Of a DNA stretch of 64,000 nt, positions 1-64,000 are shown piece after piece. Source of the stretch: an uncultured delta proteobacterium (GTDB lineage: Bacteria; Desulfobacterota; WTBG01; CAIYCZ01; CAIRTM01). Numbering within the stretch: position 1 is the first letter of the stretch; each line of letters begins with the position of its first letter. The stretch lies in assembly GCA_963804955.1 (NCBI GenBank), contig CAWDSQ010000026.1, positions 1-64,000 of the forward strand. The letters run 5' to 3'. Under the pieces are notes generated by a model. The model had not been told where the DNA came from, made no database searches, and saw only the letters and a program-made list of their open reading frames with translations. A program made the translations under genes and the position numbers.

Positions 1-1644
1 CGATCTTGTGGCCCATATCAACGGCCAGGCTTATGGCGAACTGGTCAACCTGATCAATGCCACCGGCCAGCCTCTTACCGGCAATAATGTTACATCCGAA
101 TCGACTGAGAATGTCACAGCCGAAACAGCATCCATTTCGATATCCAAGAAGGCTTCGCCAAGTTCAGGTGCACCGAGCACTAACGTCGATTTCACCATAA
201 ACGTGACCAACACGGGTATGGTCAGATTGGATCATATCAAGGTTGTAGACCAGCTCCCAGTCGGTCTGAATTTCGTTTCAGCCAATCTTTCGGGATCCGC
301 ATCAGGCCAGACAGTTAGCTGGTTGGATATAGGTTCACTTGAACCAGGCAAATCCACATACCTCGATCTTGTGGCCCATATCAACGGCCAGGCTTATGGC
401 GAACTGGTCAACCTGATCAATGCCACCGGCCAGCCTCTTACCGGCAATAATGTTACATCCGAATCACTGAAGAATGTTACAGCCGAAACAGCATCCATTT
501 CGATATCCAAGAAGGCTTCGCCAAGTTCAGGTGCACCGAGCACTAACGTCGATTTCACCATAAACGTGACCAACACGGGTATGGTCAGATTGGATCATAT
601 CAAGGTTGTAGACCAGCTCCCAGTCGGTCTGAATTTCGTTTCAGCCAATCTTTCGGGATCCGCATCAGGCCAGAACAGTTAGCTGGTTGGATATAGGTTC
701 ACTTGAACCAGGCAAATCCACATACCTCGATCTTGTGGCCCATATCAACGGCCAGGCTTATGGCGAACTGGTCAACCTGATCAATGCCACCGGCCAGCCT
801 CTTACCGGCAATAATGTTACATCCGAATCGACTGGAGAATGTTACAGCCGAAACAGCATCCATTTCGATATCCAAGAAGGCTTCGCCAAGTTCAGGTGCA
901 CCGAGCACTAACGTCGATTTCACCATAAACGTGACCAACACGGGTATGGTCAGATTGGATCATATCAAGGTTGTAGACCAGCTCCCAGTCGGTCTGAATT
1001 TCGTTTCAGCCAATCTTTCGGGATCCGCATCAGGCCAGACAGTTAGCTGGTTGGATATAGGTTCACTTGAACCAGGCAAATCCACATACCTCGATCTTGT
1101 GGCCCATATCAACGGCCAGGCTTATGGCGAACTGGTCAACCTGATCAATGCCACCGGCCAGCCTCTTACCGGCAATAATGTTACATCCGAATCGACGAGA
1201 ATGTCACAGCCGAAACAGCATCCATTTCGATATCCAAGAAGGCTTCGCCAAGTTCAGGTGCACCGAGCACTAACGTCGATTTCACCATAAACGTGACCAA
1301 CACGGGTATGGTCAGATTGGATCATATCAAGGTTGTAGACCAGCTCCCAGTCGGTCTGAATTTCGTTTCAGCCAATCTTTCGGGATCCGCATCAGGCCAG
1401 ACAGTTAGCTGGTTGGATATAGGTTCACTTGAACCAGGCAAATCCACATACCTCGATCTTGTGGCCCATATCAACGGCCAGGCTTATGGCGAACTGGTCA
1501 ACCTGATCAATGCCACCGGCCAGCCTCTTACCGGCAATAATGTTACATCCGAATCGACTGAGAATGTCACAGCCGAAACAGCATCCATTTCGATATCCAA
1601 GAAGGCTTCGCCAAGTTCAGGTGCACCGAGCACTAACGTCGATT
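1..1644 (+). repeat. Tandem array of ~4.5 near-identical 363-bp units
   Basis: CGATCTTGTGGCCCATATC recurs at 1, 364, 728, 1092 and 1454. Units differ only by a few indels/SNPs. The array runs off the left edge of the window. Confidence 0.97.
8..1644 (+). CDS. DUF11 (conserved repeat, Ig-like) surface protein, partial and frame-broken
   Basis: The 121-aa unit ISISKKASPSSGAPSTNVDFTINVTNTG...VVDQLPVGLNFVS matches the DUF11 pattern. It is split over ORFs 8..682, 784..1290 and 1293..1679. Confidence 0.8.
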
Positions 1645-2235
1645 ATCGGACGCGCCGTTTTTCCAGTATGTTGCCGTAAAGGTTTTCCCGTCAGATACGG
1701 ACCCTGCCACATATACATCATCACCGGCTACATACATGCTATGGGCATACGCGGCTTTTGTGCCGGTTGTCAGATTGAAAAGCTCTCCGTTTTTCCAGTA
1801 CTTTGCGGTATGGCCGTCATCGCCGGCCACATGCACATCATCTCCGGCTATGACTATTGAGCGGGCCGTCGCATTATTGCCGCCGCTGGTAAGGCTCACC
1901 GGAATCCCGTTTTTCCAGTAGGTCGCTGTCTGGCCGTCATTGCCGGCCACATACACATCATCGCCGGAGACGACTATTGCCCGGGCCGCGGCATTCATGC
2001 TGCCATCGGTCAGTTCTACCAGAGTGCCGTTTTTCCAGTATGCGGCAATTGTTGATTTGTAATTCCAGACTTTGCCTGCCACATAGACATCCGTTCCCGA
2101 GACGAAAACAGACGTCGCAGTGGACTTATAGGGTATGCGGCACGACGCGCACAAAAGCGTAAGCATGGCGCAGCACAGAAACAAGCCTCCACTGTGCATG
2201 CTCATGCTCGAAAAAACCCGGTACTGTTTCACCAT
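1633..2235 (-). CDS. Lipoprotein with ~40-aa DVYVAG...ATYWKNG repeats (beta-propeller-like), C-terminally truncated
   Basis: Lipobox-like LCASC and four YWKNG repeats. The ORF ends inside the DUF11 array straight after a repeat motif. Confidence 0.7.
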   Translation of the reverse strand: MVKQYRVFSSMSMHSGGLFLCCAMLTLLCASCRIPYKSTATSVFVSGTDVYVAGKVWNYKSTIAAYWKNGTLVELTDGSMNAAARAIVVSGDDVYVAGNDGQTATYWKNGIPVSLTSGGNNATARSIVIAGDDVHVAGDDGHTAKYWKNGELFNLTTGTKAAYAHSMYVAGDDVYVAGSVSDGKTFTATYWKNGASDNRR

Positions 2236-2379
2236 GATATCCTGCTCCTTCCGGAAGGATGGGTGTTGCCGTGAAATACTGTTTTTGCAAAATGCTGTCT
2301 TAGTATAATAAACTTAATGCTTCCGGTCAAGGCCGATGCCGGTACGGGGCAGGCTGCGTAGAGGCAAGCAGGGGTGGAA

Positions 2380-2420
2380 ACCAGGGCGCCCGCACCTTTT
2401 TCCGGTGCGGGCGCCCTGGT
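2380..2420. terminator. GC-rich hairpin downstream of the dnaJ-class gene
   Basis: ACCAGGGCGCCCGCACC / GGTGCGGGCGCCCTGGT perfect inverted repeat. Confidence 0.65.
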
Positions 2421-2439
2421 GCGGCATGGTGTTACTCTT

Positions 2440-3387
2440 TTAAAAACCTTCCCGCGCAAGCTCTTCAAACAGCTTGCGCTGCTGCGGGGTGAGATCCCGC
2501 GGCACGGCGACAGTTATCTGCACCAGCTGGTCACCCTTGCCTGTTTTACCGAAATGGGGAATGCCATAGCCGCGCAGGCGCATCTTGGTGTTGTTCTGAA
2601 TGCCTGCCGGCACTTTCATCTGTTTGGACTCCTGAAGGGTCGGCACCTCTATGGTCGTACCGAGCACCGCTTCGGACAACTTTATCTCCCGGTTGAGTAT
2701 GATATCATCGCCATCGCGCTTGAAAAACGGATGCTCATGCACCTGTATGGTCAGATACAGGTCGCCGGGCGGCATGCCCGGCCCTGCCTCGCCGCCCTTG
2801 CCGGTCAGGCGCAGTTTCTGGCCGGAGCTGATGCCTGCTGGAATCCGCACCTTCACCTGCCTGCGGCTGCCGTCGAACATATAGTCGATTGTTTTTTCGC
2901 TGCCGTTTACGGCTTCGAGAAAATCGACAAAAAGGTCCATGGTAAAGTCCTGGCCCTTCTGGGCATAGGCCTGACGTCCTCCGAAACCGCCGCCACCCCC
3001 GAAAAGGTCTTCCATATTAACTGCGCCGCCACGCCGCCGGCCGCCGGCCTTGCCGCCACCGCCGAAAATCGTGCCGAAAATATCGCCGCCGAAGCCCATT
3101 TCGCTGAAAATGTCGTTAGTGTCGAAACCCCGGAAAATGTCCTCCTGCGAGTAGCGCTGATGAAAACCGCTGGAGCCGAACTGGTCATACTGGCGCCGCT
3201 TTTTCTCATCGCTGAGCACGGCATAGGCCTCGTTGACCTCCTTGAAACGATCCTCGGACTTTTTATCGCCCGGATTTTTGTCGGGATGATATTTAAAGGC
3301 AAGTTTTTTGAAGGCCTTTTTTATATCGTCCTGCGATGCGGTTTTGCTGACCCCGAGAGTTTTGTAATAATCCTTGTCTGCTGCCAT
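2440..3387 (-). CDS. DnaJ-class chaperone (type II, CbpA-like)
   Basis: J domain with HPD, G/F-rich region, DnaJ C-terminal domain, no CxxCxGxG zinc finger. Confidence 0.93.
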   Translation of the reverse strand: MAADKDYYKTLGVSKTASQDDIKKAFKKLAFKYHPDKNPGDKKSEDRFKEVNEAYAVLSDEKKRRQYDQFGSSGFHQRYSQEDIFRGFDTNDIFSEMGFGGDIFGTIFGGGGKAGGRRRGGAVNMEDLFGGGGGFGGRQAYAQKGQDFTMDLFVDFLEAVNGSEKTIDYMFDGSRRQVKVRIPAGISSGQKLRLTGKGGEAGPGMPPGDLYLTIQVHEHPFFKRDGDDIILNREIKLSEAVLGTTIEVPTLQESKQMKVPAGIQNNTKMRLRGYGIPHFGKTGKGDQLVQITVAVPRDLTPQQRKLFEELAREGF

Positions 3388-3397
3388 GCATTCCCCC

Positions 3398-5139
3398 TTA
3401 ACGGTATGATTCCTTTATGAGCCCGTTTAAATAATCCTGCGGATTATCGATTGCCTGAGCGTCGATATCAAAAACGCCGCAGCCGGTCCGCTCCCGGATA
3501 AGCTTGAGCCCGTGCTGGTAGTTTGAAAACAGCTCGCGCAGCAGTTTGCCGGCATCGGCATCCTCAACAAGCGTTCGCCAGATCAGGCGATTGAGGGCCT
3601 GATCCGTAAAGTGAATGCCGATGCCGTGGTACCGCGAAAAGGCCTGCTCGTAGCCGCGCGCCTCCTCCGTCACCAGCACGGCTTCCTCCAGCACGGCAGC
3701 GCAGTCCATGCAGCAGGTTGAGGCAATACGCACGATCGTATCTATGAAGGTTTCGCTCAGCAGAAACAGGCACTGCGGGTCGAGGCTCTCCCGGCGCGCA
3801 AGCATGCGGGTTTTCAGGGCACATTCATCTCGCTGCAGCAAGCTCTGCATGGCGGGCATACATCTGCTCGAGCCCCTGGCCTGCCATGATGCGGTCAAAC
3901 GCAGAATCCGGGTCTGCGGCCATCTCGGCGCTGACCACAAGGCGGGTTATGCCGCTTGAAGGCAGCGACTTCTCAAACTTCAACAAGCACGCGCTCAAGG
4001 GCGCTGATAAGGCCGCGAGCGCCTGTTTTTTCGCAAAAGGCAGCTTCGGCGATGGCGCGCAGAGCCTCGTCTTCAAACCGCAGATCAATGCCGTAGGCAA
4101 AAAAATCCTTCTTTTTGCTCATAACGACGGAGCTTGCCGGGCTTTTCAGTATCTGATAGAGGTCATCTGCGCTGAGCGGATCAAATACAGCCACAACGGG
4201 CAGGCGGCCGATAAACTCCGATTCAAACCCGTAGCTCTGGAGGTCTTCGGCCTTGACCTCCCGCAGCAGGTGCTCGCGGATGTTTGCCGTGCGCAGCGCA
4301 GCTCCGAAACCCAGGCCCTGACGGTTCAGCCGCTTTTCAATGATATCGTCAATATCGTTGAAGGCGCCGCTCATGATAAATAAAATATTGCGCGTATTTA
4401 TAATGCTGCGCTCCCGCTTGCCCGTGCGGCGAAACTGCTCAAGGGCCTCCATCTGGGACACGACATCATGAGGCACCTTTAAATCGACTTCCGTTTCCTC
4501 CATGGGCTTCAGCAGCGCCCGCTGCACCCCCGTGCGCGATACGTCAAGTCCCCAGCCTCCCCTGCTGCCGGCGATTTTGTCTATCTCATCGATATAGATG
4601 ATGCCGTACTGCGCCCGCTTAATGTCTCCGCCCGCTTCGCGAACCAGGTCGCGAACCAGGTCTTCCACATCGCCGCCCACATAGCCCGTCTCGCTGAACT
4701 TGGTTGCATCGCCCTTTACAAACGGAACGCCGATTTTCTGGGCGATCAGCTTGATCAGAAATGTCTTGCCCACGCCGGTCGGGCCGACCATAAGAATATT
4801 ATTCTTCACATTTCCTATGGCAGGTGACCGGTCCCGACGGCTGACGCGGTTGAAGTGCGTGCAAATCTTGGTGGCAAGAATTTCCTTGGCCCTGCCCTGC
4901 CCGATTGCATAGTCGTTCAGATATGCCTCGAGCTCCACAGGCTTCATGTTGAATGTAATATGGGGCATGTCCCCGGTATCTTTGCCCTGTGGCGTATCAT
5001 CCCGGACTCCGGGTATTTCATCAGTATTGGGAAATGCCATGGGTGTAGAGAGCTTCACCCTGTCTCCATATTTCTTTGACAGATAGTCATTGAGCTCTTT
5101 TTCAAGCTCACCCGGGCTTGGCAGGCTTTCCTTTGCCAT
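3398..5139 (-). CDS. ClpX-like AAA+ ATPase with C-terminal extension (frameshifted)
   Basis: Walker A GPTGVGKT, DATKFSETGYVGGDVE, Walker B IYIDEIDK, EFIGRLP and TGARGL. Continues through ORFs 3825..4100 and 3398..3940. Confidence 0.85.
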
Positions 5140-5418
5140 AACGCGCTCCTTGTCCGATATTTCTAGGTATATCGTAAGCATCACCGGGAGCCGAGTCAAA
5201 TTTTTTATCATGCAGAGCATAAAAAAAGACGTGCATAGTCGTCATATGCACGCCCTGTTTCAGTATCATGGCATAAAACGCTTCCGGAAGCGGCCTGGCT
5301 GAATGCAGGTTCAGGGGGAGCGCCTACAGCACATTCTGATCAGAATTCACCAGTAAGCATGCTGCCGCAACAATCGATTTCATACCCCGGTGAATACGTA
5401 TATCAGCCAGATGCGAGC

Positions 5419-6139
5419 CTATTTGCCTTTTTTCGGGCACAGGCTGTCAGCCTTGATCTGGGCAAACTGTTTTTGCCCGGACAGGGGGTTCTTTTCAAGA
5501 AACTCTTTATACTGATTGCATGCCTTCTGCTTGTCGCCGGCCAATTCAAACACGCGGGCAAGATTCAGGGCAGCAGCACTCCCGCCTTCGGCCTGGGTGT
5601 CGTTTTTCTGTTTTTCAAACCATTCTGCAGCCTGTTTAAAATCACCCTTGGCTTCGAAGGCATAGCCGATGCCCTCATAGCCCGCAGAGCGCAGATACTG
5701 CAGTGTTCCATGGGCGGCATCAAGAAACTCCTTATAATAGCCGATGGCGTCATCATATTTTTTGAGGCTGTAGGCGCAGTTCCCCTCATACAGCAGGGCC
5801 ATTGTGCCTGACATGGTGCTGCCATGCTTGTTCCGTCACCTCTTTAAACTGAGCCAGGGCCTTTTCATACAGTGCCGTCTGTGCTCCGGCGGCCTTGCTG
5901 TCGACCGGCGCCGTCATGGTGCTCATGGCCGCATAAAACATGTTGAGGGAATCCCGCTCCGCCCGCGCCTTCATAGCGCTCCAGGCCAGAACTGCGGCAG
6001 CCACCACCACAACGGCAAGGGCTATAGCGCCAATCTGCCGGGCATTCTGCTCCACATACTCCCTTACAGTAATCCACAGTGTTATCGGGTTTTCAGCATC
6101 AATTAGTTTCTTCTTAGGCTTCACCTTGATCTTTGCCAT
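5419..6139 (-). CDS. Membrane-anchored TPR protein (YfgM-like), frameshifted
   Basis: N-terminal TM helix (5786..6139) plus TPR-like helices (5419..5814). Confidence 0.75.
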
Positions 6140-6223
6140 ACCTTTGCCGCCTCTCCTGCTGCTGTTAGTTCTTGTTCCTGTAGTATGTCCGATACGAAAA
6201 ACGGCGCTGCGCTTTCCGCTATT

Positions 6224-6765
6224 TCAGTTTTCAGCCGTCAGATACGGCGCAAACCTGTCATATTTCTTCGGGCCGATACCCCCGACTTTTTTCAGCTCAC
6301 CAAGAAATCGAATGCCGCCGCTGCGGTCGCGGTAGTCCACTATGGCCTGCGCTGTAATCCTGCCCATGCCGGGGATCAGCGCCAAATCATCAACCGTTGC
6401 AGTTGCAAGAGATATCGGAAGGAAGCAGTGTATCCGCGCCTGGGCGCTCATGGACCCGACGGACACCTGCCTGTCGACAACAATTCTGCTGCCGTTTGGC
6501 AGATTCCTGCTGCCGGCGGCTGCCTCCGGCAGGAGCCCCCTGGCTCCAGCCGCGTCAAGCAACTGCCCCAGCTGTTGCGGGCTGTCATAGACTGTAGATG
6601 CCAGGCGACCGCACAGAGCCCGCAACCTCATAGACATACTGCTTCCGGGGAGATTGCGGGGTACCGGCTCACGCGGGGCCAGCAGGCTGCCAGCCCGCCC
6701 TGCACAGCGCCAGCAGCAAGCAGGGCGCATAGTACCATAAGCTGCTCTCTGTTGTACAGAGCCAT
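6224..6765 (-). CDS. ComEA-like helix-hairpin-helix DNA-binding protein
   Basis: HhH motifs LALIPGMG...AQAIVDYR and LKKVGGIGPKK. The ATG directly follows the cimA stop (TAAATG). Frameshift near the N-terminus. Confidence 0.8.
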
Positions 6766-8351
6766 TTACTCGGCTGCCCCCTTGATCTCGTCTTTGAGCA
6801 GCTTGTAGGTAATGCTGTCGGTGAGGGCCTGCCAGCTTGCTTCGATAATGTTTTCAGACACGCCAACCGTGCCCCACCGGTCATGCCGGTCACCGGTTTC
6901 GATGAGCACTCGCACTCTTGGATGCCGTACCTTCCCCGCCTGTGAGCACGCGCACCTTGTAGTCGATGAGGTGAACCTGCTTCAGCTCGGGATAGAACTT
7001 CTCAAGGGCCTTGCGCAGGGCATTGTCAAGCGCGTTCACCGGGCCATTGCCCATGGCTGCCGTATGCTCGATCTTGCCGCCGACTTTCACCATGATTGTT
7101 GCCTCGGACACGGGCTCGGCCTCTTCCTTTTTTTCGTTGATGACCCGGAACCCCACGAGGTCAAAATAGCGCTTTTTTACCCCCAGGGCCTTGCGCATGC
7201 GCAGCTCAAATGACGCCTCGGCGCCTTCGAACTGAAACCCGTGGCGCTCCAGGTCTTTGAGGTCGGCAAGCATCTCCTGCACCAGCGGGTCGTGGCTTTC
7301 GATGTCGATATTGAACTGCTGGGCCTTCTGCAGGATATTGGCGCGGCCGGACTGGTCGGAAACCAGTATCCGCTGCGTGTTGCCCACGCGCTCCGGGGGC
7401 TATATGCTCATAGGTATCGGAGCGGCGCTGCACAGCGCTCACATGCACGCCCGCCTTGTGCGCAAATGCGCTTGAGCCCACAAACGGCTGGTGCTTGTTG
7501 TGCGGCAGGTTGGCCAGTTCATAGACAAACCGGGACAGCTCGGAAATTTTCCGCAGCTGCTCATCGCTTATGCAGTCCATGCCCATCTTGATTTTCAGGT
7601 TGGGTATGATGGAGCAGAGGTTGGCATTGCCGCACCGCTCGCCGCAGCCATTGATGGTGCCCTGCACCTGCGTGCAGCCGCACTCGACTAGCGGCAAGGC
7701 TGTTGGCAACGGCAAGATCGCTGTCATTGTGCGCATGAATGCCCAGGGGCGCGTCGATTTCCTGCCGCACGGCGCTGAGTATTCTGTGAATTTCATAGGG
7801 CAGCGTTCCGCCATTGGTGTCGCACAGCACAAGGCAGTCGGCGCCGCCGCTGAGGGCGCTGCGCAAAATGCTGATGGCATAGTCGGGATGAGCCTTGTAC
7901 CCGTCGAAAAAATGCTCGGCATCGAAAAAAACTTCAGGCACATGCCGCTTGAGATAGGCTATCGACTCCTGGATAAGCCGCAGGTTGTCATCAGGGGATA
8001 TCCTGAGCACGCCTTTTATATGCATGTCCCAGGACTTGCCGAAAATCGTCACCGCTTCTGTCCGGGCATGTATAAGCTCGTTGAGGTTTTTATCTTTTTC
8101 AACTGCTGATGCCCGGCTTTGCCGTGCTGCCGAAGGCGGTAACGACGGCGTTTTTCAGGCGGCAGTTTTTCACTTCCTTGAAATACTGGAAATCCTTCGG
8201 GTTTGAGCCTGGCCAGCCGCCCTCGATATAGTGCATGCCCAAGCTCATCAAGCCGCTGCGTGATGCGCAGCTTATCCTCGACGGAGAAGGAAATATCTTC
8301 GGTCTGGTTGCCTTCCCTGAGCGTTGCGTCATAGAGCCGAATCTGCTTCAT
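6766..8351 (-). CDS. cimA: Citramalate synthase (multiple frameshifts)
   Basis: [61 protein letters not shown] and GNGPVNALD across ORFs 8049..8360, 8099..8332, 7561..8052, 7206..7943 and 6890..7387. Confidence 0.9.
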
Positions 8352-8462
8352 AGTATGCATCTTTCATATAAAAATCCGGAATGGCTGAAATCATAGCACA
8401 GCCGCGCAAAAAGAAAAAGCCCGCGGCTGAAAGCGGTGCGGGCTGCACAGCGTTTGCCGGCA

Positions 8463-8738
8463 TCACCGTGCGTCGACATCAATATCCGCATCAAGAGAGT
8501 CCCAGCGAAGGTGAAAACCGTTGAGCATGGTGATAGTGAGCATGCGGCGCACAGCAGGATCCCTGAGCCAGCAGGTCTTTTCATGCGCCACAAAATACGG
8601 GATGCCATCCAGCATTATCCAGATGCCCAGCTTGTCGGAGCTGGTTATTTCAGCGAACAGCCCGCTTCGCCTCTCCTGCGCGCGATCTGCTGCATCGCTG
8701 TTTTTACGATAAGGTGCTGCATTCATGGCGCTCTGCAT
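8463..8738 (-). CDS. DUF2442-like protein
   Basis: GIWIMLDG..YF....CWLR...HLRWDSLDADIDVD resembles DUF2442. Start uncertain. Confidence 0.6.
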   Translation of the reverse strand: MQSAMNAAPYRKNSDAADRAQERRSGLFAEITSSDKLGIWIMLDGIPYFVAHEKTCWLRDPAVRRMLTITMLNGFHLRWDSLDADIDVDAR

Positions 8739-8803
8739 AAAAGACCTCCCGACGTTTAGATACTGGCAGCGACTCCATGCCAGAGAGTCAACCCCCTTTT
8801 TCA

Positions 8804-9263
8804 TCACAGGGCAACCGCCGCCTTGACGACAATTTTTTTTACAGCCGCCGGCTGCCCGTCAACGGCAACGCCCGGCATATGGGCGTCGGAGGGCAGCATG
8901 ACGGCGAACATGCCCTGCTGCAGCAGCAGAAAATCGGCACGCCCCTGGTGAAACTGCACGTCGCGCTCAGCGTCATAGGGCCCCTCAGGCTTCAGCAGCA
9001 TGGCCGGCGCATAGCCCATAAGCTCCCTGCCCCGCACCACATACTGCACATCAATATACCGCCGGTGCGTTTCAAGCCTGCAAGCCTCCTGCGGCCTGGT
9101 CATATACTCATCTACAATCGCGTACAGGCTCTGCCCCTGCAGCTCATACTTTCCGGGCGGCAGCTGCGCTGTTTGCTCGCTCTGCAGCCAGCGCAGGGCG
9201 GCACGCTATATTCTCATGCAGCAGCAGACAGATGCCTTCATGTTCAAGACAGTCAACAACCAT
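8804..9263 (-). CDS. YhcH/YjgK/YiaL family protein (frameshifted near N-terminus)
   Basis: ETHRRYIDVQY, YDAERDVQF, PSDAHMP and VKKIVVK motifs. Confidence 0.85.
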
Positions 9264-9318
9264 CAGCAGTTCCTGTTCCGTTTGTTTTCATGGCGCCCCG
9301 CGAAAATAATGCTCGATA

Positions 9319-9567
9319 TTATTTCTTGGCTGCGGCAGCCTCGAATTGGTCCTGGGTTATTTCAATAACTTCAGACTGCTGCAAAGTCACTTGCGTTTTC
9401 GAAACTGCGTCCTTGAACCGGATTGCACCATTCATTTTCCTGTTTATATCCTGCGTGTAGTAGACTTTGTTTGATGCCGGATCGGTTATTTTATAATAGC
9501 CTGCGCAGCCAAGCAGCGTTAACGAGACGACCATGCTCAACATAAAAAAAACGAGCCTGTTTTTCAT
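9319..9567 (-). CDS. Small lipoprotein
   Basis: MKNRLVFF...LLGC lipobox, 82 aa, preceded by an AGGAGAAAGG RBS. Confidence 0.75.
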   Translation of the reverse strand: MKNRLVFFMLSMVVSLTLLGCAGYYKITDPASNKVYYTQDINRKMNGAIRFKDAVSKTQVTLQQSEVIEITQDQFEAAAAKK

Positions 9568-9643
9568 GACCTTTCTCCTTAATATGTTTATGTGATTACC
9601 CGAAAAAGCTATTTTATATTTCCGGTGCTGATCAGCTCTGCAT

Positions 9644-11002
9644 CTACTCAAGGCTCTCGGCACCGACAAGCTTGTACACCTCGCCGCTGCGGCCGACAGG
9701 TCCCAGTTTCCTGCTGGTCAGCAGGTACAGCTCGCCGTTTTCATCCTGGCCAAAGCTGAGCAGAAATCTGCTGAGCTTCCCCGCCCGTCCGCCTTCATAC
9801 CGCACATTGGCGGTTTCCACCTGCCACCCGCCGCCGGCATCTTCGACTGCAACAAACAGCGAGCCGTCAGGACTGATAAAACTTGTCGACCAGTCTCCAA
9901 ATATATACTTACCCGCAAGGGCTGAAATAGCGCTCCCGCGGTACACATATCCTCCGGTCACCGACCTGCCGGTGATGGTGCCGTTGTCGCCGGGATGTCC
10001 GTACACGATGATCGGGTCGATAAGGGGTTCGCCGCCGCTGCCGTTATCCGGGCAGACAGCAAGGGGCTGCGTAGCTTTGTCCTGATTGAAGCAGCTCGTG
10101 CCTTCCTTGATATTCCAGCCATAGTTGCCGCCTGCAGTCACGATATTTATCTCTTCATACAGGCTCTGGCCCACATCGCCGCAAAAAAGCCTGTTGTCGC
10201 CGCCGCGGTCAAACGAAAACCGCCAGGGATTGCGGAAGCCATAGGCAAAAATTTCCTCTTTTTTATCCGACTCGCCGGCAAAAGGATTTCCCGGCGGTAT
10301 GGCTGCCGCGCCCGGGATGCTCACATCAAGCCTGAGTATTTTTCCGAGCAGCTTTGCCGTGTCCTGGCCATTTCCGGTGCCCTCGGTGTGGCCCGTGCCA
10401 ACATCATTGGCATTTCCGCCATCGCCGATACCGATATAGAGAAAACCGTCACGGCCGAAGGCAAGCTGGCCTCCATTGTGGTTTGCCTGCGGATGCGGCA
10501 CATCAAGCAGCACCTGCTCGCTGCTGGCATCAGCCGTATCCGTATCGGCAGCTGACACGAGAAACTCAGCCACACGGGCGTTTGAGTGGTAGCCCTGAGG
10601 GTCGGTCGGCTTGGGTGCAGCATTGTAGAAAATAAAAAACCTGCCGTTTGTGGCGTAATCGGGATGAAACACCAGTCCCAGCAGGCCGCTTTCATCATAG
10701 ACTGACGATGGCTTGACCATGCGGCTTTTGATGTCAAGAAAAGGTTCGGCCGAAACAGTGCCATCGGCTTTAATTATCTTAATAATGCCCGTCTGCTCTG
10801 TGATAAAAAGCCTGCTCGACCCGTCGGGCGGCACAGCAAGCGCCGTGGGATGGGTAAATCCGCCTGCTATGCGTTTGAGCTGCAGGGTGTAGGCAGGCTC
10901 GGGTTTAGGTTTGCATCCGGCTGAAGAAAAAAAGCTGCAGACTAAACACATAAAAATACCGGCGCCCATACAGGAAAAAAAACGTACTTTTTGCATCTTC
11001 AT
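9644..11002 (-). CDS. PQQ-dependent sugar (glucose/sorbosone) dehydrogenase family lipoprotein
   Basis: GLLGLVFHP, NHNGGQLAFG.DG.LYIG.GDGG, GKILR, AYGFRNPWRFSFD and GGNYGW motifs. Confidence 0.9.
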   Translation of the reverse strand: MKMQKVRFFSCMGAGIFMCLVCSFFSSAGCKPKPEPAYTLQLKRIAGGFTHPTALAVPPDGSSRLFITEQTGIIKIIKADGTVSAEPFLDIKSRMVKPSSVYDESGLLGLVFHPDYATNGRFFIFYNAAPKPTDPQGYHSNARVAEFLVSAADTDTADASSEQVLLDVPHPQANHNGGQLAFGRDGFLYIGIGDGGNANDVGTGHTEGTGNGQDTAKLLGKILRLDVSIPGAAAIPPGNPFAGESDKKEEIFAYGFRNPWRFSFDRGGDNRLFCGDVGQSLYEEINIVTAGGNYGWNIKEGTSCFNQDKATQPLAVCPDNGSGGEPLIDPIIVYGHPGDNGTITGRSVTGGYVYRGSAISALAGKYIFGDWSTSFISPDGSLFVAVEDAGGGWQVETANVRYEGGRAGKLSRFLLSFGQDENGELYLLTSRKLGPVGRSGEVYKLVGAESLE

Positions 11003-11045
11003 AGTCTACCCCCTTAAAAAAAACAAGAGATTTCAGGTGTCGCAC

Positions 11046-11078
11046 TTCTGAGGCAGGCACTACCTGCCTGCCTCAGAA
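11046..11078. promoter_or_regulatory. 14-bp perfect hairpin upstream of the PQQ dehydrogenase gene (terminator- or attenuator-like)
   Basis: TTCTGAGGCAGGCA-ctacc-TGCCTGCCTCAGAA. Confidence 0.45.
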
Positions 11079-11373
11079 ACAATCGATAGGTTAAAGTATG
11101 TTATATGCAGGCATGTTTTACAATCTTTTTTATCGCACAATGAAGTGCATCAAGCATATGCAAGATCCCCATAAACGTATTTCAGCACATTCGACTACAA
11201 CCAGAGGAATCTTCCCGGCGGTGCGCAATTACCGGATAAGGTGCTGTCGGTGTCGCAGTCCAGGCTGGTGAGAACATACTATGTTCGGGGAAATTCAGCA
11301 GGGCTGTCAAGGGCACGTTAAAAATATGCTGAATGTGCATCAACAGAGGAAGGAGAAAAAAACATCGGCGCGG

Positions 11374-13378
11374 CTAGGCATCTTCAAACACTGTGCCCAT
11401 GGACTCATACAGGCTGCGGGCTGCATCGCGGGCTGATGCCTTCATGTTCGCCGGCAGGCGCAGCAGCAGAGCGGGCATGGATGTGTGCATGAGGACATAC
11501 TCGGTGCCGGGCTTTGCCTCGCAGGTTTTCTTGCCGAAGGCTTTGCGCTCATTGAGGCTGCGGCAGACGGAATCTGCAAGCCCTGCCCCCTGCACGCTTT
11601 TATAATAATACTCGGCAGCAGGAACTTTGCTGCCGGTAAAGACTGAAATAAACAGGTCGGCCTTTGCCTCTGCTGCCTTCATGACGCGCCCCTGTGCTGA
11701 CGGCGCGGGCAGGGTTTCCCAGGTGATCATGGCCGTGCCCCCGGCATGCTCGATCATGGTTTTCAGCTCGCGCAGCACCGGCAGCGACGCCTGAGACTGG
11801 CCCGCTGCATCAAGCATGACGGTGCGGTTAAAAAACACGCCCCTGTCGACGGGCTGCAGCCCGTAGCCTGTTGAGATCAGTTTTCCCGCAGCAAGCGCCA
11901 CCGAAACCCGCACAGGCTCATAGCCATTCCGCCTGATGGTATACCCGATGGCGCCAGGTGCAGCCACGCTGTCATACACCCAGCCGTCAGCCCCGGAAAT
12001 GGCAACCTCCCGGTCTGCCCGCACAAGGGCTGCGCCATCGACCGGCCTGCCGCCGGAATCTTTAATTTCAGCGGCAAAGAGCGCTTCCTTCGGAGTACCG
12101 AAGGACAGCGTGCAGTGCTCCTTGATATCTCCGGCCCTGGCAGTTATGGCTGCCTCCTGCGGGTGTTTCTCCGATAGTAAAAAAACCCGCGCCCTGCCTT
12201 TTTTTGTCGCCACCACTGCCGAGGCAAGCCTGCCGGCAGAGGCTTCCAGCTCCACCTGCGTACCGTCAGCTACCGGTCGGCCAAGACGGTCGAACACTGC
12301 TATGTCAATGGGTGCTGAAGCCCGCCCGTCGGCAGGCAGCACCGGAAAAACAGGTTTCACGCTCATGCGCGCAGGCGGCACAGCAACCGTAAAGGATATG
12401 CATGCTTTCTGCGCGGCATTGCCTGCTGTATTGCGGATATCCAGGCAGAACTCATGAGCGCCGTTGGGCAAAGGCTCCTGCGGTGTATAGGAAACAGTGC
12501 TTGCAGTATCAAAAACAAGCCCGTCGGCAGGCCTGCCGTCGAGGCGGGCCTTAAGGCTTGCACGGTCAAGGGCTGCGCCGGGTATGCCTGCCGATAGACT
12601 GGCTGCAATGCGCGGCCGGGCTTCGATAAAAACAGGCTGGTTTGGAGCAGAGAAGCTGACCGTGGGCACACCCTTTTTATAATAGCTGAGGATACCCAGA
12701 AAATAGCCCATCGCCTCGGTATTGAGGGTGCGGTGATAGGACAGCTTTTCGCTGTTGCTTTTATAGTTCATGTATGAGGCTTCGCCGAGTATGGCAGGCG
12801 CCTGCGTGCTGCGCAGCACCAGGTAATTCCCCGGCCGTACCGAGGCGGGCTCGGCATGCATGCGCTCCTGCAGGGCGTCGCAGACCTCAAGCGCCACATC
12901 GCGCGAGGAGCCGGGATCAGACATTTTGTAAAACACCATGAGGTCGTTGCGCTCGCCCCGCTCTTTTCCGTCGGAGTTATGGTGAATGCTGACGAACAGA
13001 TCGGCTTTGGCCGCATTGCTCACAGCCGCGCGTGCCTCAAGCTCGCTGCGAAGAACAAAGGGCTCGCCCTTGAACAGGCAGGTGTCCGAGCTGCGGGTGA
13101 GCACCGGCTGCGCTCCCGCATCTTTCAAAAAGCCCCACAGATACAGCGCGACTCCCAGATTCACCTCTGCCTCGCACAGGCCGTTCTCTGCTATGGCGCC
13201 GCGCTCGGGGCCGCCGTGGCCGGGGTCGATGATAATGGTTTTGCCCCTGAGGGCTGCGGCATCAGGCCCTGAAAGCCTGAACTCGACGGCAGGGGGGAGC
13301 GCCTGTTTGATGCAGCCGCTGCACAGGCAGGCCGCCGCAAGCAGTGACGAAAAACAGGCTGTGCAGGCGGACTTTCAT
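11374..13378 (-). CDS. N-acetylmuramoyl-L-alanine amidase (Amidase_3 + Ig-like domains + degenerate second amidase), lipoprotein
   Basis: IIIDPGHGG, E..VNL, DLFVSIHHN and PAILGE motifs. The signal peptide from ATG 13378 needs one frameshift. Confidence 0.85.
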
Positions 13379-13596
13379 TCGAGATACCCCAGGTTGCGCA
13401 GGCGCTTTTTGATTTCGTCAAAATCGACTTCGCTGATTTTATCCTCGGCTTTGCGCGTTGTGGCCACAAGGTCACGCAGCACATACACGATAAAATCCGT
13501 AACGGAGTTATAGCCTGAGCCCTCAAGGATATGCTTGAGCTTGCCGTAGAGCTGTCGGGGTATCTTGATGGTTACCTTGTCCTGTTCGCTGAGCAT
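13375..13596 (-). CDS. CopG/ribbon-helix-helix family protein
   Basis: KVTIKIPRQLY...GYNSVTDFIVYVLR...IKKRLRNLGY. Confidence 0.8.
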   Translation of the reverse strand: MLSEQDKVTIKIPRQLYGKLKHILEGSGYNSVTDFIVYVLRDLVATTRKAEDKISEVDFDEIKKRLRNLGYLE

Positions 13597-13868
13597 GACG
13601 TCTCCTTTTTGTGTAAACTCCTAGAGCAGTGAGCATTGATGCTTTCATAAAAAATCAAACACCCTGTCATTGCAATGACAGATAAAACGGCGTTTGGGAC
13701 CTCAAGTGCTTTACCTGACCAAACCCGGAGTCCCGCGCCGAGGTCACTGCCCGCAATGAAACACGCCGGAACTGTTTACGACAGACTAAACTTTAACATG
13801 TTTTGAAAAAAAAATTAAGGTATAATGACTTTATTTTTGAGATGCACTGAAAAATCCGGGAGCAGAGG

Positions 13869-15457
13869 ATGTTTGACATACTCATACAGGGCGGCACGGT
13901 CATTGACGGCACAGGCTCAGCCTGCGCTGCGCTGCGATGTGGGGATTGCCGGCGACACGATAGCTGCCGTTGGCATGCTGCAGGCCGCGCAGGCCCGTGA
14001 GGTAATCGATGCCCGTGGCCTGCACATCTGCCCGGGCTTTATCGACATGCACGGCCACTCGGACTTCAACCTGCTGGTGCAGCCGCCGGGCCGCGGCAAA
14101 GTCATGCAGGGAATCACCACCGAAGTGATGGGCAACTGCGGCCTGTCGGCAGCACCGCTTCTGGGTGCGGCACGGGCGCAGCGGGAAAAAAGCATAAAAA
14201 ACCTAGGCCTGGACCTCGGCTGGACGCATCTTGACGAATTTGCAGAAGCCATAAAAGATAGAAAGCTTCCCTGCCATATGGTGCCACTTATCGGCCATGG
14301 CAATATCCGCGGCTCCATTATGGGCTATGGCAGCCGGACAGCCCACGCCGGGTGACATGCAGGCAATGGAGCGACTTCTTGCCCGGCAGATGGAGGCAGG
14401 CGCCTGGGGTCTTTCAACCGGCCTTGTCTATCCGCCCGGCATGTACGCAGGCCCCGATGAAATCGCCGGCCTGGCAAAAACCGCTGCCCGCTTCGGCGGC
14501 ATCTACACAAGCCACATGCGCAGCGAAGGCGACTATCTGCTTGAGGCTATCGAAGAAACGCTGGCGGTAGGGCGCAACGCAGGGCTTCCGGTTCAGATTT
14601 CGCATCTCAAGACGCAGGGCAAGCAGAACTGGCACAAGCTGCCCGCGGCTTTCGACCTTATCGAAAAAGCCCGCGACGAAGGCATGGCGGTTTTTGCCGA
14701 CCGCTATCCCTACACAGCCTCCAGCACGGGGCTCGACGTGGTGTTTCCGGCATGGGCCTGCGAGGGCGGCAATGCGGCCGAGCTGGAGCGGCTGCAATCA
14801 CCGGATCTGCGCAACAGAATCTATGCCGATATTCTTAAGCGCATGACAGAGGACGAGCTTGCCCGGGATATACTCATTGCGAAAGTCATTACACAAAAAA
14901 ACAAATCCCTTGAAGGCCTGCGCCTCGGGCAGGCCGCTGCCCTGCGCAGCCAGTCCGTGCGCGATGCCCTCTTCTCGATTCTTACGGAGGAGGAGCTGGA
15001 TGTTGATGCGGTTTTTTTCTCCATGTGCGAGGACAACCTCAGGGAAATTTTGTGCAAAGACTATGTCATGATCGGCTCCGACGCCTCGGTCTGGGACACC
15101 GAAGGCGTGCTCGGCGCAGGCAAGCCGCACCCGCGTGCTTTCGGCAGCTTTCCCCGCGTGCTGCGCAAATATGTGCTTGAGCAGAAGCTGCTCAGCCTTG
15201 AAGAGGCTGTCTATAAAATGACCGGCCTGCCTGCGCGCGCCATCGGCCTTGTTGATCGCGGAATCATCAGGCAGGCTATGAAGGCAGACCTGGTGCTTCT
15301 TCGCTTGCCTGATGTGCAGGACCGGGCTGACTACGCAGATCCGCACCGTTTCCCGGCGGGCATCAGCCGCGTCATGGTCGAGGGCATATGGGAGGTCATT
15401 GAAGGACAGCTTACCGGTGATTATGCGGGCAGGCTTCTTTTAAAAAAACCATCATAA
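13869..15457 (+). CDS. N-acyl-D-amino-acid deacylase (frameshifted)
   Basis: PGFIDMHGHSD, GNCG, GLSTGLVYPPG, SHMRSEG, MIGSD and HPRAFGSFPR motifs. Confidence 0.9.
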
Positions 15458-15527
15458 GTTCGATTAATAGTGCCCCCTTGTAGAGGGAGCTGGACCAAGC
15501 AGTCAGGGGCAGCGCAGGAGGACAGCT

Positions 15528-15794
15528 CTACGAATCTCTGCCTTGCGAAGTTTTCCCGAGCAGCATCGAATCAACGGCAATGTTTAGAATATCCAAAAAA
15601 GACTCGGGCTTTGTATAGTCCTGCACATCTATGAAAAAATTCATCACCGGCTTGTTATTATAGGGAGAGGTGAGAAAAAAGCTCACGGCGTTTGTCTTAT
15701 TCTGAATAAACGGCACAAGCCTGAATCCGCAATCGTCGTCTTTGCAACTGGCCATGGTTCCTATTCCTGTATGAAAATACTCGTTAGCATTCAA
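15528..15794 (-). other. AT-richer short ORF or gene fragment of unknown function
   Basis: 88-aa ORF with no recognisable motif. Confidence 0.25.
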
Positions 15795-15839
15795 GAGCCC
15801 TTATATGTAGTATCGAGTTCCCCCTAAATTTCTTTAAAA

Positions 15840-16006
15840 AGAATTCAGTAGTCAGCATCCAGAATTATATAATCAGGAATGTGAATTCGGCATGGAAAAA
15901 AAACAAAAATATTTCATGCTCTGCTTCTCTAGAAGCTACAAGTGCATGTGTATCTTCTATTCTGAATTATGGCTCCTGGTTCCTGGTTCCTGGCTTCTGA
16001 CTCCTG
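15840..16006. repeat. Heptamer-repeat-flanked intergenic element
   Basis: AGAATTCAGTAGTCAG on the left and (TCCTGGT)n CTTCTGACTCCTG on the right, in inverted orientation. Confidence 0.6.
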
Positions 16007-16022
16007 CCCGCTGCGGACATTT

Positions 16023-16695
16023 TTATTTTTTCTCAAAAAAACTTTTTATGTTCCTGAAAACAGACTTCTCAGGATCAGGGTCGGGCAGCAGCCTAACCCC
16101 TTCCCGCAGCATGATCTCCACCTGGCGGGCAATCTTCTGCGGCTTGTGGTTCTGTTGGCCAAAGTACCTGAAAAAAACTTTGAGCGCTTCGCGCGTTGCC
16201 GCTGGTACACAATCACCGCTCTTTATATGGCCGCATTCCGCAAGATATGCAAGCAGTTTCTCAGCTCTTCGGCCTGCATCATCAGCCGGCTGTGCAGTCT
16301 GCCTGCCGGCATGCCTGAGCAGATAGTCATAAAAGCCGCTGCTGTCCTGAAACGCGCAGCCCTCAATCCGAACATCATTGTCCGAGGATACGATAAGGCA
16401 ACTCGCGCCCAGCGCTGCCGCGTGAAAGCCCAGGTCCCGTATCATCTCATCAGCCGTTTGCGGAGCTGCAAAGCGCACGGTAAGCTCTGCGCCACCAGCG
16501 TCGCGGCTTGACCCGATGCCGTCTCCGTCGAAAACCACTGTCCACTGCTCTCCGGGCGGCAGTGCGCGGAAGCAGTGGTCGATGAGCCACTGCCTGGCTG
16601 CCTCGCCCCCCTGCGACTGCTCCAGTGCGCGAGCCGCTCGGATTGGTCCGGATGACATTGTATCCGTCGATTATAATGCGCCTGGAAGGGGGCAT
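16023..16695 (-). CDS. NYN/YacP-like nuclease domain protein (frameshifted)
   Basis: IIIDGYNVI, VVFDG, TADEMI and IVSSD motifs. Confidence 0.8.
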
Positions 16696-16848
16696 GACAG
16701 CAATCCACTCACTTAAACACTCGCTGTGAGCACAAGTAGTATACAAATATCAGGCTGCTGTCAAGGTGCCGCAAGGGTCGATCATAACAGTTTGATTTGC
16801 AGTTGCTTTTTCAGCCCCGCTGTGATATTCACGTAGAACTTTTTACAT

Positions 16849-16922
<74 letters not shown>

Positions 16923-16943
16923 TAAAAATTATACGCCGCAAAC

Positions 16944-16982
16944 AAAAAGAGACCGGCAGCAGTTGCTGGTCTCTTTTTTTTG
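16944..16982. terminator. Bidirectional intrinsic terminator
   Basis: AAAAAGAGACCGGCA...TGCTGGTCTCTTTTTTTT between the convergent tRNA and BspA gene. Confidence 0.85.
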
Positions 16983-17020
16983 TCTGAAAAACGGAAGGAA
17001 CCCGCTATTTTAACACGTGC

Positions 17021-18982
17021 CTACAGCGCGCACACCTCCTCGCACGCGGGCTGACCGTCGCCCCCGCAGCCCGGCTCAGAGTCGCACACATCCCCTATCC
17101 CGTCATTATCGGCATCCATTTGCCAGGCATTGCACAGGGCAGGGCAGTTGTCTATGGCATCGCGAACATAGTCGCCGTCGGTATCTGCCAGCCCCTCGCA
17201 AACCGGCTGGCCGCAGCCGCTGCCGCAGCCCGGTGTTGCGTCGCACACATCGCCGATACCGTCGCTATCTGCATCAAGCTGCTGCGGATTGGCAACCTCA
17301 GGGCAGTTGTCTACAATATCATAGACACCGTCAGCATCCCCATCGCAGGATACTTCACATGCCGGCTCACCATCACCCCCGCAGCCGGGCTCTGTGTCGC
17401 ACACATCGCCGATACCGTCACCATCGGCATCGAGCTGATCAACATTACAAACGGTGGGGCAGTTGTCTACGGCATCACGCACATAGTCGCCGTCGGCATC
17501 AACCTCCTGCTCGCATACCGGCTGGCCGCAGCCCGTGCCGCAACCGGGGGTTTCATCGCACACATCGCCGATGCCGTCGCTATCTGCGTCAAGCTGCAAG
17601 GGGTTGGCAATGGCAGGACAGTTGTCAATGGCATCATCAATGCCGTCACCGTCAACATCGCTGGGCGGGGTGTACACCGCGGTAGGAACACCATACCACG
17701 GGTTGGTAAAACCTGTTGCACCGGCAAGATGGTAAACTTTGAAGCCGGAGGAGGAGCCGTAAAAAGCTTTATAAGAATGCGCAATTTGTAAAAAAGGATT
17801 TAAAACATATGGCGCATTTCCTTCAAAATATGCGGCCACTAAATTGTTACAATTATAAAACGAACCGTAGGCATATGGAAATTCCAGACTTAAAGCCTGA
17901 ATGTAGATACCGTTAACGCTGCTCGGTATGGTCACGCTGGTTAATTCGGTGCAGTTCACAAATGCCCTATCCTCGATAGTTTTGACCAGCAGACCGTCTA
18001 TGGTATCTGGGATAACAACATCAGCGCCAGAGCCGGTATAGCCGGTGATGGAGACAGTATTATTTCTTACAGTATATGTAAAATCGGAGGGCGGCGGGGC
18101 GGTTGTTGTCGTTGTCGAAGATGGTGTGAAAACCGCAGTGGGGTAGCCATACCATGGATTTGTAAACCCTGTTGCTTCCGGAGTATAGTATACGGTAAAG
18201 CCACTGGCACAAGCTCCAAAAGCAGAATCGCTTATTGGGGCATTGCCGTAAAAATAAGCGGCAGCCAAACCAGTGCAATTATAAAACGCACGGTACCCAA
18301 TGCTCGTAACGCTGCCCGGTATGGTCACGCTGGTCAAACCGGTGCAGCCCTGAAACGCATACCACCCTATATCCTGAACACTGCCCGGTATGGTCACGCT
18401 GGTCAATCCGGTGCAGCCAAGAAACGCATACCACCCTATATTCTGAACACTGCCCGGTATGGTCACGCTGGTCAATCCGGTGCAATAGTTAAACGAATAA
18501 TCTCCTATAGACATAACACTGCTCGGTATGCTAACGCTGCTTAAACCAGCGCAACCACTAAACACACCCTGACCCATGTATGTAACACTGCTCGGAATGG
18601 TAACACTGGTTAAGCCAGTGCAACCCGAAAACACATACCCCCCCATGTATGTAACACTGCTCGGAATGGTAACGCTGGTTAAACCAGCGCAATCCGCAAA
18701 CGCTCTCTCCCCCAAATCAGTAACACTGCTTGGAATGGTAACGCTGGTTAAACCGGTGCACTGGTAAAACGCATAATTCCCAATGCTTACAACCGTCATT
18801 CCCTCTATGGTATCGGGAATTACCAGATCTCCGCCAGGGCCGGTATAGCCGGTAATGGTGACCTCGTTGTTTGCGACCGTGTAGGTAAAATCGCCAAACT
18901 GGTCGGCAAAGGCAGATGAACACAGAAAAAGACAAATAAGAACGGACAGGATAGACAAAGATTTTCTGATCAGCATATACAA
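17021..18982 (-). CDS. BspA-type leucine-rich-repeat surface protein with C-terminal thrombospondin type 3 / Cys-rich repeats
   Basis: Signal peptide, 23-aa [16 protein letters not shown] repeats, Thr/Pro linker, and repeated DNCP...[13 protein letters not shown]. Confidence 0.92.
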
Positions 18983-19030
18983 CCCCTCCCCTTAAATTGT
19001 TTGTATGTTCGACATTTACATTCCCCTGCT

Positions 19031-19063
19031 ATAAAAAGCCCCTTCTGGCTGACAGAAAGGGCT
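19031..19063 (-). terminator. Intrinsic terminator (riboswitch expression platform)
   Basis: Minus strand AAGCCCTTTCTG-tcagc-CAGAAGGGGCTT-TTTAT, about 50 nt upstream of the BspA start. Confidence 0.85.
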
Positions 19064-19083
19064 TGCCGAATACAAACATTGCT

Positions 19084-19164
19084 ACCGGCAACCCCGCTGT
19101 CCGAGCCATGCCGGACCGGAGACTTTGCGCTCTACCCTTAAGGCATAGATTGCTTTTTTCGGTT
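19084..19164 (-). ncRNA. Cyclic dinucleotide riboswitch, GEMM-I class (c-di-GMP-I / c-AMP-GMP)
   Basis: Minus strand AACCGAAAAAAGCAATCTATGCCTTAAGGGTAGAGCGCAAAGTCTCCGGTCC...GGACAGCGGGGTTGCCGGT matches the GEMM-I core (GCAA-P2-GCAAAG.CTCCGG...AGCGGGGTT.CCG). Confidence 0.82.
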
Positions 19165-19200
19165 CACTGCTTTCAACGTATGTAATACTGTTCCGGATAT

Positions 19201-19233
19201 AAAAAAGCGCATACTGCTCAAGCAGCATGCGCT
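19201..19233 (-). terminator. Second intrinsic terminator, 5' of the riboswitch
   Basis: Minus strand AGCGCATGCTGC-ttga-GCAGTATGCGCT-TTTTT. Confidence 0.75.
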
Positions 19234-19376
19234 CCTCATGTATCAACTGAAAAACTACGGTACTGTCTCTGCCTGCCGGGTAGCATTATGTATCCCCCCA
19301 CCCTGTGATTGTGATAGTTGATTGATAGTGTAAATAAATAATTGAGTCAATGATTTTTTATTATTATAAAAAAAAA

Positions 19377-20113
19377 GGGTCATGACTAGTTTAGAGGCAG
19401 ATCTCGGAGAATTTTGAGGATCAAATGACCGAGATCCTGGCCTCTGTGATTAAACCTAAACGCGCATTTTTTCAAGTGCAAGTTGAAGGTGCTGGGCGCC
19501 ATTCCGCGGAAACGATACAATCGCGTTTTTGAATATCCCCAGAAACCTTCAATTCCGTTAATGTTATTACGGCCCTTGGCAAATTCATCCTTGCTATGAT
19601 CAACCCGAAGATGCTTGCCATAGCCAACGTCAACCAAACCATTATAGCCACGCCAGCTGTCAGAGTAGATGACGCTTTTAAGTTCTACTTTGCCGCGAAT
19701 AACCCCTTGTAGCGTGGCTTTTGAGCAGTTTGGAACGATTTCCGTATAGACATAACCATTGCGTTGAAAAATGCCAAAGACAATCGTTTTACCAAAAGCG
19801 CCTCGGCCTCTTTTGCCTTTGATGCGACGGGCACCAAAGAACGATTCGTCCACTTCAACCTCCCCGGTAAAAGGAGATTGAGATGCGCAATATTCAACCA
19901 AGCGCTGCCTGATTTTTTTCAAATAACGATTTACCGTATTGCGATTTAAACCGGTCAATTCAGCGATATGGGAAGCGTCCAAATCTGCTGAAAATAGGCG
20001 GACAAGTTGCTGAAATTTGCGCTCAGAAATGTGCGCCCTGTTTGCATACTTGTTTTTCATAGGCATAACAATAGTTTAGCATGTCTTGAAGACCTCTAAA
20101 CTAGTCATGACCC
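19377..20113 (-). mobile_element. IS1595-family insertion sequence (737 bp, IS1016-like)
   Basis: Perfect 21-bp TIR GGGTCATGACTAGTTTAGAGG at both ends. A-runs on both flanks fit an 8-bp TSD. Confidence 0.95.
19386..20066 (-). CDS. IS1595-family transposase
   Basis: N-terminal HTH, VEVDESFFG, KRGRG, YSDSWRGY, INGIEGFW and FRFN motifs. Confidence 0.93.
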   Translation of the reverse strand: MPMKNKYANRAHISERKFQQLVRLFSADLDASHIAELTGLNRNTVNRYLKKIRQRLVEYCASQSPFTGEVEVDESFFGARRIKGKRGRGAFGKTIVFGIFQRNGYVYTEIVPNCSKATLQGVIRGKVELKSVIYSDSWRGYNGLVDVGYGKHLRVDHSKDEFAKGRNNINGIEGFWGYSKTRLYRFRGMAPSTFNLHLKKCAFRFNHRGQDLGHLILKILRDLPLN

Positions 20114-20831
20114 AAAAAAAATAAACAATTGTATTACAAAAATACAGGTATTAAGACCTTTTGTGCCTTTGGTATAATTTCTAAAAACACGTCAGGGATG
20201 ATGGCTGGAACAAAATATAATTGCTCTGCCCTGTGTCAGGCAAGGCCTCACAACCCGCGGTCGGCAGGCACAGGCCGGTGCAGTTTCCACATGCAATGGG
20301 GAAACTCTGTGGAAAAGCCGTTCATAAACCCCTGCGCACTGTTACAGGAGGCCGCTTTCCCCGCATTGCTCAAAAACTGCGCACGGATTCTGGAAACAGC
20401 CAATTTTGCCCAGAAAGGGCGAAATCAAAAACACACAGTGTTCAAGTTGTCTTTTAAAGATAATAGATCAGAATCTATGGCTGTCCAAACAGCGCCCAAA
20501 AAGGGGTTAAATATGATACATCTTATTTTTATACAAAGCACGTAAACTGCATGCCGCAGCGGCGCTACCAAAGTACCGCAGGATGCATGAAGTTGCCTGC
20601 TTTTATTTTCTGTCATTTCAGCGCGACGGGTCTCCGCTTTTATTGCCGTAATAAATTAATGGTGGCGGCTATGCCGTAGACAAAATAAACTTATTCCTTG
20701 ATAATGCAGTAATGCCTATAGTATTTTGAAAAACAATCGATAAAAAAGATTGCCGCGTTTGGCCGGGCGCAGCAGCACAAACACCCTTTTTCTCTGTCAT
20801 CACCGTTTCTCATACTTATAAAGGTCGTAAA

Positions 20832-21959
20832 ATGAAAAAACTTGCATACGGCATTACACTGGCAGTCATCGTGACGGCTGCGCTGCTTTTTTTCGCACTG
20901 CGGGGAAAAAATTCATCAGCATACAAGACAGACAAGGCTGCCAAAGGAGATATCCGCTCGGCCTGCATAGCCACCGGCACGGTCAACCCCACGACCACCG
21001 TGCTTGTGGGCACGCAGGTGTCCGGCCGCATAAAAGAGCTGTATGCCGATTTCAACTCGCCGGTCACGAAGGGGCAGCTCATCGCGCTCATCGACCCGGC
21101 GCCGTTCGAGTCGCAGCTTGAGCAGGCCCGGGCAAATCTGCTGTCGGCGCAGGCCGGCCTTGCAAAGGCGCAGGCCACGCTCAAAGATTCGGAGCGGAAT
21201 TTTGAGCGCAAGCGGCAGCTCTTCGCAAGCAAGGTCATCGGCAAAAGCGAAATTGACGCCGAAGAGACCAGCAACGCTGTGGCAAAAGCCCAGGTGGGCC
21301 TGGCCGAAGCGCAAGTGGTGCAGGCCGTGGCCTCATACAAGCTTGCTGAAACGAACCTGCAGTATACAAAAATTGTTTCCCCCGTTGACGGCATCGTCAT
21401 ATCCCGCAATGTCGATATCGGCCAGACCATGGCCGCCATGTTCCAGAGCCCGACGCTTTTCTCCATTGCCCAGGACCTGAGCAAAATGCAGATCAACACC
21501 AATGTTGATGAATCCGATATAGGACGCATCCAGTCGGGTCAGGATGCGGAATTTGTGGTCGATGCCTACACTGAAACGGTTTTTACCGGCAAAGTTACGC
21601 AGGTGCGCAATGCTCCCGTGGTGGTGCAGAATGTGGTCACCTATGATGTGGTCATCACGGTTGCAAACCCCGATCTCAAGCTCAAGCCCGGCATGACAGC
21701 CAATGTGTCGATTATAACCGGCGTGAAAAACGGCGTGCTGCGCGTGCCCAATGCGGCGCTGCGCTTCAAGCCGAAAAAAATGCCTGCAGGCGCCCCGGGC
21801 GAGCATGGCCAAAAGGTATGGCTCCCTGATGGCGATGAGGCAAAGCCCGTTAAGGTCACCACAGGCATCACCGACGGCAGCTGGTCGGAGCTGCTGGAAG
21901 GAGATATTGCCGAAGGCCAGGAGTTAATCGTCGGGCTGACTGAAAAAGAAAAGAAGTAG
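20832..21959 (+). CDS. Efflux periplasmic adaptor subunit (MacA-like)
   Basis: VGTQVSGRI, IVSPVDGIV, VDESDIG and LKPGMTA motifs. Confidence 0.92.
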   Translation: MKKLAYGITLAVIVTAALLFFALRGKNSSAYKTDKAAKGDIRSACIATGTVNPTTTVLVGTQVSGRIKELYADFNSPVTKGQLIALIDPAPFESQLEQARANLLSAQAGLAKAQATLKDSERNFERKRQLFASKVIGKSEIDAEETSNAVAKAQVGLAEAQVVQAVASYKLAETNLQYTKIVSPVDGIVISRNVDIGQTMAAMFQSPTLFSIAQDLSKMQINTNVDESDIGRIQSGQDAEFVVDAYTETVFTGKVTQVRNAPVVVQNVVTYDVVITVANPDLKLKPGMTANVSIITGVKNGVLRVPNAALRFKPKKMPAGAPGEHGQKVWLPDGDEAKPVKVTTGITDGSWSELLEGDIAEGQELIVGLTEKEKK

Positions 21960-22001
21960 GATGAAGACGCTACGCGGAACACTATTTTTTAAAAGCTCCT
22001 T

Positions 22002-22694
22002 ATGAATGAAACCCTTATAGAAGTCAGCAGCCTCTCCCGCCTCTATCACGTGGGCGACAGCGACATTGCCGCGCTCAACAATGTGAGCCTGAGCATCGCC
22101 AAGGGCGAGTTCGTGTCCATCATGGGCCCTTCGGGCTCGGGCAAATCAACCTTCATGAATCTCATCGGCTGCCTCGACACGCCCAGCAGCGGAACGTACA
22201 GGCTCGATGGCTCCGATGTCAGCAGCCTTGTGCGCGACGAGCTGGCGGAAATCCGCAATAATAAAATAGGGTTTGTGTTCCAGGGCTTCAATCTGCTGTC
22301 GCGCACCACCGCCCTTGAAAACGTGGAGCTGCCCCTGCTGTACAGCGGCATGCCTGCACGGCAGCGGCGCGAGCGGGCTCTTGATGCCCTCCGAACCGTG
22401 GGCCTTGAAGACCGCGTCGACCACCAGCCCAACCAGCTCTCCGGCGGACAGCAGCAGCGCGTGACCATCGCCCGGGCAATTGTCAATAAGGCGCCCATTA
22501 TTCTTGCCGACGAGCCCACGGGAAATCTCGACACCAAAACAAGCGCCGAAATAATGGACCTGTTCGTGCGCCTTAACCGCGACTCGGGCATTACCGTTAT
22601 TCTGGTAACCCATGAGCACGATATCGCGGCCTATGGCCGGCGCCTGGTACGGTTTCGCGACGGCAGCATTATCAGCGATGAGGAAACAGGGTAG
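22002..22694 (+). CDS. ABC transporter ATP-binding protein (MacB/LolD-like)
   Basis: [18 protein letters not shown] and [11 protein letters not shown] motifs. Confidence 0.95.
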
Positions 22695-22938
22695 AATTCA
22701 GGAGTCAGGAGTCAGAATCCAGAATTCAGCAGGGACAAAAAAGTTCGAAGAAAAAATTGAGATCGTAGGGGCAGGTTTAAACCTGCCCTGAATTTGAAAA
22801 AAGGCATCAGAAGTCGGCATAAAAAACAGCGGAGCGTTTCAGGAGAGAATTTTCATTGTTCGAATAAAACAGCAAACTTCTGGAAGCCTATATGTCTTCA
22901 ACAATTCTGGATTCTCGACTGCTGAATTCTGAATTCTT
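22693..22938. repeat. Heptamer-repeat-flanked element containing a GTAG REP-like palindrome
   Basis: AGAATTCAGGAGTCAGGAGTCAG ... CTGAATTCTGAATTCT, with internal GTAGGGGCAGGTTTAAACCTGCCC at ~22765. Confidence 0.7.
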
Positions 22939-22956
22939 TTTTAAAGAACCTTACTC

Positions 22957-24187
22957 ATGATCAACATACCCGTCACCATCAGAATATCCCTCCGGGCGCT
23001 GCGTGCCAACAAAATGCGCTCGGCCCTGACCATGCTCGGCATCGTTATCGGCGTCGGCGCCGTGATCGCCATGCTTGCCATCGGCGCCGGCGCCCGCGAG
23101 CGCGTATCGGACGAAATCGACAGCATGGGCAGCAACCTGCTCATCGTCTTCTCCGGCTCAACGTCCTCGGGCGGCGCGCGCATGGGCGCAGGGTCTGACC
23201 CCACCATCACGCTGCAGGATGCCGAGGCGATCAAGCGGGAATGCCCTGCCGTGTTCGACGTCGGGCCCTCGCACAGCGGCACGGCGCAGATTGTGTACGG
23301 CAACCAGAACTGGTCAACCATAGTGATCGGCACCACGCCGAGCCTGCTGGATATACGCGAGTGGCAGATCGCTGAAGGCAGGCCCCTGACCGAGCAGGAT
23401 GACCGCAGCATTTCAAAAGTCTGCGTCCTGGGAAAAACAGTTGTCGACAACCTGTTCGGCGGCATCGACCCCGTGGGCAAAGTCGTGCGCATAAAAAAAG
23501 TGCCCTTCACGGTCATCGGCGTGCTGGGCAGCAAAGGCCAGACCATGATGGGCCAGGACCAGGACGACATCATCTATGTGCCCATTTCAACAGCGCAGAA
23601 AAAGCTGTTTCGGCCGGCATTTGCCCGGCATGATACAGTTCATGATGATCAAAGCCCGCAGCGTTGAAGAGCTCGACAGCGCAGAGCAGCAGATCAATGA
23701 TCTTTTGCGGCAGCGGCACCGCATCGGCCCGCTTCAGGAAAATGATTTCACCGTCAAAAACCTCACGCAGATGATGCAGACCGCTGTCAATATCGCCCGC
23801 ATCATGACGCTGCTGCTCGGGGCCATCGCCTCCATTTCTCTTCTTGTCGGCGGCATCGGCATCATGAACATCATGCTCGTGTCGGTGACCGAGCGCACGC
23901 GCGAAATCGGCATCCGCATTGCCGTCGGCGCAAAAACATGGGATATACGGCTGCAGTTCATCATCGAGGCTGTCACGCTCTCGCTTATCGGCGGCGGTAT
24001 CGGCATCATCTTCGGCCAGTCAGGCTCCATAGCAGTTGCGAAGCTGGCCGGATTGCCGGTTATCATCTCACCTCTTTCAATTGCCATGGCTTTCGGGTTT
24101 TCCGCGGCTGTCGGCGTTTTTTTCGGGTTTTATCCGGCATACAAGGCTTCGCTCTTGAATCCCATCGACGCTTTGCGGTATGAATAA
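22957..24187 (+). CDS. MacB-like ABC transporter permease (frameshifted)
   Basis: RSALTMLGIVIG, GGIGIMNIMLVSVTERTREIG and LNPIDALRYE motifs. Confidence 0.92.
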
Positions 24188-24202
24188 CCTGTATAGATAC
24201 AA

Positions 24203-24238
24203 CAAAAAAAGGGGAAGGCTCGAGAGCCCTCCCCTTTC
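24203..24238. terminator. Terminator between the convergent permease and ilvD
   Basis: AAAAAAAAGGGGAAGGCTC...GAGCCCTCCCCTTT. Confidence 0.7.
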
Positions 24239-24256
24239 GTATTCCTGCTGGAAATT

Positions 24257-25918
24257 TCAATCCTTAAATACCGCGCCAGTGCTGGCAGAGGTTACCATCT
24301 GTGAGTAGCGGTAGGCATAGCCTTTTGTGATTTTGGGCTTGGGGGCCTTCCATCTGGCGCGGCGCTCGGCAAGCACCTTGTCATCCACCTTCAGGCTGAT
24401 GCTCCGGGCCGGGATATCGATTTCGATCACGTCGCCGTCTTCCACAAGGCCGATGGTGCCGCCTTCGGCTGCCTCGGGAGACACATGGCCGATGGCCGCC
24501 CCGCGCGTGCCGCCGCTGAACCGGCCGTCGGTAATGAGCGACACGGCCTTATCAAGGCCCATGCCTGCTATGGTCGAGGTGGGGGTGAGCATCTCGCGCA
24601 TGCCCGGCCCGCCTTTGGGCCCTTCATAGCGTATGACCACCACATTGCCCGCCTTGATCTGTCCGCCGAGAATGGCGGCAACGGCATCTTCCTCGGAATT
24701 AAAGACCCGTGCCGTGCCTTTGCTCTTGAGCATTTCATCGGCCACGGCAGACTGCTTCACCACGGCGCCGTCCGGGGCAAGATTGCCGCGAAGGATAGCA
24801 ATGCCGCCCTGTTTGTGATGGGGTTTATCAAGGGGCATAATGACATCATAATTCTTAACCGATGCCAGCTTCAGGCTTTCAGCCAGAGGCGCGCCCGTTG
24901 CCGTCATAACGCTTTCATCGATGAGGCCCGCCTTTGACAGCTCTTTCATGACGCCCATGATACCGCCGGCAAGATCAAGGTCCTGAATATGCACCGGGCC
25001 GGCAGGCGAGAGCGAGCAGAGATGGGGCGTCTTTGCGCTCACCTCATTGAAGGTGTCAAGGCTCAGCTCTATCTCCGCCTCATGGGCAAGGGCGGGCACA
25101 TGCAGCACCGTATTTGTGGAGCAGCCCAGTGCCATATCAACGGCCATGGCATTGCGAAAAGCCGCAGGCGTTGCAATGTCGCGCGGCTTAATATCTTTTT
25201 CCACAAGCTCCATAACCTTCATGCCCGCTTTCTTGGCAAGGCGAACGCGAGCGGCATGCACTGCCGGGATGGTGCCGTTGCCGGGAAGTCCGAGGCCCAG
25301 GGCCTCGCTCAGGCAGTTCATGGAATTTGCCGTAAACATGCCGGCGCAGGAGCCGCAGCCAGGGCAGGCATTGTCTTCAAGCTCCTTGAGCTCATCTTCG
25401 GTGATTTTGCCCGCCTTCACCCCGCCTACGCCTTCAAACACGGTGATGAGGTCAACCTCGCGGTTGCCCACGCGGCCTGCCAGCATGGGCCCGCCGCTTA
25501 CCACCACGGCAGGAATATTGAGACGCAGCGCTGCCATGAGCATGCCGGGGATGATCTTGTCACAATTGGGAATCAGCACCAGGCCGTCAAATGGATGGGC
25601 CGTGGCCATAACCTCGACGGAATCGGCGATCAGCTCGCGGCTGGCAAGGGAATACTTCATGCCTTCATGGTTCATGGCAATGCCGTCGCAGACGCCGATG
25701 GTGGGAAACTCAACGGGCGTGCCGCCTGCCATGCGAATACCGGCCTTGACTGCATCGGCTATGATATCCAGATGAATATGGCCCGGAATGATCTCATTCT
25801 TTGAATTCACCACGCCTATCAGAGGCCGGCTGATTTCCTCGTCGGTATAGCCCATTGCCTTGAACAGCGAGCGGTGCGGCGCCTTCTCAAGGCCCTTTTT
25901 CATTTTGTCGCTTCTCAT
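24257..25918 (-). CDS. ilvD: Dihydroxy-acid dehydratase
   Basis: [50 protein letters not shown] and LITDGRFSG motifs. Confidence 0.97.
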
Positions 25919-26336
25919 AAAATCCTCCAAAATTAACAACGGTTGCCGTTTACAGATTGTTTATCATTGTTCAACACGGTTTTTTTTTCAACAAAATTCA
26001 GGCAGCCCGGCTAAACTCCCTGCAGCATGAAGTCGAATATGCGGGTCCCGTAAAAGTCAAACAAACTGCCATTCGAATCCGCTAGGCGGATGAGGAAATT
26101 TTCATAGCTCAAAATTTTGAGCCCGTACTAAAAACAGATTGCTCCACGCCTAAATAGCGAGGGCTAAAATTTTGAACTCCATTCGGTTGAATAGTTTAAT
26201 CATTAGGCTGAAGCAGCTAAAAGGTGCTAATTAATCGCCTGCCGGCCTGCTTTACGGCTTGTAGTTTGATTTTCAATAGTGCCGGCACACCATACATACT
26301 CACTCTATACAATTGCCGTATAACAAAGGGGCGACG

Positions 26337-27206
26337 ATGAAAACAAACAGCGTATTTTTAAAAAATCAGATCAGCAGCAAACGAAAGAGTCTGTCAGTAC
26401 GAACGGCTGCAGCGGTTCTGCTGCTCCTGCTGTGCGCAATTTTTACAGCCTGCAGCCGTGGCCCGTCAGATGAAGAGCTTCAGAAAAATATCACTGCCGC
26501 GCTTGATAATGATACGCAGCTAAAGGGGCAAAAACTGAACATAGCTGTCAAGGAAGGCGAATTGACTATTGCTGGTGAAGTTCCCACTGAGGCAGAACGC
26601 CTGAAGGCCTATAAAAAAGCTGCCGAGACCCCGGGGGTAAAAAAAGTCAATGACCGAATAAAGGTCACTCCGCCTCCCCGGGTGTATACCCTGCCCGCCG
26701 GAACCACGGTGCGGGTGGTCATGCTGAGCGGCGTCGATTCCAGCGTCAGCAGAGTTGGGGAGACCTTTCCATCCAGCCTCGTCTTCGCTTTGACCTCCGG
26801 CGATACGGTCATCATCCCCGAAGGAACCGAGGTAGTGGTTATGCTGTCGGAAGCTCATCAGGCAGGCCGTTTGAAAGGGGCAAGCCAGCTTGAAGTAACC
26901 TTGAAAAGCGTCACCTATCTTGGCACGACCTATGAGCTGTACAGCGAAACAGTGTCAGCCGTGGGCGAGTCTCGGGGAAATCAGTCAGCCAAGCGCATCG
27001 GCATTGCCACAGGTGTTGGTGCGGCCGTGGGAGCCGTTGTCGGCAAGGGCAAGGGTGCGCTTATCGGAGCCGGTATCGGAGCTGCGGGGTCGACAGCCTA
27101 CCAATTGGCGACCAAGGGGCCGTCAGTGCGGATTCCCGCACAGACCAAGCTCGATTTCAAGCTTCGGGACGCAGTAACCATTACACTGCCGCCGAAAGAA
27201 AACTAG
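26337..27206 (+). CDS. BON-domain lipoprotein with glycine-zipper C-terminus
   Basis: Lipobox FTAC, BON-like V..G..TIAGEV...PGVKKVNDRI, and GAAVGAVVG.GKGALIGAGIG. Confidence 0.8.
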   Translation: MKTNSVFLKNQISSKRKSLSVRTAAAVLLLLLCAIFTACSRGPSDEELQKNITAALDNDTQLKGQKLNIAVKEGELTIAGEVPTEAERLKAYKKAAETPGVKKVNDRIKVTPPPRVYTLPAGTTVRVVMLSGVDSSVSRVGETFPSSLVFALTSGDTVIIPEGTEVVVMLSEAHQAGRLKGASQLEVTLKSVTYLGTTYELYSETVSAVGESRGNQSAKRIGIATGVGAAVGAVVGKGKGALIGAGIGAAGSTAYQLATKGPSVRIPAQTKLDFKLRDAVTITLPPKEN

Positions 27207-27337
27207 GCTGGAAATAGTCTTTATTGATGTTATCCGAGGCTAAAATATAACGACAGGGCAACCGGCAGCGGCGGATAGAGCATTTAACAAATCACTGTAA
27301 CCATTATTCATGTATTGGCAAGCAACACAGACCTTAG

Positions 27338-27403
27338 TCATTCCGGCTTGTCCGGAATCATTTTTCAGCACACCAAAAGGGATTCCCGTCAAGCGGGAAT
27401 GAC
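27338..27403. repeat. GTCATTCC-type REP-like palindrome pair
   Basis: GTCATTCCGGCTTGTCCGGAATC ... GATTCCCGTCAAGCGGGAATGAC. A related copy lies at 60222-60244. Confidence 0.7.
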
Positions 27404-27521
27404 AAAAAATGCTTTCATACAGCTAACGCATGCAACTGTTTTCTGATTTTCGGTTGCAAGATTTAATGACATGCTCCTGTCCGGCCTGACTGCTGCAGCC
27501 GGAACTGCATCAGCCACAGTA

Positions 27522-27560
27522 CAAAAGAGGGAACCGGGCATGGCCCGATTCCCTCTTTTT
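27522..27560. terminator. Intrinsic terminator
   Basis: AAAAGAGGGAA.CGGGC..GCCCG.TTCCCTCTTTT. Confidence 0.75.
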
Positions 27561-27591
27561 ACATGATGCTGTCATGCCTTGTTCTATAAAA

Positions 27592-28428
27592 TCAAGGCAC
27601 GGTGAAAACAATCGAGGCATAACTGACCGTGTCGGTATAATCCTGCAGCAGGTCGCCCGAGGTATAATACGCCAGCTTTGTTCCCCGGGCTTCCGGGGGC
27701 AGCATCTGAAGCAGCACGGCAATGGGGCGGCTGCCGCAGATGGTTGCGCCGGTCTCATCCACATAACGCAGAAAGCCGCTCGTATCGCGGGCGATAATTT
27801 TTTTTATCGCATCGCCATCGAGCTTTGCAAGATTCTGCTTCAGCTTGTCGTGAAACGGCATATACCCGAACCGCGGCCCGTAATGCGTGAAATCGGAGCT
27901 TGCCACAACCACGGTCTCCTCATGCACATATTTCCTGAGCTCGGCTGCAGCAACGGCATAGTCATGCCTGCCAAGCTCGCCGACTACGAGGGGCACCAGG
28001 TCGAATTCACCCAGCACCACCTGCAGAAACGGCAGCTGCATCTCAAGGGAGTGCTCGGGCATCTCGGCATGCGAAGGGCCCTGAAACAAAGGCTGCCGGG
28101 CAAGGGCATCGCATATTTTCCGGTCAACGCGCACCTTCCCCAAAGGCGTCTCATAGGCTTCAACACCAGATACCGCCATGCCGTGCATGCAGGTGTAATG
28201 CGACGGGCCCATGAGAATGACGCGCTTTACCGTCTGGCCCTGCAGTGCCTTGTAGCCGCAGGCTGCAGCGCTGCCGGAAAACTGAATGCCGGCATGGGGT
28301 GAAATCAGGCCGCATGGCCTGCCATTGAGCTCCGGCAGCTGCGCGCCGGCCAGCAGTTCCTTGACCAGCTTTGTCAGCTCGGCACTGGTGCCGGGATACC
28401 ATGATCCTGCTATGGGTGATTTTCGCAT
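27592..28428 (-). CDS. amrB: AmmeMemoRadiSam system protein B (MEMO1 family)
   Basis: AGSWYP, SPHAG..FSG, GPSH, EHSLEMQLPFLQ, ASSDFTHYG and TICG motifs. Confidence 0.9.
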   Translation of the reverse strand: MRKSPIAGSWYPGTSAELTKLVKELLAGAQLPELNGRPCGLISPHAGIQFSGSAAACGYKALQGQTVKRVILMGPSHYTCMHGMAVSGVEAYETPLGKVRVDRKICDALARQPLFQGPSHAEMPEHSLEMQLPFLQVVLGEFDLVPLVVGELGRHDYAVAAAELRKYVHEETVVVASSDFTHYGPRFGYMPFHDKLKQNLAKLDGDAIKKIIARDTSGFLRYVDETGATICGSRPIAVLLQMLPPEARGTKLAYYTSGDLLQDYTDTVSYASIVFTVP

Positions 28429-28756
28429 GCAAACCTTTCCCCGCATCAGCTGTCAGGCTTTAGCGGTATAATCGAGATTGCCCCCATGCCTGTCCCGTAC
28501 CGAAGTCGTATTTTATTTTTTAGTATAGTTGCCGCGGAATATCAACTTTTTCTCATGCATGAAGTGTGATAGTCTCAAAATAAATTTCTGATTTTAGATT
28601 GGTTCTTTCCGGAATCTATTTAAATATATTTAAAAAGCTAACCACAGGGACACAGAGTGCCCAGAGAGAAGCTCCTGTAATTATTAATTAATTAAACAGG
28701 TTTGCTCTCAGCGACACTCATGCGGCTCTGCGGTGAAGACATGTTTAGACACGCTT

Positions 28757-30021
28757 ATGACAAAAGACACCCGAAATCCCTGGCTGTATGTGCCGACGCT
28801 CTATTTCGCCGAAGGCCTGCCCTATGTGCTCGTCAACACCGTTTCGGTCATCATGTACAAAAAAATGGGGCTTTCAAATGAGTTCATCGGTCTCACCAGC
28901 ATACTCTACCTGCCCTGGTTTCTCAAAATGGCATGGAGCCCTTTTGTCGATATCTACCGCACCAGGCGGGCCTGGATTATCGGCGCGCAGGCCATTCTGT
29001 GCGGCCTGCTGGCTCTGCTGGCACTCTCTGTTCCGACGCCGCTGTTCATTGGAGCCTCCCTTGCGCTGTTCATCCTCATGGCACTGGCCTCAGCCACCAA
29101 TGACATCGCAACCGACGGCTTTTACATGCTTGCCCTTGATAAAACAAAGCAGGCATTTTTTCTCGGCATTCGCTCGGCAGCCTACAGGCTCTCGCTGGTG
29201 TTCGGCTCCGGGCTGCTGGTGGTGCTAGCGGGTGTTATTGAAAGCCGCACCGGCAATATACCGCTCAGCTGGTCTGCGGTGCTGGCAGCAGCCGGCGCTG
29301 GTCTGCTGTGCTCTTGCCCTCTTTCACCGGCAGTATCTGCCGAAACCCGCAGCAGATGCCGCCGGCGCCGCAGCAGGAAGCAGCGGTTCAGGATTTACCG
29401 AAGCATTTAAAACCTATTTCATGCAGCCCCGCATAGCTGCCCGTCATAGGGTTCATTCTCCTGTATCGCCTGGGAGAGGCAATGCTTATAAAAATGGCCG
29501 CCCCTTTTCTGCTTGACCGCATCGATGCCGGAGGGCTCGGGCTTACGACTGAAACCGTGGGTATTGTTTATGGAACGGTGGGAATCATATGCCTGTCAGC
29601 CGGCGGTATCCTTGGCGGCTGGCTTATTGCACGGCTGGGCTTGAAGCGCATTATCTGGCCCATGGCCATCATCCTGAATGTGCCGCACCTGCTGTATGTG
29701 TATATGGCTATGGCCCGCCCGCCCCTTGCGGCGGTCTACCTTATGGTGGGAGTTGAACAGTTCTGCTATGGCCTGGGGTTCACTGCCATGGCGGTCTTTA
29801 TCATGTACAATGCCCGCGACCCGTACAAGACCTCGCATTTTGCCATCTCAACCGGGTTCATGGCCCTGGGGATGATGCTCCCCGGGATGATAAGCGGCAT
29901 GGTGCAGCAGGCGGTGGGGTATGTAAATTTCTTCATCATCGTGGTTGCCATGGCACTGCCGGGCATGGCACTTGTGCCCTTTATACCGCTTGACGACACA
30001 CGGGACCGCGGGGAAAAATAA
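28757..30021 (+). CDS. ampG: AmpG-like muropeptide MFS permease (frameshifted)
   Basis: TLYFAEGLP, LPW.LK..WSP.VD, SATNDIATDGFY, LYRLGEAML and KTSHFAISTGFMALG motifs. Confidence 0.85.
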
Positions 30022-30042
30022 AATTGGAGGAAAGATTTGTTT

Positions 30043-30695
30043 ATGAAAACTGTGATTAGAGTAATTCTCATAATCCATTCTGGCCTTAGGCACTAAAATA
30101 GCTTTTGACAAAATTATTTGGAAAGGTACTACCAAATCCCAAAGATTGAAAAATGCTGTAAATGAAGCTGTAGTAAGCAATTCTGCTGTTCAAAGCATGA
30201 CAAAAAAAATTTTCAATCCTGGCGAATTTTATTTATTAGTCCCTGACTCTAAAATTAATTATGAAACCACAAAAGAACAATATCTTGATTCTGTTTTGAT
30301 TCATCACACCTTTTCAATAAAAAATGACCTGAAAATAGCTATAATAAACAAATTATTGTGATTATGGCGTACAAGTTCCAGACGATTATAGGGCCAAGCT
30401 TCTTGATTTAATATTCAAGGATCAATCAGAAAGAAACGTTAATAAGAACTATTCGAAGTTATTGTATGGAAAAAAAACAGGTTTTGGAGCTGACGAATTT
30501 GTTTTCGAGCAGAACCAAAGCATCGGTGCTTTATTACTCTCGTCGTTACAGAAGTCAAATTATAGGACAAAACGCTTTACTCAATAAAAACTCAAAGTCC
30601 CAATAAAGAATTATGTGATCAAGTACAAAATTCTTTCGAAATTAAATAAGATTTTCGGCGAACCAAGGTCAGTATGCCGTTATTACACAAAAATC
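30043..30695 (+). pseudogene. AT-rich, frame-broken ORF (probable first gene cassette)
   Basis: RBS GGAGG and ATG at 30043, coding-like fragments (30146..30361), abrupt AT-rich composition, ending at an attC-like site. Confidence 0.4.
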
Positions 30696-30761
30696 ACATA
30701 ACGCCAGCACTGGACGTGGTTCCGTTGCGCTCCACCACGCCAGTGACCTTTAGCGTTGGGC
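30696..30761 (+). other. attC-like integron recombination site 1
   Basis: ACATAAC...GTTGGGC ends, with internal imperfect palindrome CACTGG(A)CGTGGT / ACCACGCCAGTG and AACGC/GCGTT pairing. 66 bp. Confidence 0.7.
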
Positions 30762-30775
30762 AATATAAAAAAATA

Positions 30776-31726
30776 ATGGAATGCATGAAAGTGGTTTTGT
30801 CATCTGCAGAAAGAGAAATTTTGGCTCGCTTACCAGGGCCTCCCGCGATAGCGACCATTCAGACTACTAACGTCTGGATCATTGAATGGCTAAATCATCA
30901 AGATCAGAAGACGGGCAGTCATCTTCACGATTGGATTCAAGCCCGACGACCAGGTTGGTCGGCATACATTTCTTGCACAAACAAAGCCGATGTCCTTGAC
31001 GCAATCTTTTGTGCTACCGCAAGAGCTCGACAATCCGGACTCATACCTTTGTTGCACCTTGAAGCGCATGGCAATGAATTCGGACTTGGAGGTCCAGACG
31101 GACATGGAGGAACTGAGCTACTTAGCTGGGAGGAGTTAACTAATCCTCTCCAGCAATTAAATTTTGAAACTGCATGTAACCTAGTTGTTTTTATTGCAGC
31201 TTGTATCGGTTTTTCCGGAATTAAGGCATTTAATAGAGGGCCGTATGCTCCGGCTGTAGCACTAGTGGGTCCAGTAGATCGGATTCTTGACGGCGATTTG
31301 CTAAAAGGCACAAAAGAATTCTATAGACGATACTGTGACGACAATCCGAAGCTTATTGATATGGTAGAGTGCGCATCTCGTGATGCAGGCGTGGTAGGGT
31401 TTGAGATAGAGCCATTTGCTATTTTAGCTTTTGAAGCAATGGTAGAAAGTCTCATTGTTTCTCTCCGCCCAGAAGAACGCAAACGAAGAACTGCGAGCTG
31501 CAAACAGCGTATGAGAAATTTGCAAATTTTTCCGGATTCCGAAATAGAACGTCGATTATCTATTCTTCCTGTAATACCTCGGCGGGAGGATTTACAAGCC
31601 GAATGGGATAGACTTTTTATGATCGATATTTGGCCTGAGAATCGTAAAAGGTTTGGAGTAGATATGATGGTAGTACGAAATTCTGTCTTGGCGGGTATGC
31701 ATTCAGACTTACTTGTAATACCATAG
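30776..31726 (+). CDS. Cassette-borne hypothetical protein with caspase/CHAT-like His-Cys dyad motifs
   Basis: LLHLEAHG and LVVFIAAC lie 45 residues apart. GC is lower than the host. The true start is likely downstream of attC1 rather than at 30674. Confidence 0.65.
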   Translation: MECMKVVLSSAEREILARLPGPPAIATIQTTNVWIIEWLNHQDQKTGSHLHDWIQARRPGWSAYISCTNKADVLDAIFCATARARQSGLIPLLHLEAHGNEFGLGGPDGHGGTELLSWEELTNPLQQLNFETACNLVVFIAACIGFSGIKAFNRGPYAPAVALVGPVDRILDGDLLKGTKEFYRRYCDDNPKLIDMVECASRDAGVVGFEIEPFAILAFEAMVESLIVSLRPEERKRRTASCKQRMRNLQIFPDSEIERRLSILPVIPRREDLQAEWDRLFMIDIWPENRKRFGVDMMVVRNSVLAGMHSDLLVIP

Positions 31727-31738
31727 ACAGAGAATGCA

Positions 31739-31795
31739 GCCCAACCATTAAATACACCCGACCTCCTTCGTAGACGGATAATTTTGGCGTTACAG
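31739..31795 (+). other. attC-like site 2 (degenerate)
   Basis: GCCCAAC (exact reverse complement of GTTGGGC at 30755) 12 bp after the stop, followed by CATTAAATACACCCG...CGGATAATTTTGGCGTTA. Confidence 0.6.
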
Positions 31796-31889
31796 CGGAT
31801 GGGCGTCATGCTCACGCCCCGAGCACACTAAGCCCCGCCTCCCCAACCCAAGCCCCTAACCCCTGAGCCCTGAACCCTCGCCCCCCCCC

Positions 31890-31925
31890 CTAACCCTGCC
31901 AGTGCTGCCGCGAGGCTGCCCACAG
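31890..31925 (-). repeat. Diverged relic of the radical SAM gene 3' end
   Basis: Reads LWAASRQHWQG* versus RWTSSRPHWQG* at 33040-33075. Both are followed by the same C-rich heptamer repeats. Confidence 0.75.
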
Positions 31926-32030
31926 GTTCACCCATTAAAGGACTAAAGGGGACAACAGCGCCCTTTATTGGTAGGCCTTCGGCGAAACAATGAAGAAAGC
32001 AGCGCCATGGTAAGTCTGCTGTCTTGCTTT

Positions 32031-32353
32031 TCACAGCAGCGATAGCAGAAACTGATTCATCGATACACCTGCTTCAGCGGATTTTATGGCAAGCTCACGA
32101 TGCTTCTCCGGCGGTATCCTCAGTGTAAGATGCCCTTGTATTTGCGCAGGCTCAATGGCGCCGGCACCGGCTCTTTTTCCTCCTGCATCCAGGCAATGGA
32201 GGCAGCCACCACGGCCCTGATTTCCTTTAGCGCCTTATCCGCTGTTTTTCCGTGAGCCCCGAGTGACGGGAACTCAAGACACCGGGCCACATGGCATTTG
32301 TCTTCATCAGACCATTCAATACGGTACGTGTATTTATCAATCACCGAGTTCAT
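32031..32353 (-). CDS. hicB: HicB family antitoxin (one frameshift)
   Basis: YTYRIEWSDED..HVARCLEFPSL.AHG and C-terminal LRIPPEKHRELAI..AEAGVSMNQ. Confidence 0.9.
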
Positions 32354-32586
32354 CAGGTTTCCTCCTGAAATTTTTTAATGGCTTTGAGCACGTCGCGAAC
32401 CTGATACGGCTTTGCCTTGCTGCCGTCACGCTGCAGGTTCAAGCGAGGGTCACCCTGCCACGGAGTTTTAAATATGTGGTGGCTGCCGCTTATACGCGGT
32501 TTTCCGAAATACCGCTGGCAGATTGTCAGCAGATCTGCAAAGCGCACATTATTTGGATTTGCCGGCAGTTTTGCCTCTTCTTTCAT
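32353..32586 (-). CDS. hicA: HicA family toxin
   Basis: NPNNVRFADL...GSHHIFKTPWQGDPRLNLQ....AKPYQVR, with a TGATG overlap onto hicB. Confidence 0.9.
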   Translation of the reverse strand: MKEEAKLPANPNNVRFADLLTICQRYFGKPRISGSHHIFKTPWQGDPRLNLQRDGSKAKPYQVRDVLKAIKKFQEET

Positions 32587-32595
32587 ATGGTAAAA

Positions 32596-32624
32596 ATGAT
32601 AGCATATGCGCTATCGGCTGTCAA
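32596..32624 (-). promoter_or_regulatory. Sigma70 promoter of hicAB with overlapping operator palindrome
   Basis: TTGACA-17 bp-TATCAT, with inverted repeat GATAGC-N6-GCTATC at 32598-32615. Confidence 0.8.
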
Positions 32625-32960
32625 CGGCCTGCGCAAGTGTAGCAGGCCGTTGAGTTTGTGAACTTCTTCATCATCGTTGCTGCCATGGCCCTGCCGGGCA
32701 TGGCCCTTGTGCCCTTTATTCCTTTAGTTTGTAGGGTGCGCCGCGCGCACCGGTAACGGCAGGTTATTGTGTTGTTATGCCTGCAGTCTGAAAACCCGGA
32801 TTGGCGATGGGGTTTTAAATTTAATTTTTGTTTGATTATCGGTGCGCACGGCGCACCCTACGGACTGCGCAAGTGTAGCAGGCCGTTGAGTTTGTGAACT
32901 TCTTCATTATCGTTGCTGCCATGGCCCTGCCGGGCATGGCCCTTGTGCCCTTTATTCCTT
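32625..32960 (+). repeat. Two ~100-bp direct repeats (diverged ampG 3' end) flanking a REP-like inverted pair
   Basis: Copies at 32625-32724 and 32861-32960 resemble 29895-29990. Between them lies GTAGGGTGCGCCGCGCGCACC ... GGTGCGCACGGCGCACCCTAC. Confidence 0.9.
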
Positions 32961-33039
32961 CAAAAAACTTAAGATATTCGCCTCGGCGGAACGCCCCACC
33001 CTGAACCCCGTCCCCCGATCCCTGACCCCTGCTCCCCCC

Positions 33040-34315
33040 CTACCCCTGCCAGTGCGGCCGCGAGGAAGTCCACCGGGCAATCTCATCCTGCAAGCCAGCC
33101 CTCAAGTCCCTGCGCAAGATAGAAGCGCGGCAGCAGCAGATCATCATCAACAGCAATAACTCCGTCAGAAACCGCGCTGCGGGCAAGCCCGGTATCGGGA
33201 TATATGCGTATGCCTGCGGTAAGCTTTAAAAAATCAAGAGGCAGGGAATCGGCAAAAGCAAGGCTCTCAAGCACGGTCTCGCGCGTCTCGCCCGGCCCGC
33301 CCAGCAGCAGATAGCCATTGAGTTTAATGCCGTGGTTCTTAAAAAGCTGTGCCGCCTGCCGAACATCATCAGGAGAAAATCGCTTGCGCATGTTTTTAAG
33401 TATGGCCGGGCTGCCGCTTTCAAAACCCAGGGCCACTTCGATGCACCCGGCACGGGCCATGTCGGCAACCAGAGCTTCATCAATTTTATACGGATAGACA
33501 ATGCATGTCCACTGACGTCAAGCGCTGCATCGATAAAAGCCCGGCACAGGCCGCGGGCATAATCCGCAGGGAGGTTGAATGTATTGTCTGTGCAGTAGAA
33601 ACGCTTAAATCCTGCTTCCACCTGGCGGCGGATATGGGCTGCCACAGCCTGCGGGTCGCGCTTGCGGAGGGCCGTGCCTTCGATACTGGCTGTTGAGCAG
33701 TAGGTGCACGCAAGGGGGCAGCCGCGCCGTGTCTGAAACGGCAGCCAGAGATCCTGCCGCCCCTCCATGGGGCATGGCCAGAGCGCCGGATCGGGCTGCG
33801 GCAGCTTGTTCAGGTCAAGGATGGAGCAGATTTTTTTAAACGGGGAGCGGCCCTTGACATACACGCCCTTGATCATGGCAACATCGACACCCATGCGCAG
33901 ATGGTCGAGCACAGCGGGCAGCGCTGCCTCGCCATCGCCCTTAATGCCGATATCGCCGTCAAGCCATTCAAGCAGCAGCTCCGGATACATGCTGTAGCCA
34001 GCACCTCCCAGAATTATGGGGGCTTTTGAAAGCCTGCGGCAACTCGCAACTATCGACCTGAAGCGGCTCAAGAAGAAACCGGGTTTCGCGCATGCTCTGA
34101 TCATCGATATTGCGCACCGATATTCCGATGGCATCAGGGGCAAAGGCCGCAATCGCCTCTGCCGCCTGCTGTGCGGCATCGCTGCCGGCGGTACTATCCA
34201 GAATCCGCACCTCATGCCCATCCCGCTGCGCAGCCGTTGCAACGCTGACAAGGCCGAGGGGCAATGTGGGCATAATCAGATCGGGCATGGAAAGGGAAAT
34301 AAACAGAACTTTCAT
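33040..34315 (-). CDS. B12-binding radical SAM protein (frameshifted)
   Basis: PLGL, GISVRNID, ILGGAG, QTRRGCPLACTYC, GFESGS and LLGGPGET motifs. Confidence 0.88.
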
Positions 34316-34559
34316 AAGTTTTTTCTATACCATGAAGTCATGATGCTTTACATTGTTTTTACCGGCAGACAATATTTGACATCCCCTGCCGCCTGGGTTA
34401 ATACATTATTACTGATTCGTTCCCGAACGAAAAGCCGTTTTTTAGAAATTGAATGTAATCCGCCGCGGCGGAGATAGCTAAAAAATACTTGGCTTAGTAC
34501 AGCGCCCCATAAACAAGGCGACCCTATTAATTTGACACAAAAAAATACGACCGTGATTC

Positions 34560-34786
34560 AATCCCCCTTTGGAAAAGGGGGATACAGGGGGATTTTTAGC
34601 ATCCTGACAAATCCCCCTAACCCCCTTTGCTAAGAGGCTGTGTCACAATTGATTTATTAATGTCATTTCGAATCCGCCGCAGGCGGTGAGAAATCTTAAG
34701 CCCTTGATTTTACTTACTACAAAGATCTCTCCCTTCGGTCGAGATGACAGCAAAGTTAATTGCGACACAGTCTCTAAAGGGGGAAT
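34560..34786. repeat. CCCCCTTT/AAAGGGGG palindromic element interrupted by a MITE
   Basis: ATCCCCCTTTGGAAAAGGGGGAT...AATCCCCCTAACCCCCTTTGC[insert]TAAAGGGGGAA. Confidence 0.7.
34634..34774. mobile_element. MITE (141 bp) with TAA target duplication
   Basis: TIRs GAGGCTGTGTCACAATT / AATTGCGACACAGTCTC, with TAA on both sides. Confidence 0.8.
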
Positions 34787-34821
34787 TTTTTCGCCCCCTC
34801 TTGTGTGGAGTTTTGTACTTA

Positions 34822-34966
34822 GAGCATTTAACAAAATACTGTACCCTTTTGTCATTTCGAGCGCAGCGAGAAATCTTAGACTTTTATGCTGCTGCATGCC
34901 TAAGATCTCTCCCTTCGGTCGAGATGACAGACAACTAAAAACGGCTACATGTTTTAGATAAATGCT
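34822..34966. mobile_element. MITE (145 bp) flanked by TA
   Basis: TIRs GAGCATTTA / TAAATGCTC. Its internal AGATCTCTCCCTTCGGTCGAGATGACAG is identical to that of the neighbouring MITE. Confidence 0.7.
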
Positions 34967-35014
34967 CTAGGTTTTCGTTCAGCCACTAATTGCGCTTTCA
35001 GAGATATAGTACTT

Positions 35015-35422
35015 ATGAAAGAAATTCTTTTTCTGCACCCGGTCGGCCAGTCATTTGCTTTTGCCTGCGGACTGTTCAACCTGATTACCGGCCTGACGCG
35101 CAAAATGTTCAATATCTCCATCCATATCAATTGCGGGGCAATATATTATTTCACCACGCTGCTGGGCGCAGGGCTGGGTATTGTCGCAGCAAAATGGGGG
35201 GACAAAAACGGCATCCCCATCGATATGGAGGTGCATGAAATGTCAGCCATGGTCATGGCGCTGCTGCTTGCCATGGGCGCGACAACCGGCCTTGTCATGC
35301 TGGCAAAACGCGAAAAGCGGGCCGTGCTGCTGAAATATCACCGCTGGATAAATATCCTGAGCATTGCCCTTTTCTGCGCGCAGGGAGTAACCGGCATGGC
35401 CCAGCTTATAAAGCTCATGTGA
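35015..35422 (+). CDS. Four-TM membrane protein with several His residues (DUF4079-like)
   Basis: Hydrophobic helices with HP, HINCG, HEM and HRW. Confidence 0.6.
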   Translation: MKEILFLHPVGQSFAFACGLFNLITGLTRKMFNISIHINCGAIYYFTTLLGAGLGIVAAKWGDKNGIPIDMEVHEMSAMVMALLLAMGATTGLVMLAKREKRAVLLKYHRWINILSIALFCAQGVTGMAQLIKLM

Positions 35423-35471
35423 TACCGCAGGCCCTGTTTCACAAAACCCCATTATTCCATACACATCACCT

Positions 35472-36408
35472 ATGCAGTTTGCAATTGAAGCTCAATCACT
35501 TGTCAAAAAATATGGCGGCTTTGCTGCGCTGGACGATATAAACCTTGTGGTGAACCGCGGGGAAATATTCGGCTTTCTCGGGCCCAACGGCGCCGGTAAA
35601 AGCACATTCGTCAAAATCCTCCTCAATCTTGTGCATGCCACATCAGGCAGCGCGCGGATTTTCGGTGAGCAGATAACCAGGCCTCAGGCTCGAAAAACTG
35701 TTGGTTTTCTGCCGGAAAATATTCGCGCCTATCCCTATTTGAGCATTGAGGAATTTCTTCGCTTCCATGGAGAACTAATCGGAATATCTTCAAAAAAAAT
35801 TAATGAAGATATAAGCGCCTGCCTGCGCGATGTAGCCCTTGAATCCGTGCGCACCCAGAAAATCGGCACCCTGTCAAAAGGCATGCTGCAGAGAACAGGC
35901 ATAGCCCAGGCAATACTTGGTAATCCCGAGCTGCTGATTCTCGATGAACCCACCTCCGGCCTTGACCCCATCGGCTTTACCGAACTGCGCCGCCTGCTGC
36001 TTGAAATGAAGGCCCGGGGCACAACCATATTTCTCAATTCGCATCTGCTCTCAGAAGTGGAGCGGACCTGCGATCGCGTGGCAATACTTAATAAAGGCAA
36101 AATAATCAAAATCGGCTCCAGAGACGACCTGTCAGACAGGGGTAAGCATCTTGAGGTGGTGGCTGAGGGCTTTACCGACGGCATGAGGAACGCCATCAAT
36201 GCACTTTCTCAATAAAAGTCTTGAAAGTGACGGAAAATACTTGCGAATATTTCTTTCTGATGAAAAAGATTCTGTCACTGTCCACCGCATCATTGTCGAG
36301 GCAGGCGGCTGGGTGCAGTCGCTTGCGTGGAAGTCTGAATCCCTTGAAGAACTTTTTTACAGACTGGTAAAACATGAAGATATGGGCTTTAACAAAGATC
36401 GGCCTTAA
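35472..36408 (+). CDS. ABC-2 type transporter ATP-binding protein (frameshifted)
   Basis: GPNGAGKST, LSKGMLQR, LILDEPTSGLDP and C-terminal SLEELF. Confidence 0.9.
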
Positions 36409-37167
36409 AGAATGCCTCAGGCAGCGCGTGGTCTATTTCATCTTTTTGATCTCGCTGCTGTTTGTTTTGATGGCAAAAGGCTGCGATATCGGCTCGATCA
36501 AGGGTGAAAGCCTCCTTATCGGCAAAGAGGCGCGCCAGGGCATTACCCTTGGGATATCCTTTCATGGCATTGTTTTCTGGAGCATCATGCTGTGCGGGCT
36601 GCTGGCCTCCCAGGTTCTCACGCGCGACATGGATGAAGGGTTTGCTTCCGTCACGCTTGCAAGGCCTTTAAGCAGAGACGCATTTATAGCGGGTAAACTG
36701 CTGCCAGTTCTTATTATTTCCGCTATCAACCTTACTGTTTTAGGCTGGCTTTTCTGCTGGTTTTTCTACAGGGCCGCCGGCACTGTTACCATGCAGATTC
36801 CGCTCAGTTTTTTATTTATGACAGTGAGCATTGCACTGTACGGGCTTATGATCTGCTGCCTGTCGCTGTTCATTCCGAGGCTGCTGGCGCCGCTTGCCGG
36901 CATTGTGCTGTATTTGCTGAGCTGCTGGTCGTCGCTGCCCTATTTTTTTGAAAACCTGAAAATACTCTGGACCCCCTCCGCAACAGTGCAGCGGCTGCAT
37001 ATGCTGCTGCCGAAATTCGGGGATCTGCAGTTTATCGGCGCTTCCATTTTAAGCGGGGAGAAACCCTTCGAAGCCGTGAACCCCATGATTATACTCTGCA
37101 ATACGCAATCTATGCCTGCGTGTTCTGGTATGTCACGGCCTGGGCCTTCAAGCGGCGGGAACTGTAA
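36374..37167 (+). CDS. ABC-2 type permease
   Basis: Multiple TM helices and LARPLSR.AFIAGK. The shifted frame ends AFKRREL. Confidence 0.82.
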
Positions 37168-37255
37168 GAAGTATTGATACTACAGCCCGATTCTGCTATA
37201 GTCTGCTCATTCACAGACATGCTGTTTAAACCTCAACCATTAAGGAGAAACACCC

Positions 37256-37820
37256 ATGATAGATACGACCGCTATCAGGAAAAACCTGAAGCTGCTTATT
37301 GACAACGATCCCTGGATCGTTGTGGATTTCCAGTTCGTCAAGCCCGGCAAAGGTCAGGCCATTCACCCGCACAAAGCTGAAAAACCTGATTTCCGGCAAT
37401 ACCATGGAGCGCACCTATAAATCGGGCGAAAAGCTCGAAGAGGCCCGCATAGATGAAAACGAAATGGTCTTCCTCTATCAGCAGGGCAAAAACTACACCT
37501 TCATGGACAATACCACCTATGAGCAGGTCGAGCTTACGGAAGATCATGTGGGTGATGCAAAGAATTTTCTTGTCGAGAATATGAATGTCGAAGTGCTGTT
37601 CTTTGACGGTCGCCCGATCAGCGTCGAGGTGCAGAACTTCGTAAATCTGCAGATCGTTGAAACCGAGCCCGCCACCAAGGGCGACACGGTCAGCGGCGCC
37701 ACCAAGCCTGCCACTCTTTCAACCGGACATACGGTCAATGTGCCGCTTTTTGTCAATAATGAAGAGTGGATCGTCATCGACACGCGCAACGGATCATATG
37801 TGGAGCGGGTAAAAAAATGA
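37256..37820 (+). CDS. efp: Elongation factor P (frameshifted)
   Basis: FVKPGKGQAFTRTKLKNL, KGDTVSG..KPATL and VPLFV motifs. Confidence 0.95.
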
Positions 37821-38737
37821 GCGGGCAGCCCTCCGCGCGCACCATGTTCCCCGGCGATTTCGCCGCAACGCTCCGTCTCAGACACAGCATCATACAGCAC
37901 ATTCGCCGGTTTTTCGACACCAGCGGCTATACCGAGGTCGAAACACCGATCAGAGTACCATGCCCCTGCATAGACATCTACATAGATGCCTTCCCTGCAG
38001 GGGCATCTCTTTTTCTGTCGACATCTCCGGAATTTCACATGAAAAGGCTGCTGCGCTTAAACCTTGAGCGCATCTACCAGATAGGGCGCGCTTTTCGCGC
38101 TGAAGAGGCGGGAAGGCATCACAGCTCTGAGTTCACCATGCTTGAATGGTACCGCACCGGTACGGATTATCTTGGCATTATGGAGGAAACCGAGCAGCTT
38201 GTGCGCCGCCTTGTCGAAGCGCTCGGGCCGCGGTGCGCCCCCCTCAGCTTTCCGTTTGGCCGCATGACCGTTGCCGAGCTGTACGGAAAGCATGCCGGCT
38301 GGGATCCCGTCACGGGGTGGGATGAAGACCGCTATTTCCGCGACTGGGCTGACAAAATCGAGCCTGCCCTTGCCGGGCTTGGCGCATTCTTCCTGATGGA
38401 TTTCCCTGCCCCCCTTGCCGCGCTGAGCCGCATCAAACAGGACGAACCTCTGGCCTGCGAGCGGTTCGAGCTCTTTATCCGCGGCCTTGAAATCGGCAAT
38501 GCCTACAGCGAGCTTCTGGACTATGATGAGCATGTCCGAAGGTTTGAGCATGCTGCTGCAGCCCGCAGGGCAATGGGCAGGCAGCCCTACCCCGCTGATG
38601 AAGGATTTCTGGAAACGCTCAGGCTGGGCCTCCCGCCATGCGGCGGCATGGCTGTGGGTGTCGACCGCCTCATCATGGCCCTTCTGGGGCTTGACCACAT
38701 AAACCTTGTGCAGGCATTCCCGGCGGAAAGGCTCTGA
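37817..38737 (+). CDS. epmA: EF-P lysine aminoacylase
   Basis: LSTSPEFHMKRLL, FRAEE.GRHH..EFTMLEWY, ERFELFI.GLEI.NAYSEL and GMAVGVDRL motifs. Overlaps the efp stop. Confidence 0.93.
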   Translation: MSGQPSARTMFPGDFAATLRLRHSIIQHIRRFFDTSGYTEVETPIRVPCPCIDIYIDAFPAGASLFLSTSPEFHMKRLLRLNLERIYQIGRAFRAEEAGRHHSSEFTMLEWYRTGTDYLGIMEETEQLVRRLVEALGPRCAPLSFPFGRMTVAELYGKHAGWDPVTGWDEDRYFRDWADKIEPALAGLGAFFLMDFPAPLAALSRIKQDEPLACERFELFIRGLEIGNAYSELLDYDEHVRRFEHAAAARRAMGRQPYPADEGFLETLRLGLPPCGGMAVGVDRLIMALLGLDHINLVQAFPAERL

Positions 38738-38738
38738 T

Positions 38739-39552
38739 ATGCTGCGCAAAAAGCCGTACCTGAAAATATTTGCCCATAAGCCGGACATCTTCGCCGCGTT
38801 TCCGGCAGAGGTTCTGAACGAGCAGGCCGCAGACCGGTTGCGGCAGATACCCCGGCTTGCCGTTGCCGAAATCGCAGGCCCGGCAGACCTGCCTGCTCTG
38901 CGCGAGCTGCTGAAACACCACAGGCCTGATGGCCTGCTGCCCACGTTGTCCTATACCGGCACTGAATACGGCGACTGGGCGCAGCTCGGCACTATGGCGG
39001 CAGCGCTAAAAAAACCTTCGAGAAAGAACTGAACATTTATGTCGCCGAGCCCGTGGTGCTGGGCTCTCCCGGGCTCTGGAAAGCGCTGCGGGAGGCGCAT
39101 GGCGGGGAGCTGAAGCAGCGCTTCGGCGTTGCCTGCCCCTGCCTTGGGTGCAGGCTGTACAGCTACGTGCTTCGCGTTCCCCTGTGCAAAAAAGTCGATG
39201 CCCGGTTTTTCATTCCGTCGGTGCACGGTCTGGTTCAGCGCGGCTGCCCGGCCCATACGGCGCCGATTGAGAGAAAATACTTGACCTTTCTCATGTCCGG
39301 CTACGGCATTGATGTCTGGCATCAGGGACTGCATCATGAGCAGGCCGGCGATGAGGCGCCTGCCTGTCCTGCGTTCTCACCCCTGACGACGGCAACGGAA
39401 TGCCGCATGAAAAACTAACCCGGTACTTCGAGCTCTTCGCCCTTCCCGCAGCAGGCGGCATACTGAGCCTTGCGGTCTTCGGCGCAACGGTTGACTATGC
39501 CCGGATTATTTCCCAGACAGCGCAGCAAAAAAAACCAACGGGTAAATTATAG
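38739..39552 (+). CDS. Hypothetical Cys-containing protein (frameshifted)
   Basis: ORFs 38706..39032 and 39053..39418 plus a third frame to 39552. Motifs LLPTLSYTGTEYG and CPCLGCRLY. Confidence 0.55.
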
Positions 39553-39566
39553 CAGCAGGGGGTTGC

Positions 39567-40472
39567 ATGGATTTCAATCAGGATACCTTTGAACGGATTG
39601 TCAACAGCCTTCATGACGGCCTTTATTTTGTCGATCCGAACAGATGCATCACCTACTGGAACAAGGCGGCAGAAAGGATAACCGGCTACACGGCCGCAGA
39701 GGTGCTCGGCCGGTCCTGCTCGGACAATATCCTGACGCATGTTGACGCCGACGGAAACCATCTCTGCACGGCTGTATGCCCGCTGGCCGCCACCATTGCC
39801 GATGGCGCAGCTCGCAGCTCGGAAATTTATCTGCACCATAAAGACGGCCACAGGATTCCCATATCCGTGCGCACCAGCACACTGACCGATACCGCAGGAA
39901 GCGTCATCGGAGGCATTGAACTGTTCACCGACATCAGCCACCAGGCAGTCAGCCAGCTGCGGATACGGGAACTGGAAAAAATGGCCCTGATCGACAAACT
40001 GACTGAGCTGCCCAACAGGCGCTATCTTGAAAAAGAGCTGCACAATAAGTTTGAAGAAAAAAAACGCCTCAACTTCCCGTTTGGCATCCTTTTTATCGAT
40101 ATTGATCATTTTAAAAAGTTCAATGATACCTACGGGCATGATGTCGGCGACAAGGTTCTTGCCTGCGTCGCCAGAACCTTCACCGCCAACTCCAGGCCTT
40201 TTGACATCTATGGCCGCTGGGGAGGGGAGGAATTTATCGGCATCTTACATATTTCCACGGGCGATGACATGGAGCATCTTGCAGACAGGCTGCGCATGCT
40301 GGTTGAAAACTCCTATATCATGCATGAGGGGGAAAGGCTGATCGTCACCGTGTCTCTCGGGGCCACCATCCTGCGGGATGACGATACGATTGAAAGCCTG
40401 ATAAAAAGGGCGGACGGACTTCTGTACACAAGCAAGCAGGCCGGGCGGAATCGGTTTTCTTTCAGCCCCTGA
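39567..40472 (+). CDS. PAS-GGDEF diguanylate cyclase
   Basis: PAS (YWNKAAERITGY), DKLTELPNRRY, DIDHFKKFNDTYGHDVGD and GRWGGEEF. Confidence 0.95.
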   Translation: MDFNQDTFERIVNSLHDGLYFVDPNRCITYWNKAAERITGYTAAEVLGRSCSDNILTHVDADGNHLCTAVCPLAATIADGAARSSEIYLHHKDGHRIPISVRTSTLTDTAGSVIGGIELFTDISHQAVSQLRIRELEKMALIDKLTELPNRRYLEKELHNKFEEKKRLNFPFGILFIDIDHFKKFNDTYGHDVGDKVLACVARTFTANSRPFDIYGRWGGEEFIGILHISTGDDMEHLADRLRMLVENSYIMHEGERLIVTVSLGATILRDDDTIESLIKRADGLLYTSKQAGRNRFSFSP

Positions 40473-40485
40473 GTGATGTCCCAAA

Positions 40486-40520
40486 AAGCAGGGGCGGCCG
40501 TCAGCCGGTCGCCCCTGCTT
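40486..40520. terminator. Terminator between convergent genes
   Basis: AAGCAGGGGCGGCCG...CGGTCGCCCCTGCTT. Confidence 0.7.
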
Positions 40521-40548
40521 AAACACTATACCATCCTGGGAAAATGCC

Positions 40549-42409
40549 TTAATCAAGCTGGAATTCTTCCCGCCAGTTTTTCTCTTCATTCCAGGCGGGC
40601 TGCTCGTCTTTTTTGAACAGATAATCCCCCAGCACCAGATAGTCCATCTCTGTTCGCATAAAACAGCGGTAGGCGTCATCAGGGGTGCACACAATCGGCT
40701 CTCCGCGAACATTGAAGCTCGTGTTCACCAGCACGCCGTAGCCCGTCTTTTTCTTGAAAGCTTCAAGCAGCCTCCAGAAGCGCTCATTGGTCGATTTGTT
40801 GATGCTCTGAATGCGGGCTGAATAATCAATATGGGTTATGGCGGGCACATCAGACCGCACCTGATACAGGCGGTCATACATTTTGAGCTCGTCGTAATTT
40901 GCAGGAAGCGGGTTCCTGCGGTCCTCCCGAACCGGCGCGACAAGCAGCATATACGGAGAAGGCCTGTCCAGATCAAAATAGGTGGAAATCTCTTCTTCCA
41001 TGACTGCCGGGGCAAAAGGGCGGAACCCTTCGCGATACTTGATTTTCAGGTTCAGTTTTTTCTGCATGTCAGGCAGGCAGGGGCTTCCGAGTATGCTCCT
41101 GTTGCCCAGTGCCCGGGGCCCGTATTCCATGCGGCCCTGCAGCCATCCGACAACATTCCCCTTTGCGATGAGATCTGCCACCTGCTCGCACAGCTGGGTA
41201 TAGTCGGTGAAAATAATGATGCTGCGCTTTATGCCCCTTTGCCATATGCTCGATTTCTTTGGCGCCATATTCCGGGCCAAGATAGGAGCCGTGCATTGAA
41301 TCCTGTCCCGGGGTGACATGGCGCGGTATGCCCGTTCCAATATAGGCTGCGGCATAGGCAGCCCCCACTGCGCCGCCGGCATCGCCGGCTGCAGGCTGAA
41401 TCCAGATATCCCGGAATGTGCCTCTGCGCAGCAGCTTGCCGTTTGCCACGCAGTTCAGGGCAACGCCGCCTGCCATGACAAGATAGTCGCTGCCGGTCAG
41501 CTTCTTTGCCGTTTCTGCAAGCAGAAAAATAACCTCCTCGGTTATCTGCTGGGCGGCAAGGGCAAAGTTCATATAGTGCTGGTCCAGCTCGGTCTCGGGC
41601 TTGCGCAGAGGGATGCCGAAAAGCTGCTCCCATTTGTCTTCATGACACATGGTGAGGCCTGCGGCATAATTAAAAAAATCCATGTTTAAAAGCAGTGATC
41701 CGTCTTCGCGTATATCTATGAGCGTATCAAGCATTTTCTGCTTGAAAGCGGCTGTCTCACGGCTGTCGGGCAAACCGTAGGGCGCAAGCCCCATGAGCTT
41801 ATACTCTCCGCTGTTTACTTTAAATCCGCAGTAATACGTCACAGCGGAATAAAAAAGTCCCAGCGAATGCGGAAAGTCAAGCTCTCGGCACACCTCTATT
41901 GTCCCGCCCCTGCCATGGCCGATGGTAGTGGTGGCCCATTCCCCCACGCCGTCAATGGTCAAAATGGCTGCCTCTTCAAACGGAGAAGGAAAAAAGGCAC
42001 TGGCGGCATGGGAAAGATGGTGCTCAGGGAAAAGAAGACGGGGCTTGCCCGAACCGATTTTCGCAAGCTCATCGGACAGCATTTTACGCATAAAAAGCTT
42101 TTCCTTGATCCAGACGGGCATTGCCGAAAGGAAGCTCCGCAGCCCCTGCGGCGCGAGCTCATGATAGGTTTCAAGCAGCCGCTCAAACTTCACATAGGGT
42201 TTGTCATAAAAGGCGACAGCAGAAATATCCTGCAGGCTCAGGCCGGCCTCATGCAGAACATAGCGTGCTGCATGCTCGGGGAAACCGCTGTCGTGCTTTT
42301 TGCGGGTAAACCGCTCTTCATGGGCAGCAGCTATAATAGCGCCGTCAACCAGCAGGGCAGCCGCGCTGTCATGATAATAGGCCGACAAGCCCAGTATTGC
42401 CTCAGACAT
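40549..42409 (-). CDS. Carbamoyltransferase (NodU/CmcH/SxtI family), frameshifted
   Basis: HDSAAA, EERFTR.KH, HHLSHAASAF, GEYKLMGLAPYG, GGVALNC, EYGPRALGNRS and NTSFN motifs. Confidence 0.93.
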
Positions 42410-42422
42410 ACCGCCCCCTCTG

Positions 42423-42572
42423 TTAAAAAAGTGTGTAGATAAAAGGAGCGACAGCTGAGCCGCTGGTCAAAACGATTAAAGCTCCGAAAAGAAGAAGGGT
42501 TAAAATAATAGGCAAAAGCCAGAATTTTTTTCTTGTTTTTAAAAAGCCCCAGAAGTCTTTCAGAAAATCCAT
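42423..42572 (-). CDS. DUF5989 / SxtK-like small membrane protein (not in the ORF track)
   Basis: MDFLKDFWGFLKTRKKFWLLPII...SGSAVAPFIYTLF, with RBS GGAGG. Confidence 0.88.
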   Translation of the reverse strand: MDFLKDFWGFLKTRKKFWLLPIILTLLLFGALIVLTSGSAVAPFIYTLF

Positions 42573-42582
42573 GCAGCCTCCC

Positions 42583-42999
42583 TCAATATGGGTGTTGTAT
42601 GTCTTTGGAAGTAAAGGTATGGTTCCTCACCTTGAAAACGGATGAATGATTTTTTTTCCATTTTTTCAATTGCAGTGCATCAGACCCCGCCAGCCTTCTG
42701 ACTAAGCCAATGGGTGTAACCAGAATGAAAAAAAGTATGCTGAGAACAACTTTCGACATCACCGTGCCCAGCACATGCGACAAACCGAACCAGAGCCTGC
42801 CTACAGGCTTGTAGACAGCAGGCCAGGTCATATCAACAAGCAGAAGCAGGATGGCGGCGCCGATAAAGCTCTGTTTATGGCCGAAATAGCCTATCAGCAA
42901 ACAGATAAGCACCATTGCCATGCCGGTATCTTTTGCCTGATCACGGGTTATATGTTTTGGCATAAAGCCGGCCGCATTTTTCAATGTGATATCGATCAT
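42583..42999 (-). CDS. SxtJ family membrane protein
   Basis: P..RLWFGLSHVLG.VMSKVVL.ILFFILVTPIG...D.L.L, ending ..PY. Confidence 0.85.
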   Translation of the reverse strand: MIDITLKNAAGFMPKHITRDQAKDTGMAMVLICLLIGYFGHKQSFIGAAILLLLVDMTWPAVYKPVGRLWFGLSHVLGTVMSKVVLSILFFILVTPIGLVRRLAGSDALQLKKWKKNHSSVFKVRNHTFTSKDIQHPY

Positions 43000-43150
43000 A
43001 TAGTTCTCTGTGCGTTTAATTTCTATTGCGTTGCGGAGCATTGCTGTCCGCATAACAGACTAGTCGCATTATGCATGACTAATTTGTTATAATACAACCC
43101 ATCACGTATTTTTACAAAAAGAAAATTCCGGCAGGAAACAGCCCTGGACA

Positions 43151-44467
43151 TCATGTCTTCTTACGGCTTTCCTTCTTTTTTTTCTGTACATACTCCATCC
43201 GCTCCTTGATGATCTTTTCATAGCCACGGTCACTCGGATAGTAAAACTTTCTGCCCTGCAGCTCTTCCGGCAGACAGTCCATATCAACAATGCCGTCGGC
43301 ATAATCATGGGCGTATTTATAGCCCTTGCCGTAATCAAGGCTCTTCATGAGCGAGGTCGGGGCATTCCGGATATGCAGCGGCACGGGCAAAGCGCCTGAT
43401 TGCTCAACGGCCTGCGCGGCCCGGCTATAGGCAGTATACAGAGCATTGCTTTTGGGCGCTGTGGCCATATAGATGGTTGCCTGGGCAAGGGCCAGCTTTC
43501 CTTCAGGAAGGCCGATAAAATGAAATGCTTCTTTTGCTTCAAGGGCTATCTGCAGGGCCTTGGGGTCGGCATTGCCGATATCTTCACTGGCAAAGCGCAC
43601 AAGCCGCCGGGCGATATACAGGGGATCCTCGCCTGCCTCAAGCATGCGCGCGAGCCAGTACAGCGATGCATCGGCATCGCTGTTGCGCATGCTTTTGTGC
43701 AAGGCGGAAATGATATTATAGTGCTCTTCGCCCGCCTTGTCATACATCAGCATCTTTTTCTGAAGGGCTTCTTCAACAATATCGCGTGTCAGCTCGCGTG
43801 ATTCCGTTGTATCCGGGTGGGCTATGCCTGCCGCAATCTCAAGCGTATTGAGCGCCACGCGGGCATCGCCCTGAGAAAATGCAATAATATATTCAAGGAC
43901 CTCCCCGGAAGCATGCGCGTTAAGCTGCCCGAGCCCCCTTTCCTCATCGGCAAGCGCCCGCTGCAGTATTGTTTTCAGGTTTGCATCAGTCAGGGGCTTT
44001 AACACCAGCACCTTTGTGCGGGACAAAAGCGGTGAGATCACCTCAAAGGAGGGGTTCTCGGTTGTTGCGCCGAAAAAGACGATATCACCGCGCTCCACAT
44101 GCGGCAGAAAGGCATCCTGCTGCGCCTTGTTGAACCGGTGAATCTCATCGACAAACAGAATCGTGCGGCGGCCATGGGCTTTTTTATTGAGAATTGCCTG
44201 AGAGACAATCTCCCGTACTTCCTTGATGCTTGAAGTGACAGCGCTTAAGGGCATAAAAAGCGACTGCGAGGCATTGGCGATGATATGCGCAAGCGTTGTT
44301 TTGCCTGTGCCGGGAGGGCCCCAGAGGATGATGGAGTACAGCTCTGCGCCTTCCATCATCCGGCGCAGCAGCTTGTTTTTTCCAAGCAAATGCTCCTGCC
44401 CGACATATTCTTCAAGCCGGCCGGGCCGCATGCGCTCTGAAAGCGGTATATTTAAATCAACCACCAC
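43151..44467 (-). CDS. rarA: Replication-associated recombination protein A
   Basis: PL.ERMRP, WGPPGTGKTT, DEIHRFNKAQQD, ATTENP and ASEDIGNADP motifs. Confidence 0.96.
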   Translation of the reverse strand: MVVDLNIPLSERMRPGRLEEYVGQEHLLGKNKLLRRMMEGAELYSIILWGPPGTGKTTLAHIIANASQSLFMPLSAVTSSIKEVREIVSQAILNKKAHGRRTILFVDEIHRFNKAQQDAFLPHVERGDIVFFGATTENPSFEVISPLLSRTKVLVLKPLTDANLKTILQRALADEERGLGQLNAHASGEVLEYIIAFSQGDARVALNTLEIAAGIAHPDTTESRELTRDIVEEALQKKMLMYDKAGEEHYNIISALHKSMRNSDADASLYWLARMLEAGEDPLYIARRLVRFASEDIGNADPKALQIALEAKEAFHFIGLPEGKLALAQATIYMATAPKSNALYTAYSRAAQAVEQSGALPVPLHIRNAPTSLMKSLDYGKGYKYAHDYADGIVDMDCLPEELQGRKFYYPSDRGYEKIIKERMEYVQKKKKESRKKT

Positions 44468-44554
44468 GTGCTTTCCGCAATACGGTTGCGATTTTACCTG
44501 TAAACAGGTATTTACTTATTAGCAGGTTGAACCATCAAGCGCAAGCTCTTCAAC

Positions 44555-44668
44555 AGAAGTCAGGAGTCAGAAGTCAGAAGTCAGAAGTCAGAAAATCAAA
44601 AAGCTTAGTTCTAATTGTAAATCAAGAAGTTTTTTTATTCTGGATTCTGGATGCTGAATTCTGGCTTC
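44555..44668. repeat. Heptamer-repeat-flanked element
   Basis: (AGAAGTC)5-like tract ... TTCTGGATTCTGGATGCTGAATTCTGGCTTCT. Confidence 0.7.
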
Positions 44669-44690
44669 TATATGTAAGGAATTGAACAAC

Positions 44691-45318
44691 ATGCTTCTCT
44701 ATCTTCTGCAGGGACTTAACTCTTGGCCTGTCGGCAGCGGCCACACCGGGACCGTTTCAGGCCTTTCTGCTCAGCCAGAGCGCCCGTATCGGCTGGCGCC
44801 GCACGCCTGCCTGCTGCATTCTCTCCTCTGATAACCGACGGGCCTATTATTGTGCTCATGGTGCTCGTCCTCACAAGCATGCCGGGCTGGCTTCTTGAAG
44901 CCTTCGACTTGCAGGCGGGCTTTTTCTGCTCTATCTTGCACGAACAGCTTTTATGACGGCACGGCAAAAGCCTGATTTGAGCCATCTATCTGCACGAACC
45001 GGCTGCAAACAGCATTCTTCAGGCTGCTCCTAAATCTCTTAAACCCCAACCCCTATATTTTCTGGAGCCTTGTGGGCGGGCCCGTGCTCCTTGAGTGCTG
45101 GCACAAGGGCCTGCCGTATTGCCTTGCCTTTCTGGGAGGCATGTACGGCAGCGCTGATCGGCGGCTGCGCCTGCCTCGTCATTCTCTTTGCAACAGCCGC
45201 ACGCCTGGAAGCATCGGTCAACCGGGCCCTGCTCGCACTATCGGCTGCGGCCCTTGCCCTGTTCGGCTGCTATCAGCTCTTTGCCGCTCTCAGCACAATT
45301 ATTCGCCATTTCTCATAA
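44691..45318 (+). CDS. LysE family translocator (heavily frameshifted)
   Basis: GL.AAATPGPFQAFLL, SPLITDGPI and LNPNPYIFW motifs in different frames. Confidence 0.75.
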
Positions 45319-45385
45319 AACAATAGGTATCCGGCTGGCTCTTGGGCTATAATACGCCCCTCATTAACCCATAGCGAAAAATCCT

Positions 45386-47896
45386 ATGAAAAACGATCTG
45401 GAACAGCTATTGCCCTTTGTCAGCAAAGCAAGCCGGTATCTGGGCAATGAAATAAACGCCGTCAAAAAAGACCCCGAAACGGTCGATCTGACCTTTGCCT
45501 TTGCCTTCCCCGATGTGTATGAGGTCGGCATGTCGCACCTGGGGCTGCAGATACTCTACCATGTGCTCAACAGCATGCCGGGCATTGCCTGCGAGCGGGC
45601 CTTTGCGCCATGGCCCGACGATATGGAAGCTGAAATGAAGGCTGCGGGGCTGCCCCTTGCAACCCTTGAATCGGGCATACCGCTGCGGCAGTGCGACATT
45701 GTGGGCTTTTCCCTTGAATACGAGCTCTGCTATGCCACGGTGCTGCGCATGCTGGACCTGTCCGGCATACCGCTCAAAGCCGCCGCGCGGGACAGCTCCT
45801 GGCCCCTTGTCATTGCAGGCGGGCCGAGCACCTGCAATCCCGAGCCGGTGGCCGATTTCTTCGATGCCTTTGTAATCGGAGAGGGGGAAGAGGTGCTGCC
45901 TGAACTGTGCCGGGCATATCTGAAATGGAAGAAGTCGGGCGGCGATAAAACAGCCCTTCTTGAAGCGCTGGCCGGTATTGCCGGCATCTATGTGCCATCG
46001 TTTTTCTCCATCTCCTATAATGATGATGCAACCATAGGGCGGATTACCCCCCTGAAAAAGGGCTACGATCATGTTGACAAGCGCATCATCACCGATTTCA
46101 GCCATGCGCCCTGGTGCTCGAAGCCGATTGTGCCCTATATGCAGGTCATCCATGACCGCGCGGGCATAGAAATAGCCCGCGGCTGCACCCGGGGCTGCAG
46201 GTTTTGCATGGCGGGCATGATCTACCGGCCGGTGCGCGAAAAAAGCGTCGACCGCCTCTGCGAACTCAGCCGCGAAACCCTTGCCGGCAGCGGCTATGAG
46301 GAGCTGGGGCTTCTGTCTCTCAGCTCCGGCGACTACAGCGGCATACAGCCCCTGCTGGGCGCGCTGATACGGGAGCACCGCAGCAAAAAAATCGCCATGT
46401 CGCTGCCGTCGCTGCGGGTCGAGTCGCTCACGGCCGAGCTGATTGAAGAAATCAAGCAGATCCGAAAAACCGGTTTCACCATAGCCCCCGAGGCAGGCAC
46501 GCAGCGCCTGCGCGACGCCATCAATAAGGGTTTTACGGATAATGATATACTCTCAACGGCCACACGTATATTTGCCGCCGGGTGGAACCTCGTGAAGCTC
46601 TACTTTATGATTGGGCTGCCCACAGAGACAACTGAAGACATTGACGGCATTGTGGAGCTGTGCCGCGCAATAGGCCGCCTTGACCGGCGCAAAAACCTGA
46701 ATGTCAGCATCTCCACATTTGTCCCCAAGCCCCATACGCCCTTCCAGTGGGACGCCTTTGAGCCTGCCGGCAGCATTCTTGACAAGCAGCATTATCTCAA
46801 AGACAGCCTGCGCAGCAGAACCGTCAAAGTAACCTATCACGATCACCGCCTGAGCCTTCTCGAAGCTGTTTTTTCACGCGGCGACCGTCGCCTTGCCGAC
46901 GTGCTTGTGCAGGCCCACAGCCTGGGTGCGGGCTATGATGCATGGAGCGAGCATTTCGACCATCTGCTCTGGGAGCAGGCATTCAAAAAAGCCGGCATCG
47001 ATACGGCATTCTACCTGAAAGAGCGCGCCACAGATGAACTGCTGCCATGGGATCATATCAGCTACGGCGTCACAAAGGCCTATCTTCTGAGCGAGCGTGA
47101 AAAGGCCCTCCGCGGAGAGACGACCCCCGACTGCCGCAGCGGCCAGTGCAGCGGCTGCGGCGTCTGCGACGGCGAAGCGGTGAAGCCTGAAATAAATCCT
47201 CCCGCACCAGAGATGCCGCCGCATGCGCTCCGTGACATGCACCCTGAGCCCGACCCTTTCCGCTACCGCCTTGCCTATACGAAAGAAGGCGCGGCCCGCT
47301 TCATAAGCCATCTTGAGTTCAGTTCAAGCTTTGCCCGCGCCCTGCGCCGGGCCGGCCTGCCGCTGCGGTATTCTCAGGGGTTTCATCCCCTGCCCCGCGT
47401 GACCTTTCACGAGGCGCTGCCCGTCGGCCTGGAGAGCAGCTACGCGCTGTGTGATATTGAGCTGACTGAGCCTGTGCCCGCAGGAGATATACTCCACAAG
47501 CTGAATCGTGAGCTGCCAGGCGGCATTACTATCCTCACGGTTGAAGAAAATGTTTTGAAAAGAGCCGCGCCCCCTGATACAATAAAAAAGTACCGGGTCA
47601 TGTTGCCTGAAAATCCCGGGCTGCACTTTCCCGGCACTGACCTGCTTGCCCGCAGCATTGCCGACTTTCACGCCCGCGGAAGCTGGGTGCTGCAGGTTGA
47701 GAAAAAAGACCGGGCCGTAGAGGTCGATCTGAAAAAAATCATCCTGGAAATTGCTCTTGATGCTGACGGAAAAATTCTCATGACCCTTGATGCCGCCGGT
47801 CACAGCATGCCGAAAATTTCAAATATTATGGCCGTTCTGTTCGGGCTTGGCAACAGGGAACAAAAATCACTGCTCATTACGAAAATAAAATCATGA
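45386..47896 (+). CDS. TIGR03960-type radical SAM protein fused to a radical SAM-linked (DUF2344) domain
   Basis: FPDVYEVGMSHLG, RGCTRGCRFC, TIAPEAG, and C-terminal FISHL...YSQGFHP.P. Confidence 0.92.
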   Translation: MKNDLEQLLPFVSKASRYLGNEINAVKKDPETVDLTFAFAFPDVYEVGMSHLGLQILYHVLNSMPGIACERAFAPWPDDMEAEMKAAGLPLATLESGIPLRQCDIVGFSLEYELCYATVLRMLDLSGIPLKAAARDSSWPLVIAGGPSTCNPEPVADFFDAFVIGEGEEVLPELCRAYLKWKKSGGDKTALLEALAGIAGIYVPSFFSISYNDDATIGRITPLKKGYDHVDKRIITDFSHAPWCSKPIVPYMQVIHDRAGIEIARGCTRGCRFCMAGMIYRPVREKSVDRLCELSRETLAGSGYEELGLLSLSSGDYSGIQPLLGALIREHRSKKIAMSLPSLRVESLTAELIEEIKQIRKTGFTIAPEAGTQRLRDAINKGFTDNDILSTATRIFAAGWNLVKLYFMIGLPTETTEDIDGIVELCRAIGRLDRRKNLNVSISTFVPKPHTPFQWDAFEPAGSILDKQHYLKDSLRSRTVKVTYHDHRLSLLEAVFSRGDRRLADVLVQAHSLGAGYDAWSEHFDHLLWEQAFKKAGIDTAFYLKERATDELLPWDHISYGVTKAYLLSEREKALRGETTPDCRSGQCSGCGVCDGEAVKPEINPPAPEMPPHALRDMHPEPDPFRYRLAYTKEGAARFISHLEFSSSFARALRRAGLPLRYSQGFHPLPRVTFHEALPVGLESSYALCDIELTEPVPAGDILHKLNRELPGGITILTVEENVLKRAAPPDTIKKYRVMLPENPGLHFPGTDLLARSIADFHARGSWVLQVEKKDRAVEVDLKKIILEIALDADGKILMTLDAAGHSMPKISNIMAVLFGLGNREQKSLLITKIKS

Positions 47897-49416
47897 CAGC
47901 AGAGCTCATCGTCAATGTAACCTCATCCGAAACGCGCGTCGCTCTTCTGGAGAACGGCATGCTGGCCGAGCTGCATATCGAGCGCGAATCAGACAAAGGC
48001 ATAGCAGGCAATATCTATAAAGGCCGCGTGCAAAGAGTGCTGCCCGGCATGCAGGCCGCCTTTGTCGAAATCGGCCTTGCCCGTTCGGCTTTTCTCTATG
48101 TCGATGATGTGTATACGGACAACAAGGACTTCGAATCCATGTTTACCGTATTCAAGGATGAGCAGGAGGAGGTAGAGGTCGGCGAAGGCCCCGGCGTCCG
48201 TGAACATGCACCTTCCCCGCCCATCGAGGACATGCTGTCGGACGGCCGCGAGATCATGGTTCAGGTCATTAAAGAGCCCCTCGGCACCAAAGGCGCACGC
48301 ATTTCGTCATATATATCCCTGCCGGGGCGCTATCTGGTCTATCTGCCGACCATTGCCCATATCAGCATCTCACGCCGCATAACCGATGAAACCGAGCGCA
48401 GCCGTCTGAAGGAAATCGTGCAGCGCATCAAACCGCCAGGCAGCGGCTTTATCATCCGCACGGCAAGCGAGGACGCAACGGAGGAGGAGCTGGCCTCGGA
48501 TATGGACTTTCTCATCAAGCTCTGGGCCAATATTCAGATCCGCATGAAAACAGCGCCGACGCCGACGATGCTGCACGAAGACCTGAGCATCGCCCTGCGC
48601 GCCATACGGGATCTCTACAGCAAAAACGTGAAAAAACTCGTTGTCGACTGCCCGGAAACCTATGCCGGCATCATCCGCTTCATCGAAACCTTCATGCCGC
48701 AGCTGAAATATTCCGTTGAGCTCTATGAGGGCGACAAACCTGTTTTCGATAATTACGGCTTTGAAGTGGAAATCAGCAGGGCTCTGGGCAGAAACATCTG
48801 GCTCAAATCCGGGGGCTATATTGTAATCGAAGACACAGAGGCCCTGGTTGCCATCGATGTCAATACCGGCAGGTATGTCGGTAAAGGCAACCAGAACGAT
48901 ACAATCGTGAAAACCAACCTTGAGGCAGTCAAGGAAATCGCCTACCAGATTCGCCTGCGCAACCTCGGCGGCATCATCATCATCGATTTTATCGACATGG
49001 AGCGCAAAGCGGATCGCGAAGCGGTTCTAAACGCGCTGCAGGAAGCGCTCAAAAAGGACCGCGCAAAAACCAATGTGGCAAACATATCGGAGCTTGGGCT
49101 TGTGCAGATGACGCGCAAGCGGGTGCGGGAAAATCTGAGCGGCCATCTCTGCGACCCGTGCCCGTACTGCGAAGGCAGGGGCCGCATCAGGGGCATCCCG
49201 GCCATAGCCTATGAAATTTTGCGCACTATCAGGAAGGAAGTGCGCACGCCGCTCATACAGACAATCACGGCAGCCGTGCACCCCGATATTGCAGCATTCC
49301 TCTACGATGAAGAACGATCGGCAATCGAAGACCTTGAAAAAAAGCAGAAGAAAAAAATCATCATAAAAGCCGACCCCGCCTACCACCACGAAAAATACAC
49401 CATACAGTCCGCCTGA
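47893..49416 (+). CDS. rng: Ribonuclease G/E family
   Basis: GNIYKGRVQRVLPGMQAAFV, IDVNTG, RLRNLGGIIIIDFIDM and CPYCEG motifs. Confidence 0.95.
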   Translation: MTAELIVNVTSSETRVALLENGMLAELHIERESDKGIAGNIYKGRVQRVLPGMQAAFVEIGLARSAFLYVDDVYTDNKDFESMFTVFKDEQEEVEVGEGPGVREHAPSPPIEDMLSDGREIMVQVIKEPLGTKGARISSYISLPGRYLVYLPTIAHISISRRITDETERSRLKEIVQRIKPPGSGFIIRTASEDATEEELASDMDFLIKLWANIQIRMKTAPTPTMLHEDLSIALRAIRDLYSKNVKKLVVDCPETYAGIIRFIETFMPQLKYSVELYEGDKPVFDNYGFEVEISRALGRNIWLKSGGYIVIEDTEALVAIDVNTGRYVGKGNQNDTIVKTNLEAVKEIAYQIRLRNLGGIIIIDFIDMERKADREAVLNALQEALKKDRAKTNVANISELGLVQMTRKRVRENLSGHLCDPCPYCEGRGRIRGIPAIAYEILRTIRKEVRTPLIQTITAAVHPDIAAFLYDEERSAIEDLEKKQKKKIIIKADPAYHHEKYTIQSA

Positions 49417-49591
49417 TACGGCCTGTTTCACGCGCACGGCCAGCTGAAAGCACTGTTGCCGGAAACCCCGGCAGGGCAGCTCCAGCGATGCTGCCGGGGC
49501 AGGCGCTTCATGCCTGAGTCAGAACATGTTTGGACAGAGATGCATAAATTTAGTATACAGGTCGGTATGATTACTTATTTTTTGATTCTTA

Positions 49592-49728
49592 GAGTGTTTT
49601 TTAAAATCCCAAACTGCCACCCTGAGTGATACGAAAGGTTTCAAGCCATACTGAAACGGCGAAATTCTTTCCGCCGCGGCGGACGCATACTGACAACTAT
49701 ATTGTTTTTTGACGTATAAAAAACGCTC
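49592..49728. mobile_element. Degenerate MITE (137 bp) with TTA target duplication
   Basis: TTA-GAGTGTTTTTTA ... TAAAAAACGCTC-TTA. Confidence 0.65.
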
Positions 49729-49749
49729 TTACCTGCTGGAGCTTTAACC

Positions 49750-50741
49750 ATGTCACCTGACACAAGACAGTATGTACAGGCCGTGCTTGCGCGCAACCGG
49801 CGCATGGTGGCAAAAGCCATCACGCTGATCGAAAGCTCATTGCCCGAGCACCAGGAGCAGGCGCGCGGCATTCTCAACGAACTGCTGCCCCATACCGGCA
49901 CTGCCATACGGGTCGGCATCACGGGTGTGCCCGGCGCGGGCAAAAGCACCTTCATAGAAAGCCTGGGAATACACCTGCTGGAAAAGGGCCATAGGGTAGC
50001 GGTGCTGGCCGTTGACCCCAGCAGCAAGCGCAGCGGCGGCAGTCGTGCTTGCCGATAAAACCCGCATGGAAAAGCTTGCAGCGCGCACGGAGGCATTCAT
50101 CCGGCCTTCACCTTCCGGTGGAACGCTGGGAGGTGTGGCTCAAAAAACACGGGAAGCATCCCTCGTCTGCGAGGCTGCAGGTTTTGATATCATCATCATT
50201 GAAACCGTGGGTGTCGGCCAGTCGGAAACTGCCGTAGCATCCATGGTGGACTTTTTTCTCATGCTCATGATTGCCGGCGCGGGAGATGAACTGCAGGGAA
50301 TAAAAAAGGGGATTCTTGAACTGGTGGATGCACTTGTCATCAACAAGGCCGATGGCGACAATATCCCGAAGGTGCAGCGCGCGCAGCATGATTATGCCGC
50401 CGCCATGCATTTCCTGAGACCGGCAACTCCCACATGGACGCCCCCCGTGCTGACCTGCTCAGCCCTTGAAACCACAGGTATTGAAACGGTGTGGCAGACA
50501 GTTCTTGATCACCGGAGGCAGCTTTCCGAAACCGGTGAGCTGGAGGAAAGACGGCGAGGCCAGGCACTGGACTGGATGTGGATGCTGATTGAAGAAGGCT
50601 TGAAAGAAAAATTCCGCGCGAACCCGAAAATCAAAAAGCTGCTTCCCCGCATCATACGGGATATCGAAAAAGGCCTTGTATCGCCCAACGGAGGCGGCAG
50701 GAGAACTGCTCAAGCTGATGGATAATCAGTCAGCCGGGTAA
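49750..50741 (+). CDS. meaB: Methylmalonyl-CoA mutase-associated GTPase (frameshifted)
   Basis: [32 protein letters not shown] and [10 protein letters not shown] motifs. Confidence 0.92.
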
Positions 50742-50773
50742 ATCTCCCACGGTTCGCCACGATGCCCCCTGAT

Positions 50774-51568
50774 TCAGGCGCTCAACTGCATGGGCTGGCA
50801 CATATTCCTTGGAGCCGCAAGGCCCGACTGGTCCCGGAGCATGCCATAGATACGGTCGGCAAGAGCAAAAAGATTCACCGTGTCGCAGCGGTTATAGCTG
50901 ATCAGCAGATCAAGGGCTGCGGCATCGCCTTTTTTTGCGGTTTTCCAGAGCTTGATGGCATCATAGCCGTTCAATCCCTGAACAGAATCCTCTCGCGGTA
51001 TACCAAACTGGTCTTCAAGCTTTTTAAGCCCCCCTTTGAGCCCTGCCCGCTTGCCGGCAAAAGAAAGATCAAAATGCGGCATGGTAAACCTGACTCCCAG
51101 CGTTTGATTCAGAAACGGAATATCAAAGCCGGAGCCGAAAAATGTTATGAGATATTTGTAGCGGGACAGCTCATGCTCGAGACTTTCTTTGGTTAAATCC
51201 CGGCCTTTCACTAAAGAGGTATACTGAAAGCCGTCATAGAGCCCGACCACTGTGGGATAGCCTCCTGCGGCCGGCGTGTACCCGTTTGACTCAATGTCCA
51301 GAGCTACGGCGAACTTGCGAAAATCAGGGAACAGCCGCCAGTGCTCCTTGCCGCGCAGAGCTTTTGCAAAAAACTGCTCATCCTCCAGGTCAAGATGAGC
51401 CGCTGCCTGATGCACGCGCTCATCATAAAACCGTTTTCTTTCAAGCCCTAAAAACACTATTTCATCAGCCGCCAGAAAATCCTCCCAGCAGCGTATGCCG
51501 TTTTCCCAAAGCCTGCGCTCGAGCTTTTCGCCGATTCCCTGAAATATGCTGAAACTGTTTCGTATCAT
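50774..51568 (-). CDS. YprB-like RNase H-fold exonuclease
   Basis: GIGEK.E..LW..GI..W, LDIE, TFFG..FDIPF, GGLK.LE and YN..D motifs. Confidence 0.85.
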   Translation of the reverse strand: MIRNSFSIFQGIGEKLERRLWENGIRCWEDFLAADEIVFLGLERKRFYDERVHQAAAHLDLEDEQFFAKALRGKEHWRLFPDFRKFAVALDIESNGYTPAAGGYPTVVGLYDGFQYTSLVKGRDLTKESLEHELSRYKYLITFFGSGFDIPFLNQTLGVRFTMPHFDLSFAGKRAGLKGGLKKLEDQFGIPREDSVQGLNGYDAIKLWKTAKKGDAAALDLLISYNRCDTVNLFALADRIYGMLRDQSGLAAPRNMCQPMQLSA

Positions 51569-51942
51569 GAAGGCATAACCTCTTTCTTGTACTGACTCTA
51601 CAGAAGCCGACCGGATGTGTCAAGCTCATAGAGCCCTGGATCAGCAGATAGGCACTCCTCACATAAGGAATTTGACCCTTTCATGCAAAAATGATATAGA
51701 GTTTACAACATGTTAAAACCTGACGATGTGCAAAGCACTGAAGCCCATCATGCACGTCAGAGCCGGCGGAGTCTCAGGAAACTTCTCAGGCGTTTTAAAT
51801 CTCACGCACTGCTGCCATCTGCAAAATTTTGATTAAATATTTCGGATTGCAAGCACCCCTTCTGGAAACGGTATGTACAACCATCTGAACATCCTCGTTC
51901 AGCAAACTGACCTGAAAACACCAACAAGGAAACGGACTGGCT

Positions 51943-52924
51943 ATGAGCAAAAAACGGATTTTAAGCGGCATTCAACCAACAGGAATAGCTCATATAGGCA
52001 ATTATGTGGGCGCCATCAAGAACTGGGTGGCCCTCACCGAGCGCTACGACTGCATATTTTTCATCGCAGACCTTCATGCCATGACCATTGAATATGAGCC
52101 TGCGGCATATCTCCAGGGCATCATCAATACGGCACGCACCCTCATCGCCTGCGGTCTTACGCCCGAGCGGTGCACGCTTTTTGTCCAGTCACAGGTGCCG
52201 GGGCATACCGATCTTGCCTGGATATTCAACTGCCTGACCCCCCTTGGCGATCTTGAGCGCATGACGCAGTTCAAGGACAAGTCAGACCAGCACCGCGAAA
52301 ACATTAATGCGGGGCTGCTCACCTACCCCATTCTGCAGGCTGCCGATATCCTGCTGTACAAAGCCGAGGTTGTGCCGGTTGGCGAAGACCAGGTTCAGCA
52401 TATTGAGCTGACGCGCCGCACGGCCCGCAGGTTCAACAACCGCTTCGGCGAAACGTTTCCCGAGCCCATGTGGGAGCTGTCGGTCACGCCGCGCATACTG
52501 GGCACTGACGGGCAGGCCAAAATGTCCAAATCTCTTAACAACTATATAGGCATTCTCGAACCGGCAGAGACGATATGGGAAAAGCTGCGCACCGCTGCAA
52601 CCGACCCGCAGCGCATACGAAGAAAGGACCCGGGAGACCCGGATCTGTGCAATCTGTTCACCATGCATAAGTCGTTTACTCCGCCGGAACTCCTGCCGCA
52701 GATAGCCACGGCAATGCAAAGGAGCGGAGATCGGCTGCATTGAGTGTAAAAAAATACTCTACGAAAACATACTGAAGGAACTCGGCCCCATTCAGGAGCG
52801 CGCCGCAGCCCTTGAAAACAAGCCCGGCGACGTGCTTGCCATTTTGGAAACCGGGGCAGAGCGGTGTAAAAAGATAGCCTCGCAGGTCATGGACGAAGTA
52901 CGCAGCAAAGCAGGAATCCGCTAA
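51943..52924 (+). CDS. trpS: Tryptophan--tRNA ligase (frameshift near C-terminus)
   Basis: SGIQPTG..HIGNY, RMTQFKDK, YPILQAADIL, VGEDQ and KMSKS motifs. Confidence 0.96.
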
Positions 52925-52980
52925 ATTTCGGATTGCCGACAACCCTAAAGAATTTTTTACTATAGACGGTTTAACTATTC

Positions 52981-53094
52981 TGTCATCTCGACCGCAGGGA
53001 GAGATCTTAGGCTCAATTACAACCAAGGTGTTCAGATTGATGCGCAATCGCGCAACCTGCGGACTCATCCGCCTTCGGCGGATTCGAAATGACA
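52981..53094. repeat. TGTCAT-ended REP-like composite palindrome
   Basis: TGTCATCTCGACCGCAGGGAGAGATCT ... GATTCGAAATGACA is a reverse-oriented relative of the cores at 34661-34749 and 34850-34929. Confidence 0.7.
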
Positions 53095-53153
53095 ATGGGG
53101 TCCACCATTTAAAAAAATGCTCTAAAATCGGAAATCAGCATGCGAGTGCGGCC

Positions 53154-54515
53154 ATGAGCATTCTTAATGTGTTTAAAAAGAAAAAAGGAGCCTATGCCCG
53201 CGCTGCCGTCATAGGCCTTGACGGCGTTCCGTACCGCATGATCAGCAGCCTGGCGGCACAGGGCGTCATGCCCGTCATGGCAAAACTTCTGGAGGATGGG
53301 TATTGCTGCAAAATGGATTCATCCATGCCACCGGTATCGTCTGTGGCCTGGACCACCTTCATGACCGGCGTGAATCCCGCAAAGCACGGCATATTCGGAT
53401 TCATGGACAGGCGGCGAGAATCCTCTGGCATTTACTTCCCCAATGCCACGCAGATAAAATCACCCGCGCTCTGGGATATACTGACCGGGGCGGGAAAAAC
53501 CACCGTGGCGGTCAATATCCCGCAGACCTATCCGGCGCGCGAAATAAATGGCGTCATGATATCCGGTTTTGTCGCCATTGATCTTGAAAAGGCGGTCTAT
53601 CCACACAAGCTGGTGGAGGCCCTGAAGGCCATGGATTACCGGATAGATGTTGATTACCAGAACGCCGATGAGCGAAAAGAGGCTTTTTTCAAAGACCTGT
53701 TTTACACGCTTAAAAAACGCAGGGAAACATTTCTGTATCTGCTGGATAAAGTTCCGTGGGACCTCTTTATCGGGATTTTTACCGGCACGGACCGGCTCCA
53801 GCATTATTTCTGGGATGATTATGAAAACGCTGATTCCTCCTGGCACCAGACTATCCTCGACTACTACCGCGCGATCGATACGGTCATCGGCGAAATGACT
53901 GAAAAAATGCGCGGCGACACGGCGCTGATGATGCTTTCAGACCATGGATTCGCCCACCTTGAAAAGGAGGTCTTCATCAACACCTGGCTCAGGAAGCAGG
54001 GGTATCTGCAGCTGAAAAACGATTCGCCCAGATCATTTGAAGATATTGATGTAGAGGCAACCAAAGCATTTGCTCTTGATCCGGCCCGCATTTATATAAA
54101 TATCAAAGGCGTCATGCCGCACGGTATTGTCAGCCCCGGCCTTGAATACGAACAGCTCGTCAAGGAACTCACCGACGGGCTGCTTGCGCTTCGCGATGAG
54201 GAAACCGGCAAGCCCCTGATTACCCGCGTTTTCCGAAAAGAAGAACTCTACACAGGCCCGTTTATTAATAAGGCGCCCGATCTCGTACTCTGGAGCGCGC
54301 CAGGCTATGACCTGAAGGGCGCTGTTTCAAAAGACAATCTGCTCGGCAAAGGCAGGTTCACCGGCATGCACACCCAGGAGGACGCTTTTTTCTATTTAAA
54401 AGGGCTCGCGCCACTGAAGGTAAAACCCCACATTCAGGATATTGCCCCCACGCTTCTCAAAATCCTTGGCATACCCGTGCTCCCCGATATGGACGGCAGG
54501 CCTCTGGTTAGATGA
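53154..54515 (+). CDS. Alkaline phosphatase superfamily / nucleotide pyrophosphatase-phosphodiesterase
   Basis: IGLDG, PPVSSVAWTTFMTG.NP.KHG, DRLQH, SDHGF and GMH motifs. Confidence 0.9.
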   Translation: MSILNVFKKKKGAYARAAVIGLDGVPYRMISSLAAQGVMPVMAKLLEDGYCCKMDSSMPPVSSVAWTTFMTGVNPAKHGIFGFMDRRRESSGIYFPNATQIKSPALWDILTGAGKTTVAVNIPQTYPAREINGVMISGFVAIDLEKAVYPHKLVEALKAMDYRIDVDYQNADERKEAFFKDLFYTLKKRRETFLYLLDKVPWDLFIGIFTGTDRLQHYFWDDYENADSSWHQTILDYYRAIDTVIGEMTEKMRGDTALMMLSDHGFAHLEKEVFINTWLRKQGYLQLKNDSPRSFEDIDVEATKAFALDPARIYINIKGVMPHGIVSPGLEYEQLVKELTDGLLALRDEETGKPLITRVFRKEELYTGPFINKAPDLVLWSAPGYDLKGAVSKDNLLGKGRFTGMHTQEDAFFYLKGLAPLKVKPHIQDIAPTLLKILGIPVLPDMDGRPLVR

Positions 54516-54522
54516 TTCCCAT

Positions 54523-54563
54523 AAAAAAAGAGCCCTGCGCCATCGGCGCCAGGGCTCTTTTTT
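54523..54563. terminator. Bidirectional terminator
   Basis: AAAAAAAGAGCCCTG...CAGGGCTCTTTTTT. Confidence 0.85.
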
Positions 54564-54586
54564 CCTAACATTCATCTACCGAGCCA

Positions 54587-55552
54587 TCACGCGGGAACAG
54601 ACTCAAGCTCACCGATCAATTGCCGAAAAATTTCAGCAACCGGCAGTATCTCTTTAATTTTCCAGGCATTGGCCCCGGAAAACACAAGTCCGTTTTCCAC
54701 ATCTCCACGCATCGCCATCATCAGGCGCTCATAAATGCAATACAGCCGCGAACAGGTCTTCAGGCACTGTATCTCGCATCGCTCTCTCTTCAGCGTGCCG
54801 TCTTCAAGTTCCCGGATAAATTTATTGCGGATTGCTCGCCCAGGCATACCAACCGGGCTCGTCATCTCGACAATATCTTCCCTGTTCGAATTCATATACA
54901 TTTGCTTATATGCAAGAGGCGCCGCGCATTCTTCAGAGCACACAAAGCGCGTCGCCATCTGTACGCCATCGGCGCCCATTTTGAGATATTTGGCAATGTC
55001 AAACCCATTCATGATACCGCCCGCCGCAAGCACGGGAATTGTCTTTACTGCCGCACGGACCTCGGGAAATATTTCATCGATTGAACGGTCCGTTCCCAAA
55101 TGACCGCCAGCCTCGGTGCCTTCAACCACTACGGCCCTGGCGCCAAGTCTTTCGGCAAGAAGGCCGGCTCTGGCCGATGATACGATAGAGACAACCTGCG
55201 TTCTGGTGCCCTCAACCATTTTATATACTTCGCGCGAAAAACCGGCACCGGTAAAAATCAAATCAGCTCCTGCATGAATGGATGCTTCGACAATTTCAGC
55301 AAAACGCGTTAAAACATACATAATATTAACAGAGACTATACCCGTAGTAAGCTCCCGGCATTTCCTGATTTCAGCAATCAGCGATTCAGCATCAATCGCG
55401 GAGGCCCCGATCACGCCGATACCACCGGCATTGGAAACAGCTGCTGCAAGGGCCGCCATTGAGTTGCGAACGGACATACCTCCCTGCACAATCGGTATGC
55501 GCGCTGTGTACGGGCCTATTTTAAGTTCTTTAAAATTCATGCTTAACTCCAT
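54587..55552 (-). CDS. Nitronate monooxygenase / FabK-like flavoprotein
   Basis: PIVQGGM, EG.EAGGH, AAGGI and GVQMATRF motifs. Lies downstream of acpP-fabF. Confidence 0.85.
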   Translation of the reverse strand: MELSMNFKELKIGPYTARIPIVQGGMSVRNSMAALAAAVSNAGGIGVIGASAIDAESLIAEIRKCRELTTGIVSVNIMYVLTRFAEIVEASIHAGADLIFTGAGFSREVYKMVEGTRTQVVSIVSSARAGLLAERLGARAVVVEGTEAGGHLGTDRSIDEIFPEVRAAVKTIPVLAAGGIMNGFDIAKYLKMGADGVQMATRFVCSEECAAPLAYKQMYMNSNREDIVEMTSPVGMPGRAIRNKFIRELEDGTLKRERCEIQCLKTCSRLYCIYERLMMAMRGDVENGLVFSGANAWKIKEILPVAEIFRQLIGELESVPA

Positions 55553-55642
55553 TGATCATCCATCACTTTCGGAACAGACTTTACAGGTTTTATGCCTGTC
55601 AATTAAAGACGCCGACTAGCCTATTCTATCACAAAGCAACAA

Positions 55643-56912
55643 TTATACCTCAAATTTCCTGAAAAGCAAGGTTGCATTGGTGCCGCCGAAACCGAAGGAA
55701 TTGCTCATGGCCACCTTGATGGCTTTTTCACGGGCCACATTAGGCACATAGTCAAGATCGCACTCGGGGTCCTGATTGTCATAGTTGATTGTCGGCGGCA
55801 GCACGCCGTTTTGCAGGGCAAGCACGCTGAAAATCGCCTCAACGCCGCCCGCCGCACCCAGCATATGCCCGGTCATGGACTTGGTGGAGCTGACAGCAGC
55901 CTTTTTTGCACAGTCCTTCAAAACCGTCTTCATGGCCTGTGTCTCGGCCAAATCATTTGCGGGTGTTGAGGTGCCGTGAGCGTTAATGTAATCAATCTGG
56001 TCATAGGTCAGCCCGGCATCTTTTAACGCAAGGTTCATGCAGCGGGCAGCCCCCTCGCCGCCCGGAGACGGTGAGGTGATATGATAGGCATCCCCATTGC
56101 AGCCGAAACCGGCCATTTCCGCATAGATCCGCGCACCCCGCTTCTTTGCATGTTCAAGCTCTTCAAGCACCACTATGCCGGCGCCTTCTGCAATCACAAA
56201 GCCGTCCCGGTCACGCTCAAAGGGGCGGCTTGCCCGTGCCGGCTCATGGTTATGCGTGGCTGAGAGGGCCTTCATGGCGCTGAAGCCGCCGATGCCAAGA
56301 GGGGAAATGGTCGATTCGGCTCCGCCGGTAATCATGGCATCGGCATCGCCGCGCTGGATTATCCTGAAGGCCGTTCCGATAGAATGGTTTGAGGTCGCGC
56401 ATGCCGTTACCGCGCTGCTGTTAGGCCCCTTGCACCCGAAATACATGGAAATATGTCCCGGCGCAAGGTTGATGATAAGCATGGGTATAAAAAAGGGCGA
56501 TATCTTTTTCGATCCGCTCTTGAGATAAATCTCGTGATATTTCTCTATAGTCGACAAGACCGCCGATTGCAGCCCCCACAAGCACGCCCACACGCTCAGC
56601 ATTGCGTTCGGTTATTTCGAGGCCCGAGCTCTTCATCGCCATTTTGCCTGCGGCAAGGGTATAGTGAAGAAAGATATCCATCTTCTTTATTTCTTTTTTA
56701 TCCTCGATATAATCATCCGGGTTGAAGTTTTTCACCTCGCCGGCGATTTTAACGGGGAAATCAGAGGCATCAAACCGGGTAATGCAGCCGATTCCAGAAC
56801 GGCCGTTTGTGGCTGCTTCCCAGTTCGCCTCAACGCCGATCCCCAGCGGACTGAGCATGCCGAGGCCGGTTACCACTACTCTTCGCTTTTCCAATGCTTG
56901 TATCTCCTTCAA
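55643..56912 (-). CDS. fabF: Beta-ketoacyl-ACP synthase II (frameshifted)
   Basis: [33 protein letters not shown] and SNSFGFGG motifs. Confidence 0.95.
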
Positions 56913-56917
56913 GGGTA

Positions 56918-57160
56918 TTACTGCTTGTGCGCCTTGATATAATCGATGGCATCCTTTACTGTCTGAATCTTCTCGGCCGCTTCATCGGGAATCTCCTGGC
57001 CGAATTTCTCTTCAAACACCATGATGAGCTCAACCAGGTCAAGGGAGTCGGCACCCAGATCATCAACAAATGAAGCCTCGGGTACAACTTCTTCTGCGCT
57101 TACCGAAAGCTGCTCGACGATAATTTCCTTTACCAGGTCTTCAATGGTTTTATCTGCCAT
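56918..57160 (-). CDS. acpP: Acyl carrier protein
   Basis: [13 protein letters not shown]. Confidence 0.97.
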
Positions 57161-57236
57161 GGGACTAATCTCCTTGTGTTCGTAATTACTCTTGTTTAAC
57201 ACCGTTCACTAGTAAAAGGTGCGCTGACCAGATACA

Positions 57237-58405
57237 TCAATCTATCTTATGCCCGGCTGCTTCCTTGATAAGATGCTGACCGATGACGGTGCGCTGAATC
57301 TGATTGGCGCCCTCATAGATCTGCAGAATCTTGGCGTCGCGCATCATCTTCTCAACCGGATACTCGCGCATGTAGCCGTAGCCGCCGAATATCTGCACGG
57401 CATCGGTGGTGACGCGCATGCACATATCGGTTGCAAACAGCTTTGCCATGGATGAATACTTCGACATGTCCTTGGCCCCAGAATCAGCATAGCGGGCGGC
57501 CTGATAGGTAAGAGCGCGGGCGGCCTCGATCTCGGTTGCCATATTGGCCAGCATATGCTGCACAGCCTGATGGGAGATGATTGACTTGCCGAAGGTGACG
57601 CGCTCATAGGCATATTTGATCGACTCATTGAGCGCGCCGGTTGCAAGGCCGACGGCCTGAATTGCAATGCCGGAGCGCGTCATGTCAAAAGTCCGCATGG
57701 CTACCATAAAGCCCATGCCCTCCTTGCCGAGCATCATGTCCTTTGCTGACCTTACAGTCTTCAAACACCAGCTCGCGCGTTGCCGATGCCCGGATGCCGA
57801 GCTTCTTTTCCTTCTTGCCGAAGGTAAATCCCGGGCTGGCCCTTTTCAAGAATAAAGGCGCTTGCGCCGCGGGGGCCCTTTGAGGGATCGGTCTTGGCGA
57901 CCACAGAATAGGTTTCTGCCTCGCCGCCATTGGTGATCCACTGCTTCACGCCATTGAGAACATAAAAGCCGTCTTCTTTTTTGGCTGTCGTGCGGATATT
58001 GGCCGCATCGCTGCCGGCGCCTGACTCGGTGATGCCGAAGGCAGCAAGCTTTTTGCCAGAGGCGATATCGGGCAGGTATTTCAGCTTCTGCTCATGGCTG
58101 CCGAACAGCAGAATCGGATAGGCGCCAAGGCCGCTTGCGGCAAAGCTCAGAGAAATGCCGATACAGTACTTGCTGAGCTCTTCAATGACAAGAACATTTT
58201 CAAAGCTCTCGAAGCCCATGCCGCCGTACTCTTCGGGAATATAAATACCGAACAGGCCGGCATCAGCCAGCACCTTCATGACGCTCCAGGGAAACTCCTC
58301 CTTCTCGTCAAGCTCGGCACGCACGGGGATAATCTTTTCCCTGGCTATCTTGCGCGCCAGCGCAACCATCTGCATTTGCATGTCGTTTAATCCATAATCA
58401 AGCAT
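57237..58405 (-). CDS. Acyl-CoA dehydrogenase (frameshifted)
   Basis: [29 protein letters not shown] and [10 protein letters not shown] motifs. Confidence 0.93.
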
Positions 58406-58622
58406 AGTTTTTAACCTTTCATGTTCTCTGTCGATTTACAATGAAATAGCGCCAAGGCCCGGTTGACTCCGGCTAGTAACGCATGATGAAAAAAAACATC
58501 GTTCCTCCTGCTGAAGCGTTTTTCCCCGGCAGACAATGATCCGCGCCGAAGCTTCAGCTCACATTTCAAAAAAAGAGCCCTGCCGCAGCAACATGCAGGG
58601 CTCTATTCCATCAAAAAACCCA

Positions 58623-60029
58623 TCAGGCTTGTTGCGGAAACTGCCCGGTCCAGCAGTACAGGCACAAGCTCTTCCCGCGGAAGTCCAATGGCTGCCACCA
58701 TATCATCAACGGTCTGAAACCGCAGGGTCGTAACGCCGAGATCCTTTGCTATAAAATCGATCATGCGCTGATGCTGCGGGGTTGTATGATCCAGATACGG
58801 GGTGAGATCCGGATGCTCCGTTCCCTCAAGCTCTATGATAGCTCTGCGGGCTGCCAACTCGTAAATGGACCTGGTGGAAAAAATAAACTTGCAGGGAAAC
58901 ATCAGGGGCGGGCAGGCAAGCCGCACATGCGTTTCCTTTGCCCCGTTCTGCAGCAGCTTTTTGATGGTGAAATTTTTCAGCTGCGTGCCGCGCACCAGAG
59001 AATCGTCGCAGACGATAATGCGCTGGCCTTCGATGATCTCACGAACCGGGATGAGCTTCATTTTGGCAATCAGATCGCGCGTTTCCTGCGACGGCGGCGT
59101 ATAGCTTCTGCCATAGCCGGGAGTATATTTTATAAGCGGCCGCCGGAAAGGCTTTCCCGATTCCATGGCATAGCCCACGGCATGAGCCGTTCCTGAATCG
59201 GGAACGCCGGACACGACATCAACTTCGATATCCTTGTCGCGCTTTGCCAGATACCGGCCGCAGCGCTCCCGCACGATTTCGACATTCATGCCGTCAAAAT
59301 TAGTCGTCGGGAACCCGTATATATCCACATAAACGAGCAGCTCTGCTTGGGCCTCGCGGGGGCCTTGATCTGCTGTATGCCCCGCTCGCTCAGCAGCACG
59401 ATCTCGCCCGCGTCCAGATAGCGCACCACTTCAAAATCACTGTTCACGAACGCGCTGGTCTCGGTCGTTACCGCCCAGTCATTGCCGCGTTTGCCCACGG
59501 CAAGCATGGTGTAGCCGTGGCGGTCGCGCGCGGCATATACGCCGTCTTTATTGAGTATCAAAAGCGATGTGGCGCCCTCAATGGCGTTGAACATCTTCTG
59601 GATGCCATCAATAAAATCATCGCCCTGCGTAATGAGCTTTGCGATAAGCTCGGTAAGGTTGAACCCCTTTCGGCTCACTTCGCTGAAAGAAATGTCTTTC
59701 TCCATGAGCCCGCGGGCAAGAGCGTTGCTGTTTTCTATAAAGCCGTCGGTGGCTATGCAGAACTGGCCGAACTTGGAATTCTGGTAAATGGGCTGCTCGT
59801 CGATGCCGCTGATGACGCCGATACCCTTGTTGCCCTTGAACAGCTTATAGTCATCTGCAAATTTAGACTTAAACTGGCTTTGGCCGATATTATGGATACA
59901 GCGCGTAAATGTTTCTCCGAGCACTGCCATACCGCCGAACTCGGTGCCGAGATGCGTGTGGTAATCGACGCCGTAAAACAGATCAGAAATACATTCCCCC
60001 TGGGTAACAACACCGAACATGCCGCTCAT
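58623..60029 (-). CDS. purF: Amidophosphoribosyltransferase variant lacking the N-terminal Cys (frameshifted)
   Basis: Starts MSGMFG. Contains AARD, GVPDSG, DDSLVRGTQ, ACPPLMFPC and C-terminal LCLYCWTG. Confidence 0.85.
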
Positions 60030-60051
60030 TTATTAATCTCCTTGTACGTTT

Positions 60052-60345
60052 AGAATTCAGAAGTCAGTAGCCAGAATTCAGAAGTCTGAATGCCGGTATT
60101 GCACACCTATACCTTCATTGCGCAATCCGTGCGAAGCATTCCCTAAAGGGAACCAATCAGCTATCCGGATTTTTGAAATAGCAATCAACTCCTGCATAAC
60201 AGCTAATCCTGCAGTTGAAAAGATTCCGGACAAGCCGGAATGACAAATTAATTTAGCATTTTTCTTACTCGTAAGGGCACGGCACGCCGTGCCCTTACGA
60301 ACAGTCTGTTTTGTATTCAGAATTCTGGCTTCTGAATTCTGTTCT
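60052..60345. repeat. Heptamer-flanked composite containing two different REP-like palindromes
   Basis: AGAATTCAGAAGTCAG ... CTGGCTTCTGAATTCT, with internal GATTCCGGACAAGCCGGAATGAC and TCGTAAGGGCACGGCACGCCGTGCCCTTACGA. Confidence 0.75.
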
Positions 60346-60359
60346 TTTTTAATCCAAAA

Positions 60360-63300
60360 TCAGATAATTTCCGCATGATACTGCTGCAGGGATTTTACTT
60401 CACCATAGCCCTTGCGGAAAGCCGCAATACCCTTGGCAGCGGCAATCGCTGCGGCCGTGGTGGTGACATACGGTATTTTGTTTTTTATGGCTGCTTTGCG
60501 AATAAAGGAATCATCCTGTTTGCTCAGCCGTCCTGAGGGCGTATTGATGATAAGCTGAATCTCGCCATTGGCAATGCTGTCTGCAATATTGGGACGGCCC
60601 TCATGCACCTTGAGAATTTTTTCTGTTTTGATCCCGCAGTTTTCAAGAAAAGCATTGGTGCCGCCGGTAGTCTTGATGGTAAAGCCAAGCTCGGCAAACT
60701 CGCGGGCAACCTCAACCGCATCCTCCTTGTCATGGTCGGCAACAGTGATCAGCACGGTGCCTTTCGCGGGCAGGGTCTGCTGGGCGGCTTCCTGGGCCTT
60801 GTAAAATGCCAGGCCATAGGAATCAGCCATGCCGAGAACCTCGCCGGTTGAGCGCATTTCCGGCCCGAGCACCGGATCGACCTCCGGAAACATATTGAAC
60901 GGAAAAACCGCTTCCTTGACGCCGAAATGCGAAAAGGCGCCATGCTTCAGCTTCAGCGATGAAAGCTTTTTGCCGAGCATAAGCTGCATGGCAATGCGCG
61001 CCATGGGAATATTGCAGACCTTGGATACCAGGGGCACGGTCCGCGAAGCGCGCGGGTTTGCCTCAAGGATATAGACCGTATCGCCGGCAATGGCGTACTG
61101 GATATTGATAAGCCCCACAACGCCCATTTCTATGGCGATCCGGCGGGTGTACTCGGTAATGGTCTTAATATGGCTGCCGGCAATACTCACCGGCGGGATA
61201 ACGCAGGCCGAGTCTCCGGAGTGAATGCCGGCCAGTTCGATATGCTCCATCACGGCCGGCACAAAAGCATCGGTTCCGTCTGACAGCGCGTCGGCTTCGC
61301 ACTCGATGGCATTCTGCAAAAACCGGTCTATGAGAATAGGCCTCTCGGGCGCCACATCAACGGCCGCTGTCACATAGCGCCGCAGCATCTCTTCATCATA
61401 CACCACCTCCATTGCCCGGCCCCCCAGCACATAGGAAGGCCGCACCATCAGCGGATAGCCTATTTTTTTCGCAATCGCAAGAGCCTGCTCGAGCGTGCTT
61501 GCCATGCCCGACTCGGGCTGGGGAATCTTCAGCTTCTGCATTATCTGCCTGAACCGGTCGCGGTCCTCGGCAAGATCGATCACATCGGGCGATGTGCCAA
61601 GTATCTTTACCCCGCACTTCTCAAGATCGGCCGCAATATTGAGCGGCGTCTGGCCGCCGAACTGCACCACAATGCCCTCGGGCTTTTCCCGCTCATAAAT
61701 ACTGAAAACATCCTCAACCGTCAGCGGTTCGAAATAGAGCTTGTTTGAAGTGTCATAATCCGTTGAAACGGTTTCGGGGTTGCAGTTGACCATGATCGAC
61801 TCGAATCCCTCGTCCCGCAGGGCGAATGCCGCATGCACGGCGCAGTAGTCGAACTCTATGCCCTGGCCGATGCGGTTCGGACCGCCCCCGAGCACCATGA
61901 TTTTACGGTTCGGGCTGATCGGGTTGTTATCCGACTTGTGATAATTCGAAAAATAATAGGCGGCATTCTCCACACCGCTCACGCGCACGGCTTCCCATGA
62001 TTCCGCCATACCCAGACCCAGGCGCTGATCGCGAATTGTTTTTTCCGGCACCTCAAGAATGCGGGCAAGATAGCGGTCGGCAAAGCCGTCTTTTTTGGCC
62101 TGTATAAGCAGATCATTGGGTACCTGTTTGCCCTTATAGGCCAGAACTTTCTCCTCAAGCTCAACCAGCTCCTTCATCTGCTGGATAAACCACGCCTTGA
62201 TATAGGTCTTTTCATGCAACTCCTCCACGCCGGCCCCCTTGCGCAGGGCCTCGTACATAATGAACTGGCGCTCGCTGGTTGGCGTTGCAACCATGCTCAT
62301 GAGCTCCTCAAGGGATCGTTTATTGAAATCCTTTGCAAACCCGAGACCGTGGCGGCCTGTTTCAAGGGAGCGGATGGCCTTCTGAAACCCTTCCTTGTAA
62401 TTTTTACCAATGCTCATCACCTCCCCCACGGCGCGCATCTGCGTGCCGAGCAGATCAATAACACCGGGGAACTTTTCGAAAGCCCAGCGGCAGAACTTCA
62501 CCACCACATACTCTCCCGAGGGGGAATACTTTTCAAGTGTTCCGTCGCGCCAGTAGGGAATTTCGTCCATGGTGAGGCCGCCGGCAAGCAGCGATGAAAC
62601 AAGAGCAATGGGGAAGCCTGTCGCCTTTGAGGCCAGGGCTGATGAGCGCGATGTGCGCGGATTTATCTCGATCACCACAATACGGCCGGTTTCCGGATTA
62701 TGGGCAAACTGCACATTGGTTCCGCCGATGACGCCGATGGCCTCGACGATATCGTATGAGTGCTTCTGCAGGCGAGCCTGCAGTTCGGGTGTTATGGTGA
62801 GCATGGGCGCAACGCAGTAGGAATCGCCCGTATGCACGCCCATGGCATCAACATTTTCAATAAAGCACACAGTGATTTTCTGGTTTTTGGCGTCGCGCAC
62901 AACCTCAAGCTCAAGCTCTTCCCACCCGAGAACCGACTCCTCGATCAAAATCTGCCCGATGCGGCTGGCCGATATACCGCGGCTGGCAACCACCCGCAGT
63001 TCATCGAGATTATACACAAGGCCGCCTCCCGTACCGCCCATGGTATAGGCAGGCCGCACCACCACCGGATAGCCCAGGCGGGCAGCAACTTTTTCAGCGT
63101 CTTCCACGCTGTACACGGCTTCGCTTTCGGGCATGTCGATCCCGAGGCGGTTCATGGTTTCCTTGAAGGCAATGCGGTCTTCACCGCGCTCGATAGCGTC
63201 AAGGTTCACGCCGATCACCTTCACCCCGTATTTATCAAGCACGCCCATCTTGTTGAGCTCGGAGGAAAGGTTCAGCCCCGTCTGCCCGCCCAGATTCGGC

Positions 63301-63560
63301 AGCAGCGCATCAGGCCGCTCTTTAGCGATGATTTTTTCCAGCACATGCACATTGAGCGGCTCGATATAGGTCCGGTCAGCCATGCCGGGGTCAGTCATGA
63401 TGGTTGCGGGGTTTGAGTTCACAAGCACGATTTCATACCCGAGTTGCCGCAGGGCCTTGCAGGCCTGGGTTCCCGAATAGTCGAACTCACAGGCCTGGCC
63501 GATCACGATGGGGCCCGAGCCTATAATCATCACTTTTTTAATGTCCTGGCGCTTTGGCAT
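60360..63560 (-). CDS. carB: Carbamoyl-phosphate synthase large subunit
   Basis: MPKR.DI, GSGPIVIGQACEFDYSG, GGGPNRIGQGIEFDY, RPSYVLGG and an MGS domain. Confidence 0.98.
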   Translation of the reverse strand: MPKRQDIKKVMIIGSGPIVIGQACEFDYSGTQACKALRQLGYEIVLVNSNPATIMTDPGMADRTYIEPLNVHVLEKIIAKERPDALLPNLGGQTGLNLSSELNKMGVLDKYGVKVIGVNLDAIERGEDRIAFKETMNRLGIDMPESEAVYSVEDAEKVAARLGYPVVVRPAYTMGGTGGGLVYNLDELRVVASRGISASRIGQILIEESVLGWEELELEVVRDAKNQKITVCFIENVDAMGVHTGDSYCVAPMLTITPELQARLQKHSYDIVEAIGVIGGTNVQFAHNPETGRIVVIEINPRTSRSSALASKATGFPIALVSSLLAGGLTMDEIPYWRDGTLEKYSPSGEYVVVKFCRWAFEKFPGVIDLLGTQMRAVGEVMSIGKNYKEGFQKAIRSLETGRHGLGFAKDFNKRSLEELMSMVATPTSERQFIMYEALRKGAGVEELHEKTYIKAWFIQQMKELVELEEKVLAYKGKQVPNDLLIQAKKDGFADRYLARILEVPEKTIRDQRLGLGMAESWEAVRVSGVENAAYYFSNYHKSDNNPISPNRKIMVLGGGPNRIGQGIEFDYCAVHAAFALRDEGFESIMVNCNPETVSTDYDTSNKLYFEPLTVEDVFSIYEREKPEGIVVQFGGQTPLNIAADLEKCGVKILGTSPDVIDLAEDRDRFRQIMQKLKIPQPESGMASTLEQALAIAKKIGYPLMVRPSYVLGGRAMEVVYDEEMLRRYVTAAVDVAPERPILIDRFLQNAIECEADALSDGTDAFVPAVMEHIELAGIHSGDSACVIPPVSIAGSHIKTITEYTRRIAIEMGVVGLINIQYAIAGDTVYILEANPRASRTVPLVSKVCNIPMARIAMQLMLGKKLSSLKLKHGAFSHFGVKEAVFPFNMFPEVDPVLGPEMRSTGEVLGMADSYGLAFYKAQEAAQQTLPAKGTVLITVADHDKEDAVEVAREFAELGFTIKTTGGTNAFLENCGIKTEKILKVHEGRPNIADSIANGEIQLIINTPSGRLSKQDDSFIRKAAIKNKIPYVTTTAAAIAAAKGIAAFRKGYGEVKSLQQYHAEII

Positions 63561-64000
63561 GTGCTGATCTCCTTTACTGTACGATGAGGTTACCATTACT
63601 TTAAAAATTGAAGGTGTAGTTCTAGCACAAAACGTTCTATAAAACAATTTTTCCGGCAAAAATTATGTTTCATGCAAAAAACATCAGGCACGGCAAACAC
63701 CAGATATGCTTGTCATGCACACAACAACCCCATGAAAAAACTTAAAAAAACAGTCCTGCGCTATATATGCAGCCTGTTTGACAATCAGATTTTGCGGCAT
63801 TCACTTGCCGATGGGTAACTGCCAAACACCGGGCGCGACGACCGCGCCCTACGCTCCTGATCCCGGATCCCCGACACCTGAACCCTGACCCGGAACTCTT
63901 AAGCCATGCCGCTTGCATTCCCCCTTCGCATGCTTTAAACTAAAGGTTATTTAGAAAAGAAGCCAGAATTCAGCAGTCTGAATTCAGAATAGAAAACACA

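Follow-up and report, generated by a model that had tools for sequence, protein, structure and literature searches.

A probable fossil integron cassette encoding a predicted caspase-fold protease in an integrase-less attC array

In the 64,000-nt stretch of DNA analysed here (the window), a gene for a predicted caspase/CHAT-like cysteine protease occupies what is very probably an integron gene cassette (30756-31789, + strand, 1034 nt), made up of this single gene and its own decayed attC. The cassette closes a short attC array that lacks an integrase (a CALIN-type cluster) and lies just downstream of an MFS transporter gene. Today the cassette is probably fossilised and no longer mobile, because its own attC has decayed and the integron integrase gene of the genome is disrupted. 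The product, which has about 313 residues, is likely a cysteine protease by its modelled structure and is taken to be cytoplasmic. Our best explanation, a fossil cassette that carries a latent executioner protease, is put forward tentatively, since we rate it as a whole a little below an even chance.

Boundaries of the cassette and its attC sites

We searched the window with two attC covariance models, R1 (9 seed sites) and R2 (17 sites), which were built in-house with shortened calibration, excluded the window sequence and are biased to the attC type of this genus. In the model alignment, the rows C32_e (degenerate) and L009up (offset stem) were left out and the structure was set by hand. The results showed that attC 1 (30696-30761, + strand, 66 nt; R'' = ACATAAC, R' = GTTGGGC; top strand = +) matched R1 over its full length and on the + strand only (36.3 bits, E 1.3e-7), and R2 again on the + strand only (35.2 bits, E 1.9e-7). 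Its putative crossover point lies between G30755 and T30756. Folding of the site as single-stranded DNA gave z-scores of -2.0 (+ strand) and -2.7 (- strand) against shuffled sequences. In the R2 alignment, pairing was found in 79.3% of cells compared with 65.2% in shuffles, a value reached by 0 of 500 shuffles; pairing was 30-46% when the partners were slid, and 8 of the 15 pairs carried changes on both sides. The nearest relative of attC 1 (C32:103002-103072) has the same orientation and belongs to an array beside an integrase gene on another contig, C32.

The 7-mers GTTGGGC (30755-30761) and GCCCAAC (31739-31745) sit exactly where the original prediction had placed them, the second starting 12 nt past the TAG stop codon of the gene (31724-31726). 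Across the 64-kb window GCCCAAC has 5 copies, and its genome-wide density is 0.034 per kb; because it is this rare, its placement is not due to chance. The bases that open the cassette, TTGGGC, follow the TTRRRY pattern and are complementary to the R'' box GCCCAAC of the cassette's own attC. This site, attC 2 (31739-31795, + strand, 57 nt; R'' = GCCCAAC, R' = GTTACAG), is the terminal attC of the array and is decayed. It scored 15.8 bits against R2 (E 0.087 over 64 kb; 2.7e-4 over 31727-31926, the 200 nt past the stop codon), was the second-best R2 match in the whole window and had boundaries identical to those first proposed. Its R box is retained, 6 of 10 L-box pairs are broken, and its palindrome showed no fold signal against shuffles (z -0.4 and +0.5). 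Column by column, it aligns with the intact terminal attC of the same site in a same-genus genome (L042:6644-6700, 42.9 bits), and it also aligns with C33:3547-3604, on another contig of its own genome. Both sites of the window lie on the + strand, 978 nt apart, and the cassette extends from the G/TT of attC 1 to the G/TT of attC 2. Of the two bracketing palindromes originally described, the first is borne out by its fold signal and the second is not; the cassette is bounded by a strong site at its left end and by the decayed homologue of an intact attC at its right end.

Other searches of this region were negative. Rfam returned no family for 28-35 kb, and the 5 matches listed at E <= 10 all fell far under their gathering scores. 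A strict RYYYAAC...GTTRRRY scan combined with folding did not pick up the window site, because the R'' box of attC 1 reads ACATAAC. RNAalifold gave no consensus for the first MAFFT alignment of 11 attC sites, because rows of this alignment were out of register. We also considered an ordinary island gene whose flanking hairpins serve as a terminator or belong to a REP-type repeat. A simple terminator scan does flag the first hairpin in part, on the - strand, and the second site is without a fold signal. However, the first site is a strand-specific, full-length match to the attC model with relatives in an array beside an integrase gene, its pairing is backed by compensatory changes, and the second site has an intact attC homologue. 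This reading is already largely refuted, and we regard it as extremely improbable.

Integrase and chromosomal site of the array

In the IntegronFinder literature, a CALIN is defined as a cluster of at least two attC sites from which the integron integrase is absent. The window array comprises one strong and one decayed attC in the same orientation, with no intI, and relatives carry 2-4 sites at the locus. As originally stated for the window, no integrase was found: TIGR02249 had no match anywhere on the contig (C26). With no adjacent intI or attI, the array does not form a complete integron. The sole IntI-like gene of the assembly, on contig C32, is split into two matches (TIGR02249, 182.7 and 132.3 bits) by an insert of about 660 bp, and is followed by at least 4 attC sites that read away from it. 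Like other CALIN cassettes, the window cassette consists of a promoterless single gene followed by its own attC, its first bases complement its own R'' box, its array runs in one orientation with no integrase adjacent, and neighbouring cassettes carry toxin-antitoxin (TA) genes. Unlike them, its array has only two sites, the terminal one decayed, and lies within duplicated flank copies at a fixed two-gene position common to the genus, in a genome whose only intI is disrupted.

The left flank is an MFS-type transporter gene (28733-30021, + strand; Pfam Acatn and MFS_1) that reads as two ORFs (28733-29410 and 29482-30021). Its DNA is 91-93% identical to that of same-genus genomes up to 30011-30022, and homology with relatives stops at 30022, right after the MFS stop codon. 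From there, a low-GC (~30%) stretch on the + strand, whose left boundary is uncertain, leads into attC 1 (30022-30755). It contains fragmentary ORFs only, the longest encoding 71 aa (30146-30361) with no Pfam or NCBIfam match, and is probably a decayed upstream cassette. The 3' end of this stretch, together with attC 1, has a partial relative on contig C7 near 535.8 kb.

To the right of the cassette, a stretch that includes a C-rich tract (31796-31926, + strand) forms a conserved array flank, as seen in alignment A5, in the repeats D2/D3 and by blastn. A second copy lies at ~32985-33076, and in relatives this flank runs straight into the 3' end of a radical SAM gene. Between the two copies, and outside the cassette, the - strand carries a HicB-like (32120-32353) and HicA-like (32353-32586) pair (32120-32586). 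Its Pfam matches are weak (E 0.018 and 0.0035); it has its own promoter-like site (11/12 positions, 32624-32596) and a 95% identical copy on contig C33. Two pseudo-copies of the MFS gene 3' end (32624-32724 and 32860-32960, + strand) enclose a MITE-like inverted-repeat element (32725-32859; repeats D1 and I1), of which genomes of the genus hold many copies. The right flank is a B12-binding radical SAM gene (33083-34315, - strand; Pfam Radical_SAM and B12-binding) that reads as three overlapping ORFs and shares 81-92% DNA identity with relatives.

In the same-genus genome G003, 4 attC sites lie between the same MFS and radical SAM genes, and contig C33 of the window's own genome has 2 attC sites at the same type of locus; the cargo of both arrays consists of TA and Abi genes. 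Among the matches listed for the 20 relatives searched, none was to the DNA of the protease gene. By these sequence comparisons, the MFS/radical SAM site holds different cassettes in different genomes of the genus. The presence of an integrase-less array at a fixed site throughout the genus suggests that cassettes may turn over where no integrase is resident, for instance if foreign DNA is taken up and recombines in the duplicated flanks. Erosion of the entire locus is possible, since the cassette attC is decayed and the flanking genes read as split ORFs.

Predicted fold and catalytic dyad of the protease

The gene (30785-31726, + strand) encodes 313 aa from the ATG at 30785, as in the database copy (P0001), or 316 aa from the ATG at 30776; residues are numbered here on the 316-aa form. 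As originally described, the motifs LLHLEAHG (from residue 92) and LVVFIAAC (from residue 136) place His98 (codon 31067-31069) and Cys143 (codon 31202-31204) 45 residues apart. The structure prediction and Foldseek search that had been proposed for this protein supported the protease assignment. The AF2 model reached a pLDDT of 85.9, and among the 40 Foldseek matches listed, all but 4 with low TM-scores were clan CD peptidases or complexes containing one. The predicted structure has the alpha/beta sandwich of clan CD (caspase-hemoglobinase fold) over residues 30-215 (30863-31420, + strand). In the model, H98-G99 close strand 91-100 and C143 closes strand 137-143, so that the predicted catalytic dyad pairs His98, which terminates strand 3, with Cys143, which terminates strand 4. 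The modelled fold and strand order resemble those of metacaspases, caspases, legumain and GPI8, with His-Gly and Ala-Cys at homologous strand ends. In contrast, identity of these proteins to the window protein is 8-15%, no HMM of their families matches it, and the matched structures lack its helical C-terminal extension.

Alignment A7 comprises 47 sequences with 21-45% identity to the window protein, and in it E96, H98, G99, A141, A142, C143 and G145 are each conserved in at least 90%. The full-length window ORF retains all of the residues that do not vary among its 31 closest aligned relatives. The C-terminal region is all-helical (residues 216-316; 31421-31723, + strand; DSSP helices 214-313) and has a pLDDT of ~90 within the full model. 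Folded alone, it gave a poor model (pLDDT 68.5, pTM 0.40). A motif W-D..F-M-I-D..P-E-N..R-F-G is conserved in this region, with N289, R292 and F293 at or above 90% in A7. According to the model, these roughly 100 residues pack on the core. Judged from the predicted fold and the conserved dyad, the product is probably an active clan CD protease.

Family searches did not return a name for the protein. Pfam Peptidase_C14 (PF00656) had no match in the protein (E <= 1), in 32 relatives of alignment A1 (E <= 10), in 18 distant relatives (E <= 0.01) or in the genome, and no HMM match was found for CHAT (PF12770) or DUF6642 (PF20347) in the protein or its relatives. The ESM Atlas pointed to DUF6642/CHAT clusters, a lead that HMMs did not confirm, and a literature search found no publications on DUF6642. 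A sequence profile search of the PDB gave 0 matches at E <= 10. Screening against PADLOC-DB 2.0.0 gave 0 families at E <= 1 for the protein. Aligned with a Peptidase_C14 protein, HG and C fall in register, with an hhalign probability of 5%. Homology to named caspase families is not demonstrable at the sequence level; the caspase/CHAT-like label first given to the protein is upheld by the predicted fold and the conserved His/Cys dyad, but not by Pfam CHAT or C14. The family comprises 2225 clusters at 50% identity, with no match in the Pfam, NCBIfam and PADLOC copies searched. Longer fused forms (567-2000 aa) were not found, which is weak evidence.

The protein also differs from SAVED-CHAT, a protease associated with type III CRISPR (PDB 8tl0). 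It is ~313 aa long, compared with ~480 aa for the 8tl0 chains, has neither the SAVED sensor domain nor a Pfam CHAT match, and is not encoded beside CRISPR genes.

Homologues and their neighbourhoods

The family is rare and patchy (3/401 genomes in one order). A metagenome locus scan found 1 locus only and a viral contig scan 1 distant match. We examined 17 homologue loci with R1 and R2, and the results showed an attC next to the gene at 6 of them. The homologue in L019 has an attC on both sides, that is, it forms a complete single-gene cassette; those in L010, L016, L018, L011 and L009 have one attC just upstream on the same strand, and L016 also has an IntI-like gene 2.4 kb from the homologue. 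With these models, which favour the attC type of this genus, no attC adjoined the gene at the other 11 loci, where 4 of the contigs are too short upstream for a call. With filters off and E <= 0.05, R2 found none beside the homologue in L008, L012-L015, L017, L020-L023 and L033, the nearest sub-threshold matches being L022:5892-5962 (E 1.1) and L015:7656-7702 (E 0.053). The word 'mobile' in the original prediction probably does not fit the window cassette today, with its decayed attC and the disrupted intI, although relatives of the gene do reside in intact cassettes elsewhere.

Genes associated with defence were found near several homologues. In L010, PDC-S06 occupies the adjacent cassette; AriA/GajA-like (L021), Mokosh-like (L020) and BrxP-like (L018) genes lie within 4.5 kb of the homologue; and in L014 the coding region of a 220-aa TIR_2 protein stops 43 nt upstream of a homologue with 51% identity. 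Defence neighbours were present at 5 of the 14 loci examined, a raw count without statistical control.

The L014 arrangement resembles type IV Thoeris, in which the proteases were introduced in their paper as members of Pfam PF00656, the caspase family. The window protein is like the PsCaspase of this system in the position of its catalytic Cys (C143 compared with C129). Unlike type IV Thoeris, the window cassette has no TIR partner, and its neighbouring ORFs are not TIR genes; the two-gene layout was found at 1 of the 17 homologue loci, L014. These features bear on the possibility that the protein is an orphaned signal-activated effector, whose C-terminal region would bind a nucleotide signal that a partner, for instance a TIR protein, produces. 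In that case the cassette would hold the effector half only, and would be inert here or dependent on a partner encoded elsewhere. The TIR_2 gene directly upstream of the L014 homologue speaks for this reading, which we nevertheless consider distinctly unlikely: 16 of the 17 loci lack such a neighbour, L019 and the window present complete single-gene cassettes, TIR_2 has no match in the 87%-complete window genome, and the window family has no PF00656 match.

Discussion

Under our preferred explanation, the cassette gene encodes a self-contained protease that would normally be latent. We infer its catalysis, regulation, trigger, targets and expression as follows. The regulatory element may be the C-terminal region, the poorly ordered loop after Cys143, or both. 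A trigger, such as phage infection, would switch the protease on, and the active enzyme would cut cellular or phage proteins, by analogy with the caspase-like proteases that act as executioners in type IV Thoeris and in type III-B CRISPR. A role in defence or abortive infection is possible, somewhat short of probable, and plausible by association, as TA, Abi and candidate defence genes are found in the same arrays or near some homologues. A more specific proposal is that of a new single-protein abortive-infection system, in which a caspase-fold executioner of ~310 residues with a built-in C-terminal sensor or latch would spread as a one-gene cassette and would also be carried by Klebsiella IncFIB plasmids and some phages; this, like the separate idea of cassette turnover without a resident integrase, we hold to be rather unlikely.

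The protein could instead lack any part in immunity and be an accessory protease or transpeptidase, acting in peptide processing, degradation or legumain-type ligation as niche-adaptation cargo of the cassette. The absence of partner genes and, by eye, of a signal peptide argues against this role, as do the rare and patchy distribution of the family and the arrays it shares with TA, Abi and defence genes, and we judge it unlikely. A further alternative is that the gene is a silent relic in this genome, intact by chance or recently stranded, unexpressed and functionless. No promoter-like site was found ahead of the protease gene on the + strand; to be expressed, the gene would have to be reached by transcripts running on from the MFS gene. 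The missing promoter is in keeping with a relic, as are the decayed attC, the broken intI, the decay of the neighbouring cassette and the splitting of the flanking genes. On the other hand, the full-length ORF with all its invariant residues argues against a relic, and the upstream MFS gene is co-directional and could supply transcription. We regard a silent relic as improbable.

As a possible defence gene, the cassette resembles the phage-resistance integron cassettes (BRiCs) and the defence cassettes of sedentary chromosomal integrons, which are likewise small, self-contained and often of unknown family. In one preprint (bioRxiv 10.1101/2024.07.02.601719), about one-third of the tested cassettes of unknown function gave phage resistance. 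Neither that preprint nor a 2026 cassette-recovery preprint contains 'caspase', 'protease' or 'peptidase' (0 occurrences of each), and our literature search found no paper connecting caspase-like proteins with integron cassettes.

The locus is a clear case of a cassette array that has outlived its integrase, and its fixed site, with content that varies between close relatives, bears on how cassettes move without IntI. Caspase-like proteases are emerging executioners in bacterial immunity, acting in gasdermin systems, type III CRISPR and type IV Thoeris. To our knowledge, all of those characterised receive their input from a sensor or signal generator that is separate and lies upstream. The family described here is large, nameless and small enough for direct synthesis and testing. 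If it defends, it would be the smallest module of this kind, a stand-alone caspase-fold protein in a single-gene cassette, and would raise the question of how one small protein can both sense infection and restrain a potentially lethal protease.

An integron attC site precedes the protease gene

The motif GTTGGGC lies at 30755-30761 of the window, at the end of attC 1 (30696-30761), just upstream of the gene for the predicted caspase/CHAT-like protein (30785-31726, + strand). The attC 1 hairpin was more stable than those of shuffled sequences (+ strand z -2.0, - strand z -2.7), and its 14-nt core has further copies elsewhere in the source genome (G000; 4.26 Mb in 36 contigs, 87% complete), in which the window is C26:1-64000. 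Its nearest relative is at 103002-103072 of contig C32. Some 1.7 kb from that element is a gene to which the integron-integrase model TIGR02249 matched in two segments, scoring 182.7 and 132.3 bits. This gene (G000:C32:99791-101287; L028:2791-4287) is the sole integron integrase of the genome, and it is split by an insert of ~660 bp with two small opposite-strand ORFs, one of them CopG-antitoxin-like. Cassettes lie 3' of intI and point away from it, each followed by a RYYYAAC...GTTRRRY hairpin. The direction of this array relative to intI sets the orientation, so that the + strand is the top strand in the window, as the original prediction had taken it to be. The C32 cargo included a split Abi_C gene, an Mrr restriction endonuclease and EF-hand cassettes.

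Rfam has no attC family, and the covariance models used here were home-built. R1 was seeded with nine sites (seven from other G000 contigs, two from homologue loci) and a hand-written structure, and R2 with 17 R1 hits, all outside the window. Both models matched 30691-30761 on the + strand only (R1: 36.3 bits, E 1.3e-7; R2: 35.2 bits, E 1.9e-7). In the R2 alignment, whose fitting to the structure flatters these figures, 79.3% of the cells were paired compared to 65.2% in shuffles (0 of 500 as high) and 30-46% when the partners were slid, and 8 of 15 pairs had changes on both sides. Scanning the genome with R1 revealed 13 attC sites on C32, C7, C33, C13, C35, C11 and C26, indicating that scattered integrase-less attC sites are common in the source organism. 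A partial relative at G000:C7:535811-535952 matched the 3' end of the low-GC stretch before attC 1, together with a truncated attC 1 copy (84-94% identity to window 30616-30757). This stretch of the window, with 30% GC and fragmentary ORFs only, is probably a decayed cassette. A weak attC-like match at 27282-27339 (R2 12.8 bits, E 0.63), between a BON-domain gene and a Memo-like gene, could be a further remnant or mere chance.

The downstream attC is a probable mutated ortholog of a terminal array site

GCCCAAC, the reverse complement of GTTGGGC, lies at 31739-31745, 12 nt past the TAG stop codon. Since this motif is rare (5 in the window; 0.034 per kb in the genome), its place right after the stop is not due to chance. 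The fold of attC 2 (31739-31795) was no better than that of shuffles (z -0.4 and +0.5). Across the whole 64 kb and both strands, attC 2 ranked second for both models, with match boundaries exactly those originally predicted; R1 gave 10.4 bits (E 2.3), and R2 gave 15.8 bits (E 0.087 for 64 kb; E 2.7e-4 for only the 200 nt past the stop codon). The R box and spacer letters are retained, and in the L box pairing is lost at 6 of the 10 pairs.

The same-genus genome G003 has the same pair of flanking genes, and between them lie four + strand attC sites (L042 3384, 4388, 5895 and 6644), none of which was used in R1 or R2. The last of these (L042 6644-6700; 42.9 bits) aligned column by column with attC 2, and the DNA past G|TT is near-identical among the window, G003 and contig C33 of the source assembly. 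The alignment and the near-identical flank together indicate that attC 2 is orthologous to an array's terminal attC and has since mutated, and we regard this comparison of sequences with G003 and C33 as decisive for its putative identity. The cassette spans 30756-31789 and opens with TTGGGC, which is complementary to its own R'' box. The predicted attC-bounded cassette is better supported than a first reading of the sequence could show, attC 1 by its matches to R1 and R2 and attC 2 by orthology to the G003 terminal site, and the description 'integrase-less' held: the locus is a CALIN at a site common to the genus.

The cassette site shows signs of recurrent recombination

The site is flanked on the left by an MFS-type transporter gene (28733-30021, read as two split ORFs) and on the right by a convergent B12-binding radical SAM gene (33083-34315, read as three split ORFs); the split ORFs are either true pseudogenes or assembly indel errors. 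Homology with relatives ends at 30022, one base past the MFS stop codon, and the DNA between the two genes differs among the four same-genus genomes. The cargo comprised an RHH protein, AbiTii, an alpha/beta hydrolase and Phd-ParE in G003, RHH-ParE and Lcl_C proteins in G001, and Lcl_C proteins and a HEPN-nucleotidyltransferase pair in G004. Another version of the locus is on C33 (L031:1-5033; 92-95% identity to window 29957-34400 in shared parts), where two attC sites enclose a PIN gene, a HicAB pair and an unassigned 344-aa gene; it is due either to mixed strains in the assembly or to a true duplication. The protease gene had no DNA match among the matches listed for the 20 relatives searched.

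The window version is a mosaic of repeated flank pieces and an inserted MITE-like element. The MFS 3' end occurs three times (29889-29989, 32624-32724 and 32860-32960; 74% and 98% identity to the reference copy) and the radical-SAM-proximal flank twice (31884-31926 and 33034-33076), and these pieces are footprints of recurrent recombination at the site. The claim that the cassette is mobile probably no longer applies to the window copy. No promoter-like site was found upstream of the protease gene on the + strand, and a search for RNA data listed none for this stretch.

The MITE-like element (32725-32859; ~135 nt with 31-nt inverted ends) has dozens of copies (72-100% identity) in G000 and in same-genus and same-family genomes. 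A HicB/HicA-like pair (32120-32624, - strand) with weak Pfam scores has a near-consensus promoter-like site (32624-32596, 11 of 12 positions) and a copy of 95% identity flanked by attC sites on C33. Low-complexity tracts rich in C, or in G on the - strand, lie by the array end (31820-31900) and at the radical SAM 3' end (32985-33040).

Some homologues occur next to attC sites at other loci

We examined 17 loci (L008-L023 and L033), each of which encodes a homologue of almost full length. L017 and L020 share downstream sequence and are not independent; the homologue is frameshifted in L016 and truncated in L022. At six of the 17, an attC lies just upstream on the same strand as the homologue. 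R1 detected those of L010 (5875-5973, E 5.8e-7) and L016 (5857-5959, E 0.0021) and, weakly, those of L019 (2109-2190, E 0.19) and L011 (2483-2555, E 0.16); that of L018 (4348-4405) was picked by eye as a seed, and that of L009 (5903-5961) came from a strict motif-and-fold scan. Their R2 scores were higher but not independent, as the sites are in the R2 seed. Right behind the stop codon, L019 has a second attC (3150-3252; R2 E 6.3e-4), which was in no seed, so that attC sites on both sides of its homologue mark a complete one-gene cassette. In L016, an IntI-like gene lies at a distance of 2.4 kb. The other 11 loci gave no convincing attC with models that favour one attC type, and four of their contigs were too short upstream. 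At L008, the ORF of a group II intron reverse transcriptase/maturase (4359-5888) is the immediate upstream neighbour of the homologue. GTTGGGC closely precedes this intron ORF and GCCCAAC closely follows the stop codon of the homologue; an attC may have been the insertion point of the intron.

The protein has a predicted caspase-like fold

The protein matched nothing in NCBIfam, PADLOC or Pfam, apart from one TPMT hit below the Pfam threshold (E 0.054). A word-indexed search returned 193 relatives at E <= 1e-3, all 'hypothetical' where named, and searching 1.84 billion representatives with a profile gave 2225 matches at an E cutoff of 1e-3, of which 1232 remained at 1e-10 and 103 at 1e-30. Full-length profile matches were mostly 270-325 aa, and the search found no longer fused forms, which is weak evidence.

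An AlphaFold2 model from 32 sequences (pLDDT 85.9, pTM 0.79) showed the strand and helix order of caspases, with strand 91-100 ending in His98-Gly99 and strand 137-143 ending in Cys143 (numbered from the ATG at 30776); within the core, confidence was lowest in the loop at ~141-160, after Cys143. Among 47 diverse relatives (21-45% identity to the window protein), E96, H98, G99, A141, A142, C143 and G145 in the core and N289, R292 and F293 in the C-terminal region were at least 90% conserved. An hhalign comparison with a true Peptidase_C14 protein placed HG and C in register, at a statistically weak probability of 5%. The C-terminal 100 residues were helical, confidently so in the whole-protein model only (pLDDT 68.5 when folded alone), and these helices probably pack on the core. 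The protein thus shows a predicted clan CD fold with a conserved His/Cys dyad, and structure prediction supports the caspase/CHAT-like assignment made originally.

Neighbours and spread of the family, and a possible role in defence

Gene neighbours vary between homologue loci, and PADLOC matches lay within 4.5 kb of the homologue in 5 of the 14 loci scanned. In L010, the cassette at 3685-5853, adjacent to the homologue, encodes a 722-aa AAA_13 protein matching the PADLOC candidate system PDC-S06 (857 bits). PADLOC neighbours elsewhere were a BrxP-like gene and a caspase (L018), an AriA/GajA-like ATPase (L021) and a Mokosh-like helicase (L020). In L014, the fifth of these loci, the neighbour is a 220-aa TIR_2 protein (5296-5958) that ends 43 nt before a 51%-identical homologue (6001-6906).

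The family is rare: among 401 genomes from a single order, 3 carry it. Distant members were found on 21 plasmid records, of which 16 are from Klebsiella; the 15 detailed were all non-mobilizable and mostly ~110 kb. The Klebsiella pneumoniae plasmid pKP301b (L048, 47774-48577) encodes a 267-aa distant member, confirmed by hhalign (99.3%), adjoining the RepB gene of this ~110 kb IncFIB plasmid, and equally strong matches occurred on 15 further Klebsiella plasmid records. The top viral structural matches, ranking above giant-virus caspases, were two uncharacterised proteins, one from a Myoviridae phage.

The protein would be an active cysteine protease held latent, because an unrestrained protease would not survive as a lone gene, and once triggered it would cut many substrates. 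Among systems already worked out, the type IV Thoeris caspase-like effector and PCaspase come closest; PCaspase is part of a type III-B CRISPR cascade (bioRxiv 10.1101/2024.10.24.620036; PMC13069673; PMC13243611; bioRxiv 10.64898/2025.12.03.692087). The layout of L014 is that of type IV Thoeris, yet its protease is non-PF00656. Given this TIR neighbour, a signal-activated mode is possible; a TIR gene was absent at the other 16 homologue loci, and TIR_2 had no match in the 87% complete G000 genome. From the alignment we speculate that, should the enzyme be Arg-specific, the R-G-P-(R/Y)-A-P motif conserved in the disordered post-Cys143 loop of the relatives could be where it processes itself.

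The family is large and is not covered by the copies of Pfam, NCBIfam and PADLOC searched. The module falls within two known kinds, as a predicted clan CD immune-type protease and an integron cassette. From the gene's neighbours we hypothesize a role in defence, which agrees with a report that about one third of unknown-function cassettes in mobile integrons give phage resistance (bioRxiv 10.1101/2024.07.02.601719).
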